From: Candidatus Hodarchaeota archaeon | Lineage (GTDB): Archaea > Asgardarchaeota > Lokiarchaeia > Sigyniarchaeales > SOKP01 | DNA: 64,000 nt | Assembly (NCBI GenBank): GCA_048886685.1 | Contig: JBHLKM010000004.1 | Location: 82,486-146,485, forward strand | Direction: 5' to 3' | Shown: piece by piece, positions 1 through 64,000 of the stretch | How the letters are laid out: every line of letters starts with the position of its first letter | Position numbering within the stretch: position 1 is the stretch's first letter | Translations under genes and position numbers: made by a program | The notes under the pieces: model-generated | Databases searched by the model: none | What the model was told of the DNA's origin: nothing | Seen by the model: only the letters and a program-made list of their open reading frames with translations

Positions 1-2
1 GA

Positions 3-290
3 ACGATTTGGTTAGCCGATCAAGGAATAAAAGTTGTTGGAACTGATGCGCCTGGCTGGGATCGTCCATTTCATTTTCAAGCTCGAGAATTTCGTGAGAC
101 AGGTAATAAAAAATTAATTTGGGAAGGACATTATGCAGGTATTGAGAGAGAATATTACCAAATGGAAAAATTAGCTAATTTAGATAAGTTACCTTCTTAC
201 GGGTTCAAAGTTAGTTGTTTTCCTATTAAAATCTTGAAAGCAAGTGCCGCTTGGGTAAGACCAGTGGCTATAATCGAGGTTGATGATTAA
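3..290 (+). CDS. Cyclase-family (kynurenine formamidase-like) metal-dependent hydrolase, 3' part only
   Basis: Manual translation: ..WLADQGIKVVGTDAPGWD..WEGHYAGIEREYYQMEKLANLDKLP..FPIKILKASAAWVRPVAII*; typical cyclase C-terminus; open at the window edge and absent from the ORF track. Confidence 0.85.
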   Translation, partial: TIWLADQGIKVVGTDAPGWDRPFHFQAREFRETGNKKLIWEGHYAGIEREYYQMEKLANLDKLPSYGFKVSCFPIKILKASAAWVRPVAIIEVDD

Positions 291-332
291 CCTTTAATTC
301 AGCTAAAAAGAGAAAAATAATAATATTAAAAT

Positions 333-2054
333 TTATGCTCCATTTACTATTTTTACTTTCGGAGCATAAGCATCATGAACTGCGTAATTAGCAAAATTTA
401 TACTATAATGATCACGCCAATGAGTTTTGACATCTTCTAGCATCGCATCCATGATTTCATCTTTTACTTTACCTTCTGCACAAATCGTTGTCCCCATCGG
501 TGTTGCTGTAATTTCGCCATCTTTAACTACAATCTGTCCATCTTTTATTGTATAAGCTGCTAAAGAAAAAGCTTTTTCTATAGCTTGTCCATCTGTTTCA
601 TCAGAATCTATCTTATAAATTGCAAGATCCCCGATTGCTCCTAGCCCTAAATGCCCTCGATCTGTCATCCCTAAACATTTAGCTGTACCCCCCCTTGTGA
701 TTATACAGATTTCATTCAATGTAAGTTCTCGATCAATATCTTTTAATTGAGTTTTCTCAGAAGCTCTTTTAGAACATATGTTTAAAAGCACGTCATCCCT
801 GGATTTCTTATCCATGAGCCATCGAACAATTTGCGGATATGAAGTGAATGGTCCACCATTCGGATGATCGGTCGTCATAAAGACTTGCCATGGATTTTTT
901 GTCAAAAGCATGAGTTCTAACCCTACTGCCCATTGAACGGCATTAACAGCAGTCTTAGGTGAAAAGAAATATGGTACAATCCCAGAACCCGATTCACCTT
1001 CTACTTGCCCATTAATCCATTTTACTCCCGGTCTGTTTCCCCATGCCGATGTTCCACCAATATGATGCAAAGCAAACTCCCAAGGACCATCAGCTGTCAT
1101 TGTTGTTGTTGCTGCTTTTCCGAATATTACTTGTCCTGCATCAATTGTAATATGATTATGTTTATTTAAATATTCGGCTATATCGGCCGCTCCAGATTCA
1201 AAATCACCCCAGTTTGTTCCTCCATATGCATTAAATTGACAATGGGTTAAATGTAAAGCTGAATCTCTCCCTTCTTTCGTTTTAATTTTCCCTACGGCTT
1301 CAAATGTTTCGATTGTATGCTTTTTATTACCTGGATGTCCTAAATTGTTTGCATGGACATGAATCGTGTGAGGTAATCCCAAGTTCTCATTGATTGTTGA
1401 TAAACCTTCTAATATTTCTCTAGGAGTTACATCAAAATGAAATACATGATCATCTAATGAACTAACATTTTTACCCCATGTCCAGTTCTCAACGCCTCCA
1501 GGATTTACTATTTTTACAGCATAACCTTTTGTAACATGTAAAATCCAGGAGACATAAGCAGCCAGTTTGTCATAATTCTTTTCTTTAATATATTCCATCA
1601 CAAACCAGTTGTTTCCAAATAATGGAAATGCTGCTTTATCAATAATAGGAGTAACTAAGAATTCTTCATGAGTATGACGTGCTTTAAGAAGTGGCATTGC
1701 TGGTTCAACAACTGTAGTATAACCTAACCTAGCATAACGATATCCAGTGACCCAAGTGGAAGGAACTGACCAACCAGTACCACTTCGAGTTAATTTAGTA
1801 CGTTTTTCATTGAATTCTTCTAGTTTATCATCAGGTCGAAATGATCGTCCAGCATTAACTTTCGTGCCAGCAATATGAGAGTGTATATCGACACCACCAG
1901 GCATTACAATCATTCCGGAAGCATCAATAACCTTAGCGTCGCTATTAACTTTTTCTACGATTACTCCATCTTTAATATGAATTTCCTTTTTTTCACCGTC
2001 AATTCCATTTAAAGGATCATATACAAGACCGTTTTTTATAATTAGATCTTTCAT
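333..2054 (-). CDS. fwdA: Formylmethanofuran dehydrogenase subunit A (amidohydrolase)
   Basis: PGGVDIHSH, KIVNPGG, HVHANNLGHPGN, HLTHCQF, TTDHPNGGPF motifs; 573 aa. Confidence 0.95.
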   Translation of the reverse strand: MKDLIIKNGLVYDPLNGIDGEKKEIHIKDGVIVEKVNSDAKVIDASGMIVMPGGVDIHSHIAGTKVNAGRSFRPDDKLEEFNEKRTKLTRSGTGWSVPSTWVTGYRYARLGYTTVVEPAMPLLKARHTHEEFLVTPIIDKAAFPLFGNNWFVMEYIKEKNYDKLAAYVSWILHVTKGYAVKIVNPGGVENWTWGKNVSSLDDHVFHFDVTPREILEGLSTINENLGLPHTIHVHANNLGHPGNKKHTIETFEAVGKIKTKEGRDSALHLTHCQFNAYGGTNWGDFESGAADIAEYLNKHNHITIDAGQVIFGKAATTTMTADGPWEFALHHIGGTSAWGNRPGVKWINGQVEGESGSGIVPYFFSPKTAVNAVQWAVGLELMLLTKNPWQVFMTTDHPNGGPFTSYPQIVRWLMDKKSRDDVLLNICSKRASEKTQLKDIDRELTLNEICIITRGGTAKCLGMTDRGHLGLGAIGDLAIYKIDSDETDGQAIEKAFSLAAYTIKDGQIVVKDGEITATPMGTTICAEGKVKDEIMDAMLEDVKTHWRDHYSINFANYAVHDAYAPKVKIVNGA

Positions 2055-2219
2055 AGTAAACTTCCTTCGGTATATCTATGAACTTAATACAAATTTGTAA
2101 GATGTAATTTAATGAAATAAATCTACTAGTTTAAAGAATTTATTATTTTTATAAAGATTTATTATAAAATTTAAATATAAGGATAAGATTTCGTTTTAGA
2201 ATATATTTGAGTGAAAAAA

Positions 2220-2378
2220 TTATTTATTCTTTTCAAAATCTTCCTTGAAAAGTTCCTGATAAATGTTATTTATTTCTGCAGGTTCGAAAAATCTCGTATA
2301 ATCAAGATATTCGCTCCAGTCAATCTCCTCTTTTGCTGAAGTAGATACCCCGATCATTTTTTGTTCGGTTTTTTCCAA
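2220..2378 (-). CDS. Small acidic hypothetical protein, 52 aa (MEKTEQKMIGVSTSAKEEIDWSEYLDYTRFFEPAEINNIYQELFKEDFEKNK)
   Basis: TTG start 4 nt after a perfect SD GGAGGTGA (2390-2383); below the ORF-track length cutoff. Confidence 0.65.
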   Translation of the reverse strand: MEKTEQKMIGVSTSAKEEIDWSEYLDYTRFFEPAEINNIYQELFKEDFEKNK

Positions 2379-2413
2379 CTTCTCACCTCCTTTTCTATTT
2401 TCCTGAATATTTT

Positions 2414-2584
2414 ACGAACCTTATACTCCTTTTTTACATAGAATTAACTGGATATCAAGAGAGATCAAATCCGTGAGAAAAGATATATCAAAAAAAGAGT
2501 CAGGTTCGTCTCTCTTGATTTATAGTAATAATACTACTACAAGTAAACTGAGTAATAATAATACCAATAATTTATTCAAGAGAG
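2414..2584. promoter_or_regulatory. Candidate structured RNA leader with mutually exclusive helices
   Basis: Perfect 11-bp inverted repeat 2454-2464/2509-2519; competing 9-bp partner 2576-2584; crossing helix of about 18 bp, 2414-2435/2490-2509. Confidence 0.35.
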
Positions 2585-2804
2585 GTCTTACAAACATTAT
2601 TATAATATTTATCGATTGTACATATTTAAAGATTACTGTGAGATTTGCTATTTTTTTTGATGAAGTTAATACTATTTCTATGCTCGGTAGACAATTTAGA
2701 CAAAAGTTTTTCTATTTGTTTAAACTTAAATAGAAGTATTTTGTTTATTATTGTAATTTATAAAAACCAGTTTCGTATTTTTCATAAGAATTAGGGATTT
2801 TTGC

Positions 2805-3182
2805 ATGGTAAAGATTTTTATCGTAGATGATGATCAATCCCTACAACGGTTATATACATTGATCTTAAAAGAAGCTGGTTTTGAAATTATAGATACAGCA
2901 TTCAATGGTAAGGTAGCTGTCGAAAAATATAATAAGCTTAAAGAAAAACCTGATATTGTTTTAATGGATCATCGAATGCCGATAAAAAATGGACTCGATG
3001 CCATGACTGAAATCTTAAAGGTAAATAATCATACAAAAATAATATTTGCGAGCGCGGATATTAGTATAAAGCAAAAGGCCATTGAACTTGGCGCTTGTGC
3101 TTTTCTCGATAAACCGTTTAATATACATAAGTTGCTGACTATTATCGAGAAGATCTGTGAAGAATTAGTTTTGAGTAATTGA
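2805..3182 (+). CDS. Single-domain response regulator (CheY-like receiver)
   Basis: IVDDD..PDIVLMDHRMP..GLD..FASA..FLDKPF receiver motifs. Confidence 0.95.
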   Translation: MVKIFIVDDDQSLQRLYTLILKEAGFEIIDTAFNGKVAVEKYNKLKEKPDIVLMDHRMPIKNGLDAMTEILKVNNHTKIIFASADISIKQKAIELGACAFLDKPFNIHKLLTIIEKICEELVLSN

Positions 3183-3383
3183 AATTCTCGCTATAAATGT
3201 TCCTATGGTTTGTTTACGATAAGTTATAGTATAATATCAGCAATATTATAATTAGGTATTGTTTTAACAATTTTATCAAACACTTTCATTAATTAAAAAT
3301 TGATTAAAATAGGTTTATATTTTATATAGTACAAGATCTATTTAATAACAAAAATAAAAAGTTTCAAAAAAAAGTGACCAACA

Positions 3384-3899
3384 ATGGAAACAGGAAAAAA
3401 ATTAAGTTTAATATCTGGAATAATAACGATTGTAGCAACCTTTTTCTTTTCTTGGTATGCAATTGATGTCTTAGGTACAACATACTATGCTAATGGTTTG
3501 GGAATAATGAATAATCTTGTTGATATGTTTACAGATGCAGAGAGTTTAGGAACAACACTAGATATACCTCCTTTTGCATTTTACATAATTGCTGGTATAT
3601 TTATTGCTTTCTTAGTTTCTGGAGTTTTACAAATATTAGGAATGAAACACCGAGTATTTGTAATAATAGGAACTCTTTTAGTTCTTCTAATAGCATCTTT
3701 AATCTTTTTAGGGAGTGCTGATGTTGTAAATATTGATAATTGGATTATAAATGTTTTAGGGACAGATACACCATTGATAGAGGGAATTATTCCACTAAAG
3801 ATTTTAGAGGAGGGTATGTTCGATATCGGAATGTATTTACTTTATGCTGGTGGAATAATAGGAATAATTGCATCTGTTTATGGCCCTGGGGCCTTTTAA
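3384..3899 (+). CDS. Four-TM membrane protein, probable paralog of the next gene
   Basis: Four hydrophobic Gly-rich segments; W..GLG after TM1, GMYLLYAGG in TM4. Confidence 0.75.
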   Translation: METGKKLSLISGIITIVATFFFSWYAIDVLGTTYYANGLGIMNNLVDMFTDAESLGTTLDIPPFAFYIIAGIFIAFLVSGVLQILGMKHRVFVIIGTLLVLLIASLIFLGSADVVNIDNWIINVLGTDTPLIEGIIPLKILEEGMFDIGMYLLYAGGIIGIIASVYGPGAF

Positions 3900-4124
3900 T
3901 TTATTTTTTTATATATTTTTTTCATTTTATTATTATGAAAATTCGTTGAAATTCAATTTAGAATACACTAATTTATCTGTTAATTTAAGACATTACTGAC
4001 TTTTTAACAAGATTTTTTCCATGCTAAACTAAGGATAAATCTTATATATCACATTCAATCTATCTTATATTAAATAAATTTTAAATTAAAAAATAGAAAA
4101 AATATAAAAAAAAGTGCGATTTAT

Positions 4125-4631
4125 ATGGGTGCAGGTAGAATTATCGCCATAATTGGTGGTATAGTAGGAATTCTTAGCATAGGCCTTTATCATTTGTTGC
4201 CTGAATTATTTTGTTTATGGAGGCTTGACGCGAGTCCTATTCTTCAGATTTGGATAGGAGGATTTGGATTTGAAGCTGGAGAAGTGATGGGTATCGGATC
4301 TGATCCTGAATACACAGAAGAGATACTTCTGTTGATTATCGGTGCACTAACTGTTGGAGGAGGAGCTCTATCCATAATCGGTGGTATAACAGAGAGTAAA
4401 ATAATTGGAATTTTAGGGGGAATCGTGATGTTAGCTGGTCCAGTTCTCTTTATAATTGGAGCAGCAATTGAATTTGGTCCTTTTGAAGATTTAGCGGCTT
4501 TAATACCTCCAGGAGAAAACCTCTTATTTGGGAGCCAAGCCGGAGGAGATTGGGGTTTATGGATAGGTACATACCTAGCAATTGGGGGCGGTGTTGTAGG
4601 ATTAATAGGTGGATTTTTAACTGAAGCTTAA
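4125..4631 (+). CDS. Four-TM membrane protein, probable paralog of the previous gene
   Basis: Same topology; W..GGFG after TM1, GTYLAIGGG in TM4; similar AAAAAAAGTG upstream. Confidence 0.75.
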   Translation: MGAGRIIAIIGGIVGILSIGLYHLLPELFCLWRLDASPILQIWIGGFGFEAGEVMGIGSDPEYTEEILLLIIGALTVGGGALSIIGGITESKIIGILGGIVMLAGPVLFIIGAAIEFGPFEDLAALIPPGENLLFGSQAGGDWGLWIGTYLAIGGGVVGLIGGFLTEA

Positions 4632-4674
4632 GTGGTACGCCACTTTAATAAAATATAAAATTTTTTTTATTTAA

Positions 4675-5352
4675 TTATAATTTCTTTTTTTTCTTCGTTA
4701 GAAGTTTAATATCTTCAGGAGTATTGATATTAAGAAAAGTGAGAAGATTTGGATCGAGTTTCTTAATTGATTTTTCAATTGAAATGAAATTAATTTTCCA
4801 ATTCTTATCTATAATATTTGTGAGTTTGTATTTCCGATTTTTCAAATTTTCTTCAATACTAATATAAGCTTTTTTGATAGGGTAGATAGCAAATAAAGGT
4901 TCTAAGAATCCATTATTCCATCTTGGAATACTACAATCATATCCTACTGATTGATTTATCATAAATTCAATGACATCGAGATTAATAAGGGGTAAATCGC
5001 AAGAAAGACTAAAGGATTTCTCATAACCAATGTCTTTTAATTCTTTAAAAGCAGAGTATAATCCTTTCATTGGAGTATTCATATTTGAATCTGATAAAAG
5101 AGAATTATCGTCAATGATGAAACCCATAATTTGCTTGAAATTAATCTTATCAATATATGACTGGGCTTGTTGCTTAGAATGCGCGACTAAAAATATATTG
5201 TACTGGATTTGAGTTAAAATCTCAAGTTGATAGGAAATTAAAGGTTTCCCACGAAATTCGAAAAGTCCCTTATCAATTCCAAATCGGGTACTCTTCCCTC
5301 CAATCAGTATAGTAATAGCAAGATTTTTTAACTTATTGCTTATTTTTAACAC
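4675..5352 (-). CDS. mobA: Molybdenum cofactor guanylyltransferase
   Basis: ILIGGKSTRFG-DKGL, SCDLP, LEPLFAIY, FLNINTPED. Confidence 0.9.
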   Translation of the reverse strand: MLKISNKLKNLAITILIGGKSTRFGIDKGLFEFRGKPLISYQLEILTQIQYNIFLVAHSKQQAQSYIDKINFKQIMGFIIDDNSLLSDSNMNTPMKGLYSAFKELKDIGYEKSFSLSCDLPLINLDVIEFMINQSVGYDCSIPRWNNGFLEPLFAIYPIKKAYISIEENLKNRKYKLTNIIDKNWKINFISIEKSIKKLDPNLLTFLNINTPEDIKLLTKKKKKL

Positions 5353-5487
5353 TTTTTTTAATAGTATCGTAAATTTTCTATTAAACTAATAATTAAAAAT
5401 TATATATGATTTAAATTAATTGAAGATAATTAAATTTCCTCTCGTAATTATCTAATAATCATGCTCTTTAATGAGCCGACAATAAAA

Positions 5488-6984
5488 ATGAGAGATAAGA
5501 TAAAAGACCATTGTGCTATTTTTGGTGTTACTTCAGATGATTTAGGTTTTTCAGTATCCAAGCTATTGTATCAAGGTTTGATAGCATTACAACATCGAGG
5601 ACAGGAATCAACTGGAATTTCTATACTAAAAACAGGCGGAAATATTATTACTTATAAAAAAAGTGGATTAGTCTCACAAGTTTTAGAAAGTAAAATTTTA
5701 TCTCAATATTGGGGAAATGTGGGTATTGGACATAATAGATATGCTACCACAGGGGCAATAGGATTTAAATCCACCGACTATATGCAACCTTTTCATTTTA
5801 AAAATAATGAAATTGAATTTTCTATGGCTTTCAATGGCACTATTGCTAATTTTGATGATGTTAAGCAGAAAATGGATGATATGGGTCGTGTATTTATTAC
5901 TGATACTGATACTGAAGTAATAGCCCTATTAATTGGATCCATTGCTTTAGGAACAGAAGATTGGCCAGAAGTTTTAACACTAGCTAGCAGACTATTAGAT
6001 GGTTCATATTCATTAATTTTACTGACTTCTGAAGGAGATGTCTATGCAATGAGGGATCCATTTGGATTTAAACCTTTATGTATTGGTGAATTAAAGAATT
6101 CCAAAAGAAATATCTATTTTGTGGCATCCGAATCTTGTGCTATAGATGTTGTTGGTGGAACACTTATACGAGATGTTAAACCTGGTGAAATAGTGCATTT
6201 AAGCCACCAAAAAGACATTCATTCTGAAAATATTATTAAATCAAATAGAACAGCATTATGCCAGTTCGAATTTGTATATTTTGCTCGACCTGATTCGGTT
6301 ATAGATGGAGTATCAGTTGCAGAAGCAAGGGTAAGATTGGGTAAATATTTAGCTAAAAATGATTCCATTTTGAGAGATCCTGAAATTAGAGAAAATGCAA
6401 TAGTAGTACCTGTACCAGATTCTGGTCGAAGTGTTGCTGTAGGTTATGCAAAAGAAGCTAAGCTTCCCTATGTAGAAGGATTGATGAAAAATAGGTATGT
6501 ACATAGAACCTTCATTATGCCAGGTCAAGAAAAACGAAAAATAGCCGTGAAAGAAAAATTAAATCCCATAAAAAGTGTTGTTTCTGATAAGGATATTATT
6601 CTCTTAGATGATTCTATTGTGAGAGGGACTACAACTCAACAGATTGTTTCACTATTGAGGGAAAAAGGAGGAGCCAAAAGGGTACATTTACGAATAAGTT
6701 GTCCTCCAATAATAAGCCCTTGTTATATGGGAATTGATTTTCCAACAAAAGATGAGTTAATAGCAGGGAAGTTTCAAGATCTATATGGTGAAAATTACAT
6801 GGAAGAAATTAGAAGAACCATTGGAGCAGATACTTTATTATACCAAACTGTAGAGGATTTAACTCATGCGATTGGAAAGGATAAAAAACAATTATGTTTA
6901 GCCTGTTTAACCGGAAGTTATCAATTAAAATCTGTACAAAAATTAGCAGAATTAGAAAAATCGTTTGTAAGAAGTAGAACTTAA
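5488..6984 (+). CDS. purF: Amidophosphoribosyltransferase, canonical type (short propeptide, catalytic Cys)
   Basis: DHCAIFG, QHRGQES, GHNRYAT, VPVPDSG, DDSIVRGTT, CLAC; start 5488 preferred over 5461. Confidence 0.95.
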   Translation: MRDKIKDHCAIFGVTSDDLGFSVSKLLYQGLIALQHRGQESTGISILKTGGNIITYKKSGLVSQVLESKILSQYWGNVGIGHNRYATTGAIGFKSTDYMQPFHFKNNEIEFSMAFNGTIANFDDVKQKMDDMGRVFITDTDTEVIALLIGSIALGTEDWPEVLTLASRLLDGSYSLILLTSEGDVYAMRDPFGFKPLCIGELKNSKRNIYFVASESCAIDVVGGTLIRDVKPGEIVHLSHQKDIHSENIIKSNRTALCQFEFVYFARPDSVIDGVSVAEARVRLGKYLAKNDSILRDPEIRENAIVVPVPDSGRSVAVGYAKEAKLPYVEGLMKNRYVHRTFIMPGQEKRKIAVKEKLNPIKSVVSDKDIILLDDSIVRGTTTQQIVSLLREKGGAKRVHLRISCPPIISPCYMGIDFPTKDELIAGKFQDLYGENYMEEIRRTIGADTLLYQTVEDLTHAIGKDKKQLCLACLTGSYQLKSVQKLAELEKSFVRSRT

Positions 6985-6986
6985 AT

Positions 6987-8384
6987 TTATTCTACACCAT
7001 CCCAACAATACGTACATAACTTTTCCTTTGGTAAACCGATTGCTTTAACCAAATTTTCAAGTCTTTGGTATTGTAACGTAGTTAAACCTAACTTCTTACG
7101 TATAACATCAACCATGGCTTTATAATTCTCAGAATTTGGATTAGTATATTCTGCAGGATCTCCAATATCCCTTCCAATTAGTTCCTTTATGGCCCATCGC
7201 CCAGCTAAATCTAACTCAGAACGAGATCGAGAGAAATTGAGGAATTTACAACCATAAACTAATGGAGGGCATGCAGGCCTCATATGAACCTCCTTAGCAC
7301 CGGAATCAAACAATCGCTCAATTGTTTTTTTAAGTTGAGTTCCTCGAACTATCGAATCCTCACAGAAGAGAAGGCGTTTATCATTAATTAGCTCCTTTAT
7401 AGGGATGAGCTTCATTCTTGCAACTAGATCTCTAATGGATTGATCCTGAGGCATAAAACTTCGGGGCCAAGTTGGGGTATATTTTACATAAGGACGTGAG
7501 AATGGGATTTTTGCTTCGTTTGCATAACCTAAACCGTGAGCGGTTCCAGAGTCTGGTATTCCTGCCACTAAATCAATTTTCACGTCGTCATTTTTTGCTA
7601 AATAAGATCCACATTTATAGCGAACAACTTCCACATTAATTCCTTCATAATTTGATGCAGGGTATCCATAATACACCCATAAAAAAGCACAAATTTGTAA
7701 GTGATCACCAGGAGGGATTTTTAGTTCAAATCCATTTTTATTTATAAAAACTATCTCGCCTGGTCCTAAATATTTTGTTATCTGGTAACCCAAATTCGGA
7801 AAAGCACTGGTTTCCATAGTAACTGCATAAGAGCCGGATTTTTCTCCTATGATAAGAGGAGTTCTACCTAGTCTGTCTCTGGCAGCATATATGCCTTCCT
7901 CAGTTAATATAAGTAATGTACACGAGCCATCGATAATACTTTGAACCTTTTGAATTCCTTCTTCAAAGGTTTTACCTTGGCTTATTATAGTAGCTATCAA
8001 TTCTGTGGGGTTAATCTCCCCTCCATGCATTTCCGAGAAATGTGTTCCATTTTTTAAGGCTTCTTTTGCTAAATGTCCCAAATTGTTTATTTTCCCAACA
8101 GTAGAAATTGCAAACACACCTAGACGTGAATTGATTATTAAGGGTTGATCATCAAAATCACTAATCACTCCAATACCTTTATTACCATGCATTCTCTTGA
8201 TGTCTTTTTCAAATTTAGATCTAAATTGAGATGATGTAATATTCTTGATAAATCTTTGAAATCCACCAGAGTTTTTTACTGCTAATCCACCTCTAACAGT
8301 TCCTAAATGGCTATGATAATCAGTTCCGAAGAATAAATCATCTATACAATCATTATCTGAATAGACTGCGAATAATCCTCCCAT
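6987..8384 (-). CDS. purF: Amidophosphoribosyltransferase paralog lacking the N-terminal nucleophile Cys (MGG- start)
   Basis: MGGLF.., HSHLGT-RGG, GIPDSG, EDSIVRGT, ACPP, CTYCW. Confidence 0.85.
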   Translation of the reverse strand: MGGLFAVYSDNDCIDDLFFGTDYHSHLGTVRGGLAVKNSGGFQRFIKNITSSQFRSKFEKDIKRMHGNKGIGVISDFDDQPLIINSRLGVFAISTVGKINNLGHLAKEALKNGTHFSEMHGGEINPTELIATIISQGKTFEEGIQKVQSIIDGSCTLLILTEEGIYAARDRLGRTPLIIGEKSGSYAVTMETSAFPNLGYQITKYLGPGEIVFINKNGFELKIPPGDHLQICAFLWVYYGYPASNYEGINVEVVRYKCGSYLAKNDDVKIDLVAGIPDSGTAHGLGYANEAKIPFSRPYVKYTPTWPRSFMPQDQSIRDLVARMKLIPIKELINDKRLLFCEDSIVRGTQLKKTIERLFDSGAKEVHMRPACPPLVYGCKFLNFSRSRSELDLAGRWAIKELIGRDIGDPAEYTNPNSENYKAMVDVIRKKLGLTTLQYQRLENLVKAIGLPKEKLCTYCWDGVE

Positions 8385-8453
8385 AATTAGTGCACTAAGT
8401 ATAAATTTGATGAGATATTTTTAAAGTAATTTATTAATCTACTAAGCGAAAAC

Positions 8454-9083
8454 TTACTTCCTACAATAATGGATAAAATTTTGATACATCTTTATCCCAT
8501 ATTTACTTGATTTTTCGGGATGAAATTGAGTAGCAACAATATTATCCTTACAGACTATAGAACAATATTCAATTTCTCCATAATTAGTTTTTCCTAAGAT
8601 TCTTTCTTTTTCTTTAGGTATTGCATAAAAACTATGGACAAAATAAAAAAAAGCGTTATTTGGAATTTCTTTCACTAGAAAGTGGTTATCATCTATAATT
8701 TGAACATTATTCCAACCAATTTGAGGGATTTTATTTACCATTGTCTTATCAAATGATATTACTTCACCTTTGATTAGATCTAATCCCCCATGTGTTCCCA
8801 TTTCAGAACTTTTAGAAAATAATAGATGTAGTCCAAGGCATATACCAAATAAAGGCTTTTTATCATTTATAATATCTTTAATTATTTTAACAAGGTTTTT
8901 TTTATTCAACTGTTTCATTGCATCTCCAAAAGCTCCTACTCCCGGTAAAATGATTCCATCAGCATCTCGAATCTTTTTTGGATCTGAGGTAATGACGCTT
9001 TCTATCTCTAAATAGCGAAAAAGTTTATAGATGCTTTTAAGATTTCCCATCTCATAATCTATAATGGCAATATTAAAAGGCAT
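8454..9083 (-). CDS. hisH: Imidazole glycerol phosphate synthase glutaminase subunit
   Basis: DYEMGNL, LPGVGAF, GICLG, YFVHS, QFHPEKS. Confidence 0.95.
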   Translation of the reverse strand: MPFNIAIIDYEMGNLKSIYKLFRYLEIESVITSDPKKIRDADGIILPGVGAFGDAMKQLNKKNLVKIIKDIINDKKPLFGICLGLHLLFSKSSEMGTHGGLDLIKGEVISFDKTMVNKIPQIGWNNVQIIDDNHFLVKEIPNNAFFYFVHSFYAIPKEKERILGKTNYGEIEYCSIVCKDNIVATQFHPEKSSKYGIKMYQNFIHYCRK

Positions 9084-9086
9084 AAT

Positions 9087-9914
9087 TTATAACCTCATAG
9101 GTATTCCAACTTTACAACACTCCTGTTTTACAAGCTCTATTGGATATTCGTTATAGTGAAAAATTGAAGCTGCTAATGCGGCATCAGCTTTACCAAGTTT
9201 GAATACATCTATAATATGCTGAGGAGTTCCCGCACCTCCGGAAGCAATTATTGGAACATCTAACCTTTCACTAAATACTCTTGTTAATTCTAAATCGTAC
9301 CCACTTTTAGTTCCATCGCAATCCATAGATGTCAATAGAATTTCTCCACTTCCTAAGTTAGTAGCTTCTTCACCCCATAAAACAGCATCTTTTCCTGTAG
9401 GAGTTCTTCCCCCATGAATAAAAACCTCCCACCAACAATATTTATCATCGACTTGAACGACGCTATGTTGTGTGGCTTCTTCAGGAATTTCTACATAAAC
9501 TCTTTTAGCATCTATTGCAGTTACAATGCATTGAGAGCCGAAAATCTTTGAGTTTTCTTTTATTACATTAGGATTCTGAACAGCAGCAGTATTTAAAGAG
9601 ACTTTATCGGCTCCTGCCCTTAATATTTCTTTAATATCTTGAGCAGTTCTTAATCCACCTCCCACAGTAAATGGAATAAAAACTTGCTCTCCTGTTCGCT
9701 CAACTAAGTCGATAAGTATTTTCCTTTTGTCTGAAGATGCTGTAATATCTAAGAAAACTAATTCATCTGCGCCTTGTTCATCATAAAATTTCCCCAATTC
9801 TATAGGATCTCCAGCATCTCGTAAATTTATGAATTTGGTACCTTTTACCACTCTTGCTTTATTTGAACTGGTAGTAACGTCTAAACAAGGAATAATACGT
9901 TTAGTTAATGGCAT
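9087..9914 (-). CDS. hisF: Imidazole glycerol phosphate synthase cyclase subunit
   Basis: [42 protein letters not shown]; start reset to MPLTKR. Confidence 0.95.
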
Positions 9915-10021
9915 TATTATGAGTCTTAATGTTTTTAAGCTTAGGTAATACAAAAAATGTATTAAAATAAATCTTATTACATCATTTTTTATTTGATTTA
10001 ATTTAATATTAAACCTAATGG

Positions 10022-11092
10022 TTATAACAAGCCAGGTATTTGTTCTCTTTCAAATCGTTTCATCGTTATTGCATCACTGGGACATGTTACAGCACATAAA
10101 CCACATCCAATACACTTTTCTGAATTTACACTAGCAAATTCATTTACAGTAATTGCATTAAATTTACATCGATCAACACAAGTCTCACATGCAGTACATG
10201 CATCCTTGTCTATGCTTGATATAAAATTCGCCCTAGCTATAGCTCTTGGATTATCAAATTCAGTTAAACCTCTCAACATTCCACAACAACATTCACAACA
10301 GGAACATATCACACTGGTAAATTTCGCTGTGTTGTCAGTTGCCAGGACGAGCCCTACTTCTGCGGACTGTCTCATAATTTCTTTAGCTTCTTGTTTTGAG
10401 ATTTTTTTCTTACCAGGATCTTCACCTAGTAATTCAGCACCAGGACCTATTTGAAGGCAATTATGAAGTGGATATTTATCAGTACATTCTCTAACACCAC
10501 TAATTCCTGCTCTTAATCGACATGGACAAGCGATAACTGCAAAAGAACTATATTTATCAATTATACTATAGACTTCTTCTAGGGGAATAATTTCATGCTC
10601 TGGGTCAATTTCTTCACTAACAGTTAAAACTCTCATATATGGTGTACCTTTCCAAGAAGTCTCCCACTTCTTGTAATATTTATCTTCTATGAAGAATTTT
10701 CTACTTAAATCAGCAAAGTTCTTAGCATCTGGTCCCTCATAATTCTCTTTGACTATGAAAGGAACATCGTACATCATAAAAGGATCAAGTAAAGAATATA
10801 GTTTTCCACGGGTTACTATAAATCGTTTTCTACTAACCTCATCAAGCTTCTCGATTAATTCTTCTTTATCAATATTTACTTGATTAGCAAATTCTGTAAT
10901 TTGTATCGCTTCGGGGAAAACAGGGAGAAGTTGAACAATTTTTGCTATTTCAGGACTATACATAAGGCTTAAATATTCGATATATGTTTCAGTAGGTTCA
11001 TCATTTTCGTCTGTTGGAATAGAATGTGGTTTCCTTATCAGCTTTTTGGCAATCTTTATTAAATCTTCTTTATGCTTATCGTCTACTATCAT
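10022..11092 (-). CDS. Multi-Cys 4Fe-4S binding protein
   Basis: [12 protein letters not shown] and two CxxCxxCxxxC motifs; start at 11092 avoids overlap with hypF. Confidence 0.85.
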
Positions 11093-11162
11093 TTTTCTCA
11101 AACTATTTGAATAATTTATATTATATTTTTTATAATTGCCTACAATATTAATAATCTTTCTC

Positions 11163-13565
11163 TTACTCTTTGTTGTAAGCGAATAAACCTCCAATTAATT
11201 GTCCAGAACTTATTCCAGCATCTCCAGGGGGGATAGTATTGTGTTCTAAAAAAGTAAAACCGCATTTTAAAATTTTCTCCTTTATGATATTGGAGAAAGA
11301 ATAATTATATGCAACTCCTCCAGTTAATCCAATTTTATTAATATTATTCTCCTTTGCGATTTTTATGCCTATTTCAGCAAATGTTTTTCCTAACTCAATT
11401 TGAAACTTGGCAGCAATATCCTCATTTTTTAATTTACATTCCTCTAATAAAGAAATAAGGTTGACTACTAAATCTGATGTTTTAATTAAATACATACCAT
11501 CTTTCTTGGTGAATCCTATTTTAAGCTCAACTTTAGCAGGATTTCCTTTCATAGCCATTCCTTCTAACCTCAAAGCAGGTTCTCCTCTATAAGTTTTTAT
11601 TTTTGAGGCTCCTAACAAGTAAGATACCGTATCAAAAATTCTTCCTGTAGAGCTTGTCAATGGGATATTTTGTGAAGGGAATTGATCTTTTGCTTGCTTA
11701 AATTGAGAAGTTAATGTTTTCAATTCAGTACTTTTATACTCAAGATCATTTTCCAATTTGAGTTTTTGAAAAATCTTATCTGATTCCTCTATTCCTAGTG
11801 AGTTTAGGATAATTGATGCTGCCATACGAGCAGGATACTTTGTACATCGATCTCCTCCAATCATAGGTTGATATTCTAACTGACCTAAACGTTTATAATC
11901 ATTATAAGAAGATAATAATACTTCACCACCCCAAATATTACCATCTTCACCATAACCAACACCATCAGTGGAAATTCCTATTATTCTATCGTCTTTTTCT
12001 ACATTATTCTCAGCCATCAATGAGAGGAGATGAGCATAATGATGTTGTATTTTATATAATTCACACTTAAATCGTTTTCCAAGTTCTTTAGCGAATTTAG
12101 TTGTAATAAATTCTGGATGAATATCGCACGCTACAAATTTAACCTCAGAATCTTTAATTTGGAGTAAATTTTTTAAATGATATAAAGCGTCCTTTAAAAA
12201 TTCAAAGGTCTCTAAGTGAGTGATATTTCCTATATGTTGTGTGGGGAAAATTCTGTTTCGTCTTAATATCGCACCTGTCACTGTTAATAATGGTCCTGTG
12301 GCAATAGCCCCTGGGACATCTACTTCGAATGGTAAAGGTATATATTCAGGTACATAACCTCTAGAACGCCTTATTAACTTTACTTTTCCGTCATGAATTC
12401 TTAACACACTGTCATCGGCTCTTTGATAAATAGGTCTATTATGAAGAAGAAAAACATCAACAAGTCCTTCTAGCTGATCAAAAATTTTTGTATTTTCTAG
12501 AGACATAGGAATATAGGATTTATTCCCACTTGTATATATTAATGGTTTTTCTCCAATATAATCAAATAAAAGATGATGTATACCAGAATAAGGAAGCATT
12601 ACTCCGACATTATGCAAACCTGGAGCAACTTGTTTACTTACAAAGGAATTTTCATTTGATTTTATTTTTTCTAATAAAACTATTGGTCTTCGGAAGGAGG
12701 TTAATAACTCAATCTCTTTTTTTGAGATTTTTAAAAAGTTTTCAACAATTTTTAGGTTTGGAAGCATTAAAGCAAACGGTTTATTCTTTCTTTCACCCTT
12801 TCTTTTGCGTAATTTAAGGATAATATCGTCATTGTCAGCTAAACAAACTAAATGAACTCCTCCTATACCCTTAATAGCGACAATATTACCATCAACTATT
12901 ATTTTGGCTGTTTCCTTCAAAATATTTTCTATTGATCCATTTTTAAGTAAATCTCCCTGTTTGCTATAAAGTGTATAATGTGGTCCACACACAGAACACG
13001 CAAAAGTTTGAGCATGAAATCTTCTATTATTGAAATCTGAATATTCTTGAATGCAAGACATTGGTTCAGCTTGGGAACAAAATGGAAAATTTATCATTGT
13101 GCTACGTTCCCTATCATAAGGTAATTCAGTTACGGTAGTAAACCTTGGACCACAAACAGCACACGCGATGAAAGGATAATTATAATATTTCTTTTGGTGA
13201 GAATTTCGCATATCTTTTAAACAGTTATCACAGATTGCAATATCAGGAGGCAGTGTTAAACTAATACCACGTCCTTCTTCACTTTTATGGATTTCCAAAG
13301 TCTTAAACTCTCGTGAATCTTCAAGATAATTTACTTCAATATTCTCTATAAATGAAATATTAGGCTTCTTTAACCTAATATTTTCTAAAAATTTGCTTAA
13401 AATTTTAGCAGGTCCTTGTAGAACTAATCTAACTCCTGCATTCCCTCTATTTAGTATATAGCCATTTAGATTTAAGGAACGAGCTAAATTATAAAGAAAT
13501 GGTCTAAATCCTACTCCTTGGACAATACCCGTTATATTAATTTCTGCTGTTTTATAATCCTTCAA
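11163..13565 (-). CDS. hypF: Hydrogenase maturation carbamoyltransferase
   Basis: GIVQGVGFRPF acylphosphatase domain, Zn fingers, KGIGG, QHHYAH, PPGDAGISSGQ. Confidence 0.97.
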   Translation of the reverse strand: MKDYKTAEINITGIVQGVGFRPFLYNLARSLNLNGYILNRGNAGVRLVLQGPAKILSKFLENIRLKKPNISFIENIEVNYLEDSREFKTLEIHKSEEGRGISLTLPPDIAICDNCLKDMRNSHQKKYYNYPFIACAVCGPRFTTVTELPYDRERSTMINFPFCSQAEPMSCIQEYSDFNNRRFHAQTFACSVCGPHYTLYSKQGDLLKNGSIENILKETAKIIVDGNIVAIKGIGGVHLVCLADNDDIILKLRKRKGERKNKPFALMLPNLKIVENFLKISKKEIELLTSFRRPIVLLEKIKSNENSFVSKQVAPGLHNVGVMLPYSGIHHLLFDYIGEKPLIYTSGNKSYIPMSLENTKIFDQLEGLVDVFLLHNRPIYQRADDSVLRIHDGKVKLIRRSRGYVPEYIPLPFEVDVPGAIATGPLLTVTGAILRRNRIFPTQHIGNITHLETFEFLKDALYHLKNLLQIKDSEVKFVACDIHPEFITTKFAKELGKRFKCELYKIQHHYAHLLSLMAENNVEKDDRIIGISTDGVGYGEDGNIWGGEVLLSSYNDYKRLGQLEYQPMIGGDRCTKYPARMAASIILNSLGIEESDKIFQKLKLENDLEYKSTELKTLTSQFKQAKDQFPSQNIPLTSSTGRIFDTVSYLLGASKIKTYRGEPALRLEGMAMKGNPAKVELKIGFTKKDGMYLIKTSDLVVNLISLLEECKLKNEDIAAKFQIELGKTFAEIGIKIAKENNINKIGLTGGVAYNYSFSNIIKEKILKCGFTFLEHNTIPPGDAGISSGQLIGGLFAYNKE

Positions 13566-13714
13566 TTAAGTATATTCGAACTTTCATATTAAATTTAAAT
13601 CTAAATTAATTAATAATCGTTATAAAAAAAAGCTAATATTTTATTATTATAAGTATTATTAGTTTAAGATCTTGTTTTAAAACCAATTAATATATGAAGT
13701 AGTGAGATTTTAAA

Positions 13715-14587
13715 ATGGATATCAAAGAGAATAGATGGGAAGTTCCTTTCCATAAGGCTTTTTTCAAAACTAGTCATAATTCGTATGAACATTCTATAAG
13801 AGAACAATTAAACAAAGGAGTCAGAGGTCTTGAATATGATATCCATGATGATAAAATACAAGAATTAGGAGATTTTGAAGTATATCATTTGCAAAACAAC
13901 ATTGATGTACTCCTCGGAAAAGAAGGTAATCCAAATGATTATTTGTTTTCTAATTGGCTTAAAGTTCTAAATGATTGGTCTAATGACCAAAATAAAGAGC
14001 ATGCCCCAATCACTCTTTTTGTAGAACTTAAAGATAATATTATTGATTCAAACAATGAACCAGACGAGTTGTTTGGAATCAAGAAATTAAATAAACTAAT
14101 TACGAGTTCATTTGAATATCGAACTCTTTTTACTTTTAATGATTTTAAAGAAAATGATTTTAAATGGCCAACAGTTAAAGAATTAAAAGGTTGTATTTTA
14201 ATCGTACTCGTTAGCTATTGGGGAGGATATTGGGCTGCAAGTGAAGGGGGATTCGATTCAAGATTAAAATATTTAAACAATTGTCTGGAGGGTAAAGATG
14301 ATGTCTGTTTTGTTTCATGGGTTCAAGAAGATAAAGGAACTGGAGTATCCCATCTTAAGGAAAATGCTCAATTTTGGAAATGTAGCCTAGATTATAGTAC
14401 CAAAAATTTTTCTGAGAATATTAAGTCTCAAAGATTAACTAGAGCAGATTTTGATAAAATAGTATGGGGAAGACATGTGAAAACCTATTTTAGCAAAAAT
14501 TATGAAAAAGGTTATCGTTGTAATTTTCCTGCTACAGATGCTTGGAGAACTGATAAATATGCTTCTTGTTTTCCATGGTCGGTTTAA
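13715..14587 (+). CDS. PI-phospholipase C X-domain-like phosphodiesterase
   Basis: SHNSY..QLNKGVRGLEYDIH..VYH..HAPITLFVELKD..WPTVKELKG pattern. Confidence 0.7.
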   Translation: MDIKENRWEVPFHKAFFKTSHNSYEHSIREQLNKGVRGLEYDIHDDKIQELGDFEVYHLQNNIDVLLGKEGNPNDYLFSNWLKVLNDWSNDQNKEHAPITLFVELKDNIIDSNNEPDELFGIKKLNKLITSSFEYRTLFTFNDFKENDFKWPTVKELKGCILIVLVSYWGGYWAASEGGFDSRLKYLNNCLEGKDDVCFVSWVQEDKGTGVSHLKENAQFWKCSLDYSTKNFSENIKSQRLTRADFDKIVWGRHVKTYFSKNYEKGYRCNFPATDAWRTDKYASCFPWSV

Positions 14588-15687
14588 AAATTATTGTTAC
14601 TATGATATTTATAATAGATGCTACATGTTCCCTCTAGGGAAACCATACAAGGACCAATAGGATTAAGAGGTGTACATTCCTTCCTAAATAATTTACATTC
14701 ATAAGGGTAAAGTTTACCGACCATTATTAAGTGACAAGAACACCCAGGTGGAATATCTTGAGACTTTTCGATTTTTATATCAAATTTCTTATCAGCATCA
14801 AATTTTTGATATTTTTCTCTAATAATTAATCCACCATCATATACCCTTCCAATCCCCCTCCATGGGGATGACACTGGTTGAAAAACATCATCGATGACTT
14901 TTTGGGCTATAATATTCCCTTCAGGCTTCACCACTCTTGAATATTCATTTATTGTATCAAATTTTTTATCTCTTACTTGCTTTAAAAGCATTAAAATAGA
15001 GAGCAATACATCATTCGGCTCAAAACCAGAAATCACATTAGGAATTTTATACCCTTGCGAAAAGATTTCATATGGTTTTAATCCTATAATAGTTGATACA
15101 TGACCAGGAGATATAAAACCGTCTATCCTTAACTGGGATTGACTCATTAAAAGCTCCAAAGCGGCTGGGATCAATTTATGGGCACAAATTACTGAAAAAT
15201 TTGAGGGAGGTTCGGATTGTAATTCATATCCAATTAAGGGTACAGTAGTTTCAAAACCTATAGCAAAAAATATCACTTCTTTATCTGGATTTTGTTTAGC
15301 AATCTTAATTGCATCATGTGGACCATAAACAATTCGAATGTCTGCACCTTTTGCTTTGAGTTCAGCTAGAGATATATTTGTCGCAGGAACTCGTATCATA
15401 TCACCAAAAGTAGTTATTATCGTATCATCTCTTCTCCCAAGCTCAACAGCTTTATCAATATCAGCAGCAGGACAAATACAGACAGGGCATCCCGGACCAG
15501 ACAATATTTCAATTTCTTTAGGTAGAATCGTTCTTAACCCATATTTAGAAATAGTGTGTTCATGGGTTCCACAGACATGCATAAACTTAATAGGCTTGTT
15601 TATTTCTTTAATTATTTTGTTTATTCCTTTTATAACCTTATCAGTAAAATCTTTACTCCTTAGAATATTCAATCCTGGAACTTCCAT
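14584..15687 (-). CDS. hypD: Hydrogenase maturation protein HypD
   Basis: HVCGTHE, GPGCPVC, GFETT, PGHVS, GPCMVSLEGTC. Confidence 0.97.
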   Translation of the reverse strand: MEVPGLNILRSKDFTDKVIKGINKIIKEINKPIKFMHVCGTHEHTISKYGLRTILPKEIEILSGPGCPVCICPAADIDKAVELGRRDDTIITTFGDMIRVPATNISLAELKAKGADIRIVYGPHDAIKIAKQNPDKEVIFFAIGFETTVPLIGYELQSEPPSNFSVICAHKLIPAALELLMSQSQLRIDGFISPGHVSTIIGLKPYEIFSQGYKIPNVISGFEPNDVLLSILMLLKQVRDKKFDTINEYSRVVKPEGNIIAQKVIDDVFQPVSSPWRGIGRVYDGGLIIREKYQKFDADKKFDIKIEKSQDIPPGCSCHLIMVGKLYPYECKLFRKECTPLNPIGPCMVSLEGTCSIYYKYHSNNNF

Positions 15688-15699
15688 TTTTTACACCTT

Positions 15700-16752
15700 T
15701 TAGCAAATTCGCGGTATCGGTTCTCCCAAGGGCATGTCAACAAATCGGGTACCTCCTACTATCGTTCTTAACAATACTCTTTTGGGATTTTCAGGTTTCA
15801 CTTCTCCAATTATTTTAGCTTCTTTTCCAATTTGAGTAGATTTTATTTTCTCTAAAACGTTTTCTGATTTTGCGGGATCAACCGCTAAGAGAGCCCTTCC
15901 TTCACATGCTATATTATAAGGATCCAATCCTAACATATCACAAATTGCTGAAACTTGTTTTTTAACTGGAACCTTTTCTTCCTCAATCCATATGCTAACA
16001 TTTGATTTTTGAGCCCAATCATTTAAAGTAGCAGCAATACCACCACGAGTGGGATCCTTCATCGCATGAATTAAGTTATTATTAATTTCATGCTTGATCG
16101 CATTATAAATTTCAAGCAGTAAAGAGATATCTGATTTTAAATCAGTTGAGATATTCAGTCCTTCACGAGAAGCCATCAATGCAGTCCCATGATCTCCAAT
16201 ACTCCCAGTTAAAATAATTTTATCACCTGCTTTTAGATGACTATCTAAAATCTTGATGCTTTTATCTTTAATACCAATACCCGTTGTAGCTATTATTATT
16301 TCATTTAATGTACCTCTTGGCATTACCTTAGTATCTCCCGCAATTATAGCAATATTCGCTTCCTTTGTTTTCAAATTCATAGAATTAACCAACTTTCCTA
16401 ATTTTTCAAATTCAAATCCTTCTTCAATGATTATCATGGAAGTTAGAGCAATAGGTTCTGCTCCCATCATAATAAGGTCATTTACAGTACCACATACACT
16501 TAATGTTCCTAGATCACCGCCAGGAAAAAATAAAGGAAAAACCGTATGACCATCTGCAGTAACCACAATTTCTTTATTATAGCCATCTAAAGGGATAGTA
16601 GCACCATCATCTAATTCTTCGACACCTATACCATTATTTGCTTTTTTAAATGGTATATCTTTTGTAATAAAATCAATTAGTTTTTCTTGTAAAACTCCAC
16701 CAGCTCCGTGTGCCAAACGGATTACATCTGAGCTCTCTTTTTTTTCACTCAT
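15700..16752 (-). CDS. hypE: Hydrogenase maturation carbamoyl dehydratase
   Basis: AHGAGG, FFPGGDLG, GDTKV, DPTRGG, C-terminal PRIC. Confidence 0.97.
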   Translation of the reverse strand: MSEKKESSDVIRLAHGAGGVLQEKLIDFITKDIPFKKANNGIGVEELDDGATIPLDGYNKEIVVTADGHTVFPLFFPGGDLGTLSVCGTVNDLIMMGAEPIALTSMIIIEEGFEFEKLGKLVNSMNLKTKEANIAIIAGDTKVMPRGTLNEIIIATTGIGIKDKSIKILDSHLKAGDKIILTGSIGDHGTALMASREGLNISTDLKSDISLLLEIYNAIKHEINNNLIHAMKDPTRGGIAATLNDWAQKSNVSIWIEEEKVPVKKQVSAICDMLGLDPYNIACEGRALLAVDPAKSENVLEKIKSTQIGKEAKIIGEVKPENPKRVLLRTIVGGTRFVDMPLGEPIPRIC

Positions 16753-16978
16753 AATAAAAAAAAAGAAATGACAATTAAAAGAATTTAGTTGTTTTTGTAG
16801 AAGTGCAAACTAAGTTTTTTAAAATCAATTTAAGTAATTGTTTTACATTTTTTTATAGAATTTATTTGAGAAAGAGTAATTTTTTAATAATTTTAACAAT
16901 AAACTATCTCAACTAATTTTTTTTATTACAAATTAGCTATTCTAAATTAAAAAAAAAATACAAAAAAATTGATGAAAA

Positions 16979-18283
16979 ATGGTAAAAGTGGCTTTTATGC
17001 AACTTTCCGATTGTTGGGGGTGCCATCAATCCTTATTAAATACTCATTTAGGATTGTTACCTGTTCTTCCAGCACTCGAGATTGTTTATTGGCCAGCTGT
17101 AGTAGACTTTAAAGATGATTCATTGAAAGCGAGAGAGGATGGTTCGATTTTAGTCGGTTTTATTGAAGGATCTATAAGAACTAAAGAAGATCTTGAAAGT
17201 GTTAAATTAATGAGGCATAAATGTGCTCTCATTATAGCATTTGGTTCTTGTGCTTGTTATGGAAACGTAGCTGGATTAGCTAACCAGTGGGATATTGAAG
17301 AATGTCAAAACCGAAAATTCTTAGAGGTTGAATCTGCAACTGAACCGAAGATTCCAACTCAACATGTACCTGGATTTCAAGATAAAATCGTAAATGTTGA
17401 TGAAATAATTAACGTAGATGCTTATATCTCAGGATGTCCACCAAAACCAGAAGGTATAGTCTCCGCAGTAGCATTTCTGTTAGGACAAAAACCTTTCCCT
17501 CTGAATGATCTAGCATTTTGTAATGATTGCAGTATTAAAAATGATTGTTTATTAGATGCGGGAAAATTTTGTTTTGGATCAATTACTAGTATAGGATGTA
17601 GTTTAAAATGTACTACTAATGGAAACCCATGTGTTGGTTGCTTTGGTCCAGCAAAAACGGTAGATTCAAGAGCTGAGAAGTTAAACAGTATGTCGAAAAA
17701 TCTGACATCAATTAGTTCAGGGGATAAAAAGAATTTGTATGAGTTTTTAACTCTATTCTTAAATATTCCGCTGATGGCAGGATTTGATTTAGCTGGAGAT
17801 ATATTAAAACAAGTCAAAAGATATGGAAGTCCTAAAACCCCTTTAGCAAATTTACCTCCAACAACGGAGGAAATTGCAGGGGAATTAATGGTTTTCTTGA
17901 GAGATAATCCGGATTTCATTGAAATATCAAATGTCTGCGACACATGTCCTAGAATCATAGGAAGTAAATCTACGATGACAAGAGTTAAAAGAGATTATGA
18001 AGGACTACCTAATATGGATGATTGTCTTATTGAACAAGGTTATATCTGTATGGGTCCTGTCACTAAAGCTGGCTGTGGTGGTATGTGTATAAAGGTTAAT
18101 GCTCCGTGTTCTGGCTGTTTTGGTCAGACAGAGTGGGGTGTTAATCAAGCAGAGAGATTTGCAGATACAGTATTAAAACAATTTAATGTGAGCTTATCGA
18201 AGGATGATCTACTTGCTCAAGTAAAAGATCCCATTGGTACTTTTGAAAAATTCACATTAGCATCAAGAAAAGGAGGCGTATAA
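16979..18283 (+). CDS. vhuG: F420-non-reducing hydrogenase small subunit with duplicated C-terminal Fe-S module
   Basis: CWGC, EGSI, GSCA, GCPP, then two copies of the CxxC..CL..G..C.G..T..GC...C......C.GCFG module. Confidence 0.85.
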   Translation: MVKVAFMQLSDCWGCHQSLLNTHLGLLPVLPALEIVYWPAVVDFKDDSLKAREDGSILVGFIEGSIRTKEDLESVKLMRHKCALIIAFGSCACYGNVAGLANQWDIEECQNRKFLEVESATEPKIPTQHVPGFQDKIVNVDEIINVDAYISGCPPKPEGIVSAVAFLLGQKPFPLNDLAFCNDCSIKNDCLLDAGKFCFGSITSIGCSLKCTTNGNPCVGCFGPAKTVDSRAEKLNSMSKNLTSISSGDKKNLYEFLTLFLNIPLMAGFDLAGDILKQVKRYGSPKTPLANLPPTTEEIAGELMVFLRDNPDFIEISNVCDTCPRIIGSKSTMTRVKRDYEGLPNMDDCLIEQGYICMGPVTKAGCGGMCIKVNAPCSGCFGQTEWGVNQAERFADTVLKQFNVSLSKDDLLAQVKDPIGTFEKFTLASRKGGV

Positions 18284-18287
18284 AAAA

Positions 18288-19592
18288 ATGGTAAAAGAGA
18301 TAGAAGTAGAGCCAGTCACTCGATTAGAGGGACATGGTGGTCTGAGATTAGTTTTAGGTGACGATGGAAAAGTACAAAGTGTACAATTTAACATCACTTC
18401 GACGAGATTTTTTGAAAAATTTCTTGAAGGACGTTATTGTGAACATATCCCAAGAATAACACCTAGAATTTGCGGTATTTGTCCCATTCCTCATCATCTG
18501 ACACCAACTAAAGCTGTAGAAGATGCTTGGGGTGTACAGATTCCTCCTGCGGCATATAAATTACGACAATTATTGCAGAACGCAAAACAATATTCATCAC
18601 ATGCATTGCATTTCTATGCACTCGCAGCCCCTGATTTCTTATTAGGACCTATGGCTGACCCTGCATTAAGAAATGTTGTCCATGTTATTAACAAAATGCC
18701 AGATGTAGGTGCAATGGCATTAAAAATGATGGATTTTGGTCAAAAATTATGTCAGGTAATTGGTGGAAAATCAGTACACCCAATTTCAGCTATTGTTGGT
18801 GGTATGAAGAAACCTATGGATGAAAGTGCAAGGGATTTGTTTTTAAAACAAATTGAGGATCAAGTTGAATGGACAAAAAAGACTGTTGATATCGGTTTAA
18901 AAGTAGTTGAAGATTACTGGGATGTCGTTGCTAATGTTGGAGTTGTTCCTACTTATTACGTTGGTTTGACAAAAAACGGTGTTCATGATATTTATGATGG
19001 GGATATTAGAATTGTCTCTCCTACTGGAGAAAAATTCGATTATGCTCCTCAAAAATATCTAGATGCCTTAGGTGAACATATTCCAGAACACTCTTATGCA
19101 ACTCATATGTATTATAAACCTGCAGGATATCCTGAGGGAATTTACCGAGCAAATACATTAGCAATGATTAACGCAGCCGATAAAATGGCAACTCCTTTAG
19201 CTGATGAGGCACTACAAGCAATGAGAGCAAAAATTGGGAATGTACCTCATCATACATTTGCGTATCATTGGGCTCGATTAATCGAGTTAGTTGAGTCGAT
19301 TGAAGTTATTGCAACATTGCTTCAAGATGATGATATTGTTAATCCCGATTGCAAAACATTGGATGTTCAACCTAAAGAAGGGAATGGTGTCGGAGTTACT
19401 GAAGCTCCAAGGGGTTTACTTTTATATAATATATGGTCTGATGCTGAAGGTATCTGCAAGAAAGCAAACCTCTTAGTAGCAACCAACCACAATATTGCGG
19501 GAATCGAAAAGACATTAATGCATGTTGCTAAACAAGTATTTGAAGACAAAGCGCTAGAAGGATTAAAATTACCAGATCCATGGATTAAATAA
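18288..19592 (+). CDS. vhuA: F420-non-reducing [NiFeSe] hydrogenase large subunit, split form without the C-terminal metal motif
   Basis: VTRLEGHG, RICGICPIPH, EAPRG, ATNHN; ends without DPCxxC. Confidence 0.92.
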   Translation: MVKEIEVEPVTRLEGHGGLRLVLGDDGKVQSVQFNITSTRFFEKFLEGRYCEHIPRITPRICGICPIPHHLTPTKAVEDAWGVQIPPAAYKLRQLLQNAKQYSSHALHFYALAAPDFLLGPMADPALRNVVHVINKMPDVGAMALKMMDFGQKLCQVIGGKSVHPISAIVGGMKKPMDESARDLFLKQIEDQVEWTKKTVDIGLKVVEDYWDVVANVGVVPTYYVGLTKNGVHDIYDGDIRIVSPTGEKFDYAPQKYLDALGEHIPEHSYATHMYYKPAGYPEGIYRANTLAMINAADKMATPLADEALQAMRAKIGNVPHHTFAYHWARLIELVESIEVIATLLQDDDIVNPDCKTLDVQPKEGNGVGVTEAPRGLLLYNIWSDAEGICKKANLLVATNHNIAGIEKTLMHVAKQVFEDKALEGLKLPDPWIK

Positions 19593-19625
19593 ACTAAATC
19601 AAAATTTAGAGTGTGAAGAAAAAAG

Positions 19626-19775
19626 ATGAGTGATATACCAGAAGGGGTAGTAAATGTCTTAGAAATGATAGTCCGTTGTTTTGACTGTTGACTATCATGT
19701 GCCGCTCACATCACAGTTGTTGATGAGGATGGTAAAGAAATTTACTCTCGTGAGATGCACGTTGGTTTAGGATGA
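19626..19775 (+). CDS. vhuU: Selenoprotein VhuU (MSDIPEGVVNVLEMIVRCFDCULSCAAHITVVDEDGKEIYSREMHVGLG)
   Basis: Reading through TGA 19689-19691 restores the hydrogenase motif EM.VR..D.UxxCxxH missing from VhuA, followed by a cleavable C-terminal extension. Confidence 0.92.
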
Positions 19776-19833
19776 AATATCTAATAAAAATCATAGATTG
19801 GATATGACTGCCCTTGCATGGGTTAAAACCAAC
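19761..19833 (+). promoter_or_regulatory. Candidate eukaryote-like SECIS element
   Basis: GTTGGTTT(19761-68)/AAACCAAC(19826-33) outer helix; ATGA 19772-75; 9-bp helix 19777-85/19797-805; apical AAAAA; GA 19806-07. Confidence 0.6.
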
Positions 19834-19879
19834 CAATAAAAAAAAATGAAAAAAATACTCGAAAAAAACGTGATAAAAT

Positions 19880-20404
19880 ATGACATTACCATTAGGTATA
19901 GATTTTGAATTTAGGAAACTTGTTATGGACGTACATATTGGATCTGATAAGATTAAATATTGTTATCAATGTAGCAGATGTACAGACAATTGTCCTGTCG
20001 CTGCAGTTGCTAACCCATTTTATGAAAACGTTTTTGATCCTAGATTAATTGTCCTTGGTACTCTTTTAGGATATAAAGATGTTGTAATGGCTCTTGCAGG
20101 TACAAAATCGGCGATAGTACCATGGGGCTGTACAGTATGTGACACGTGTGATACCGTTTGTCCTCAAGCTATCGAGGTTACTGAGATTATTACTTTAGCA
20201 AAAAACGTAACTACTGGAGCCGGTTTGGCACCAGACAATGTCGTAGCTCAGGCAAAAACTGTTTTCGAAAATGGAAAAGCGATTCCATCTCAACCAGCGA
20301 TCGAGAGAAGACGTGAGCAATTAGGCTTACCAGCTGTAGTTGCACCAGATATTAATGAAGTACAAACTTTGTTAAAAGCAATAGGTGCAGATAAAAAATT
20401 ATAA
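19880..20404 (+). CDS. hdrC: Heterodisulfide reductase subunit C
   Basis: CYQCSRCTDNCP and WGCTVCDTCDTVCPQ; upstream of hdrB. Confidence 0.9.
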   Translation: MTLPLGIDFEFRKLVMDVHIGSDKIKYCYQCSRCTDNCPVAAVANPFYENVFDPRLIVLGTLLGYKDVVMALAGTKSAIVPWGCTVCDTCDTVCPQAIEVTEIITLAKNVTTGAGLAPDNVVAQAKTVFENGKAIPSQPAIERRREQLGLPAVVAPDINEVQTLLKAIGADKKL

Positions 20405-20418
20405 TGGAGGTTAAAAAA

Positions 20419-21285
20419 ATGACAGAGTATAAAATGTTTGAGGGATGTGTTATTGGAAACAGAATTCCATTTATTGAGGCAGCCTCCAGAAAAGTTTTAG
20501 ACAAGATTGGAGTTCAAACATCACAAGCTCCATTTGCTTGTTGTCCAGATCCTACTGGAGTAAAAAGCTTTGATAATACAGCTTGGCTCGCTTTAGGTGC
20601 TCGTAACTTATGTTTAGCAGAAGCTGAAGGAAAAGATATAATTTCGCTTTGTAATGGTTGTACTAATACGCTTCGTGGGGTCCAACACCAATTAAAACAT
20701 GATTCTCATAAAATGAAAGCGATTAATGAAGAACTTGCTAAGATCGGAAAAGAATATAAAGGTTCTATTGATGTAAAGCATTTTGTTGATGTTTTAAGGT
20801 CAAATTTAGATTCGATAAGAGGTGCAATTACGAGGCAAATGGGTGATTTAAAGGTTGCCTGTCATCCTGGTTGCCATTACATGCGACCTGTTGAATGGAT
20901 GGAATCTGATGATCCGTTACGTCCTAAAAATTTGAAAGAAATCGTTGCTGTTTCAGGAGCTAATGTAGTTGATTATGATGAATTAGCATTGTGCTGTGGA
21001 AATGCTGTTGCTGGTCCATTTCCAGAACATGGAGAAGCGATACTAAAACAAAAGTTTGATTCGATTAAAAAATCTGGCGCAAATTGTATCGTTGTAAACT
21101 GTCCTGCATGTTTTCAGCGATTAGACGGAGAACAGCGAAATCTTTCAAAGAAATTTGAAAAAGAATATAATATTCCGGTATTATATATAACAGAATTGTT
21201 AGCTTTGGCTATGGGTGTTAGTTCTGAGGAGATAGGTTTAAAAAACCATCGAACTAGACGAAATACAGCCATAGAAAACCTTTAA
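20419..21285 (+). CDS. hdrB: Heterodisulfide reductase subunit B
   Basis: GC..CC..CNGC and HPGCH..CCG..CPAC CCG domains; start at 20419 follows GGAGG. Confidence 0.92.
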   Translation: MTEYKMFEGCVIGNRIPFIEAASRKVLDKIGVQTSQAPFACCPDPTGVKSFDNTAWLALGARNLCLAEAEGKDIISLCNGCTNTLRGVQHQLKHDSHKMKAINEELAKIGKEYKGSIDVKHFVDVLRSNLDSIRGAITRQMGDLKVACHPGCHYMRPVEWMESDDPLRPKNLKEIVAVSGANVVDYDELALCCGNAVAGPFPEHGEAILKQKFDSIKKSGANCIVVNCPACFQRLDGEQRNLSKKFEKEYNIPVLYITELLALAMGVSSEEIGLKNHRTRRNTAIENL

Positions 21286-21306
21286 GCTAAAATCTATAAA
21301 ATATTC

Positions 21307-21333
21307 TTATTTTTTTTATTTTCTTTATTTTTT
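21307..21333 (+). terminator. Oligo-T terminator region of the vhu-hdr operon
   Basis: Dense T tracts just after the hdrB stop. Confidence 0.5.
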
Positions 21334-21442
21334 GTCATTCGGATTGTAAAATTTAAATAATAAAAGTTTCTTTTATAAATTGGATTTCTTAAACTTTTCA
21401 AATATAAGAATATAACAATCAATTTCTTGAATTGAGTTAAAT

Positions 21443-22243
21443 ATGGCTCTTTATAATTTAAATCGGGAGGTTCCTTGGTTTTTTCATCATATAGAAAATT
21501 ATTATCATTTGTTTTTAAATATAAGATTTAATAATAGAAGTATAGTTCAAGAGCAAATCAGATTTTCAATCGAATTGGATATACAGGGATTTGAAGGATT
21601 AGTATTTTATATGTATAAACCTCATTCTACGAAAATAAAATTTGATATTTACAAACATTCAATTGATCAAATTCATATGATAAATGATCTTAAATATGTT
21701 TTAAGTAGAGAACCTATGAATTCCTTGGATTTAGTTATAATTCCATTTGGTTATTTTAAGGATGAGCATAAATTTAGATTAGTAGTTCATAATGAACAGA
21801 TTGAATCTAGTTTTGATATTTATTCATGGTCACCATCAAATCTCTATAAAAATGTGAAATCTGTTATCAAAATAGCTAATAAATATATGGAATTAATACC
21901 AATAGACGATTATAGAGGGTATTATTATCAAGTAGACAGTTCTTTTAAGGGAAATGAAACTGGACGTCTATTTGATTTAATAAATCATCTGGTTGAGTTA
22001 GATAAAAGCATTAGTAAAGCTACTAAGAAATCGGTTTTTGATCCTATGGATTATGATATAAAAGCTCTCGTAACAAAGACTAATGAATATTTATTTGAAT
22101 TATGTCATAATCCTGTTCCTTTAGATATCAAGAATGTATTACGAGAATTAGAAAGATTGAAATTCAATGTGGATAGTTTATCTAAAGAAGAAATTTTCAA
22201 CTGGCTCGATGATTTGATTACCTTTTATTCACGAAGGGCTTAA
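21443..22243 (+). CDS. Hypothetical protein
   Basis: 266-aa ORF, no motif recognised. Confidence 0.7.
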   Translation: MALYNLNREVPWFFHHIENYYHLFLNIRFNNRSIVQEQIRFSIELDIQGFEGLVFYMYKPHSTKIKFDIYKHSIDQIHMINDLKYVLSREPMNSLDLVIIPFGYFKDEHKFRLVVHNEQIESSFDIYSWSPSNLYKNVKSVIKIANKYMELIPIDDYRGYYYQVDSSFKGNETGRLFDLINHLVELDKSISKATKKSVFDPMDYDIKALVTKTNEYLFELCHNPVPLDIKNVLRELERLKFNVDSLSKEEIFNWLDDLITFYSRRA

Positions 22244-22278
22244 TTAAAAATAAAAATAATAGTCCGATAAACAGCTTT

Positions 22279-22845
22279 TTATTGTTTTTTCTTTATAAAT
22301 TTGTCGATTAATATAAACAGTAGGACTATACCGAAATATATAATAGCAACAAAAAGGAATCCAAATTTCACTGTTGCGCTCAAAGAGGCTATTAAAGGCA
22401 GAATATTTGACACGGCAGTTGGAGTATTAGCCATTAAAACCAAAAAAGTATTCTCAATTATATCAAAAATTCCGGTTAAAAAGGGAGTAATAGTTATATA
22501 AGTTCCAATTGCTTCAAGTTTCCCTGTTGAACTTTGTAAGACTAGGGTTACTAATGCAAAAGCTAATGAAACATAGCCAACAATGAATAAGAAATCCCAA
22601 TATATTGCCATTAATTGACGATCTATTCCACTTGTTCCCCATACAGAAAAAATAATTTCAACTCGACTGGAGGTCCACGCGAATTCATAATCTAAGATAC
22701 CATACTTGGAAACTGTTGCTTCAATAGGTATAAACACGAATATTTCTACTAAAAGAACTATTAAGAAACCTAAGATTGCTAAAAGGTACAATATTCTTTT
22801 ATTAAGAGATTTTCTAAATCTATCCAAGAACATATTTCTTTTCAT
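22279..22845 (-). CDS. Four-TM membrane protein
   Basis: D-FLFI..Y and FDIIEN..K pattern, four hydrophobic segments. Confidence 0.75.
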   Translation of the reverse strand: MKRNMFLDRFRKSLNKRILYLLAILGFLIVLLVEIFVFIPIEATVSKYGILDYEFAWTSSRVEIIFSVWGTSGIDRQLMAIYWDFLFIVGYVSLAFALVTLVLQSSTGKLEAIGTYITITPFLTGIFDIIENTFLVLMANTPTAVSNILPLIASLSATVKFGFLFVAIIYFGIVLLFILIDKFIKKKQ

Positions 22846-22999
22846 AATTTATTTTATGAATTATTTAACTATATTATTAGAAAAATATTATTTTCCTTAT
22901 ACAAAAATAAATAGTTCTCTAATGAAAATGAATCAATAGTTTTATTTGGTTTTATATATTATCAAATTTGTATGAAATAAAGTTCCAAACTGAAATAAA

Positions 23000-23242
23000 A
23001 TGTGTTTAGCTATACCAGGAAAAATATTGAATATCGAAGGAAATTCTGCCTTAGTAGATTTTGATGGTATTAAACAAAAAGTAATTGTAGCTTTAATTCA
23101 GAATCCGGAAGTTGGGAAGTTCGTAATCGTTCATGCTGGGTATGCAATCGAGCAAATGGAGGAAAAAGATGCATTAGAAGCAATTGAACAGTGGAAGGAA
23201 CTTGTTGAGGAACAAGATTTAGATTTATCAGACTTGCTATAA
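23000..23242 (+). CDS. hypC: Hydrogenase maturation chaperone HypC
   Basis: MCLAIPG..VHAGYAI. Confidence 0.97.
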   Translation: MCLAIPGKILNIEGNSALVDFDGIKQKVIVALIQNPEVGKFVIVHAGYAIEQMEEKDALEAIEQWKELVEEQDLDLSDLL

Positions 23243-23279
23243 ATTAATGATTAGAAACAATAACTCTGTATCAAACTTA

Positions 23280-23489
23280 TTATTTCTTTTTTTCTAAAGA
23301 AGTTAAAATCACATATCTAGCATTAGAATAAATTGCTATTCCAATAAAGAACAACACTACAAGGTCGACTACAGGACTTGCTTTACTAACCATTTCTAAA
23401 ACAAATGCTATAATTAAAGAATACATTCCTAATACTAAAAGATTTTCTTTTTTCCTCAACTTCTTTATTTCACCCTCTAAATTTTTCAA
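23280..23489 (-). CDS. Small two-TM membrane protein
   Basis: Two hydrophobic helices with basic ends; TTG start uncertain. Confidence 0.6.
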   Translation of the reverse strand: MKNLEGEIKKLRKKENLLVLGMYSLIIAFVLEMVSKASPVVDLVVLFFIGIAIYSNARYVILTSLEKKK

Positions 23490-23610
23490 ATTTTCAATTT
23501 TGGAATATTTCCACTAGATAAAACAGAAATAAGGTATTTATTGAACATCTATATAGAATATATATATCTAAATGAAAAGTATATCGTCTTGAAAATAACT
23601 CAAATAAATC

Positions 23611-24414
23611 CTATAAATCAAAAATCTCTTTTTTCAATTTTTTTAATTTAAGGTAGAGGTTTTTAATCGCAATTATACCTTGAGAATCTTGATTAAAATC
23701 AAGAGGGGATTCTCCATTTAAATCTGCTTTTCCTATTTCAGGATCAAAAGGAACTATGTGGTAAAGAGGCACTTCCCAACCTTTAATTTGCTTGTTAATA
23801 ATCTCTCTTTGAGAATCATCAATTAATTTATTTGCAATTAAATAGATATTAATAACTCCCAATTTTTTTGATAAGTCTATAATTTTTTTACATAGATCTA
23901 ATGATTTTTGGGAGGGTTCTGTAATTACTAGCATCACGTCTATACCTTTAGCAGTACCTCGCCCCAAATGTTCTATACCTGCCTCAAAATCAACAATTAT
24001 TACTTCATCTCTTTTTACAAGCAAATTGTATAATAGAGTTCTTATTAAAGCATTTTCGGGACATAGACATCCTGTAGCAGGTTCTTCAATTCCTCCTAAA
24101 ACCAGTAATTGTAAACCATCCGGTCCTGACACCTTAAATTTATCAGGGATATCAGAGACTTTGGGGTTAATGTTATAAATTCCAGGACCCGCACCCTCAA
24201 CAACTGTTCTTTCTTCAATCATCGATTTCATTTCTTTAATTGGAACGATTTGATCTTTAGTGCTTTCATCAAGACCTAAAGTATAACTTAAATTCATTGC
24301 TGAGTCGTTATCTATTGCTAGAACTTTAAATCCATCTTTAGCAAACATTCTTGCTAATGTACCAGCTATTAGAGTTTTTCCAACACCGCCTTTTCCCGAA
24401 ACGGCTATTTTCAT
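23611..24414 (-). CDS. cooC: CooC/AcsF-family nickel-insertion ATPase
   Basis: MKIAVSGKGGVGKT, GCLCP, DFEAGIEHLGRG. Confidence 0.88.
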   Translation of the reverse strand: MKIAVSGKGGVGKTLIAGTLARMFAKDGFKVLAIDNDSAMNLSYTLGLDESTKDQIVPIKEMKSMIEERTVVEGAGPGIYNINPKVSDIPDKFKVSGPDGLQLLVLGGIEEPATGCLCPENALIRTLLYNLLVKRDEVIIVDFEAGIEHLGRGTAKGIDVMLVITEPSQKSLDLCKKIIDLSKKLGVINIYLIANKLIDDSQREIINKQIKGWEVPLYHIVPFDPEIGKADLNGESPLDFNQDSQGIIAIKNLYLKLKKLKKEIFDL

Positions 24415-24591
24415 CGATATCAAATGTAGATTTTTTTTAACTTACTTCAATTAGGAATTTCTTTGATTTGAATTTCACGGTTAAAATTCAGAATAAATTC
24501 ATTTAAAATTACAATAAAATAAGATCTAAAAATCTCATTAATTATTAATAAAGGCAAAAACAACTTATATACAATAAATTTATTAACTTGA

Positions 24592-25332
24592 ATGACATTT
24601 AAAGAAGAATTATTAGGAAATAACTACTCATTCGAGCAAGCAGAGTTAATTCAAATAAAATATCAAAATCTAATAAATATTATAAGTAAAGATGATATTG
24701 ACAATATTAAGTTAATAAAAACTATTGTTGGGGTAGATATTTCTTATTATCATGACGGAGATAAAGAATACGGCGTAGCTTGTGCCGTACTTTGGAATAT
24801 AGAACATGATATAAAAGAAGAGCATAATTTTGCTCGAGATCTCATCAATTTCCCATATAAACCAGGTTTTCTCGGATTCCGAGAATGCAAACTGCTAACT
24901 AAGGCAATTTCAAAACTACCGATTCAGCCTGACCTTATCATGTGTGATGGACATGGGAAAATTCATCCTAGAAGATTTGGGGAAGCAGTACATCTTGGTT
25001 TTGCCTTAAATATTCCTACGATTGGTATAGCTAAAAATCCTTTTATTGGATATTTTAATAAGAATGGAATTAAAAAAACTAAAGGTTTTAAAATACCAGT
25101 GTGGGCTAAAAATCCAGAAAATATAAGTAAAACTTCTTTAAATGATTTATTAGGTTATGCTATCTGTTTGAATGATGGCTCAAAGCCAGTATATATAAGT
25201 GTAGGCTATAAAACTACCATTGAAATCGCACTTAAAATATCTCTTATTACAGCTAAAGGACATCGACAACCAGAACCGTTATATTTAGCAGATCGTCTAT
25301 CTAAACAGAAAGCAAAAAGTTACACGTCTTAA
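24592..25332 (+). CDS. nfi: Endonuclease V
   Basis: GVDISY, FPYKPGFLGFRE, DGHGKIHPRRFG, GIAK, PEPLYLAD. Confidence 0.93.
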   Translation: MTFKEELLGNNYSFEQAELIQIKYQNLINIISKDDIDNIKLIKTIVGVDISYYHDGDKEYGVACAVLWNIEHDIKEEHNFARDLINFPYKPGFLGFRECKLLTKAISKLPIQPDLIMCDGHGKIHPRRFGEAVHLGFALNIPTIGIAKNPFIGYFNKNGIKKTKGFKIPVWAKNPENISKTSLNDLLGYAICLNDGSKPVYISVGYKTTIEIALKISLITAKGHRQPEPLYLADRLSKQKAKSYTS

Positions 25333-25354
25333 TAAAATTTATTTTATTTTTAAA

Positions 25355-26815
25355 TTAATTAGAAATCTCATTAAGCATTTTAGCAGCAAGCTCTCTTACG
25401 TCTACATCTGCGTCATTTAAGAGCTTTTTCAATAATTTTTTAAATTCTTCTGATTCAAAGTCAAATTTACTCAAAGCCTTAATTAGATTATATCTAATAA
25501 GCCAATCATCATCATGAATTAATTCTAAAAATGCATCATAAACCTTTTTATCTTTAATTTCGCTTAAAATCTTTATAGCACATCTTTTAATTTCATTGTT
25601 TTTACTATTTAAATCCTTAATAAGCGTATTTATAATAACTTTTTTATTATTATCGCTCATAAGCCTATACATTCTTTTAAAAAGAGAAATTTGGAAGTGA
25701 TCTGGAAAATCATAAGCAAATGAATTTGTAGAGCTTTCTACATCAATCAATTCTATAGCTTGAGTCTCCAATTCTAACAATTTATTATTTAATAATTCAT
25801 TTTCTTTTTGATATTTTAATAATTCAGATTTTATATTATCATATTGTTCTCTCATTTTAGCAAATTCTAATGCTTGCTCCGTTGAAATTGTTGTAGGTTC
25901 GATCGAATTTTCTAGCTCTTTTTGTAAGAACTTTAATTGGGCATCATAGTCTTCAATTTCTAATTTTAAAGCTTCAATCTTTCTATTTGCCAATTCTAAT
26001 TCTTCTGAATTTACTTCTTCAATTCTTTCTTGTATTTTAACATTTAAGGTTTCAATTTCTGAGGTTAAATCTTCAATCCTTTTGTTTGCCAATTCTAATT
26101 CTTCTGAGTTTACTTTTTTAATTCTTTCCTGCAGTTGAGCGTTCAATGAATCTATTTCTGATGTTAAATTATCAATCTTTTTATTTGCTAATTCTAATTC
26201 TTCTGAAACTAATTCTTCAACTCCTTCTTGTATTTGGGCTTTTAATGATTCTATTTCAACTCGTAATAAGCCATTTTGTTCCATTAATTGAAAATTTAAT
26301 CGTTTTATATTCACCATTTCTTCATTTTTTCCGATCTGTGCCTTATTAGTTTCTTCAAGATCAATATTTTCTGATTCGATAGTCTCGAGTTGATTTTTCA
26401 AATCTTCAATCTGATTTCTATATTTTTCGTTCTCTTCAGATAATTTTAGTATCAGTTCTTGAGCTTCAATTAATTCATTTTTTTGTGGTTCAAATGTCCC
26501 ATTTTTAGGTTTTTCTACCTGAGATGTTAATCCATCAATTTTTTCGTTTAATTTATCGATTTTTTCATCTTTTCTTGATAAATCTTTTCTTTGAGAGTTA
26601 ATCATTTCCTTTAGAATATTAATCTCACTCGGTAAATCATTTTGAGTGAAACTAATTTGATCTCCTTGTTCTTCAATCAATAAATGCTGTTCTTTTATTC
26701 TAAATTTTAAACGATTAATCTCTTCCTTTAAAGAATAGATTATCGATTCTAATTCTGCTCGAGTTTTAGTTTCTTTTTCAACGATATTAATTAAATCCTT
26801 TAAATCTTTATCCAT
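25355..26815 (-). CDS. Long coiled-coil protein with C-terminal HEAT repeats
   Basis: E/K/L-rich coiled coil of about 340 aa, then LNSKNNEIKR / IHDDDWLIRY / LNDADVDVRE HEAT motifs. Confidence 0.8.
   Translation of the reverse strand: MDKDLKDLINIVEKETKTRAELESIIYSLKEEINRLKFRIKEQHLLIEEQGDQISFTQNDLPSEINILKEMINSQRKDLSRKDEKIDKLNEKIDGLTSQVEKPKNGTFEPQKNELIEAQELILKLSEENEKYRNQIEDLKNQLETIESENIDLEETNKAQIGKNEEMVNIKRLNFQLMEQNGLLRVEIESLKAQIQEGVEELVSEELELANKKIDNLTSEIDSLNAQLQERIKKVNSEELELANKRIEDLTSEIETLNVKIQERIEEVNSEELELANRKIEALKLEIEDYDAQLKFLQKELENSIEPTTISTEQALEFAKMREQYDNIKSELLKYQKENELLNNKLLELETQAIELIDVESSTNSFAYDFPDHFQISLFKRMYRLMSDNNKKVIINTLIKDLNSKNNEIKRCAIKILSEIKDKKVYDAFLELIHDDDWLIRYNLIKALSKFDFESEEFKKLLKKLLNDADVDVRELAAKMLNEISN
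25960..26260 (-). repeat. Intragenic 99-bp (33-aa) tandem repeat, about 3 copies
   Basis: TGC(C/T)AATTCTAATTCTTCTGA at 25988, 26087 and 26186; protein SEELELAN repeated. Confidence 0.85.
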
Positions 26816-26974
26816 GACTTTAGCATCTAACGAGATTAGTTTGATTAGAAATTTAGTTTATTCAAGTATATTATTGTTGTTAAATGCTATAAACTTTTAG
26901 TACTTATTGAGATATATATTAAATAAAATACTACTCTCTTAAAAAAAATTAAAACGATATTGTTAGATTTAAAG

Positions 26975-27454
26975 CTACAAAATCTTAATTTCTTTTATTG
27001 CATCTCCCTGAACAATAGAGTTGATAACTTTTTGATCACTAATAGGATCTACAACCTCTCCGAAAATCGTATGATTATTGTTAAGATGTGGAGTAGGGAC
27101 ATGGGTAATAAAGAATTGAGAACCATTTGTATTTTTTCCTGCATTTGCCATTGCTAAAATCCCTGGTTTATCGAACTTTCTTCCTGATTGGAATTCGTCC
27201 TCAAAAGGATAAGGGATATTTTTCCCTTGAAACGGAAATGAAGCGATGCCTTTTTGTTTTGGTCCGTGATATCCCGTTCCTGAAGGACAACCTCCTTGTA
27301 TCATAAAATCTGGAATAACTCTATGGAACTTAAGTCCATTATAATAACCCTGCTTAGCTAAAAATAAGAAACTAGCCACTGTCATTGGCGCTTCTTCATC
27401 AAATAAATTAAGATTTATCTCTCCTTTACTTGTAATCATTACAATTTTAGTCAT
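26975..27454 (-). CDS. ppiB: Cyclophilin-type peptidyl-prolyl isomerase
   Basis: FHRVIPDFMIQGG, AMANAG..TNGSQFFI, HTIFG. Confidence 0.93.
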   Translation of the reverse strand: MTKIVMITSKGEINLNLFDEEAPMTVASFLFLAKQGYYNGLKFHRVIPDFMIQGGCPSGTGYHGPKQKGIASFPFQGKNIPYPFEDEFQSGRKFDKPGILAMANAGKNTNGSQFFITHVPTPHLNNNHTIFGEVVDPISDQKVINSIVQGDAIKEIKIL

Positions 27455-27574
27455 ACAACTAAAAACGTTCAAAAGTTTTTAATCATTGTGCTTTTCTTCG
27501 TTGTTCGTTTAGTTTATTTATAACAAAAATTGGTCTATAAAAGAAACTTATACAACTTCATTTTGATTATAAAT

Positions 27575-28585
27575 ATGAATGTATCAATAAAAGAAGAAAC
27601 ACAAAAAATTTTTTCAGATTCTAATCAACTCTATGAAAAAGTACACTCAACTGATATTATTATCGAAGTACAAGATTTAAAAAAGTCGTTTGATGATATT
27701 AAAGCAGTTGATGGCGTCAGTTTTAAAATTCGTAGAGGAGAATTATTTTCACTATTGGGTCCTAATGGAGCGGGAAAATCTACTACGATTAGAATGCTTA
27801 CAACTGTATTAAAGCCTTCTCGTGGAAAAGCAAGAATCGCTGATTATAGCCTAACAAAAGAAAAAAACAAAATTAAACCACTTATTGGAGTATGCCCTCA
27901 AGAAAATGTTGTTTTTAACGCCTTAACAGCTGAGAATAATGTTGAATTCGTTGGTCGAATGCATGGGATGGATCCCGCTGAAATGAGAAAACGCTCGAAA
28001 CATTTACTAGAAAAAATGAATATAGCAGGACGTAAGAAACCTGCAAAATCGTTTTCTGGAGGAATGAAACGACGTTTAAATCTTGTAATGAGCCTTATTC
28101 ATCAACCACAAATTCTTTTTCTTGATGAACCAACAGCTGGTTTAGATCCTCAAGCAAGACGGCTTGTATGGGATTTTATCAAGGAACTTAAAAATACTGG
28201 AATGACAATTATCCTTACAACTCATGACATGATAGAAGCGGATGCATTAAGTGATCATATAGCAATCATGGATCAGGGGAAAATCATTGCTTTTGGTACC
28301 TTAGATGAATTAAAAAGAGGTTCAAGCAATGGTAATATTCTTGAATTCAGTTTTTCTTCGAAAAAAACGCTAAATCAAGCAAAAAACAAGTTAGAACAAA
28401 TAAAAGATGTAAAAAGCATTACAGAAATGGAGAATAATAAGTTAGTTATCTCCTTTTCTGGAGGAATCGACACTTTCAAGGGTGAAATTTTAAAACAAAT
28501 AAATTCATTTAAAACTTTACATTTTAGGGAAGATTCTCTTGAGGATATATTCTTAAAATTAACTGGTAGGGGGTTGCGTGATTAA
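27575..28585 (+). CDS. ABC exporter ATP-binding subunit (DrrA-like)
   Basis: GPNGAGKS, FSGGMKRR, LDEPTAGLDP; start may be 27530 or 27575. Confidence 0.92.
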   Translation: MNVSIKEETQKIFSDSNQLYEKVHSTDIIIEVQDLKKSFDDIKAVDGVSFKIRRGELFSLLGPNGAGKSTTIRMLTTVLKPSRGKARIADYSLTKEKNKIKPLIGVCPQENVVFNALTAENNVEFVGRMHGMDPAEMRKRSKHLLEKMNIAGRKKPAKSFSGGMKRRLNLVMSLIHQPQILFLDEPTAGLDPQARRLVWDFIKELKNTGMTIILTTHDMIEADALSDHIAIMDQGKIIAFGTLDELKRGSSNGNILEFSFSSKKTLNQAKNKLEQIKDVKSITEMENNKLVISFSGGIDTFKGEILKQINSFKTLHFREDSLEDIFLKLTGRGLRD

Positions 28586-29391
28586 TGTATTCAATTGATG
28601 TAAAAGCATGGTATATCGCTAAAAAGAACATCACAGAAAAGCTTAAGAATTTAGGTTCGATGTTTTGGACTGTTGCATTTCCAATCATGATGTTGCTTGT
28701 ATATAAGCTAGCTTTCAGTGCTGATGATGAATTGACTATGATAAATGGATTAAACGTATTTGACGTAGAATTTCCAGGAATAGTAGTATATACAATCGGT
28801 ATGTCTTCGGTTACAAGCGCAGTTATGTTTGCAATGAGTAAAGTAGATGGAACCTTAGAGCGTATAGATTCAATGCCTGTGAGTCGTGGAAATGTTTTTC
28901 TGGGGGCAGTAATATCAGAAAGTATTTTTATGAACCTACAACTTGTTTTATTATTTACATTTGGTTATGGAATTTTAGGAGCCCATTTTGAACTCGCGAT
29001 GCTACCACTTGGATACTTACTTGCCATGCTCTTTGGAATTGGTTCTATAGGATTGGGTCTTATTATTGCGAGTTTTCTTAATTCACCTGAAGGTGCAAAT
29101 GGAATTGCTATGTTAACTCATATGTGTTTAATGTTTGTATCCGGATCATTTTTCCCATTAGACAATACTGGTGTTTTCTTTACTCCACAATATTGGGTTA
29201 AACAAGTTTATCTCCAATTAACAGTTGTAGGGGATTTCTTCACTGATTTGATGTACAGTGGGAACATAATCCTACCGACCTCTAAAGCCTCGATCTTTCC
29301 CATCTGGAGTGGAATCCTAATTATATTAGCATTTACATCCACATTTATCTTTTTGGGAATTAAAATCTTTCAAAAAAAGACATCGCTTTAA
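28585..29391 (+). CDS. ABC-2 type permease
   Basis: Six TM segments, GTLERI..MP motif; start overlaps the ATPase stop. Confidence 0.88.
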   Translation: MYSIDVKAWYIAKKNITEKLKNLGSMFWTVAFPIMMLLVYKLAFSADDELTMINGLNVFDVEFPGIVVYTIGMSSVTSAVMFAMSKVDGTLERIDSMPVSRGNVFLGAVISESIFMNLQLVLLFTFGYGILGAHFELAMLPLGYLLAMLFGIGSIGLGLIIASFLNSPEGANGIAMLTHMCLMFVSGSFFPLDNTGVFFTPQYWVKQVYLQLTVVGDFFTDLMYSGNIILPTSKASIFPIWSGILIILAFTSTFIFLGIKIFQKKTSL

Positions 29392-29549
29392 AATAATATT
29401 CATTAACTTTTTTTTTTATTTTTTCTTGTATTTTTTATCTTTGATAAGTATTTTACATGTTTGTTATAGATCTATGAAAATTTTAAAAGGAATTACAATT
29501 ATAAATTTGCATATATACCTTTTTTAATTAATTACCCTTCGAATTAAAA

Positions 29550-31700
29550 ATGGCTACTAACGATATCTCGTTTTTATTCAATCCTAAAAGTATTGCTGTT
29601 ATTGGAGCAAGTGATACTAAGGGTAAAGTAGGAAATACAGTTCTAAACAACATAATAAACTCAGGTTATAAAGGAAAAATTTTCCCTATAAATCCTAGAG
29701 CAGAGAAAATATATGAAATCTCTTGCTTCAAGAGCGTCTTGGATGTGAAAGATGATATTGATATAGCAATTTTTGTTATCCCAGGTAAATTTGTTAATAA
29801 AGCAGCAGAAGAGTGTGGGAAAAAAAAAGTAAAAGGTTTAATTGTTATCTCAGCAGGTTTTAAAGAAATTGGTGGAGAAGGCGTAGAGAGGGAAGAAGAA
29901 CTTATCAAAATTGGAAAAAAATATAACATGAGAATCTTAGGACCAAATTGTTTAGGGCTTATTGGGCTTAATTATAATGGTTCTTTTGCCGCTGAAACCC
30001 CTAAAAAAGGTGGAATTGCTATGATATCTCAATCAGGTGCTATGTTAACGGGAATGATGGATTATTCAATGACACAAGCATTCGGATTCTCTTGTAACAT
30101 TAGTCTTGGGAATAAAGCAGATTTAGGCGCAGTTGATTTCATTGAATATTTAGCTGAAGATGAAAATACAAGAGTTATTTTATGTTATTTAGAAAGTATT
30201 AAAGATGGGGATAGGTTCCTTGAAGTTTTACCAAAAGCTACAAGAAAAAAACCAATTGTTATTTTAAAATCAGGTGTAAGCGAAGCAGGTGCAAGAGCGG
30301 CATCCAGCCATACTGGAGCTTTGGCGGGTGCAGATATTTCCTACGATTTAGCATTTGATAAATGTGGTGTTATTAGAGCTAAAACTATAGAAGACTTATT
30401 TGATTATGGTGAAGTTTTCTTATATCAACCCATCCCAAAAGAAAATTCATTTGCAATTGTAACAAACGCAGGAGGTCCTGGTATTGTTGCCACTGATGCA
30501 TTTGAGCTAGAAGGTCTAAAATTTGCAGGATTTTCAGAACGGATTCTTCACGCATTAAGAGGGAATTTACCTTTAGAAGCATCAATATTTAATCCAATAG
30601 ACATTGTTGGAGATGCTACACCTGAGAGATATAAATTTACTTTAAATACAATTTTTGGTTTAAATGGTAAAGCAGAATCCAACAACATTACTACAGAAGG
30701 AGCACTCGTTATTGTAACTCCCCAAGCTCAGACTAATCCGTCTGAAGTCGCTCGAATTATTCATGACATCTCATCCAATCATTTAACTGGAAAACCAATA
30801 GTATGCTCCTTCATAGGAGGCAAAAATATTTCAGAGGGAAGAGAATATTTAAAACAAAACCATATCCCGTGTTATCACTTCCCAGATCGAGCAGCTCATT
30901 CGTTAAAAACACTTGTAAAACGAACTGAGTACTTAAGAAGTATTCCTTTAGATGAATTAGAAATTCCTACGTTTAAGGTAAAAAAAGGAAGAGTTAAAGA
31001 AATTTTTTCTAAGGTTAGAGAAAACGGGAGAACTGTTTTATTAAGTTATGAAACAAGCGAAGTTTTTGATTGCTATGGGATAAAATCTCCTAAATCTCGA
31101 TTAGCTCAAACTCCCAAACAAGCAATGAATTTACAGTCTGAAATTGGGAAATCTGTTATGAAGATTGTTAGCCCAAATATTATACATAAAACTGATGTGG
31201 GAGGAATTCTGTTAAATATTGAGACGGAACAAGACGCTTTTGAGGCTTATATACAAATCGTGAATAACGCGAAGAAATTTGGCCCACAAAATGCAAAAAT
31301 CTATGGTGTAGAAGTGCAAGAAATGATTAACTTTAAAACTGAGCCGAAAGTAAATGAAATTATCATAGGAATGTCTAAAGATCCTCAATTTGGACCACTT
31401 TTGATGTTTGGAACAGGAGGAATTTATGCTAATTTCATGCAAGATGTAGCATTTGCTTTATCTTATAAATTTACTAAAGAAAATGCAAAAAAATTGATAG
31501 AAAGCACAAAAATTTACAATCTGCTACACGGTGTTAGAGGAGAATCGCCATCTGATATTGAAGCTGTTATCAACGTTCTTTTAAGACTTTCTCAATTAGT
31601 TAATGATTTTCCAGAAATTGTAGAATTAGATATTAATCCTCTTTTAACTTTTGTTAAAGGATATACAGCAGTAGATATAAAAATAACAATTAAAAGATGA
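29550..31700 (+). CDS. acd: ADP-forming acyl-CoA synthetase, fused alpha/beta
   Basis: NPKSIAVIGAS, GPNCLG, SHTG phospho-His motif, HKTDVGG, ELDINPL. Confidence 0.92.
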   Translation: MATNDISFLFNPKSIAVIGASDTKGKVGNTVLNNIINSGYKGKIFPINPRAEKIYEISCFKSVLDVKDDIDIAIFVIPGKFVNKAAEECGKKKVKGLIVISAGFKEIGGEGVEREEELIKIGKKYNMRILGPNCLGLIGLNYNGSFAAETPKKGGIAMISQSGAMLTGMMDYSMTQAFGFSCNISLGNKADLGAVDFIEYLAEDENTRVILCYLESIKDGDRFLEVLPKATRKKPIVILKSGVSEAGARAASSHTGALAGADISYDLAFDKCGVIRAKTIEDLFDYGEVFLYQPIPKENSFAIVTNAGGPGIVATDAFELEGLKFAGFSERILHALRGNLPLEASIFNPIDIVGDATPERYKFTLNTIFGLNGKAESNNITTEGALVIVTPQAQTNPSEVARIIHDISSNHLTGKPIVCSFIGGKNISEGREYLKQNHIPCYHFPDRAAHSLKTLVKRTEYLRSIPLDELEIPTFKVKKGRVKEIFSKVRENGRTVLLSYETSEVFDCYGIKSPKSRLAQTPKQAMNLQSEIGKSVMKIVSPNIIHKTDVGGILLNIETEQDAFEAYIQIVNNAKKFGPQNAKIYGVEVQEMINFKTEPKVNEIIIGMSKDPQFGPLLMFGTGGIYANFMQDVAFALSYKFTKENAKKLIESTKIYNLLHGVRGESPSDIEAVINVLLRLSQLVNDFPEIVELDINPLLTFVKGYTAVDIKITIKR

Positions 31701-31753
31701 GATATATAAATTAAATATATTAAAATTCAAATAAATAAGAAAAGGAAAAAAAA

Positions 31754-32815
31754 ATGGTAAAAGCTTTTTATTTGTGTTCATTCAGAGAACGTGCAGGTAA
31801 AAGTTTTCTCTCAATTGGATTAATTCAGAAATTGAAAAAAGAAGGAAAGAAATTTGCTTATTTTAAACCAATAGGAATACCAAAGGCAGTATTTACTAAT
31901 AAAGCAGATCCAGATGTAGGTTTTATTTTAAATACCGTATATAAAACTGACCACCCCTATGATCACATTTCTCCAGTGTCGATTCCAGATGCATATTATG
32001 TTGATTTAATTGATGCAAGCAAAAAGGAAGAATATCTTCAAACAATTAAGAATGCATATGATAAAATCGTTAAAGATGTAGATTATATTGTAATTGAAGG
32101 AAATCCAAGTATCAGAAGGTTTATAAGAACAGGGATTGATGATGTGTCTATAGCACAAAATTTAGGAATAGATGAATTAATTTATGTTTCTATCGAATCC
32201 TCAGATAGTTGTATTGATAACTTCTTTTTTACAAAAAACTATTTCGAGTTCCGCAATATAAAGATTTTGGGAATTCTTTTTAATAAAATAGATTTCGAAT
32301 ATATAGCGAGAATAAAAGAACTTTCAGAGGATCATATCGCTAAATATAAAATTCCAGTTTTGGGGATTATAGAAAAAAGTGTTGAGCTATTCTCTCCTCG
32401 AGTAAACGAAATAAAGGAGCAAATAGGGGGAGAATTAATTAATGAACAAGCATCTATGGGTTTAAACAATCTTGTAGAGACATTTCTCATTGGTGCTATG
32501 AATGCTCAAAGTGCTTTGAAATACTTGAGACAAGTTAAAAGAGCAGCTTTTATTACAGGGGGTGATCGAACAGACTTAGCAATGACAGCATTAGATCAGG
32601 ATGTATCAACATTGATATTAACTGGTTTCATTCAACCTGATATGGGTGTAATTACTGCTGCAAATGAGAAAGGTATTCCAATTATATTAAGCCCATCTGA
32701 TACTTATACCACTATGAGAAATTTAGAGCGTTTACGACCGGGTATTCAAGAAGATGAAATGGATAAGGTTTTAGCCTTGATCGAAAAGGAAATTGATTGG
32801 AGTTTATTATTATAA
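31754..32815 (+). CDS. BioD-like/DRTGG protein (phosphotransacetylase N-terminal-like)
   Basis: AGKS..YFKPIG, IEG, ITGGDRTD. Confidence 0.88.
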   Translation: MVKAFYLCSFRERAGKSFLSIGLIQKLKKEGKKFAYFKPIGIPKAVFTNKADPDVGFILNTVYKTDHPYDHISPVSIPDAYYVDLIDASKKEEYLQTIKNAYDKIVKDVDYIVIEGNPSIRRFIRTGIDDVSIAQNLGIDELIYVSIESSDSCIDNFFFTKNYFEFRNIKILGILFNKIDFEYIARIKELSEDHIAKYKIPVLGIIEKSVELFSPRVNEIKEQIGGELINEQASMGLNNLVETFLIGAMNAQSALKYLRQVKRAAFITGGDRTDLAMTALDQDVSTLILTGFIQPDMGVITAANEKGIPIILSPSDTYTTMRNLERLRPGIQEDEMDKVLALIEKEIDWSLLL

Positions 32816-32823
32816 TTCAACCA

Positions 32824-33411
32824 TTATTTTTTCTTCTTAAAACTATGTTCATATAATTTGTCCGTTATGGGTTTCATAGCAGGACATTCATCCCAATTGC
32901 CCTCAAATTCACACTGTAAACATCTTTTCTTTATATGTTTTACTCTTATATATGCAATTGCCCCAGTAATGAAATGTATTTCAAATAAGATTGAAATCTT
33001 TATGAAAAGGAAAATCGGAAGAAAAAGTGTCGAAATTATTAATAAGCCTGCCCCTATACCGATTGAAGTTTTTGTAAGAATTTTTAGAAACTTGTATTTA
33101 GTTAACCCAAAAATGTTTAAGACGATAGGTATAAAAAATGCAAATGAGAGAAAAAACATAATAAAAAGATTAGTTAATGTTAGTTTAATGAATGTTATTA
33201 TGAATAGGATAGTTACTCCAACTGTGGGATAAAAAGTGAAACAGCCAATACATAATTTAATTCTTCCAAGGGTATATACATGGTTAGAGAATACATCGCA
33301 ATTTGGATGATGTGACAATAATATTGGTTTCATATCTGAGAAAAAAAGTTTTATACGAGAAAAATTCATCCTTGAATCATTACTCTTTTTGACATTAATA
33401 AAAGGTAGCAA
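32824..33411 (-). CDS. Cys/His-containing membrane protein
   Basis: SHHPNC..H..LCIGC, 4 TM, C-terminal CxxC..C. Confidence 0.7.
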   Translation of the reverse strand: MLPFINVKKSNDSRMNFSRIKLFFSDMKPILLSHHPNCDVFSNHVYTLGRIKLCIGCFTFYPTVGVTILFIITFIKLTLTNLFIMFFLSFAFFIPIVLNIFGLTKYKFLKILTKTSIGIGAGLLIISTLFLPIFLFIKISILFEIHFITGAIAYIRVKHIKKRCLQCEFEGNWDECPAMKPITDKLYEHSFKKKK

Positions 33412-33438
33412 AAAAAAAAGGGGAAATTATGTTAAAAT

Positions 33439-33648
33439 CTAATCTCTCACAATTAAGTAAATTATGCATCCACAACATCCTGTCAGGAGCACAATTAATA
33501 ACCAAACAGCCGCATTCATGTCTCTTTTCTTTGCGTCATTGTATACCCATACGGCTATTAAAATGCCGATGACATAAAATACCACTATTAAAATAGCAAA
33601 AAGTATCCAAAATCCTGCTAAGAAATCAAAAGGATCCTGAAAAAGCAT
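33439..33648 (-). CDS. Small membrane protein (PLDc_N-like)
   Basis: WVYNDAKKR..W..IYLIVR; GAGG upstream. Confidence 0.8.
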   Translation of the reverse strand: MLFQDPFDFLAGFWILFAILIVVFYVIGILIAVWVYNDAKKRDMNAAVWLLIVLLTGCCGCIIYLIVRD

Positions 33649-33911
33649 AATATTTTCCTCTTCATAATTCTATTGGTTTTTATTAAGGGTTTTTAATTAA
33701 AGATTATAATATAATGTTTATCTATTATATATTTAAATCTTTATGAAAATACCCAAATATATAGATTTTTTAAAAGTATGGATCTCAATATTATGGGAAA
33801 TTAAAAATTCTTTTTGTTTGGGTTGATCTCATCCCGAAAAAAATTCTTAAAGTTTCAAATATAACTATTAAATAACTTCTATATTAAATTATCTTCGAGA
33901 GTGAATGAACG

Positions 33912-35099
33912 ATGGTCATTTCACAAAGAATTAAGGAAATCTCCTACGCAATACGAGAAATAGCTGCGATTGCCAATAAAGTTGCTAAAAGCGGGAAAAA
34001 AATATATCACTTGAATATTGGAGACCCAGTAATATATGATTTTAATACTCCTCAATATATCTCCCAAGCATTAGCAGATGCTTCTTTTGCAGGTAAAAAT
34101 TATTATGTTGATTCATTAGGAGCTCCAGAACTTAGAGAGGAACTCAGTAAGTCTTTAACTCAGAATTATAATCTTAAAATTAGCCCAAATGATATTTTAG
34201 TTACTACAGGGGTAACTGAAGCAATTTTTTTTCTCATAGCTGCAATGATAGAGAATAAGAAACAGATATTAATTCCTGGTCCAAGTTATCCATTATACAT
34301 AAATTATGCTAAATTTTTTGATGGAATACCTGTAGAATATGCATTAGATGAACTTAATGATTGGGAACCAGATATAGATGATCTAAGGAAAAAAATTACT
34401 AAAAATACTCAAGCAATCTTAATTTGTTCTCCCAATAATCCGACTGGTGTAATGTTTAGTGAAAAAATGATAAAACAAATAATAAACATTGCAGGAGAGT
34501 ATGATATACCTGTTTTATCAGACGAAATTTATGATCAAATTATATATGAAAAACCATTTACATGTCCTGCGAGCCTTAGTAAGGATGTTCCAGTAATCGG
34601 ATTGAATGGTTTTTCAAAATCCCATCTTGCTACAGGATGGCGCTTAGGGTATATGTATTATCATGATCCTGAAAATAAATTAGAAGAATTAAAAGAAGGT
34701 ATTGCAAAAATGGCCAGAGCAAGATTATCTGCAAGTTCAACAGCTCAATATGCTGCTATTGAAATTCTAAGGAATCCGGGAACACACACGAAAGAAATGG
34801 TAACAAAACTAAAAGAGAGAAGAGACTATTCATATGAAAGATTGAGAAAAATCGAAGGGATTACATGTGTTAAAGCGAATGGTGCATTTTACTTATTTCC
34901 AAAATTTGATTTTACTGAATTAGGAAAATGGAAGGATGATAAGGAGTTTGTCATAGACTTACTTGAAACGACAGGAATTTGTACCGTTTATGGTTCTGGA
35001 TTCGGCGAATACGGAAAAGGCCATGTTAGGTTCACATTCTTACCTAATTTGGAAATTTTAGAAACTGTGTATAATAAACTCGAAAATTTTATCAAATAA
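33912..35099 (+). CDS. Class I/II PLP aminotransferase (alanine aminotransferase-like)
   Basis: LNIGDP, PNNPTG, DEIYD, SKSHLATGWRLG. Confidence 0.92.
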   Translation: MVISQRIKEISYAIREIAAIANKVAKSGKKIYHLNIGDPVIYDFNTPQYISQALADASFAGKNYYVDSLGAPELREELSKSLTQNYNLKISPNDILVTTGVTEAIFFLIAAMIENKKQILIPGPSYPLYINYAKFFDGIPVEYALDELNDWEPDIDDLRKKITKNTQAILICSPNNPTGVMFSEKMIKQIINIAGEYDIPVLSDEIYDQIIYEKPFTCPASLSKDVPVIGLNGFSKSHLATGWRLGYMYYHDPENKLEELKEGIAKMARARLSASSTAQYAAIEILRNPGTHTKEMVTKLKERRDYSYERLRKIEGITCVKANGAFYLFPKFDFTELGKWKDDKEFVIDLLETTGICTVYGSGFGEYGKGHVRFTFLPNLEILETVYNKLENFIK

Positions 35100-35117
35100 T
35101 CATAAATTTTTACTACA

Positions 35118-35405
35118 TTGCCTCGCAAAGATAAAGTTCAGCAAGAAAGAGCCTTTATTTTGATTTAATATGTGGTATAATTAACTCAACATTTGCATTA
35201 TTTTGCATTATTTTTGTCTCTATAGTATATCGAATTAAATTACAGAGCGGGTTTTTATATTGGACTTACATTTTGTATTTGCTATTTAGGAGTTTCAATG
35301 TTTCTAATTCTTTATGGTATTTATATTAGGCAAAAAGAAAGGATTTACGGTATTATTAGTAAAAAAAAGAAAAAAAGAGAGCTAAAACCACCTATAGTCT
35401 CTTGA
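35118..35405 (+). pseudogene. Possible decayed small membrane-protein gene
   Basis: Protein-like segments in shifting frames (MPRKDKVQQERAFIL / ICGIINSTFALFCIIFVS / YRAGFYIGLTFCICYLGVSMFLILYGIYIRQKERIYG..). Confidence 0.35.
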
Positions 35406-35666
35406 TGACTAAATAAAAATAAAGAAAAGCTTTATATACACTTTTGTCTTATTATTTCTGTATAGTTGTAATTCATCATTTCCTTTACAAATGGGGTGAT
35501 ATATAGAGAAACACGTATATTCACTGTACTATAAAGGAGAATGATTACATTTGCCTTATCAGAAGTACACGTGATACACGAGACAGGAAAACAACCGTTA
35601 TTCCAAAAAAAGACTTTTTCTATATACACCCCGCCTTAAAGATCATACCCCATGTTATTAATATTT

Positions 35667-36293
35667 TTACTTAAGAATCTTTCCAGTTTCCATATACCAC
35701 ATATAAAGATCAAGTTCGGCAAGATTAAGGTTTAATTTTACTGCGATTTGTTCTAATAATTCCTCTATTTCAAGGTATTTTGTTTTTGTTAAGGTTTTTG
35801 GTTTTTCAATTAATCTAAATTTTGTTAAGAGATCTAAAATATGAAAATCTATTATCGCATATTCAGTAAATCCTATATTCCTTAAAAAATGGCTAGCTTC
35901 TTTATAACCTAATCCTTTAATATTTGATACAATCCATTCTCTTAATTCAGGGAGGCCCTTATAAGTTTTAATTTTGATCTTTAATTCCTTTTGAAATTCT
36001 CTTGCTCTTACAATGTATTTTGCTCTAATATTGGGAAATCTATAACCATATAGTTTTAAATTTTGAGCTAACTCCTCTTCAGGTAAATTATTGAATCCAT
36101 CACCTATTAACTTTTGAACTTCAATACATTTATCTGCGCTGCAATTTGCTGTCATAATACAAAAACATAATTCTTCGAATATTTTATTATGAGAACTGTT
36201 CCGAATTTCTTTAAATCTGTTAATTCTGCTTTCTATTAATTTGTTAACTTCACTCTTCTTAAGAAGGTTTATAGCATTAAAAAAATCTTGCAT
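35667..36293 (-). CDS. ogg: 8-oxoguanine N-glycosylase/DNA lyase
   Basis: ELCFCIMTAN, YRFPN-RA, KGLGYKEASHFLRN, IIDFHI, LDLYMWY..TGKILK. Confidence 0.93.
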   Translation of the reverse strand: MQDFFNAINLLKKSEVNKLIESRINRFKEIRNSSHNKIFEELCFCIMTANCSADKCIEVQKLIGDGFNNLPEEELAQNLKLYGYRFPNIRAKYIVRAREFQKELKIKIKTYKGLPELREWIVSNIKGLGYKEASHFLRNIGFTEYAIIDFHILDLLTKFRLIEKPKTLTKTKYLEIEELLEQIAVKLNLNLAELDLYMWYMETGKILK

Positions 36294-36458
36294 TTTTTAT
36301 TAAGAATTAAGCATAATTTTTATTTTAAATTCTTTAATTAAATAAGTCTAAATTGCTTTTTCCAAACCACTTCCAGATCCTGTTCCTGAGTTAGAAAGTG
36401 AGTTAAACAGGCTTAAGGGTAATAATTCCGAATAATATGATAGAGAGGTATCTTATCT

Positions 36459-36671
36459 ATGACCAAAATTAGTGCATTTGAAAGAGTATGCATCTTAACG
36501 GTTGACGATCTTGAAAAGAAGATCCTAAAGGTTTTAGGAATTTTGCGAGATATAGAAGAGAAAGAGTTATTTTCTTATGTAGAAAAGGAGATCAAGCAGC
36601 TCTTCACTTATTATAAGGAGCGAGTTATCTTTATCAAGTTTAAACCGGAAATAATACAAGAGGTATTATGA
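36459..36671 (+). CDS. Hypothetical 70-aa protein in an operon-like fragment
   Basis: GAGAGGT SD at 36443-49; ATGA overlap with a short downstream ORF. Confidence 0.6.
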   Translation: MTKISAFERVCILTVDDLEKKILKVLGILRDIEEKELFSYVEKEIKQLFTYYKERVIFIKFKPEIIQEVL

Positions 36672-36832
36672 CCAGAATCGATCCTAAAGTTAAAGTGTAG
36701 AGGATCTAAGTTCTTAAAAGGAAACTTATATTCAATAAAATAAAAAAAATTTTAATAGACTAGTGGCTATAGGAAATATAGAAATTTAATAGCTGAAACT
36801 TTTTGGGTAATTTAACCTAACCATAATTGCTT

Positions 36833-37072
36833 TTATTTGTTTTTTTCTCCCCTTTCTTCCTTATATTGCCTTAATATATCAATTATTCCTTTTATAAGCC
36901 AATAAAATATTGGAACAGAAAGCAAATAAGAAAAATTTGGCATTGGTGGTATTAGATAATAAAAGAATATATTTAAGATAAAACCATATATCCAAAGGCA
37001 TATAAAAAATATATGTACTAATAATTGATATATTTTTTTCTTTTTAGTTAAATCAAATATTATATCGTTCAT
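36833..37072 (-). CDS. Small two-TM membrane protein
   Basis: AAGGA upstream of ATG; two hydrophobic helices. Confidence 0.6.
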   Translation of the reverse strand: MNDIIFDLTKKKKIYQLLVHIFFICLWIYGFILNIFFYYLIPPMPNFSYLLSVPIFYWLIKGIIDILRQYKEERGEKNK

Positions 37073-37163
37073 TCTTTCCTTTAATAATTAAATTAATTTA
37101 ATGTTTAACAAATTTGTAAATAGATTTGCGTATGATTCTATTTCTTTCATATTTTTTAAATTT

Positions 37164-37277
37164 AATTAAGTAGGCTTTGTGACGTTGTTTATTTAAGTTT
37201 AAGAAATTTAATTTAAATATAATTAAGTACGTTTTATGACTTACTTTACTTAAGTTTAGGTTTTTTAATTTAAGTAT
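37164..37277. repeat. Two degenerate 57-bp tandem units 3' of TPR-longin gene 1
   Basis: AATTAAGTAGGCTTTGTGAC.. at 37164 and AATTAAGTACGTTTTATGAC.. at 37221; the unit start recurs at 37278. Confidence 0.7.
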
Positions 37278-37304
37278 AATTAAATTATCAATAAAAACTC
37301 GTAT

Positions 37305-39257
37305 TTATGCAATTAGAGGAACACTTTTTTCAATAAAGATTTTAGTTATCAACGGTTCCAGAGAAGGGATATCTTCTAACTGTACCATTCTGCATGTTTG
37401 ATTATATTCATTAAAAGTCTTCCATATGGTTGTATCCTCTTTAATATTATCAATAAATTTTATTACTCTTTGCTGCGCACGATATGATTGTCCCTTGAAT
37501 AAATAACATACTAAGAAGGGATGAAGGGAATTCATAATAATAGTATACTCCCCAAAATTAGCCCTATTGAGTCCCTCAGAGAACATCTCATCACTAAAGG
37601 AATTTATAGCTGTCAAAAAACCTCCAAAAAGATGATCTTCGAAAGCCCATTCTTCCGCAAAGGATTCAGAGAATACAGGCCTTCCCCCCTCTGAAATAAT
37701 CAAAAGTACGATAGGGTCTTCGTCAGTAATCTCAGGAACAGCTATTTCTCGTTTTCGGATCATTTTCTCCATCTGTTCATTTAGTTGTGCTAACTTCAAG
37801 CGTTCAGATAAGGGTGCTTTTGATTCTTTTAATTTGTCCCACACATCTAATTGCTTAATTAATTCATCGTGCTCATTCGAAATTTTCATGGCTATTAAAT
37901 TAAGACCGTATTTTTCGGCAATTTCCTGAGCTCGTGTCAAAAAGCGTCGAGCTTCGTTCGTATCAAAAGTTATTAATGCTACTTTGGCTTGTAATAGGTA
38001 GGTTTCAGCGAGAATCCGAAACGAGTTTATTTTCTCAGAAGATTCTAATATACGATTTAGATTAGTTTTAATCTCTTTTAGCACTTCAGCATCGTTAGTT
38101 ATGCGTAGTTCAACCAATAATAAATCACAAAGCTCTAATAATGCGTCAACTTTTAAATAAAATCCTTCTTCTTCAATAATTTCTTTATATATTTCTTCTG
38201 CTTTGACCCGATTTTTAGCTCGTGTGCTTGTTTTCAGTAGGTTAGCGTTCGTAAAGCGAAAGTGTAAATTAATCCATTTACTATCCTCTTGTTCGTTGAG
38301 CTGCTTTAAGCGGTTAAAGTATTTTTGGGCTAATACAAGATCGCCCATATCGACTGCTAACTCAATCAAACCACAGAGAGTTATAGCTGTAGTCATATTA
38401 ACCCCGAGTTCCTCTCTTAATGTTAGACCTCGTTCTAGATGCTCTAAAGCTTGACCAAAATTACCCTTTGCTTTATAGATATCCCCAATTTGGGTAAGTG
38501 AAGCTGCGATCCACTGTTTATTATTAATTTTTTCGAATAATTGTAAACATTGCTCTCCATACATGAGACCTCGATCTAATTCACCTTTATCTTTATGAAA
38601 AATCATTAACCATGCCAAGACCCAAGCAATATTATACTTGCTATTACTTTCCTCCGCAAATAATAAGCTTCGCTTTAGATATTCAATAGCATGATTCAAT
38701 TCACCTTTTTTCATACCAAGAATACCAGCGATGATATAAAGGGATTCAGTAATTATAACTTTATTGCCTAATTTCTCTCCCAGTACTAAGCTCTGTTCTA
38801 AAAACTTTAGTTGATCATCCGTTTTATAAGAAGATGATAGATTTTTCATACCTTTAACTAAATAAATCTGAGCTTCTCGTTGCATGTAATCTTCTGGTAA
38901 TTCTTGGGTAAATTTTTTTAATAATTCTTCGGCTTGGTTAACGTCATTAATAGCTTCCTCTTCTCTATCAAGAAATTTTAAAACCTTCGCGCTGAGTAAT
39001 AAGGCGTCAACTGATTGGAGATTTCTTCCCAACTCTAAACTCTCTTTATATGTTTGATCTGCTATTTTAAGCATTTCCTCAAATTTCCATTGCCAAAATA
39101 AAAGGTTGCACTTGAGGAGCTGACATGATACTTTATCCTGAAGTGTGAGGTTCTTCATTTGCTCGAGATTGTCTATAAGTTGGAGGGCTTCATCATACTT
39201 GCCTTCATTAATGAGTTTTTTTGCCTGAGTTAGCTCCTTTAATTCTGAGTGGGACAT
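37305..39257 (-). CDS. Tetratricopeptide repeat protein with C-terminal longin-like domain
   Basis: About 40-aa TPR units (GELDRG.., GNFGQAL..); C-terminal LLIISEGGRPVFS..LFGGFLTAINSF; start 39257 or 39269. Confidence 0.85.
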   Translation of the reverse strand: MSHSELKELTQAKKLINEGKYDEALQLIDNLEQMKNLTLQDKVSCQLLKCNLLFWQWKFEEMLKIADQTYKESLELGRNLQSVDALLLSAKVLKFLDREEEAINDVNQAEELLKKFTQELPEDYMQREAQIYLVKGMKNLSSSYKTDDQLKFLEQSLVLGEKLGNKVIITESLYIIAGILGMKKGELNHAIEYLKRSLLFAEESNSKYNIAWVLAWLMIFHKDKGELDRGLMYGEQCLQLFEKINNKQWIAASLTQIGDIYKAKGNFGQALEHLERGLTLREELGVNMTTAITLCGLIELAVDMGDLVLAQKYFNRLKQLNEQEDSKWINLHFRFTNANLLKTSTRAKNRVKAEEIYKEIIEEEGFYLKVDALLELCDLLLVELRITNDAEVLKEIKTNLNRILESSEKINSFRILAETYLLQAKVALITFDTNEARRFLTRAQEIAEKYGLNLIAMKISNEHDELIKQLDVWDKLKESKAPLSERLKLAQLNEQMEKMIRKREIAVPEITDEDPIVLLIISEGGRPVFSESFAEEWAFEDHLFGGFLTAINSFSDEMFSEGLNRANFGEYTIIMNSLHPFLVCYLFKGQSYRAQQRVIKFIDNIKEDTTIWKTFNEYNQTCRMVQLEDIPSLEPLITKIFIEKSVPLIA

Positions 39258-39373
39258 ACAATCATCCATATTTTAGAGATTTGAAAAGTTTGGATTATAA
39301 TTTTTCAGATACAAGTTATATATTAAGATAATGACAATTTTAAATATAATTATGTGGGTAAAAACACACCTTC

Positions 39374-39411
39374 TACTTAAATATTGGATACTATCACCTT
39401 TTATTTAAGTA
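39374..39411. promoter_or_regulatory. 10-bp inverted repeat upstream of TPR gene 1
   Basis: TACTTAAATA-N18-TATTTAAGTA. Confidence 0.3.
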
Positions 39412-39477
39412 TTCATTTAAAAAAGTAACTAAAGTACGCTAAGAAATCAGCAAAGCTATTTTGTATATTGTATATAA

Positions 39478-39651
39478 AAAAGAAGAAAACAGAGAGAGGA
39501 TAGAGAGGATAAGAAAGGATTCAAAATAATCAAAATTGGGAATTCTCAGGGAGTAATTATAGATAGCAGAACATTAGAATATCTTGGTTTAGATGAGGGG
39601 GATTGGGTTGAGCTTATTATAAGAAAAGCTGAAGAGGAAAAAGAAGACTAA
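39478..39651 (+). pseudogene. AbrB/MazE/SpoVT-type DNA-binding protein frame with no canonical start
   Basis: ..KGFKIIKIGNSQGVIIDSRTLEYLGLDEGDWVELIIRK..; in-frame TAA at 39475 and no ATG/GTG/TTG before the domain. Confidence 0.7.
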
Positions 39652-39938
39652 TTTTTTATCTCTTTTGTTATAGTGTTGTCATGACAAAAACGACATCATA
39701 TCTATATATTATATTAGAAAATAAAAAAGCACAAAAATTTATTATCTAAATATGGAAAGGATTTTACACACAAATTAGAATCCACAAATTTAGCGCTGTA
39801 AGGGGTTTATATAATCAGTAAGACTAAGATTATCTAATATTGTGAGGATTATTATAACAAAAAATCAAACAAAAAAACCGGCTTAAAAATATATGTTATC
39901 ATTAAATAATTAGAATCGACTTTTTGTTTATAAAAAAG

Positions 39939-40253
39939 ATGAAAATTAACAATAATACTGAAGATTTTGAGTTAGATTGTTATTTGAAGATACTTGAGTA
40001 TTTCCAAACTGAAAAAGTAAGCAAGGAAAAAACTGAGATTTGGAAAGACCACTCCTTAATAGAATTGATGAAATTATTAGATAAAAAAAAAAACCGAGTT
40101 TTAGTTACTAATGCTCTTATTTTAATGTTGTCTTTATTTGAGGATATACCTCCCGATATTTATAATAACCGGGGAGTTGATATAAACCTTATCTCTATTG
40201 AAGAGAGAAAATCTTTAATTGCTGATTTAAAGGAAGAATTTCTACCTAATTAA
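39939..40253 (+). CDS. Hypothetical protein
   Basis: Helical acidic ORF; ATG at 39939 preferred. Confidence 0.65.
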   Translation: MKINNNTEDFELDCYLKILEYFQTEKVSKEKTEIWKDHSLIELMKLLDKKKNRVLVTNALILMLSLFEDIPPDIYNNRGVDINLISIEERKSLIADLKEEFLPN

Positions 40254-40404
40254 AGAATAAAATTTGAAGAAATATACCTAAATTCATGAGACATTAATTT
40301 AAATTTGCATAATTTTATTCTTATTACATAAGAATATAATTTTTAATTAGGTAAATTGGGATATTATTTAGTAATTTCAATAGCTGTTAGGTGTGTTTTT
40401 TATA

Positions 40405-43400
40405 ATGAAATTAAAAACTCTCAAAAATAGAAGAATTATCATTGCATTTACAATTCTAGGCTTCTTATCATTAAACATATTCTTTTTGAATTTGAATACA
40501 AATCAAAACTCAGGAATAAACCATCGAAATAATGATGACAATTTAGATAAAAATTTAAAACTTCAGGATTTAGCTTCTGATAACACCTATAGTGGAATAG
40601 GGGCACCTTGGAATGTAACCCACTGGGCTAACCGAACAGATTATAATTTAGAGATCGAATTTGAAAACAATACGTATGATATTCTAGAAATCCCTTTAAC
40701 TACGGGTTGGGAAGGTTACACATTAAATGCTAAGATAAATAATTTATTTGATAAACGAAATTGGTGTAATGGTTCATTTAATTTTGGAACTGATGATAAT
40801 ATAGAAACTCCAGATGATGATACGGAATTGATTGAAAATAACTTTCAAAATTGGACTTTTGGTTATGAGGATGTTATCACTTACCCAGCTCCTCCCCCAC
40901 CTGATTGGTTTGTTAATCCAATGAGTGGTAATTACTTAGATACTACTTATGGCCCAACCGATGGCCATGATTGCTTGGAATTAAGAATAGACGGAATGGA
41001 TCTTAGTGGAGATTATTATTATGATCAAGGTGATAGATGTTGGTGGAATAGTTCTTTTGAGATTCCAAGAGGTAAAGTTATTGATAGTAAATTAGAATTT
41101 GAAGTAAAAGCCATTCATATAATGGATTTTAATGATTTCGAGTTAAGATTTTATTTAAATAATGAAAGGATTTACTCAATTGGGGGATATAATATAAAAC
41201 AGCTTCATGGAACTTCATGGGGTAGTTTTTCAATACCACAAGGTCTTTGGACTAATTCTTCAAATGTATATACTAATCCAGTAAATTCATCAGTTATAGA
41301 TATTAGAGTGGAATTAAGACAATTAATCGAATGCGGATATGGTAGTGGTTTTACAAATTACGAGTATCACCAAATTTTTATTGATAATGTAAAGTTAACT
41401 GTAAAGGCGGAAGCGAAACCATCACAAATCCAGCTTAAAATGAATGAACATACAGTAAATGATATTGTTTGGGGTAAAGGAACAGTTAATCAAGTAAATA
41501 ATTGGACTACAAGTCTTGTCCAAGTAAATTATTCCAGCACTGATGTTGGGGAATTAGGAGGTTATATAATAGATTTAAATTCTGATATAAATCTATATGT
41601 AAGAAAAGATAGTCCAGAGACTAATTATGAAACTAATACCGGCTCATTAGGCACCGGCTTTTCTGTGAATAATAATAGTATAGTAAATTGGGAGTGTTAT
41701 TCTTATTTTGCGGTTCCAACAGGTTATCAAGAAACAGAAATGAGACTACAATTCCCTACAGATGTAAATATAACATGGATATCTGAACCTCAAGATCCAA
41801 ATACTAACAGATTGAGTTTGTGTGATAATTCAACTCAAGGACTTTTAATAATTCCTGTAAATGCTATATCTACAACTCCAGATGGGTATTGGAGGATTGA
41901 AGCAACATCTCCAAATTATTGTGAGCGATTAACTATATATAATAATGTGACAGGCGAATGGCTTCAAAATAATACATTTTTAAGTGGAGATTTCATTAAC
42001 ATAACTGGAAAAATAACAGATTCGTCATTGATTTCAAGTTATATCCAACAAACTGAAGCTCAGCTCCATATAAAATTTCCAAATGGTACAGTTTGGTATA
42101 GCCAAAACCAATTAAAATCTCCTGATAGTAATGGTTACATCTATTTTGATAACTTCCAGATACCTTCATTACCCCCAAATTATGAAGTTGGGGAATATCA
42201 GGCAATAATTACATGGAACAATTCATATATTTCAGGACTAAATGAAACTGGAGTTATTTGTAAGGATTTTACCATAATACACAAATCTCTCTTAATTTCT
42301 GATCAATATTTTTACGATGAAATTTTTGAAGGTGAAATGATTAATTTGAAGGTTTCCTTTAACGATAAAGAAAATTATGATGCAATACAGAATGCCATAG
42401 TATATTTAGATAATTTTAGTGGGGGAAGACAATATTTTAGTGAAATTAGTCCTGGGTATTACTTTCTGGAGTTTGATACTACTGGTGGAGTTGCCGATAA
42501 TAACACTCTTACAATTTATGCTAATTCTACATCATATACAAATTCGCAAGTAAATGTCAGTGTTGAATTAATTCAACAAACAGTCCTTACTGCTGAAGAA
42601 TATCCAACTATGCAAGTTATCTGGAATGATAATTTTACAATCCATCTTAATTATACTATGAAATCAACAGGAGATGGTATATCAACTATGCCTACAAATA
42701 ATTGGCTTGGTGAAACCCATACTGTTGAAGGGAATCCTGGAGAGTATAATATCACTTGTAATAGTTCTGCTTATGAAGTGAATAAAATTCATTCTTTAAT
42801 AATAAATGCGGATAAGGAGGGATATGAATCCAAAACGATAATTATAGGAATTTTTTTGATAAAAAGACAAATAAATATGTCAGTATATATAGATTCTTTG
42901 AAAGTTCCAGAATTATATCAAGCTAAAAAATCTTTTCATGAAGTCCTATCAGTATCTGTAAGGATTTCCGATACGGTTACAAGTGATTTCTTATCTGGTG
43001 AAGTATTAACTTTAATAAGTGAAAATTATATTCAAAATTTAACGTATACCGCTGATTTCTGGTATAATCTGTCTATTCCTTGTTCTCCCTCAAATTTCTC
43101 ATTAGGATTGAATTCAATTGATATTCGTTTTATAAAGGATAATTATGAGATATGTATTTTTTCGTTTCAATTATTAATTAATCAAATTGAGTTAACCATT
43201 GAAACAATTGGATTTGAAGATACAATTAATGCCGAAAAAGGAGAAACAATAACAGTTCAGCTACAGTTATTAGATCCTAATACAAATAAAAGTGTTGAAA
43301 ATGCATCTATTACTTATTCATGGAAATATGGAATAGGTTCAATTAATCAAACTACTCCAGGCATGTATCAAGCAAGTATAATTTTACCGGAAGATATACA

Positions 43401-44337
43401 AGGAAATTATAAATTCGAATTAATTATAACTCCTGATAATTCAACTTATAGAACAACTATATACTCTTTTATAGTTATAATTGGTGATCCTATTCCCGGT
43501 GGAAATCAATTACCAAGTATTCTATTATGGATAATCATCGCGATTTTAGTGAGTATAGTTAGTGTTTTAGGTGCTTTAAGTATGAGATCTTACGTGATTT
43601 TACCGCGAAAGAGGAAGAAAGAATCAGAATTATTATCAAAAACACAAAGATTTAAGGATCTTAAAAATATTCAGGCTATTGTAGTTGTCCATAAGTTGAG
43701 CGGGATACCTATTTATTCGAAGAGCTATTCGATTTTGGAAAAACACAAGAAGGAATTATTTTCAGGATTTATTCAAGCTATAACCACAGTTGGAGAAGAA
43801 TTTTCTGAAAGGGAAGCTAGTATGGAAGAATCTAAAGACTCATCGAAAGGTTATGGCATTGAGAAAATAATTGAATTGGATTTCAAGTATTTCTATTGTT
43901 TAATTGCAGATAAGGATGATATAAGAGTTGTATTCATCTTAAGAGAAAAATCTTCTGAAAGGTTAAAAAGTCAAGTATCTAATTTAATTTTAGCTTTAAA
44001 CCTAAAATTATCTATAGAATTGGAAAATTGGGATGGTTCATTAGACAGGTTCGAAGAAGTGGTTCCTTTAATAATAAATGAATACTTTGAATTGCACTAC
44101 AAAGGCTCTTTCAGATTACCTGGAAAGATAAATCTCTTTCAATTACGAAAAGATAAAAGCTTGAACAAGTTAGAAGTCCGTACGTTAAACGTGATCCAAT
44201 CAATATCAAAAAGAAACAATAATATTGTTAATCTGGATAATGTTATAGAATTAGTTCACGAGGAAAATAAAGATCTCATAATTGTAGCTATTGAATCGTT
44301 GATAGAGAAAAAATTTATTTTACCGATTAATTCTTAA
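40405..44337 (+). CDS. Large cell-surface protein: N-terminal anchor, beta-rich ectodomain, single TM, cytoplasmic longin-like and winged-helix-like tail
   Basis: Many NxS/T sequons and beta-strand repeats; TM ILLWIIIAILVSIVSVLGAL followed by RKRKK; IQAIVVVHKLSGIPIYSK..LFSGFIQAI. Confidence 0.8.
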   Translation: MKLKTLKNRRIIIAFTILGFLSLNIFFLNLNTNQNSGINHRNNDDNLDKNLKLQDLASDNTYSGIGAPWNVTHWANRTDYNLEIEFENNTYDILEIPLTTGWEGYTLNAKINNLFDKRNWCNGSFNFGTDDNIETPDDDTELIENNFQNWTFGYEDVITYPAPPPPDWFVNPMSGNYLDTTYGPTDGHDCLELRIDGMDLSGDYYYDQGDRCWWNSSFEIPRGKVIDSKLEFEVKAIHIMDFNDFELRFYLNNERIYSIGGYNIKQLHGTSWGSFSIPQGLWTNSSNVYTNPVNSSVIDIRVELRQLIECGYGSGFTNYEYHQIFIDNVKLTVKAEAKPSQIQLKMNEHTVNDIVWGKGTVNQVNNWTTSLVQVNYSSTDVGELGGYIIDLNSDINLYVRKDSPETNYETNTGSLGTGFSVNNNSIVNWECYSYFAVPTGYQETEMRLQFPTDVNITWISEPQDPNTNRLSLCDNSTQGLLIIPVNAISTTPDGYWRIEATSPNYCERLTIYNNVTGEWLQNNTFLSGDFINITGKITDSSLISSYIQQTEAQLHIKFPNGTVWYSQNQLKSPDSNGYIYFDNFQIPSLPPNYEVGEYQAIITWNNSYISGLNETGVICKDFTIIHKSLLISDQYFYDEIFEGEMINLKVSFNDKENYDAIQNAIVYLDNFSGGRQYFSEISPGYYFLEFDTTGGVADNNTLTIYANSTSYTNSQVNVSVELIQQTVLTAEEYPTMQVIWNDNFTIHLNYTMKSTGDGISTMPTNNWLGETHTVEGNPGEYNITCNSSAYEVNKIHSLIINADKEGYESKTIIIGIFLIKRQINMSVYIDSLKVPELYQAKKSFHEVLSVSVRISDTVTSDFLSGEVLTLISENYIQNLTYTADFWYNLSIPCSPSNFSLGLNSIDIRFIKDNYEICIFSFQLLINQIELTIETIGFEDTINAEKGETITVQLQLLDPNTNKSVENASITYSWKYGIGSINQTTPGMYQASIILPEDIQGNYKFELIITPDNSTYRTTIYSFIVIIGDPIPGGNQLPSILLWIIIAILVSIVSVLGALSMRSYVILPRKRKKESELLSKTQRFKDLKNIQAIVVVHKLSGIPIYSKSYSILEKHKKELFSGFIQAITTVGEEFSEREASMEESKDSSKGYGIEKIIELDFKYFYCLIADKDDIRVVFILREKSSERLKSQVSNLILALNLKLSIELENWDGSLDRFEEVVPLIINEYFELHYKGSFRLPGKINLFQLRKDKSLNKLEVRTLNVIQSISKRNNNIVNLDNVIELVHEENKDLIIVAIESLIEKKFILPINS

Positions 44338-44385
44338 ATTTATTACACAAAAATTCAAATTTTAAAATTCTTTTCTTTTATTTTG

Positions 44386-45024
44386 ATGCTAAATCCGAAG
44401 GATTTAAAATTTGCCTGTACTAGGTGTGGGAATTGTTGCACTGATAGAAATACGCTTGTAAATGTTACTTACTTAGATATTGGTAGAATAATTAACAGTT
44501 TAAACTTGGATTTAAAAGAATCGCTTGAAATTTTCGGATTTTACATATATGATAAAGCCTTAAATAATATCATCCTTGAGAAAATGGTAATTTCACCAAT
44601 AGAAACTGAAAAGGGATTAGCTTTTATTGGACTTATGAAAAATAATCGGGGTGAGTGTTACTTCTATGATAAAAAAAATCAGAAATGTTTAATTTATAGT
44701 TTAAGGCCCTTACTTTGTAAATCATTTCCTTTTTCATTTATTCAGTTAAATAATAACAATTTTATTACTGAAGGAAGAATTCAAATTATATATACTGAGA
44801 AGGCTAAGAAATATTGCCCCGGAATAGGTAATAATGCTCCTCCTATTGACATTGATTATTGGCTTGAATTAGCAAATAGGACGTTAAGGGAATTAAAGGA
44901 TAATTATATTTTTAATGAAAATTGGAATAATATTGTAAAAAATAGAGAAATTATTCCTTCTGCAAAGAATTTTATTAATAGAATAATTAGTATGGTTGAA
45001 GAACAAGTTTTTAATTTAAATTAA
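44386..45024 (+). CDS. YkgJ-family CxxCxxCC cysteine cluster protein
   Basis: FACTRCGNCC..CYFY..CLIYSLRP..CKSFPF..CPG. Confidence 0.88.
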   Translation: MLNPKDLKFACTRCGNCCTDRNTLVNVTYLDIGRIINSLNLDLKESLEIFGFYIYDKALNNIILEKMVISPIETEKGLAFIGLMKNNRGECYFYDKKNQKCLIYSLRPLLCKSFPFSFIQLNNNNFITEGRIQIIYTEKAKKYCPGIGNNAPPIDIDYWLELANRTLRELKDNYIFNENWNNIVKNREIIPSAKNFINRIISMVEEQVFNLN

Positions 45025-45048
45025 GCTTAATTTTTTCTATTTTTCACT

Positions 45049-46260
45049 CTAGAGGTTTAATAAATTTTTAGGAGAATATTGAGAGCACGCTAATAATGCC
45101 CAAAACAGCATTCTTAATTCTATTTTATATGCTAATTTGTCAATACGCCAATTAAAATCTCTATCAAGATTCTCCAAATTAAAGAAGTCCGTCGATTTTA
45201 TAATATAATTGAGTAATCGGCTACATAAAATTGACTCTTGCTCTTTTAAGTTAAGCATATCTAAGATTAACAATGTTTTAGCAGATTCTGTTATTGAATC
45301 ACTAATAGCTCCCTTCGGTGTCAATAATTTTTTGAGCTCATTTACATAAGGCACTGATAATTCTGTAAGCTTTACATTCTTATCCAAAAATTTAATAACA
45401 GCTAATTGACTATAAAAATCTAAGGTTGGGTTCAGGCCTTTTATATTTAATATATTTAAATTTAATACTTGTTTTAATAAGGCATCTTTACGCGATGATA
45501 TTATTTCATTTCGTGCTAATAGTTGTAAGCAAAGCAAAGTGTAGTAATTCAATTCTAATTTTTCAGGCAGAAAATCCTTCAATTCCATTTTAAGAAATTC
45601 TTCAGTAGCGTTTAGGTTTATAATGTTAGTTTTGTGGATTAAATTCAATTCAGTTACAATTGAAAGACCATAAAATATGTTAATTGAATCTGGTATCGCA
45701 TTTCTTGATGAGCTAAAGATCATTTCAGTTATATGATTTCTTAGAACATCTAATATCTCGATTGAAGAGAAAGGAAATTTTGCATTTGTCATTTTCAAAA
45801 TAGATATAAAATAGAAGAGGGTTTCTAAATCTAAAAAATCTGGATTAATCAGTCTAGAATTTAAAAGATTTTCAAAATTTATTTTGAATTTATTAAGAAG
45901 TTCAGGGTGTATTGAGGGTAAGTTACCAAAATGATCAAGAAAAATTACCTCCTCTGTCTTGAAGGCAAAATCTCTTGGTACAGTTTTTAAGGGATCAGAG
46001 ATGTTTTGAGTTGTTGAAGTAGGTGTCTGATTGATTTTTTTCTTAACTTTTAATGACTTTTCTTTAGGAATAACATTTTCCAATTGGTCTAGTGAAGATT
46101 GTAATAGATCTTTTTTAGGGGTCTTTAGAGTTTCAATAATATCCTTTTTAGCTTCTTGTAATTGTACAAGAATATTTGATTCACAACTGATCTTCTCTTC
46201 TTGTTTCTCTATTTCTTCCTCTTTTTTCATGGTGGAATAGTGAGTCTTTTTTGGATTCAC
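45049..46260 (-). CDS. Hypothetical alpha-helical protein, 5' end possibly decayed
   Basis: 403-aa ORF with a low-complexity start and helical repeats (DLETLFY, DSINIFYGL, SITESAKTL). Confidence 0.6.
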   Translation of the reverse strand: MNPKKTHYSTMKKEEEIEKQEEKISCESNILVQLQEAKKDIIETLKTPKKDLLQSSLDQLENVIPKEKSLKVKKKINQTPTSTTQNISDPLKTVPRDFAFKTEEVIFLDHFGNLPSIHPELLNKFKINFENLLNSRLINPDFLDLETLFYFISILKMTNAKFPFSSIEILDVLRNHITEMIFSSSRNAIPDSINIFYGLSIVTELNLIHKTNIINLNATEEFLKMELKDFLPEKLELNYYTLLCLQLLARNEIISSRKDALLKQVLNLNILNIKGLNPTLDFYSQLAVIKFLDKNVKLTELSVPYVNELKKLLTPKGAISDSITESAKTLLILDMLNLKEQESILCSRLLNYIIKSTDFFNLENLDRDFNWRIDKLAYKIELRMLFWALLACSQYSPKNLLNL

Positions 46261-46449
46261 TTTGAATGTTTTTATATTAATAGATTAATCAGAGAAATTT
46301 AAATTTTCTTCAATACCTGGGAAGGTCTCAATAATTGTATAAATTTAGTGAGAAAAATGACACGATCTTCCATTTCCTAATTTCCTAACAATTCACTGTT
46401 AAATGTTGAAAATTATTTAACTATATTAACATTTATATGTCATAAAAGA

Positions 46450-47208
46450 ATGAAACATTTTCATTTCATGGAGGGTTATAACTACAACCATATTGCAAAA
46501 GACTATCATTTAAAAAGAAGTAAACCATGGAGACCACTTGAGTTTTTTTTAAATTTTTTAAAGAATAAGGGTTATAATTTTAGTGGATTAGGTTTGGATT
46601 TAGGATGTGCTAATGGCAGAAACTTTAAAATTTTAGGAACACATCCTAAGAAATTAATAGGTATTGATCTATCACTTGAACTAGTAAAAATTGCTAATAT
46701 TGATTTAAGGAATACCGATCATTATTCTAAAATTGAATCGAATTTAATTCAAGTTCTTCTTGCTGACATAAGAAACCTCCCGATTCGAAGAAATTCAATC
46801 CAAAATATTTATTCAATTGCTACAATTCACCACATCAAAAATAGATCTGACAGAAAAGATTTAATAACACAAATCAATGATTTACTCTCATTTAAGGGAA
46901 ATTTAGTTATCACAGTATGGCGTAAGTGGCAAAAAAAATATAGAAGTTATTTTCTTTTAGATGGATTTAAAAGAAAATTTAGTTTTAACCATGACAAACA
47001 GCAAAAAATGGTTGGTTTGGAAGAATTTGGTGATAAGTTTGTCCCATGGAGTCTTCCAGGAGAAAATAAAGTATATAATAGGTTTTATCACTTTTTCTCC
47101 AAACGGGAGATAAAAAAACTGTTAAAGATCTTTAATATCAAAGAGTTTAATATAATGGGAGGCCCAAGTAATAGTGATAACTTCTTTATATTCGCTCAAA
47201 AAAGATAA
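46450..47208 (+). CDS. Class I SAM methyltransferase, Trm9/ALKBH8-like tRNA U34 methyltransferase
   Basis: YNHIA..R.KPW, LDLGCANGR, IATIHHI, ITVW, FVPW, RFYHFF. Confidence 0.75.
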   Translation: MKHFHFMEGYNYNHIAKDYHLKRSKPWRPLEFFLNFLKNKGYNFSGLGLDLGCANGRNFKILGTHPKKLIGIDLSLELVKIANIDLRNTDHYSKIESNLIQVLLADIRNLPIRRNSIQNIYSIATIHHIKNRSDRKDLITQINDLLSFKGNLVITVWRKWQKKYRSYFLLDGFKRKFSFNHDKQQKMVGLEEFGDKFVPWSLPGENKVYNRFYHFFSKREIKKLLKIFNIKEFNIMGGPSNSDNFFIFAQKR

Positions 47209-47703
47209 TTATTGATGACATTCAATAAATTTATATGATTTTATTATATACGGTTGGTAATTTTCGTACATACTTTCTATTATAGAAGTGTGAATGTCAA
47301 ATAATCGTTCAGAAATTTCACAATAGAAAATACCATGTATTACTTTTTCAACATAATATCTTTTCCTTATCATCTTCCTTCGCTGCCCAAACCAAAATGT
47401 AAATTCATGACTCATTAACCAGTCTCTTTCCTTTTTAGTAACTACAATCCCAATCGCATTATAAGTCTCAATACTCTTCTCTACTTCTTTATAGTAAAAA
47501 AGATTCATCCTTTCTCTTTTCTCCCATTTTATTTCAAATGTAGAGGTTGCCCCCCAAATCTCATCATAATCATCTTGAGAATGCAATAGAATGTATCCAT
47601 TATTCTCATCGCCTTCATATTCTATTTCTTTAAACCAAATTGGCATTTTGTTAATATTTAAATTACATTCTGGTTTATTGTAGATAAAAAAATTGTATTC
47701 CAT
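47209..47703 (-). CDS. Hypothetical protein
   Basis: 164-aa ORF with FYCE..R and C-terminal CH. Confidence 0.7.
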   Translation of the reverse strand: MEYNFFIYNKPECNLNINKMPIWFKEIEYEGDENNGYILLHSQDDYDEIWGATSTFEIKWEKRERMNLFYYKEVEKSIETYNAIGIVVTKKERDWLMSHEFTFWFGQRRKMIRKRYYVEKVIHGIFYCEISERLFDIHTSIIESMYENYQPYIIKSYKFIECHQ

Positions 47704-47849
47704 GTTTATACTTGTCTTATTTGATTTTAGATTTATTAAATAAACTTATTTCTAAAATAGATTATGTATTTATAAAACTTCTGATATTTGAAAAGACCTT
47801 CATAATAAAGGAAAAGTAAGATTTTGAAGAATAAGAAGAATCAATAATA

Positions 47850-48449
47850 TTACTTGGTGATCTCTTTACCTTCTTCAATCCAAAATTTTAATCTATCTAA
47901 TGATACTCCTTTGATTAACGACGCTAATTCCTCTGGATTTTCATTACATAGATCTTCAACTGTATTAACTCCAAGTTCAATGAATTTTTTTGCTGTAGTA
48001 GCACCTAATCCCGGTAAATCAGTTAAAGGAGTTCCTCTCTCTTCAATTTTAATTTTCTCGGCTTTAACAGGTTTAATTTTCTCTTTTTTCACGGGTTTTG
48101 GTTTTTCTTTAACCACAGCTTTTTTAGGTGCTTTTTCAATGACCTTTTTGGGTACAACTTTGGGTTTTTCTTTCTTAGGTTTGAAAGGAGTACCTTTTTT
48201 CTCCTTTTTAATAAATGGTTCTCTCTTCGTAATTTTTTTCTCTTGTATTTTTAAATTCTTTAATAGTTCAATATTCTCAGGATAAGCAGAAACTCTAAAA
48301 TAATCTATATTAATTCTCAGCTCTTTTAATTGATTAATACTCCTCCCAGATTCTTTTATCTCCTTTAAAGAGAAGCCTTTACCCTTCCTCCTATGTGAAT
48401 CTTTAGTGGGACTCTTTACAGTAGCAATGACTTCCGTTTTGCTCTTCAT
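47850..48449 (-). CDS. rpl13e: Ribosomal protein eL13 fused through a Lys-rich linker to a helix-hairpin-helix domain
   Basis: RKGKGFSLKEIKESG..IDYFR....ENIELL; C-terminal LTDLPGLGATTA..GV..WIEE. Confidence 0.82.
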   Translation of the reverse strand: MKSKTEVIATVKSPTKDSHRRKGKGFSLKEIKESGRSINQLKELRINIDYFRVSAYPENIELLKNLKIQEKKITKREPFIKKEKKGTPFKPKKEKPKVVPKKVIEKAPKKAVVKEKPKPVKKEKIKPVKAEKIKIEERGTPLTDLPGLGATTAKKFIELGVNTVEDLCNENPEELASLIKGVSLDRLKFWIEEGKEITK

Positions 48450-48583
48450 AATTATCACATTATTATAAGGTAGTTTTGATAAACTAAGAAAACTTTTATT
48501 TTTTTCTATTTAGATACAATCCTATTTAGAAGATATATTCATTATTTAGTTTAAGCGACTATAAATATAGAAGAAGAGAATTC

Positions 48584-49219
48584 TTATATCCTAATAATAT
48601 CCAATTTTTCTAAATTCTTAAGGGCATCATAGATTTCATTTCTTTTTTTATCTAAGTTTCTCGAAATCTTTAATGGCGAATTTTTCCCTGTACATAACAA
48701 GGCAATTTGAAATTCAATATTATTAATCACTCCCATGGTTAAGATTTTATCTAACACGTTTTTGGCAACAAGTAATTTTGGAAATACCTCTGCTATTTTT
48801 CCTCCTATAGTAAGATTCTCAATATCCGCATTTAAAGTCTGGAACCTACTTTTTTCAGTTGTAGTTCTGAATACTTTGAGATCCGACCGATGTTTTTTCC
48901 AAAACCTATTAGCAATTTTATGAATAACTTCTTTTATTTTCTCAGTATCATCATCTGCATCTGAAATCGAACAAAAGAGAATTCTAGAGAGGGGATGATA
49001 ATATATAAAAATTGTCGAATCTTCCGACTCTAAAACTCTATCCATCTCATTGACTCTTCTTCCTTTAGCCATAGATTCTTGTATAATATCAATCGTCTTA
49101 TTAATTGCATTAAAAAATCCAGTTAATAAATCATCTTGAATCTTTTTTAATTCTTTAAATGTTGCCTCAAAGAGAGAGATTCCATTATCAGCATCAATTA
49201 AATATGTCTTATAGATAAT
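48584..49219 (-). CDS. Longin-like domain plus winged helix protein, proposed ATT start
   Basis: Frame is open 49 codons upstream of the ATG at 49072, giving (M)IYKTYLIDADNGISLFE..DDLLTGFFNAI; TGAGG 5 nt before ATT; C-terminal SPLKISRNL..IYDALKNLEKLDII. Confidence 0.75.
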   Translation of the reverse strand: MIYKTYLIDADNGISLFEATFKELKKIQDDLLTGFFNAINKTIDIIQESMAKGRRVNEMDRVLESEDSTIFIYYHPLSRILFCSISDADDDTEKIKEVIHKIANRFWKKHRSDLKVFRTTTEKSRFQTLNADIENLTIGGKIAEVFPKLLVAKNVLDKILTMGVINNIEFQIALLCTGKNSPLKISRNLDKKRNEIYDALKNLEKLDIIRI

Positions 49220-49421
49220 TTTTTCCTCAACTGGCCTTAATTCGTTAGAGATTTAAAAAGTTAATAATAATTTTCCTATTAAAGACATAAAAATTTACAA
49301 TAATAAAAATATCCAAACAGAAATTAAGATATGATTTTCATTCAAATTCAAAAGAAATAAAATTATAAGTTGAGAGTTTTATACATTTTATAACAAATAT
49401 TCATACACTAAATTTTTAAGA

Positions 49422-50627
49422 ATGAAAGCTAAAGCTAAGTACATTGGAATATATTTACTCTTCTTCCCTATCGTATTTTCAGCCTATTCAACTATCCCAT
49501 TACTTTCTACGGTATCGCATACTAATCCTTTCATTTCATCCCCGGTTTTTGGTGTTTCTAATTTTGAAATAACTCAAAATGTAACATATCAAGTTGAAAT
49601 CAATTTTACGCTGACACAGACCTTAGGATCTGGAAATTATTATTTTAAATTTCCTAGGATAGATGATAGATTGCCTAATTCTTTAGATACTATGTATACG
49701 CCACCCTATCAAGATAGTGAACTTCTACATAACAATATAACGGGATACGATGCGATACTTATGAATATTAAAGATAAATTTAACAATACTCATGATTGGT
49801 TTAATGCTACATTAGGAGCTGGAGAAAAAGTTTCAATAAGTCAAAAATATATTGTCGGATTAAATGCGATTAAATTTTCCGGGATTAACGAATCTGAGAT
49901 TGGAATTTATGATACTTCAGATGAAATTTTTGAATTATACTGTAATAAAACAGAAACTTGTTATGAAAGGAATGAAACATCTTTAATTTCTTTATCTAAT
50001 AGTATTGTAAATCCTAGCGATAATCCTATAGAAAAAGCAAAAAAGATTTATAACTGGGTTTCTGATAATATTGAATATACCGGGGATCTAACTGACGAAA
50101 TGGGAGCCTTATGGGCGTATACCAATTTAAAAGGTGATTGTAGTGAGTTTTCAAGCTTAATGATTACATTATTGCGAATTCAAAATATACCTGCTCGTAA
50201 AATAACAGGTTATTTAGTGTCAAATAATCCCTCATTACGCCCAAAGCCAGGGGATATATGGAGTTTTGATGCCAATGAAATTATGGGACATGCATGGATG
50301 GAATATTATGTTCCTGATATAGGTTGGATAGCTTGTGATCCTTTGTGGGAATATTTTAATAGAATTGATTATCTTCGCTTTAATTTAAATGTAGGTGCTA
50401 ATTTTTTCTTCCCACCTGGCGATGTCATAAGTGAATTTAATAGGTTATTCTCTGCAACTTCAATGTTCCATGATTATGATTACAACATTACTGTAACGGT
50501 AATAGAATCTAATCTTGCTCCTTTAGATTCAATTCCATTGATGTTTTATGTGTTTATTGCAATTGGGTTAGCTGCTATACTAATCACTGTTCTTCTCATC
50601 ATACGAATTAAGAGACATAAAGGATAA
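49422..50627 (+). CDS. Membrane-anchored transglutaminase-like protein
   Basis: Signal-like N-terminus, GDCSEF / GHAWME / CDP triad, C-terminal TM. Confidence 0.88.
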   Translation: MKAKAKYIGIYLLFFPIVFSAYSTIPLLSTVSHTNPFISSPVFGVSNFEITQNVTYQVEINFTLTQTLGSGNYYFKFPRIDDRLPNSLDTMYTPPYQDSELLHNNITGYDAILMNIKDKFNNTHDWFNATLGAGEKVSISQKYIVGLNAIKFSGINESEIGIYDTSDEIFELYCNKTETCYERNETSLISLSNSIVNPSDNPIEKAKKIYNWVSDNIEYTGDLTDEMGALWAYTNLKGDCSEFSSLMITLLRIQNIPARKITGYLVSNNPSLRPKPGDIWSFDANEIMGHAWMEYYVPDIGWIACDPLWEYFNRIDYLRFNLNVGANFFFPPGDVISEFNRLFSATSMFHDYDYNITVTVIESNLAPLDSIPLMFYVFIAIGLAAILITVLLIIRIKRHKG

Positions 50628-50657
50628 TATTAGTGAATATTAAATTATTTTTTTTTT

Positions 50658-52124
50658 TTAAATATATGTATGAATTAAATCTATAAGGTTTTTAGAAAAA
50701 TCTGGTAAATTCTTCTCAATCTTTTCGATTTGGAGAGATTTTTCAATAAATAATAGCAAGTATAGATTATACTTTTCAACCTGGATTTTTTTAAATATTA
50801 CTTTTTTCGATTCATCTGCTATTCCTGAAGATACTAAAAAATCTTGTTGTAAAATCTTAAATTCTTTAAACGTTTTATATAATTCTTGGAAATGAGGGGC
50901 AGAAATTTCAAATACTCTTTCAGATATTTCATCTTTAGAATAATTAGATAAAATAATTCCATTTTCATTTAATAATAATATTGCATCTGATTGAGTTTTC
51001 TTCGCAAACTTTTTTAATTGATTTCTAAATAATTCTCGATTAGGACTAAGTTGTGAAAGCCCAAATGAATATGCTGTTATTAGGCTCCAATGATCAAAAA
51101 TACTAGTTTGAAAAATTTTAATTAAAAATCTATCAGAATTCTTCTCAATTTCATCTGCAATAATCTCTAAATTTTTGAATATTTCTTTTGATCCCTTTAA
51201 ATCTGGATCAAATTTATTTAAACAAACAACAATAGGAGGGAATTCCTCTAAGTCAATTAAAGAAACTATAATTTTCCTAAAAAGGTCTAAGGCCTCTTCT
51301 ATTCTCTCAACATCTTGAATATCAATAAAAAAGAAGATTAAATCCACATTATAGAGATAAATTTTACTTTGTTCAAGAAATCTCTCTCGATATTGTTTTT
51401 GACCAGCTAGATCCCAAAGTGAGATTACAGAATTCTGCTCTTCAAAAATATTTTCTTCAGATCTTTCAACACCTCTAGTAGGTAAAGCCTTTATGATTTC
51501 TGAATATCTCTTCTTTATTCCAAACAAAAAACTTGATTTTCCTGCCTTATCCAATCCAGTTAATAGTACCTTGATTTGCCTTCTCACAGAAAATGGATCT
51601 TTTAATTCCTTAGTGAATTCAAACAATTCATTTTTTATATCATCCATTATTCTTTTATGATCTTCAAGTTCTTTTTCTGCTTGTATCTGGCTAGCAGCCT
51701 TATCAATAATTATTCTTAAGTATTTCATATTTTCATAAAAGAAGACTCTATCATTTTCACTGATTAGTATGGTAATAGTAGCTGCTAAAGCTTGACCTCG
51801 GGCTTTTTCTTCAGGGATGAGAAAAAAGTATGTTAGACCATTTAATTTTAAGTCTGGAAACGGTAAAATACCAAAATAGTTAACACCCACGTCTGAACCT
51901 TGTGAATCTTGATAAACGGAATCACCCATAAGTAAACTGATGGTTTTCATTGCAATTAAAAGTCCAGCTTTTTCATCTAAATCAATAGGCCAAATAACTC
52001 TAGGAATGGGCCCCTTTTCATCAAATATGCTTAGAACTATTGCTTTTATTAAATCAGATTTGTTAGCATTTTCGGTTTTTTTATTGGTTTGTTTCATTTT
52101 CGATTTAGAGTCGTTATTGGTCAA
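50658..52124 (-). CDS. Rag-like small GTPase with N-terminal longin/uDENN-like and C-terminal roadblock-like domains
   Basis: GLDKAGKS, PTRG, WDLAGQ, NKFD, TSIFD; N-terminal IVLSIFDEKGPIP; C-terminal DAILLLNENGIILS. Confidence 0.85.
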   Translation of the reverse strand: MTNNDSKSKMKQTNKKTENANKSDLIKAIVLSIFDEKGPIPRVIWPIDLDEKAGLLIAMKTISLLMGDSVYQDSQGSDVGVNYFGILPFPDLKLNGLTYFFLIPEEKARGQALAATITILISENDRVFFYENMKYLRIIIDKAASQIQAEKELEDHKRIMDDIKNELFEFTKELKDPFSVRRQIKVLLTGLDKAGKSSFLFGIKKRYSEIIKALPTRGVERSEENIFEEQNSVISLWDLAGQKQYRERFLEQSKIYLYNVDLIFFFIDIQDVERIEEALDLFRKIIVSLIDLEEFPPIVVCLNKFDPDLKGSKEIFKNLEIIADEIEKNSDRFLIKIFQTSIFDHWSLITAYSFGLSQLSPNRELFRNQLKKFAKKTQSDAILLLNENGIILSNYSKDEISERVFEISAPHFQELYKTFKEFKILQQDFLVSSGIADESKKVIFKKIQVEKYNLYLLLFIEKSLQIEKIEKNLPDFSKNLIDLIHTYI

Positions 52125-52288
52125 TTTATCCCCTTATCTTTGGCTATAAAGTAATATTTTAAAAAGTACCGTATTTATTCTTTAGATTATAATATAATAA
52201 AATCAATATATTACATTAATATACTCAAAATAATAATTACTATTAAATAATTACTTTTCTCACCCAACGTTCCATATGTTTTAATCTT

Positions 52289-54088
52289 TTATGATAAAAA
52301 CTTTAAACTTACAAGTTTAGATGGGAGGAATATTTTTTTTATAAAATCTACCAAAGTGAGATTACTTCTTTTTAGTTCATTTAAAGATATATACTCAATT
52401 GCTCCACTTTGGATGAAAATTTGATACTCTTCTTGTTTCTTAATCTTTTCTAATACGTCAATTTTAGCATCTTTCCTAAAGTGAGTAGAGTTAGTATAAT
52501 AAAAGATATCTCTACTAGATTGAGGTAGCGCAATTTTTGGAAAATGTTTTAAATCTAATTTCGCAAAACGGTATGGTGCTTTCTTTGAGATATTTTCACT
52601 TAAAATAAAGGATTTATCATGTATTTTAGAGAATTCTAAACATTTTTTATACATCTCACTTAAGATTTTTTTTCCCAGATTGAATGAGTTTGAATTTTCA
52701 TGCAATTCAAAATCAGTTAGAAACTTAACAGCTTCATTTAATCCTATAAAACTAATTGACATATGTTGTTCTTCTAAATTATAGAGTGATATATTATTGA
52801 TTTTACCGCTACATAGCGGTAAATGTTTCGATTTTAACCTCTTTTTTATTATTTTATATTTTTTTAATAATATCTGAGAAGATATTTTCATATTTGTATC
52901 GATTATCTCAAAGAAATTTGACTCATCTTTACTGGTATACGCAAATCGAGGAAGATTTATACAAATTTCTTGAAGCATACCTGAATTAATAAGATTACTT
53001 GAATAAAACGACTCTGGATAATTATCATTTAAAGATTTAACATTTGAATTTATTAAAATAGGTGTTTTCATACTATCAATTTCATCACAAACATTCATAA
53101 AAGCTCCCTTATACTTATCTATCCAAAGGTTATTCACTAAAATCTCACGTATTGGGGATTTAAACGGATTTTTATTATTATCACCTTCTTTGAAGGTTAA
53201 TGTCAGCGCGTTAAACAATCTTAGACACTCTTCATAATATTCTTCATAGAAATCCCTCGCTTTATTGGTGATAGGAACCTTTAAAAATGGTTCGAGAAAA
53301 GTAGGACTAGTTAACAATGAACTAGAAGAAATCGAACCACCCGTCATTACTGATAGATGATTTAATTCGTAGATTAAGTCTTTCATTGCAAGAATTAACT
53401 CTGAATCACTCACTCCTTTAGCATAAGGTGATAAAAACATTGTTAAGTAATTATATCCCTGGTTTCCACAAAACTCATTTTGAGTTAATGCTACCCATTT
53501 AACTAGATGACTAATTGCTTCTTTTAGAGTGCCTGCTGGTTTTAATTTACAGCAAGGGACAAAATTATTTATAGGGGGCAACCCATGTTCTAAAATTATG
53601 CGAGGATCCCACATCTGAGATAAAGGTCTTAAATCAAAATACCGTAACTTATGAATATGAAGATCGCCAGATAAATGAGCTGCTGATTCCTCACTCGATA
53701 AAATTCTTAAATGAGCATATTCTTCAGATATTCGATTTGCGGCCCAATTATGGATTTTTTCTGGATTAATTATTTTTTCTGGATGGTCTCCAAATCCTTT
53801 TTCAAGAATTTTTTCATAGTCCATTAACGGCATACCTATTCTCGTATATAACTTACGTTCATTTTCAAAGTGTTGTTCAGAAAGTATAGAACAAACTATT
53901 TCTCTTATATGAGGTCCTGAGAGAAATTTTATTCCAGAACTAATAATCCTCCTAACAACTAATTCTGTAATTTTGTTGGCATCAGCTTCGCTCATCCCAG
54001 TTTCTTTTATAATACTTTCAAGAATTCTTGAGGATTCAAATTCAGCAAAATCACCTTCGGTTCTAAAAACTTTTGGAAATAAGTCCAT
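52289..54088 (-). CDS. ATP-cone protein homologous to anaerobic ribonucleotide reductase NrdD, lacking the radical domain
   Basis: ATP cone (LSGPHIRE), YTRIGMP, AHLSGDLHIH, INLPR, IGLNE, YYTNSTH; no C-terminal Zn site or RxxGY. Confidence 0.8.
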   Translation of the reverse strand: MDLFPKVFRTEGDFAEFESSRILESIIKETGMSEADANKITELVVRRIISSGIKFLSGPHIREIVCSILSEQHFENERKLYTRIGMPLMDYEKILEKGFGDHPEKIINPEKIHNWAANRISEEYAHLRILSSEESAAHLSGDLHIHKLRYFDLRPLSQMWDPRIILEHGLPPINNFVPCCKLKPAGTLKEAISHLVKWVALTQNEFCGNQGYNYLTMFLSPYAKGVSDSELILAMKDLIYELNHLSVMTGGSISSSSLLTSPTFLEPFLKVPITNKARDFYEEYYEECLRLFNALTLTFKEGDNNKNPFKSPIREILVNNLWIDKYKGAFMNVCDEIDSMKTPILINSNVKSLNDNYPESFYSSNLINSGMLQEICINLPRFAYTSKDESNFFEIIDTNMKISSQILLKKYKIIKKRLKSKHLPLCSGKINNISLYNLEEQHMSISFIGLNEAVKFLTDFELHENSNSFNLGKKILSEMYKKCLEFSKIHDKSFILSENISKKAPYRFAKLDLKHFPKIALPQSSRDIFYYTNSTHFRKDAKIDVLEKIKKQEEYQIFIQSGAIEYISLNELKRSNLTLVDFIKKIFLPSKLVSLKFLS

Positions 54089-54345
54089 GGTTAGTCTTAA
54101 AGAAGTAATTTATATAATTTTAAAAAATATCTATTGAACTATTAAATTCAAGAGATTTAAAAAATTAAATTATTAATAGGTTAAATGCGAGAATTATAGT
54201 TTATTTCATAAAAATATAAACAACTGTTTAAAAGGATAATTAAGCTTGCTATATTATGAAATCCTTTAAAATCTCTATCAATTTATTTTTATAGAACTTC
54301 TATACTCTCTATGATTTATTTTATAAAGTTGCTAATGAGAAATAT

Positions 54346-55128
54346 ATGTCAAATTTATACTCTGAAGCGTCTCTCCAAAATTTTTTTACTGAAATTTATT
54401 CCATATTGAAGGAAACTGATCCGAAAATAATTGAAATATGGTGTGAAATTTCAAAAATTTCCTTTTTCAATGGATTGAGAAAAACAGAGTTATATAATTT
54501 CTTAGATAAGTTTGAATTTATATCTCTTAAAAAGGGAAATTATGTTTACTATATTGTAATTGATAAGGTTTTATTTATTATCAACTGTATCAAGTTCTTG
54601 AAGTATGATGTTGCACATCTTTCTGAAATATTGGATTATAACGGTTTTGAGTCATTAATAAAGGAAATTTTATCTAAAAATAATTTTCGGACAATTACGA
54701 ATTTTAGATTTTCTGAAATTTCTAAACTATCATCAAATATTTCTCAGAAAAAATTTGAGATTGATGTTATTGGAATTTATTTAAACTATATTTTAATCAT
54801 AGATGCAAAACAATGGAAGCGCAAAGATTCATATGGATCGCTTAATAAAGCAGCCAATCTCCAATATAATCGGATTAGAGCATTGCAGCACAATGACGAA
54901 GCTTTTTCAAAGCTCATTAAAACAATTTTAGGTAAAGATCCTCAAGTGAAAAGGCATTTACCGTTCATACTTATACCGGTTATGGTTACCCTTGAAGATA
55001 ATAGCATAAAGTTAAATGAAAACCAGATACCACTCGTATCTATATATGAATTCAATGTTTTTTTACAAGAGTTCCCAAATTATCTACATTACTTTAAATC
55101 AGTTCAAGTGAATAAAGTAGTACTATAA
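54346..55128 (+). CDS. PD-(D/E)xK nuclease-fold protein (Mrr/NERD-like)
   Basis: FESLI..FEIDVIG..IIDAKQW. Confidence 0.75.
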   Translation: MSNLYSEASLQNFFTEIYSILKETDPKIIEIWCEISKISFFNGLRKTELYNFLDKFEFISLKKGNYVYYIVIDKVLFIINCIKFLKYDVAHLSEILDYNGFESLIKEILSKNNFRTITNFRFSEISKLSSNISQKKFEIDVIGIYLNYILIIDAKQWKRKDSYGSLNKAANLQYNRIRALQHNDEAFSKLIKTILGKDPQVKRHLPFILIPVMVTLEDNSIKLNENQIPLVSIYEFNVFLQEFPNYLHYFKSVQVNKVVL

Positions 55129-55169
55129 AAGAAAACTGAAAATTCTCACGTTAAATTTTTAAAACAAAA

Positions 55170-56228
55170 TTATTCTTCTAAACCCAAATAGTATTTTATT
55201 TGTTTCTTTATTAGATTGATAGCAACGGAAATAATTCCACTTTTAACTTTGGGATGAGAAAATAGAATCAAAATCATATCTTTTAAACTTGGAGATTCAC
55301 GATCGATAGGTGCTAAGTCTAATACCCCTTCACTTCCTTTTACACTTATAGATTTTAAAGCACCTGCGCTTAAACCATGAATAATATCCGAACCAATCAT
55401 AGAAAGATTCACCCCTATCGTGCTAAATAAAGAATCTGACATCCTACTTGAAATTGCTGAAGCTAAGATTGTTCCATCTGTTTTGATAATCGCTGAAGCT
55501 TCTATTCGAGAGTCAAGCGTAATCAATTCGCGTAAAATTTCATTCATACTCGCAGGAGGGATCTTTTCTTCAGGTTTTTTTTCAATCTTAGACTCAACTA
55601 CAGGTGATTCTAATTTCTTCACTGATATTTTCTTTGATAGAAAGCTTAGAACTTCAGTCATATCTTTTTCTAATCTTTTCTGTTTTGAAATAGAAACTTC
55701 AGTTTCTGGCCTCTTGGTAGGAATAGGAACTAATGTAGATTTTAGTTTTTCTTTCTCATCTTCAATAATTGATTGTTTAAGTTCTGAAAACGCATCAGAA
55801 ATGGAATCTTGGGTGGTAACAGGAGGAGGTTGAAAGCCTTTTTTATCTGATATTAATGAACTTTGAAATGGTTTTGGTGTAATTTCTTGAAGAACTTGGT
55901 TTTTATCTTGTTCAGATTTATCTTGAATTTCATTAAAAGAATCATCTTCACTAATTTCACTAGTTTCTGAGGGAATATCATCAAGATTTAATTCCATTTC
56001 TTTTGGAATTTCGTGTAATTCAATCTTTTCCTGGTCTTTTTCAACGGTTTCAATTGATATTTCAATTTTTTCACTAGAAAACTCTTTATCAACTTTTTTC
56101 TCTGATTTCTTTTTTTTAGTTTTAACTCTAGAAGGTTTGGAAGAAATTGGCAGTAAAGCACCACATTTTCTACACGTACGACTTACTGCTTCGTTATTTG
56201 TGGTACCACAATTCTGGCAGATAATAAT
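55170..56228 (-). CDS. Zinc ribbon, disordered linker and roadblock/LC7 domain protein, proposed ATT start
   Basis: Frame is open 77 codons upstream of the ATG at 55997, giving IIICQNCG..CRKCGALL; GGAGG upstream; C-terminal IEASAIIKTDGTILAS roadblock pattern. Confidence 0.75.
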   Translation of the reverse strand: MIICQNCGTTNNEAVSRTCRKCGALLPISSKPSRVKTKKKKSEKKVDKEFSSEKIEISIETVEKDQEKIELHEIPKEMELNLDDIPSETSEISEDDSFNEIQDKSEQDKNQVLQEITPKPFQSSLISDKKGFQPPPVTTQDSISDAFSELKQSIIEDEKEKLKSTLVPIPTKRPETEVSISKQKRLEKDMTEVLSFLSKKISVKKLESPVVESKIEKKPEEKIPPASMNEILRELITLDSRIEASAIIKTDGTILASAISSRMSDSLFSTIGVNLSMIGSDIIHGLSAGALKSISVKGSEGVLDLAPIDRESPSLKDMILILFSHPKVKSGIISVAINLIKKQIKYYLGLEE

Positions 56229-56510
56229 AGTTTTATCTCTCCTCCATGAGTTTAAATTACTAAAAAATTATTATAGGTGCTAATTTTCATAAAGTTTAGA
56301 TATGAATCTTTATTTTATTTATATTAAATTAATGATTTTCTTGATTTTTAGTTTTTTGTTGTATAAATTACTAGTAAAAATTTGATTTTATTAATATTTA
56401 TCATCTTAAATTAATGTTTTAATATATTCGCTGGATGTAAAGTTTGGGAGTTTAATCTCACTAATGAAACCTACAATTTTGGAGAAATATAGTTAGATCA
56501 GTGGTTTTTA

Positions 56511-57485
56511 TTATCTATAAAGTATTTCTTTCATTATATTCGTAAACGTTTCAAAATCCTCTTTTTGGAAAACTGGATCCTCCTTAAGTAGCAATAAATA
56601 ATATGGAGTTGAATCTTTCTGTAATGAAATTTGCTTAAATATAAAATTTTTCCCAAATCTTTGAACAATCATTCTATCCTCATATTTATTGTCCATAACG
56701 CCAGTAAATTGTATATTATCACTAAGGGTTAAAAAATAGGGCGTTGAGGCTGTCAGTAAATGCTTAGTCTCAGCATCTTTATAAAAAGAGCCAATTACAA
56801 GTGAATTATCATCAATAACTACTACACCAGCTGAATCGATTTTTTTGGCAAACTCGATTATTGTTCTCTCAATAAGTTCTGATTTTGGATATAAGCTTAA
56901 AAGGATTTCCGACATTGCCTTAATTATGGATCCAAAATCATAAATAGATGTCTCATAAAAGTATATTTCCTTATAATCAGTAGCACCTTTTACTTGCTCT
57001 TTTAAATCTATTGTAAGATTTTCCATTTCATTTAAAGCCCCTCTTCTTAAAGCGGGATCATATTTGTGAAGAAAAACATAAATCGGGGGTTCAATCTCTA
57101 ATTTGTTGAACTGTTCAATTACATCCTTAAAATAACTTATTGCTTCTGGTATTCTAGGTTTGTTTTGAATATCGATGACATAAATAGCAATTTCCGTACC
57201 ATCGAAAAATTTTCCTGGATTCTTTAAATACGAGATTCTATAGCTAATTTGTCCACCTAAATCCCATTCTGCAATTTCTTTTCCTAAAAAATCAAAAACT
57301 CTTCTTTGGGCACCTCTGGTTGGAGATAATACGGCTATTTTTGAAAATTCTCTTTGAAGTGAGAGAATAATACTTGTCTTTCCTGCATCGTCCAATCCCG
57401 TAAATAATAACTTTGATGGTTCCGGTTTCGGTTCCGGTTCTTCTTTTTTCAAATACATTATTGATTGTTTTAGATTTTTCTCCAA
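56511..57485 (-). CDS. Rag-like small GTPase with C-terminal roadblock-like domain
   Basis: GLDDAGKT, PTRG, WDLGGQ, HKYD, TSIYD; AGGTGA SD before TTG. Confidence 0.88.
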   Translation of the reverse strand: MEKNLKQSIMYLKKEEPEPKPEPSKLLFTGLDDAGKTSIILSLQREFSKIAVLSPTRGAQRRVFDFLGKEIAEWDLGGQISYRISYLKNPGKFFDGTEIAIYVIDIQNKPRIPEAISYFKDVIEQFNKLEIEPPIYVFLHKYDPALRRGALNEMENLTIDLKEQVKGATDYKEIYFYETSIYDFGSIIKAMSEILLSLYPKSELIERTIIEFAKKIDSAGVVVIDDNSLVIGSFYKDAETKHLLTASTPYFLTLSDNIQFTGVMDNKYEDRMIVQRFGKNFIFKQISLQKDSTPYYLLLLKEDPVFQKEDFETFTNIMKEILYR

Positions 57486-57581
57486 AGTTAAATTTCACCT
57501 TTACACATCTAGAAAGCAATTAATTAATATATATTCTTTTATAAGATAAAATATGATCTTATCGCTTATTTAAATTTTGCT

Positions 57582-58937
57582 TTATAACTTATTTTTGATG
57601 AATAATTTCAGATCTTCATACTTATTAATTTCTACTGGATTCGAGAATTCCTTTTTATTTTGAATAATCTCCAATGCTTTTGGTAATTCTGGTTTAACTT
57701 TTATTAATGAGATAATTTCATTAGGAAATTTAGCTGGATCAGCAGTTTCGAAAGTAATAGATTTGATTTGACTTTGAGAAGGATTGTTATTACGGTAGAT
57801 CTGAAGAGCTGCCCATCCGACGGCACCATGAGGTTCTATAATTTTCTCATATCTTCTATAAAATTGTACAATTGTTTCTCGTGTTAAATCATCACTTATG
57901 GAGTATGATGCTATATTAGCTCTAAGTTTTTCTAAATCTGGATTTCTTTGAATATTTCCATTTTCATCAATTTGTCCTCCATATAAATCAAATATACGGG
58001 CTAAATTACTAGGATTACCTACATTCATAGCAGAAGAGAGGCAATTTCTTGAGGGAACGATTTTTGAATAAATTCCTGATTTTAGAAATTTTGGGAATTC
58101 ATCATTCTCATTTACAGCAGAAATAAATTTATCAACTGGCAAGTCCATTTTAGATGCTATAAGTCCACCAGTAAGATTACCAAAATTACCTGAAGGTACT
58201 GAAAAAATCACTTTTTCATTTAGGTGTTGGATTATTCGTGAATAACTCCAAAAATAATAAATGACTTGGGGGACAAGACGACCAATATTAATAGAATTTG
58301 CAGATGATAGGTTATAATCTTGTAAATCTTTATCTGCAAAAGCGGTTTTTATAATTTTCTGACAATCATCAAATTTCCCATTGATTCCTATTGCTATAAC
58401 ATTTTTTCCAAGAGTTATCATTTGTTTTCTTTGCAGTTCGCTGATTTCTTTTTTAGGATAGAGTACAATTACTTTAATTCTTGACATTTTATAGAATGCT
58501 TGCGCTACAGCGCCCCCCGTATCCCCAGAAGTTGCTGTTAATATTATTATTTCTTTTTTCTCAAGTGAAAGAAAATATTCCATGATTCTTGCTAAGATTC
58601 TTGCTCCAAAATCTTTGAAACTACAAGTAGGACCTTTACTTAGATGGCATAAATAGTCAGATTTTTCAATTGTCTCTAATCCAATTTCAAAATTCAAAGC
58701 ACTTCGTATAATCTTTTTTAATGACTTTTCAGGTATTTGATCTTTTAAAATTTTTAATAAAATCTCAAAAGCAATTTCTTGTAAACTTAAGTCTTTAAAA
58801 CTAAATATTTTTCGATGATCTATTGTTGGAATCTTATTTAACATGTATAAACCCTTATCTAAGGCTTGCCCTCTCAAAACAGCCGTTTTAAAGTCGACAT
58901 CTGGAGTGTTGTAGTTTGTTGAATGGAATTTAATCAT
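57582..58937 (-). CDS. thrC: Threonine synthase
   Basis: GPTCSFKDFG, ATSGDTG, NSINIGR, VPSGNFGN, TADPAKF. Confidence 0.95.
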   Translation of the reverse strand: MIKFHSTNYNTPDVDFKTAVLRGQALDKGLYMLNKIPTIDHRKIFSFKDLSLQEIAFEILLKILKDQIPEKSLKKIIRSALNFEIGLETIEKSDYLCHLSKGPTCSFKDFGARILARIMEYFLSLEKKEIIILTATSGDTGGAVAQAFYKMSRIKVIVLYPKKEISELQRKQMITLGKNVIAIGINGKFDDCQKIIKTAFADKDLQDYNLSSANSINIGRLVPQVIYYFWSYSRIIQHLNEKVIFSVPSGNFGNLTGGLIASKMDLPVDKFISAVNENDEFPKFLKSGIYSKIVPSRNCLSSAMNVGNPSNLARIFDLYGGQIDENGNIQRNPDLEKLRANIASYSISDDLTRETIVQFYRRYEKIIEPHGAVGWAALQIYRNNNPSQSQIKSITFETADPAKFPNEIISLIKVKPELPKALEIIQNKKEFSNPVEINKYEDLKLFIKNKL

Positions 58938-58955
58938 AGTTGATATTGATTAATT

Positions 58956-59474
58956 TTATTTTAATAAATCATTAATTTTGTTGATTGCTTCTAATGGAGT
59001 ATTTACACCATATATCATGTCATTTCTTCTATTATCTAACTTTTGATTAGCAATTTTAGAAGACCAACCCTGAACACTCGATAAAGCTACTAAAGGTTTA
59101 TCATATATCCATGCGAAACAAATTTCAGATAAAGTTCCTGCTTTTCCACCAATAGCTAAACATATGTCACCTGTAAGTACGACAACAATATTTCTTGCTT
59201 GTGAAAACGGACATGGAATTACAAGATCTACATATTTGTTAGCTAAGCTTTTTTCTGTATGTGGAATAATTCCGACTGTAAAGCCTCCTTCTTCTTTGGC
59301 ACCTTTACATACTGCTTCCATTACACCAGAAAGACCACCACAAGCCACAGCGTACTGGTTTTTTGCGATTAATCTCCCGATTTCTATGGTTTTATCCTCT
59401 ATTTCTTTATCAATTTCACTTGCTCCTATAACAGAAATTACAGCTTTAAAGTTATTTTTATAATTTAAACTCAT
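58956..59474 (-). CDS. LOG-family Rossmann-fold nucleotide-binding protein (TIGR00725-like)
   Basis: CGGLSGVMEAVCKGA, ARN, GGKAGTLSEI. Confidence 0.88.
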   Translation of the reverse strand: MSLNYKNNFKAVISVIGASEIDKEIEDKTIEIGRLIAKNQYAVACGGLSGVMEAVCKGAKEEGGFTVGIIPHTEKSLANKYVDLVIPCPFSQARNIVVVLTGDICLAIGGKAGTLSEICFAWIYDKPLVALSSVQGWSSKIANQKLDNRRNDMIYGVNTPLEAINKINDLLK

Positions 59475-59509
59475 AATATTGAATCTATATTTATTAAATT
59501 AAAAATATA

Positions 59510-60523
59510 TTACGTAATATATCCTCTTTTTATTGAAATATCTATTAAATCATTTAGTATAGCCGATGCGGCTTCAAAACCCCCAGCACCTCTCCCCATT
59601 AAGATTATTGGCCCTGCATATTTAGTTTCTAGTTCGACCACATTTAAATTTCCGCTAATATTAAGAGGAGAATACTTATCAATCAAACGTGGTTCTACAG
59701 ATAATTCATTATTTTCTGCTATAGCCAGATGTTTAATGACAAAACCATCTGGTTTAACTAATTCAATCGCATGAGGGGTTACCTTCGAAATACCTTCTAC
59801 TTTAACATCCGTTATACTTTTTGACCATCCTAACAATTCGTTCGCTAATATAACTAACTTTCCAGCAGCATCATAACCTTCAATATCTAAAGTAGGATCT
59901 GATTCAGCATATCCCAACTCCTGTGCTTCTTTTAAAGCTAAAGGAAAATTAACTCCTTCCGCAGTCATTCTGCTTAATATGAAATTGGAAGTGCCGTTTA
60001 ATATTGCTTTTATGCTAAGAATTTCATTTCCAATTAAATCTTCTTTGATCTTTAATGAAGGAACACAACTCGCAACAGTTGCTTCAAATTTTACGTAGCA
60101 ATTATTCTGTTCAGCTAAATTCTTAATCTTTTTATATTCGAGATAAAATGGTCCTTTATTAGAAGAAATAACGTCTATATGGTTATTAAGAGCTTCAATA
60201 ACATGAGACAAACCGGGTTCTCCTGTTTCCGGATTTGTAGGTGTGGTTTCTATACAAATATTTACATCTAATTTAGAGATTAAATCGATTGCTTTTAGAT
60301 CACTTTTCCAATATGAAAGATTTCTAAAATCGTTGTCCGCATCCAAAACTTCTTTTAAATCAATTCCTTTTTTATTGATAAGTGCTCCATCGATTTCGAA
60401 AATTGAATTCACAATAACTTTTAAATTAAATTTCTGCTTTAAAAAATCTTTTTTTTGATATAATAATTGAATTAAACTAGTTCCAACCACCCCTTTCCCG
60501 ATTAAACAGATTTTAACAGTCAT
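59510..60523 (-). CDS. hom: Homoserine dehydrogenase
   Basis: GKGVVG, SNKGP, FEATV, NGTSNFIL, GYAESDPTLDIEGYDAAGK, GRGAG. Confidence 0.95.
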   Translation of the reverse strand: MTVKICLIGKGVVGTSLIQLLYQKKDFLKQKFNLKVIVNSIFEIDGALINKKGIDLKEVLDADNDFRNLSYWKSDLKAIDLISKLDVNICIETTPTNPETGEPGLSHVIEALNNHIDVISSNKGPFYLEYKKIKNLAEQNNCYVKFEATVASCVPSLKIKEDLIGNEILSIKAILNGTSNFILSRMTAEGVNFPLALKEAQELGYAESDPTLDIEGYDAAGKLVILANELLGWSKSITDVKVEGISKVTPHAIELVKPDGFVIKHLAIAENNELSVEPRLIDKYSPLNISGNLNVVELETKYAGPIILMGRGAGGFEAASAILNDLIDISIKRGYIT

Positions 60524-60622
60524 TGTTTTGATTAGAACAGATTTTAATTATTGTTTGGTTTTACAGAGAATTTAGTCGGTTTATTATCATTTGATTTATG
60601 ATACATATTAAACTCATTCAAT

Positions 60623-61114
60623 TTAACTTGTAATTAAAAATAAATTCTTTTCTTCACATATTTTTCTAAGTTCATTATTAAGTTCCTTTTTATTCATATA
60701 TTCAGGGAATTCAATTCTTAACTTAACATTACTTACTTCTTCTAATTCTGTAAATTTAGCTTGTAATTCTAACACATTAATGTTTTTAGATGCTAATCTT
60801 TTAATTGTATCCATCACATCTGTATCAAATACATGTCCGGTTAAAATTATTGTGATCAGTTTCTTCTCAATCCCATAATTTATGTTCTCTATTTGAATAT
60901 TTTTTTCCTTTAACTCTTTTTTTATATTTTTTATGCTAACTTCTTGAATTTCCTTACTCAATTCAAAAGTAACGTTTACAGGAATCATGTTATTTATTTT
61001 TCTATCATGGAAATGAAGGATACCATAAATATTTCCCCCATTATTAGAGATCGGTTTGATTAATTCAATTAAACTTCCAGGCGTGTCAGGTAATTTAACT
61101 TCTAAATTTATCAT
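60623..61114 (-). CDS. Tandem ACT-domain protein (putative allosteric regulator of homoserine dehydrogenase)
   Basis: LPDTPGSL..PIS..GGNI..H; second unit ILTGHVFDTD..DTI; adjacent to hom. Confidence 0.85.
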   Translation of the reverse strand: MINLEVKLPDTPGSLIELIKPISNNGGNIYGILHFHDRKINNMIPVNVTFELSKEIQEVSIKNIKKELKEKNIQIENINYGIEKKLITIILTGHVFDTDVMDTIKRLASKNINVLELQAKFTELEEVSNVKLRIEFPEYMNKKELNNELRKICEEKNLFLITS

Positions 61115-61224
61115 AATTATTTTTCTATTTTCTGTAATTTTCTCTTGATATTCCTTGATTGGATCTTAAGAATTTAGGATTATTACGTTATTAGCAATTC
61201 TATTACTTATATTAACTAAAAATT

Positions 61225-62190
61225 TTAAAATCTAATTACATCAATAGACTCTTCTTTTCCATTATTTATCCTCAGAAGATTTGGATCTTTAATAATATTT
61301 CCTATAATATTAGCATTTAACCCATATTCTTGAAATGTTTCTATAATTTCTTCGCAGTTTATTTCAGGGGCAGTCAATAGAAATGAGGTAGTTAAATACA
61401 TTTGAATATAGGTTTCTAAATTATATCCATTATCCTGTAATTTTGGGGGAATTTTAATTTTTGATATATTCACATCTGCTCCTACATTTGAATAATTTAT
61501 CATTTGAAATAGTGTTCCAAAAATTCCACCATTAGATATGTCTTTTGATGCATTGGCTAGATGTTTTTGCGCAATCATATTCATAGCTTTTCTCTTTCTT
61601 AAAACTTCTTCGGAACTTTTAAAAGTGGTAGTATCATAATATAGGTTGCTTGCTTTACCCTTTTTTCCATCGAAATCAACTGCTAATATAATATTATCTC
61701 CTACTTGTGCATTTCCTGCAGAAATGTAATCTTCCTTTTTAATTTCACCAATCATTGTAGAACTTAACTCATAACATTTTCCATGGACGTTAGTATGTCC
61801 TCTAATAATCGGAACATTAAATTTCTGGGAACCCGCACATATTCCTTCAAGCAATTCTTTACAGATATCTGGTTCTTTCACTGAAATAATTATGCTTGCT
61901 GCTAATGGGACTCCCCCACATGCATAAATATCATCTACACTAACCAGAATTGAGCTAAAACCAGCACCAAATGGGAAATTTTCGATAAAAGTAGTTTTTA
62001 TTCTATCTGTAGTAACCAGTATATATTTATCATCATCTTTTATAGTGGCAGCGTCTTCACCTATATCTGTGAATATATTTGCACTTTTAAACGAATTTTT
62101 GTCAATAAATTGAACTATAGGACTAATTTGTCGCTTTTCTAGAATGTATTGATTATTTTTAATGCTATTAGCAATCTTTTTAAGTGTCAT
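61225..62190 (-). CDS. AIR synthase-related (PurM/SelD superfamily) protein
   Basis: IGEDAA, PFGAG..VSVDDIYACGG.P, RGHT, KDISNGG. Confidence 0.82.
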   Translation of the reverse strand: MTLKKIANSIKNNQYILEKRQISPIVQFIDKNSFKSANIFTDIGEDAATIKDDDKYILVTTDRIKTTFIENFPFGAGFSSILVSVDDIYACGGVPLAASIIISVKEPDICKELLEGICAGSQKFNVPIIRGHTNVHGKCYELSSTMIGEIKKEDYISAGNAQVGDNIILAVDFDGKKGKASNLYYDTTTFKSSEEVLRKRKAMNMIAQKHLANASKDISNGGIFGTLFQMINYSNVGADVNISKIKIPPKLQDNGYNLETYIQMYLTTSFLLTAPEINCEEIIETFQEYGLNANIIGNIIKDPNLLRINNGKEESIDVIRF

Positions 62191-62208
62191 CTATGAATTT
62201 AATATGAA

Positions 62209-62555
62209 GTTATTAATAAATAACTGAGTAAAATTACTCGGTTTACTTATTTATACTTAATATTGTTATTAATAAATAACTGAGTAAAAATACCCAGTTT
62301 ACTTAATTATAGTTATATAAAGTTATTAATAAATAACTGAGTAAAATTACCCAGTTTACTTATTTATACTTAATATAGTTATTAATAAATAACTGAGTAA
62401 AATTACCCAGTTTACTTATTTATACTTAATATTGTTATTAATAAATAACTGAGTAAAATTACCCAGTTTACTTATTTATACTTAATATTGTTATTATAAA
62501 TTAAATACGTTAAATAACATTATTTACTTAATTTTAAGTTATTTTGTTTAAGTTT
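62209..62555. repeat. Tandem array of 56-57 bp palindromic units: 5 near-identical copies plus 1 degenerate copy
   Basis: Unit GTTATTAATAAATAACTGAGTAAAATTACCCAGTTTACTTATTTATACTTAATATT starts at 62209, 62265, 62322, 62378, 62434; degenerate in-register copy from 62490. Confidence 0.95.
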
Positions 62556-62583
62556 AGTTTAAATCATCAATAAAAACTAAAAT

Positions 62584-63999
62584 CTAAGCAATTAAGGGGA
62601 CACTTTTATCTATGAAGATTTTGGTTATCATAAGCTCAAGAGAAGGAATATCTTTTACTTGAATTTCCTTATTTAACCGGTAAAAATCCCTAAAAGTCTG
62701 CCAGGCATCTTTATCTTTCTGTAATTCGTCAATGAAATATCTAATCCTCTGTTGTGCCGAATATGATTGCCCCTTGTATACATAACACATCAGAAAGGGT
62801 GAAACAGAGTTCATTAGGAGAGTATGTTCACCAAAAGTAGCTCGATCAAGCCCCTCAGAGAATTTTTCATTTATAAATGAATTAATTGCTGTAAAGAAAC
62901 TCCCAAGTAGATCATTCTCCAAAGACCATTGTTCAGTAAATGATTGAGAGAATATTGGTATTCCCCCTTCTGAGACAACTAAAAGTAGAACAGGATCTTC
63001 ATCTGAAAGTTGAGGAGCTTCCACTACTCGCCTTCTGATCATATTCTCCAATTGTTCATTTAATCGAGCAAATTCTATACGATCTTTTATTGATGAACTT
63101 GATTCTTTTAAACTCTCCCATACATTTAATTGTTTTAGAAGATCATCATGTTCATTTGAAATTTTTATAGCTAGCAATTTAAGACCGAATTTTTCGGCGA
63201 TTTGCTGAGCTTGAGTTAAAAATCGCTGAGCCTCCTTCATATCAAAGGTTAATAGAGATAATTTAGCTTTTAACAAGTAAGTTTCGCATTGAACCGAGAA
63301 AGAACCCGTATTTTCGGCAATATTTAATAATTGAGCAATAAGAGGTTTGATTTCCTCCAGTACCTCTAAGTCGTTAGTCATTCGTAACTCGGTTAAGAGC
63401 AATTCACATAAGTTAGTTAGTGTTTTTATTGTTAGCTCGTAATCTTCATCCTTATCTTCAAGAATTTGCTTCAATACTTTCTCGGATTCAGCTCTATTCT
63501 GAGCTCGAGTGCTCGTTTTCAGCAATAAAGCTTTATTTAAGAGATACCTCAAATTATAATCTTTTTCTTTAAGCTGATTGTTTAGTTGTTCATAACGGTG
63601 AAGAAATTGTTGCGATCGTTCAAGGTCTCCCTTTTCAATTAATGTTTGAATTAAATAATCGTAAATACTAGCCAGACGTCTTAAATTTCCCGAATCTTCA
63701 TATAGCGCCAAGCATTGTTCTATACACTCTAAAGCACGATCTAATTCTCCTCTCTGTCTATAGGCTTCCCCCATATTATTAAGAACACCAGCAATCCACC
63801 TTTTAATGTTAAGGTCACTGAAAATTGTCAACGCTTGCTCATAAAGCTTAATACCACGATCCAAATCACCTTTAAATATATATACTGCTGCCATACTATA
63901 AAAAGAAAATCCGATAAGCCATTTAATGCCACTTTCCTCGGCGATAATCATTCCTCGTTCCAGGGTTTTTAAAGCACGATCTAATTCTCCTCTCCTTAT
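62584..63999 (-). CDS. TPR protein with C-terminal longin-like domain, paralog of 37305-39257; 5' end outside the window
   Basis: Frame open to the edge (..IRRGELDRALKTLERGM..); shared LLKTSTRA.NR, IKISNEHD, SEGG.P.FS, KGQSY.AQQR, ITKIFI.KSVPLIA. Confidence 0.88.
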   Translation of the reverse strand: MRRGELDRALKTLERGMIIAEESGIKWLIGFSFYSMAAVYIFKGDLDRGIKLYEQALTIFSDLNIKRWIAGVLNNMGEAYRQRGELDRALECIEQCLALYEDSGNLRRLASIYDYLIQTLIEKGDLERSQQFLHRYEQLNNQLKEKDYNLRYLLNKALLLKTSTRAQNRAESEKVLKQILEDKDEDYELTIKTLTNLCELLLTELRMTNDLEVLEEIKPLIAQLLNIAENTGSFSVQCETYLLKAKLSLLTFDMKEAQRFLTQAQQIAEKFGLKLLAIKISNEHDDLLKQLNVWESLKESSSSIKDRIEFARLNEQLENMIRRRVVEAPQLSDEDPVLLLVVSEGGIPIFSQSFTEQWSLENDLLGSFFTAINSFINEKFSEGLDRATFGEHTLLMNSVSPFLMCYVYKGQSYSAQQRIRYFIDELQKDKDAWQTFRDFYRLNKEIQVKDIPSLELMITKIFIDKSVPLIA

Positions 64000-64000
64000 A

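What the first reader, a model, noticed from the sequence alone, without database searches (positions are those of the whole stretch)
62209..62583. Candidate undescribed system: TPR-longin genes each trailed by a variable-copy 56-57 bp palindromic array
Seen: five near-identical 56/57-bp units plus a sixth degenerate unit in exact register (34/50 identical by hand count) lie immediately 3' of TPR gene 2. The sixth unit is the one homologous to the array behind TPR gene 1. Each unit holds a dyad AACTGAGTAA-AA-TTACCCAGTT, which pairs with a G-U wobble on the TPR sense strand in most copies. The core GT-N6-AC shows a compensatory change (GTAA..TTAC versus GTTA..TAAC) and is followed by TTTACTTA. 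There are no spacers and no coding frame. Established: Lokiarchaeia carry greatly expanded TPR families; I know of no described mechanism for the expansion. Inference: the array could be recombination or integration sites that mobilise TPR-longin cassettes, iterated protein-binding sites, or 3'-UTR hairpins or small RNAs. Copy number differs between loci (2 versus 6).
Basis: partly seen in the sequence, partly recalled or inferred. Interest (0 to 1): 0.8.

Follow-up and report, generated by a model that had tools for sequence, protein, structure and literature searches.

The report
Stacked ends of Asgard gene cassette
The repeat array is the multiplied left end of a small mobile DNA cassette that carries no enzyme of its own, lands at one exact spot in the genomes of Loki-type Asgard archaea and ferries genes such as this TPR gene between species; the enzyme that moves it is still unknown.

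Summary
The array is real: five 56/57-bp units plus a sixth. It is not a 3' feature of TPR genes in general; only 2 of 30 paralogues have it. Each unit is a 6-bp core (TAATAA) plus a ~50-bp end module of a mobile cassette. Here a 3,326-bp insert with inverted ends and the core on both sides splits the AIRS/Rag-GTPase intergenic region. That site is empty in 47 same-genus genomes. Two other host lineages carry cassettes at the same nucleotide and in the same orientation. One holds a 91%-identical TPR gene with a single unit pair although host genes are only 75% identical; the other holds a beta-propeller gene. A third cargo, with 94-97% identical blocks, sits at another site that is empty in a close relative. 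The ends contain an internal copy of the target, so cassettes nest: this insert is a TPR cassette inside a membrane-gene cassette, with the left end then amplified. No cassette encodes a recombinase. A tyrosine recombinase acting in trans is the likeliest mover (about 55%, inferred); XerA is the only one found. The scan had noted this only on the same DNA.

The parts
61225..62190 (-). Host AIRS-family gene (321 aa), left neighbour of the target site; its start codon is 29 bp from the far edge of the core
   Evidence: Pfam AIRS/AIRS_C; divergent neighbour of the Rag/Arf GTPase gene in empty genomes
62196..62213 (.). Left half of the host target site (conserved in the genus; part of the AIRS upstream region)
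   Evidence: Alignment of empty sites; single-copy in 44 of 50 genus genomes, not found in other genera searched
62214..62219 (+). Left 6-bp core TAATAA; repeated at the far end of the insert (C4 148031-148036, outside the window); single in empty sites
62220..62269 (+). End module A1: 30-bp arm with GT-N6-AC dyad plus a 20-bp tail resembling the host left half-site; first base of the 3,326-bp insert
62270..62326 (+). Core plus end module A2 (57 bp; tail closest to the G045 left end and to the inner right end)
62327..62438 (+). Core plus A3, core plus A4 (extra copies, inferred amplification)
   Evidence: other hosts carry one A only
62439..62494 (+). Core plus A5: left end of the inner 2,590-bp TPR2 cassette, inverted partner at C4 147470-147519 (33/37 identical)
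62495..62583 (+). Internal core plus B module (the 'sixth unit') and conserved 3' flank of the TPR cargo
   Evidence: Same A|B junction in L279, L273, G047; B alone in G129
62584..64000 (-). 3' part of cargo gene TPR2 (731 aa in all, continues to C4 147264). Beyond the window: inverted B and A modules, core, a truncated small membrane gene, the right end, core, then the host Rag/Arf GTPase gene (C4 148100)
   Evidence: C-terminal Roadblock/longin-like domain weakly supported
37160..37272 (+). Two B-type modules, each behind an AT hexamer, 3' of TPR1
37305..39269 (-). TPR1 (654 aa), second cargo of the same TPR clade
39345..39392 (+). B-type module 5' of TPR1, abutting the conserved TPR promoter block; homologous copies lie 5' of TPR2 and of the G125 and G129 TPR genes
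36367..39685 (.). Approximate 3.3-kb insert holding TPR1 and small ORFs; absent from three close relatives; its outer ends do not match the unit

Best explanation
The array is a stack of left ends of a non-autonomous, cargo-carrying mobile cassette. SHOWN: cassettes of 1.5-2.6 kb have inverted ends built from a 30-bp arm next to a 6-bp core. They sit with that core on both sides, encode no mobility enzyme, occupy one exact nucleotide of the AIRS/GTPase intergenic region in three host lineages in the same orientation, occur at other sites, and are more alike between hosts than the host genes are. Each A module ends in a copy of the host half-site plus core, so each end carries an internal target. 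INFERRED: the G000 insert arose when a TPR2 cassette (A-B...B'-A') integrated at the internal core of a resident membrane-gene cassette. That gives two left ends; three more came from slippage or unequal exchange between cores 56 bp apart. INFERRED, about 55%: the mover is a tyrosine recombinase acting in trans on arm-core-arm sites via a circle whose ends join across the 6-bp core. It could be the chromosomal XerA or the integrase of an unassembled virus or plasmid.
For: 48 empty sites in 47 genomes against filled G000 and G047, which fall in different clades. L279/L276 carry a TPR2-only cassette at the same nucleotide with one A plus one B; cargo 91% identical, host AIRS 76% and GTPase 75%. 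The G045 cassette shares 93-97% identical blocks with the G000 outer element while AIRS is 75% identical; its site is empty in G009 with a single hexamer. L273 has TPR2 (95% over 2.5 kb) at another locus with one A plus B. G129 has a TPR gene between inverted B modules at a site without TPR in relatives. The core is identical on both sides in 4 of 6 inserts and 5/6 in the other two; end identity is 21-25/30 or 32-33/37. The core is non-palindromic and keeps its orientation; host and element give similar pentamers on either side of it. A XerA-like protein is the only PF00589 match in four of the five carrier genomes (G047 has one more); Y1, IS110, DDE_1 and resolvase were not found in G000; rve, Cas1 and large serine recombinase were not found in the five carriers. 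The right junction and the A5-B-TPR join are bridged by contigs of more than one run, all from one study.
Against: No autonomous element with these ends was found in about 150 genomes, JGI metagenomes or IMG/VR, so the enzyme class is not shown. No circle junction was seen. A 6-bp duplication with inverted ends fits a DDE transposase equally well. The target is no more dif-like than background (16/22; 772 sites in G000 score as well), which weakens XerA. Nesting accounts for two left ends, not five, and not for the odd unit 2 between like units. L273 and G125 lack one end. MAGs often lose transposases, so the negative searches are weak. Read data cannot fix the exact number of identical units.
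Confidence: 0.78

Rival explanations
1. Same cassette, but moved by a DDE transposase in trans (a MITE/mobile-insertion-cassette type element). The 6 bp are a true target duplication at a preferred AT-rich sequence, and A and B are repeated transposase-binding sites.
For: Terminal inverted repeats abut an exact 6-bp duplication in 4 of 6 inserts, with a single hexamer in empty sites. Tandem sub-terminal modules are common in transposon ends (own knowledge). MITEs share ends and duplication length with a helper (PMC3119063).
Against: Same nucleotide and same orientation in three lineages. The termini are AT-rich and variable. The internal A|B core is itself used as a junction (G045, G000). No insertion sequence with these ends and no DDE_1/rve gene was found. 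Copy number is low.
Confidence: 0.2
2. The dyads are single-strand hairpins read by an HUH (Y1/REP-type) transposase, as in IS200/IS605, PATEs or REPINs; the array is a REP-like cluster.
For: The dyad covaries across 18 units: 17 cells changed on both sides against 8.2 shuffled, 0/500, though related sequences inflate this. A-type units fold modestly (z -1.6 to -2.9).
Against: B units do not fold (z near 0). PATEs have neither terminal inverted repeats nor target duplications (PMC3119063), and these cassettes have both. No Y1 transposase in G000. About 14 copies at two loci only.
Confidence: 0.08
3. The unit is mainly a transcription-factor operator/TATA module, and the array is a selected promoter amplification for the AIRS-threonine biosynthesis operon.
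For: The array ends 18 bp from the AIRS start. The core lies at -29, in a mild AT peak upstream of genes. The tail copies the host upstream sequence, and several junctions fall in promoter regions.
Against: The dyad is absent from all 48 empty AIRS promoters and from the native upstream region of the G125 neighbour in 29 genomes. It occurs only at insert boundaries, including one between convergent genes (G045). A regulatory side effect remains possible.
Confidence: 0.07
4. The units are 3'-UTR hairpins, terminators or small RNAs of the TPR transcript.
For: Terminator-like stem plus T-rich tail on the TPR sense strand in four units (5 found, 0.0 expected).
Against: Inverted copies lie 5' of the gene and at non-TPR inserts; 28 of 30 paralogues lack it; no Rfam match; weak folding.
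Confidence: 0.04
5. One-off slippage or assembly artefact with no wider meaning.
For: Units 3-5 are nearly identical, and short-read contigs break in the array; the step from two to five copies probably is slippage.
Against: The unit marks insert boundaries in at least six other assemblies (G045, G047, G129, G125, L273, L279/L276). Four distinct unit sequences occur in the array.
Confidence: 0.03

Closest known systems
Cis-mobilisable elements (CIMEs) and site-specific tandem accretion of ICE/IME/CIME (review PMC5704250)
   Same: [quoted passage not shown]
   Different: Here the ends are long inverted repeats with an internal target copy, the site is a divergent intergenic region rather than a gene or tRNA 3' end, elements are 1.5-2.6 kb single-cargo units, and no parent ICE/IME or integrase was found.
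Tn916-type tyrosine-recombinase transposons (PMC5812530)
   Same: Inverted ends separated from AT-rich flanks by 6 bp (length from own knowledge); target resembles the element end.
   Different: Tn916 needs no homology between coupling sequences, is not site-specific and encodes Int and Xis; here the hexamers match and no enzyme is encoded.
MITEs and cargo-carrying mobile insertion cassettes of DDE insertion sequences; haloarchaeal MITE/SMR/PATE classes (PMC3119063)
   Same: Non-autonomous, terminal inverted repeats, short duplication, enzyme supplied in trans.
   Different: Repeated use of one nucleotide in one orientation, self-nesting, kilobase cargo, low copy number, no helper with shared ends found.
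Xer/dif and IMEX, archaeal XerA (PMC2958812, PMC5357621, PMC8371274)
   Same: 6-bp centre between inverted arms, a single conserved chromosomal target, host XerA present in all carriers.
   Different: The target does not resemble recalled dif sequences above background, is conserved only within the genus, and other sites are used.
Atabeyarchaeia integrated elements such as Yucahu-i (PMC11529989) and Heimdallarchaeum aloposons (PMC8813620)
   Same: Asgard cargo-carrying integrated elements; Yucahu-i uses an AT-rich 11-bp att and holds a nested mini-element.
   Different: Yucahu-i encodes its own tyrosine integrase; aloposons carry giant genes and integrate at tRNAs. Neither is described with these ends or an end array.

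Membership tests
CIME / integrase-less integrated element | No integration or transfer genes inside the element | tested here: met
   ORFs of the G000, G045, G047, G129 and L279 inserts are cargo only
CIME / integrase-less integrated element | Flanked by a directly repeated core, single in the empty site | tested here: met
CIME / integrase-less integrated element | Site-specific integration and accretion at a resident element's site | tested here: met
   Three lineages at one nucleotide; inner and outer elements each seen alone elsewhere
CIME / integrase-less integrated element | Derived from an ICE/IME with a cognate integrase | tested here: inconclusive
   No autonomous relative found; assemblies incomplete
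CIME / integrase-less integrated element | Mobilised in cis by a conjugative neighbour | not testable with these tools
   Needs transfer experiments
MITE / DDE-mobilised cassette | Terminal inverted repeats with constant-length target duplication | tested here: met
   6 bp, exact in 4 of 6; ends 21-25/30 or 32-33/37
MITE / DDE-mobilised cassette | Ends shared with a transposase-encoding element | tested here: inconclusive
   None found in G000 or about 150 genomes; transposases drop out of MAGs
Tn916-like | Encodes Int and Xis | tested here: not met
Tn916-like | Non-homologous coupling sequences, low target specificity | tested here: not met
   Hexamers match 5-6/6; one site reused
Xer/dif IMEX or dif module | Site resembles dif (11-6-11) above background | tested here: not met
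   16/22 to a dif recalled from memory; 772 G000 sites score as well
Xer/dif IMEX or dif module | Host Xer recombinase present | tested here: met
   XerA-like gene in all five carriers
Xer/dif IMEX or dif module | Target is the chromosomal dif and is recombined by Xer | not testable with these tools
   No dif for this group was found in the papers searched; draft genome
PATE / IS200-IS605 / REP | Near-terminal palindromes | tested here: met
PATE / IS200-IS605 / REP | No terminal inverted repeats and no target duplication | tested here: not met
   Both present
Tn7-like | TG...CA termini with 5-bp duplication; TnsB | tested here: not met
   In the TG register the flanking pentamers are inverted, not duplicated; no rve match
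CRISPR array | Unique spacers between repeats; Cas1 | tested here: not met
   No spacers; Cas1 not found in five carriers
Integron cassette array | Co-oriented attC 3' of each gene and an integron integrase | tested here: not met
   Sites bracket the gene in inverted orientation; the only tyrosine recombinase in G000 is XerA-like. No attC model was run.
Aloposon | Giant tandem genes and tRNA integration | tested here: not met

The most novel reading that the evidence does not exclude
A host-encoded recombinase (XerA, the only candidate in the carrier genomes) runs a self-nesting cassette system in Lokiarchaeia. Cassette ends copy a host promoter-region sequence, so each insertion regenerates a landing site. 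This stacks ends into arrays and moves eukaryote-signature-type genes (TPR plus Roadblock/longin-like) and their promoters between Asgard species and genera without any element-encoded enzyme.
Probability: 0.2. Interest if true: 0.85.

Novelty: new variant of a known kind. Interest (0 to 1): 0.62.

Why it matters
It gives a documented case, with empty sites and base-exact junctions, of a TPR/Roadblock-longin-like gene moving between Asgard archaeal species on an enzyme-less cassette. How such patchy, lineage-specific Asgard genes spread is open. The ends, core and target are now defined to the base, so the mover can be tested in vitro with short substrates. It also explains a spacer-less palindromic array as stacked element ends. 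It does not explain the bulk of the TPR expansion: 2 of 30 paralogues here, and strong matches in 5 of about 150 genomes.

Tried and rejected
dif reading of the target: rejected, no better than background; the dif sequences used were from memory and could not be confirmed from paper text. Native operator reading of the B module: rejected. JGI hit L114: chance match inside a bacterial coding sequence. G134 and G074 pattern hits: G134 lies in a coding region, G074 scores near background and was not examined. Weak G000 hits at C11:12253, C21 and C7 are near control level and were not accepted. IMG/VR scans: no match. Rfam: nothing. Genome-wide TATA test: only a mild AT peak near -30, so 'targets TATA boxes' is not claimed. 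Sequencing runs: no RNA holder listed. Logan contigs break in the array, so neither copy number nor a circle junction could be read; a joint skipping the insert has unknown letters between and probably comes from a related organism. The G129 empty site is too diverged for an exact hexamer. Literature searches found no description of this element.

Full report
Observation. The array is as described: five units of 56/57 bp from 62209 and a sixth at 62490 that is 34/50 identical, a score only 8 positions of the genome reach. It has no spacers and no reading frame. It lies between the stop of TPR2 (731 aa once the contig is read past the window) and the start of an AIRS-family gene. The window is part of contig C4 of a 4.4-Mb Promethearchaeota-type assembly. 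BLAST of the array showed further copies only nearby: behind TPR1, and in inverted orientation 5' of TPR2 and again 500 bp further on. A PWM with a reversed-genome control and two profile models agree that the unit is confined to these two loci, 2 of 30 paralogues.

The locus is an insertion. In relatives the AIRS gene and a Rag/Arf GTPase gene are divergent neighbours about 100 bp apart, with no array and no TPR gene. I read 48 such empty sites in 47 genomes. Against them, G000 carries 3,326 bp (C4 144705-148030) with the hexamer TAATAA on both sides and inverted ends, 25/30 identical. In this register each unit is core plus module: a 30-bp arm with the GT-N6-AC dyad, then a tail that copies the host half-site left of the core.

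The ends move, with different cargo. G047, in another clade of the genus, has a 1,719-bp insert at the same nucleotide and orientation, with an A plus B left end and a 451-aa protein that by inspection is a beta-propeller repeat protein. JGI contigs L279 and L276 come from a host whose AIRS is 76% identical to G000's and 85% to G011's. They carry a 2,569-bp cassette at that nucleotide again: one A, one B, a TPR2 gene 91% identical, mirrored B' and A', core on both sides. G045 has a 1,525-bp element with 93-97% identical blocks and two small membrane genes between convergent genes; the site is empty in G009. L273 has TPR2 at 95% with one A plus B at an unrelated locus. In another genus, G129 has a TPR gene between inverted B modules, and G125 has a 95% identical copy elsewhere; neither site holds TPR in relatives. 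Cargo more alike than host genes points to horizontal movement (inference).

How the array arises. The inner part of the G000 insert (A5 to C4 147519, 2,590 bp, ends 33/37) is the L279 cassette. The remainder (a left A, a truncated membrane gene and the right end) is a deleted form of the G045 element. The inner cassette sits exactly at the internal core that follows the A tail in G045. Nesting therefore explains two left ends. The other three are inferred amplification by slippage or unequal exchange at cores 56 bp apart. The odd unit 2, whose tail matches G045 and the inner right end, between units with a derived tail is unexplained. Copy number of A for the same cargo is thus 1 (L279, L273) versus 5 (here). 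Short-read contigs bridge the right junction and the A5-B-TPR join in more than one run of one study but cannot count the identical units.

Mechanism. No cassette encodes an enzyme. Four features fit arm-core-arm site-specific recombination: a fixed non-palindromic 6-bp core, similar pentamers on both sides of it in host and element, reuse of one nucleotide in one orientation, and use of the internal core as a junction. A XerA-like protein next to Cdc6 is the only tyrosine recombinase in G000, and its counterpart is the only one in G045, G129 and G125. Y1, IS110, DDE_1 and resolvase were not found in G000, nor rve, Cas1 or large serine recombinase in the five carriers. But the target is not dif-like above background and is conserved only within the genus. 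No autonomous partner turned up in about 150 genomes, JGI metagenomes or IMG/VR, and inverted ends with a 6-bp duplication also fit a DDE transposase. I put a tyrosine recombinase in trans at about 55%, DDE at 20%, HUH at under 10%. The dyad covaries across units, but only A units fold, and weakly; a symmetric protein-binding site is the simpler reading.

Comparison. It works like CIME accretion at an att site (PMC5704250) and has the outline of a MITE or Tn916 end. It fails membership of Tn916, IMEX/dif modules, PATE/REP, Tn7, CRISPR, integrons and aloposons on at least one defining feature. CIME and MITE membership stay open because no cognate enzyme is known. Paper searches found no description of these ends. 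An earlier unchecked scan note describes a different enzyme-less Asgard insert with inverted ends and a 6-bp duplication (e1-5461439); it gave me the CIME comparison and is not evidence.

Verdict. A real, previously undescribed family of small enzyme-less Asgard cassettes that carry their own target and nest; the array is their stacked left end. New variant of a known kind, interest 0.62.

Noticed in passing
G000 contigs C15, C25, C12, C19, C34, C5, C20 and others: A second, unrelated ~33-45-bp repeat, 42 copies, co-oriented in runs that delimit single genes; 9 of the 30 TPR paralogues have one within 450 bp, several on both sides. A better candidate than this array for a role in TPR expansion.
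   Followed up: partly
L207:590-680 (G038) and L206:630-720 (G052): Two close relatives of G000 carry a 47-bp tandem duplication of the host target itself, and the joining segment resembles the A-module tail: a possible scar of this cassette or the origin of its end.
   Followed up: partly
window 36367-39685: TPR1 lies in a larger insert with a 70-aa ORF, a 79-aa membrane ORF and a short reading frame that looks AbrB-like by eye (39478-39651, no Pfam hit); its outer ends do not match the unit.
   Followed up: partly
L075 (G047) left junction; G047's left flank pentamer matches the element end, whereas its four nearest relatives differ at one base: either selection of a better-matching target or exchange left of the core (one case).
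   Followed up: partly
L146:8040-8090 (G129); L158:3830-3860 (G125): An 11-bp tandem duplication in the TPR promoter next to the B module, and in G129 a hybrid module fused at the dyad centre; L273's right side is also cut just after a dyad, hinting at a second breakage point.
   Followed up: no
L273 (reverse strand 296-340 and 3108-3147): A ~30-bp direct repeat brackets the TPR2 segment at this locus, suggesting a second route of movement.
   Followed up: no
G000 C6:148282-148716; L048, L049, L079: The small membrane cargo gene has a resident copy after an mvhD-like gene in several genomes; homology to the cassette starts exactly at a TAATAA hexamer. The copy in this insert keeps only the C-terminal half.
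   Followed up: partly
L048:2380-3313 (G059): An ORF that looks like an IS110-family transposase by inspection, with a GC-richer upstream non-coding segment, next to the resident small gene.
   Followed up: no
L081 (G000 C2:181883-185356): The XerA-like gene lies directly beside a Cdc6/Orc1-like gene.
   Followed up: no
window 25952-26257: 99-bp coding tandem repeat (3.1 copies) inside the 486-aa ORF 25355-26815.
   Followed up: no
window 40393-44337: 1,314-aa ORF with no Pfam match; close relatives give only weak DNA matches, so it may be another recent acquisition.
   Followed up: no
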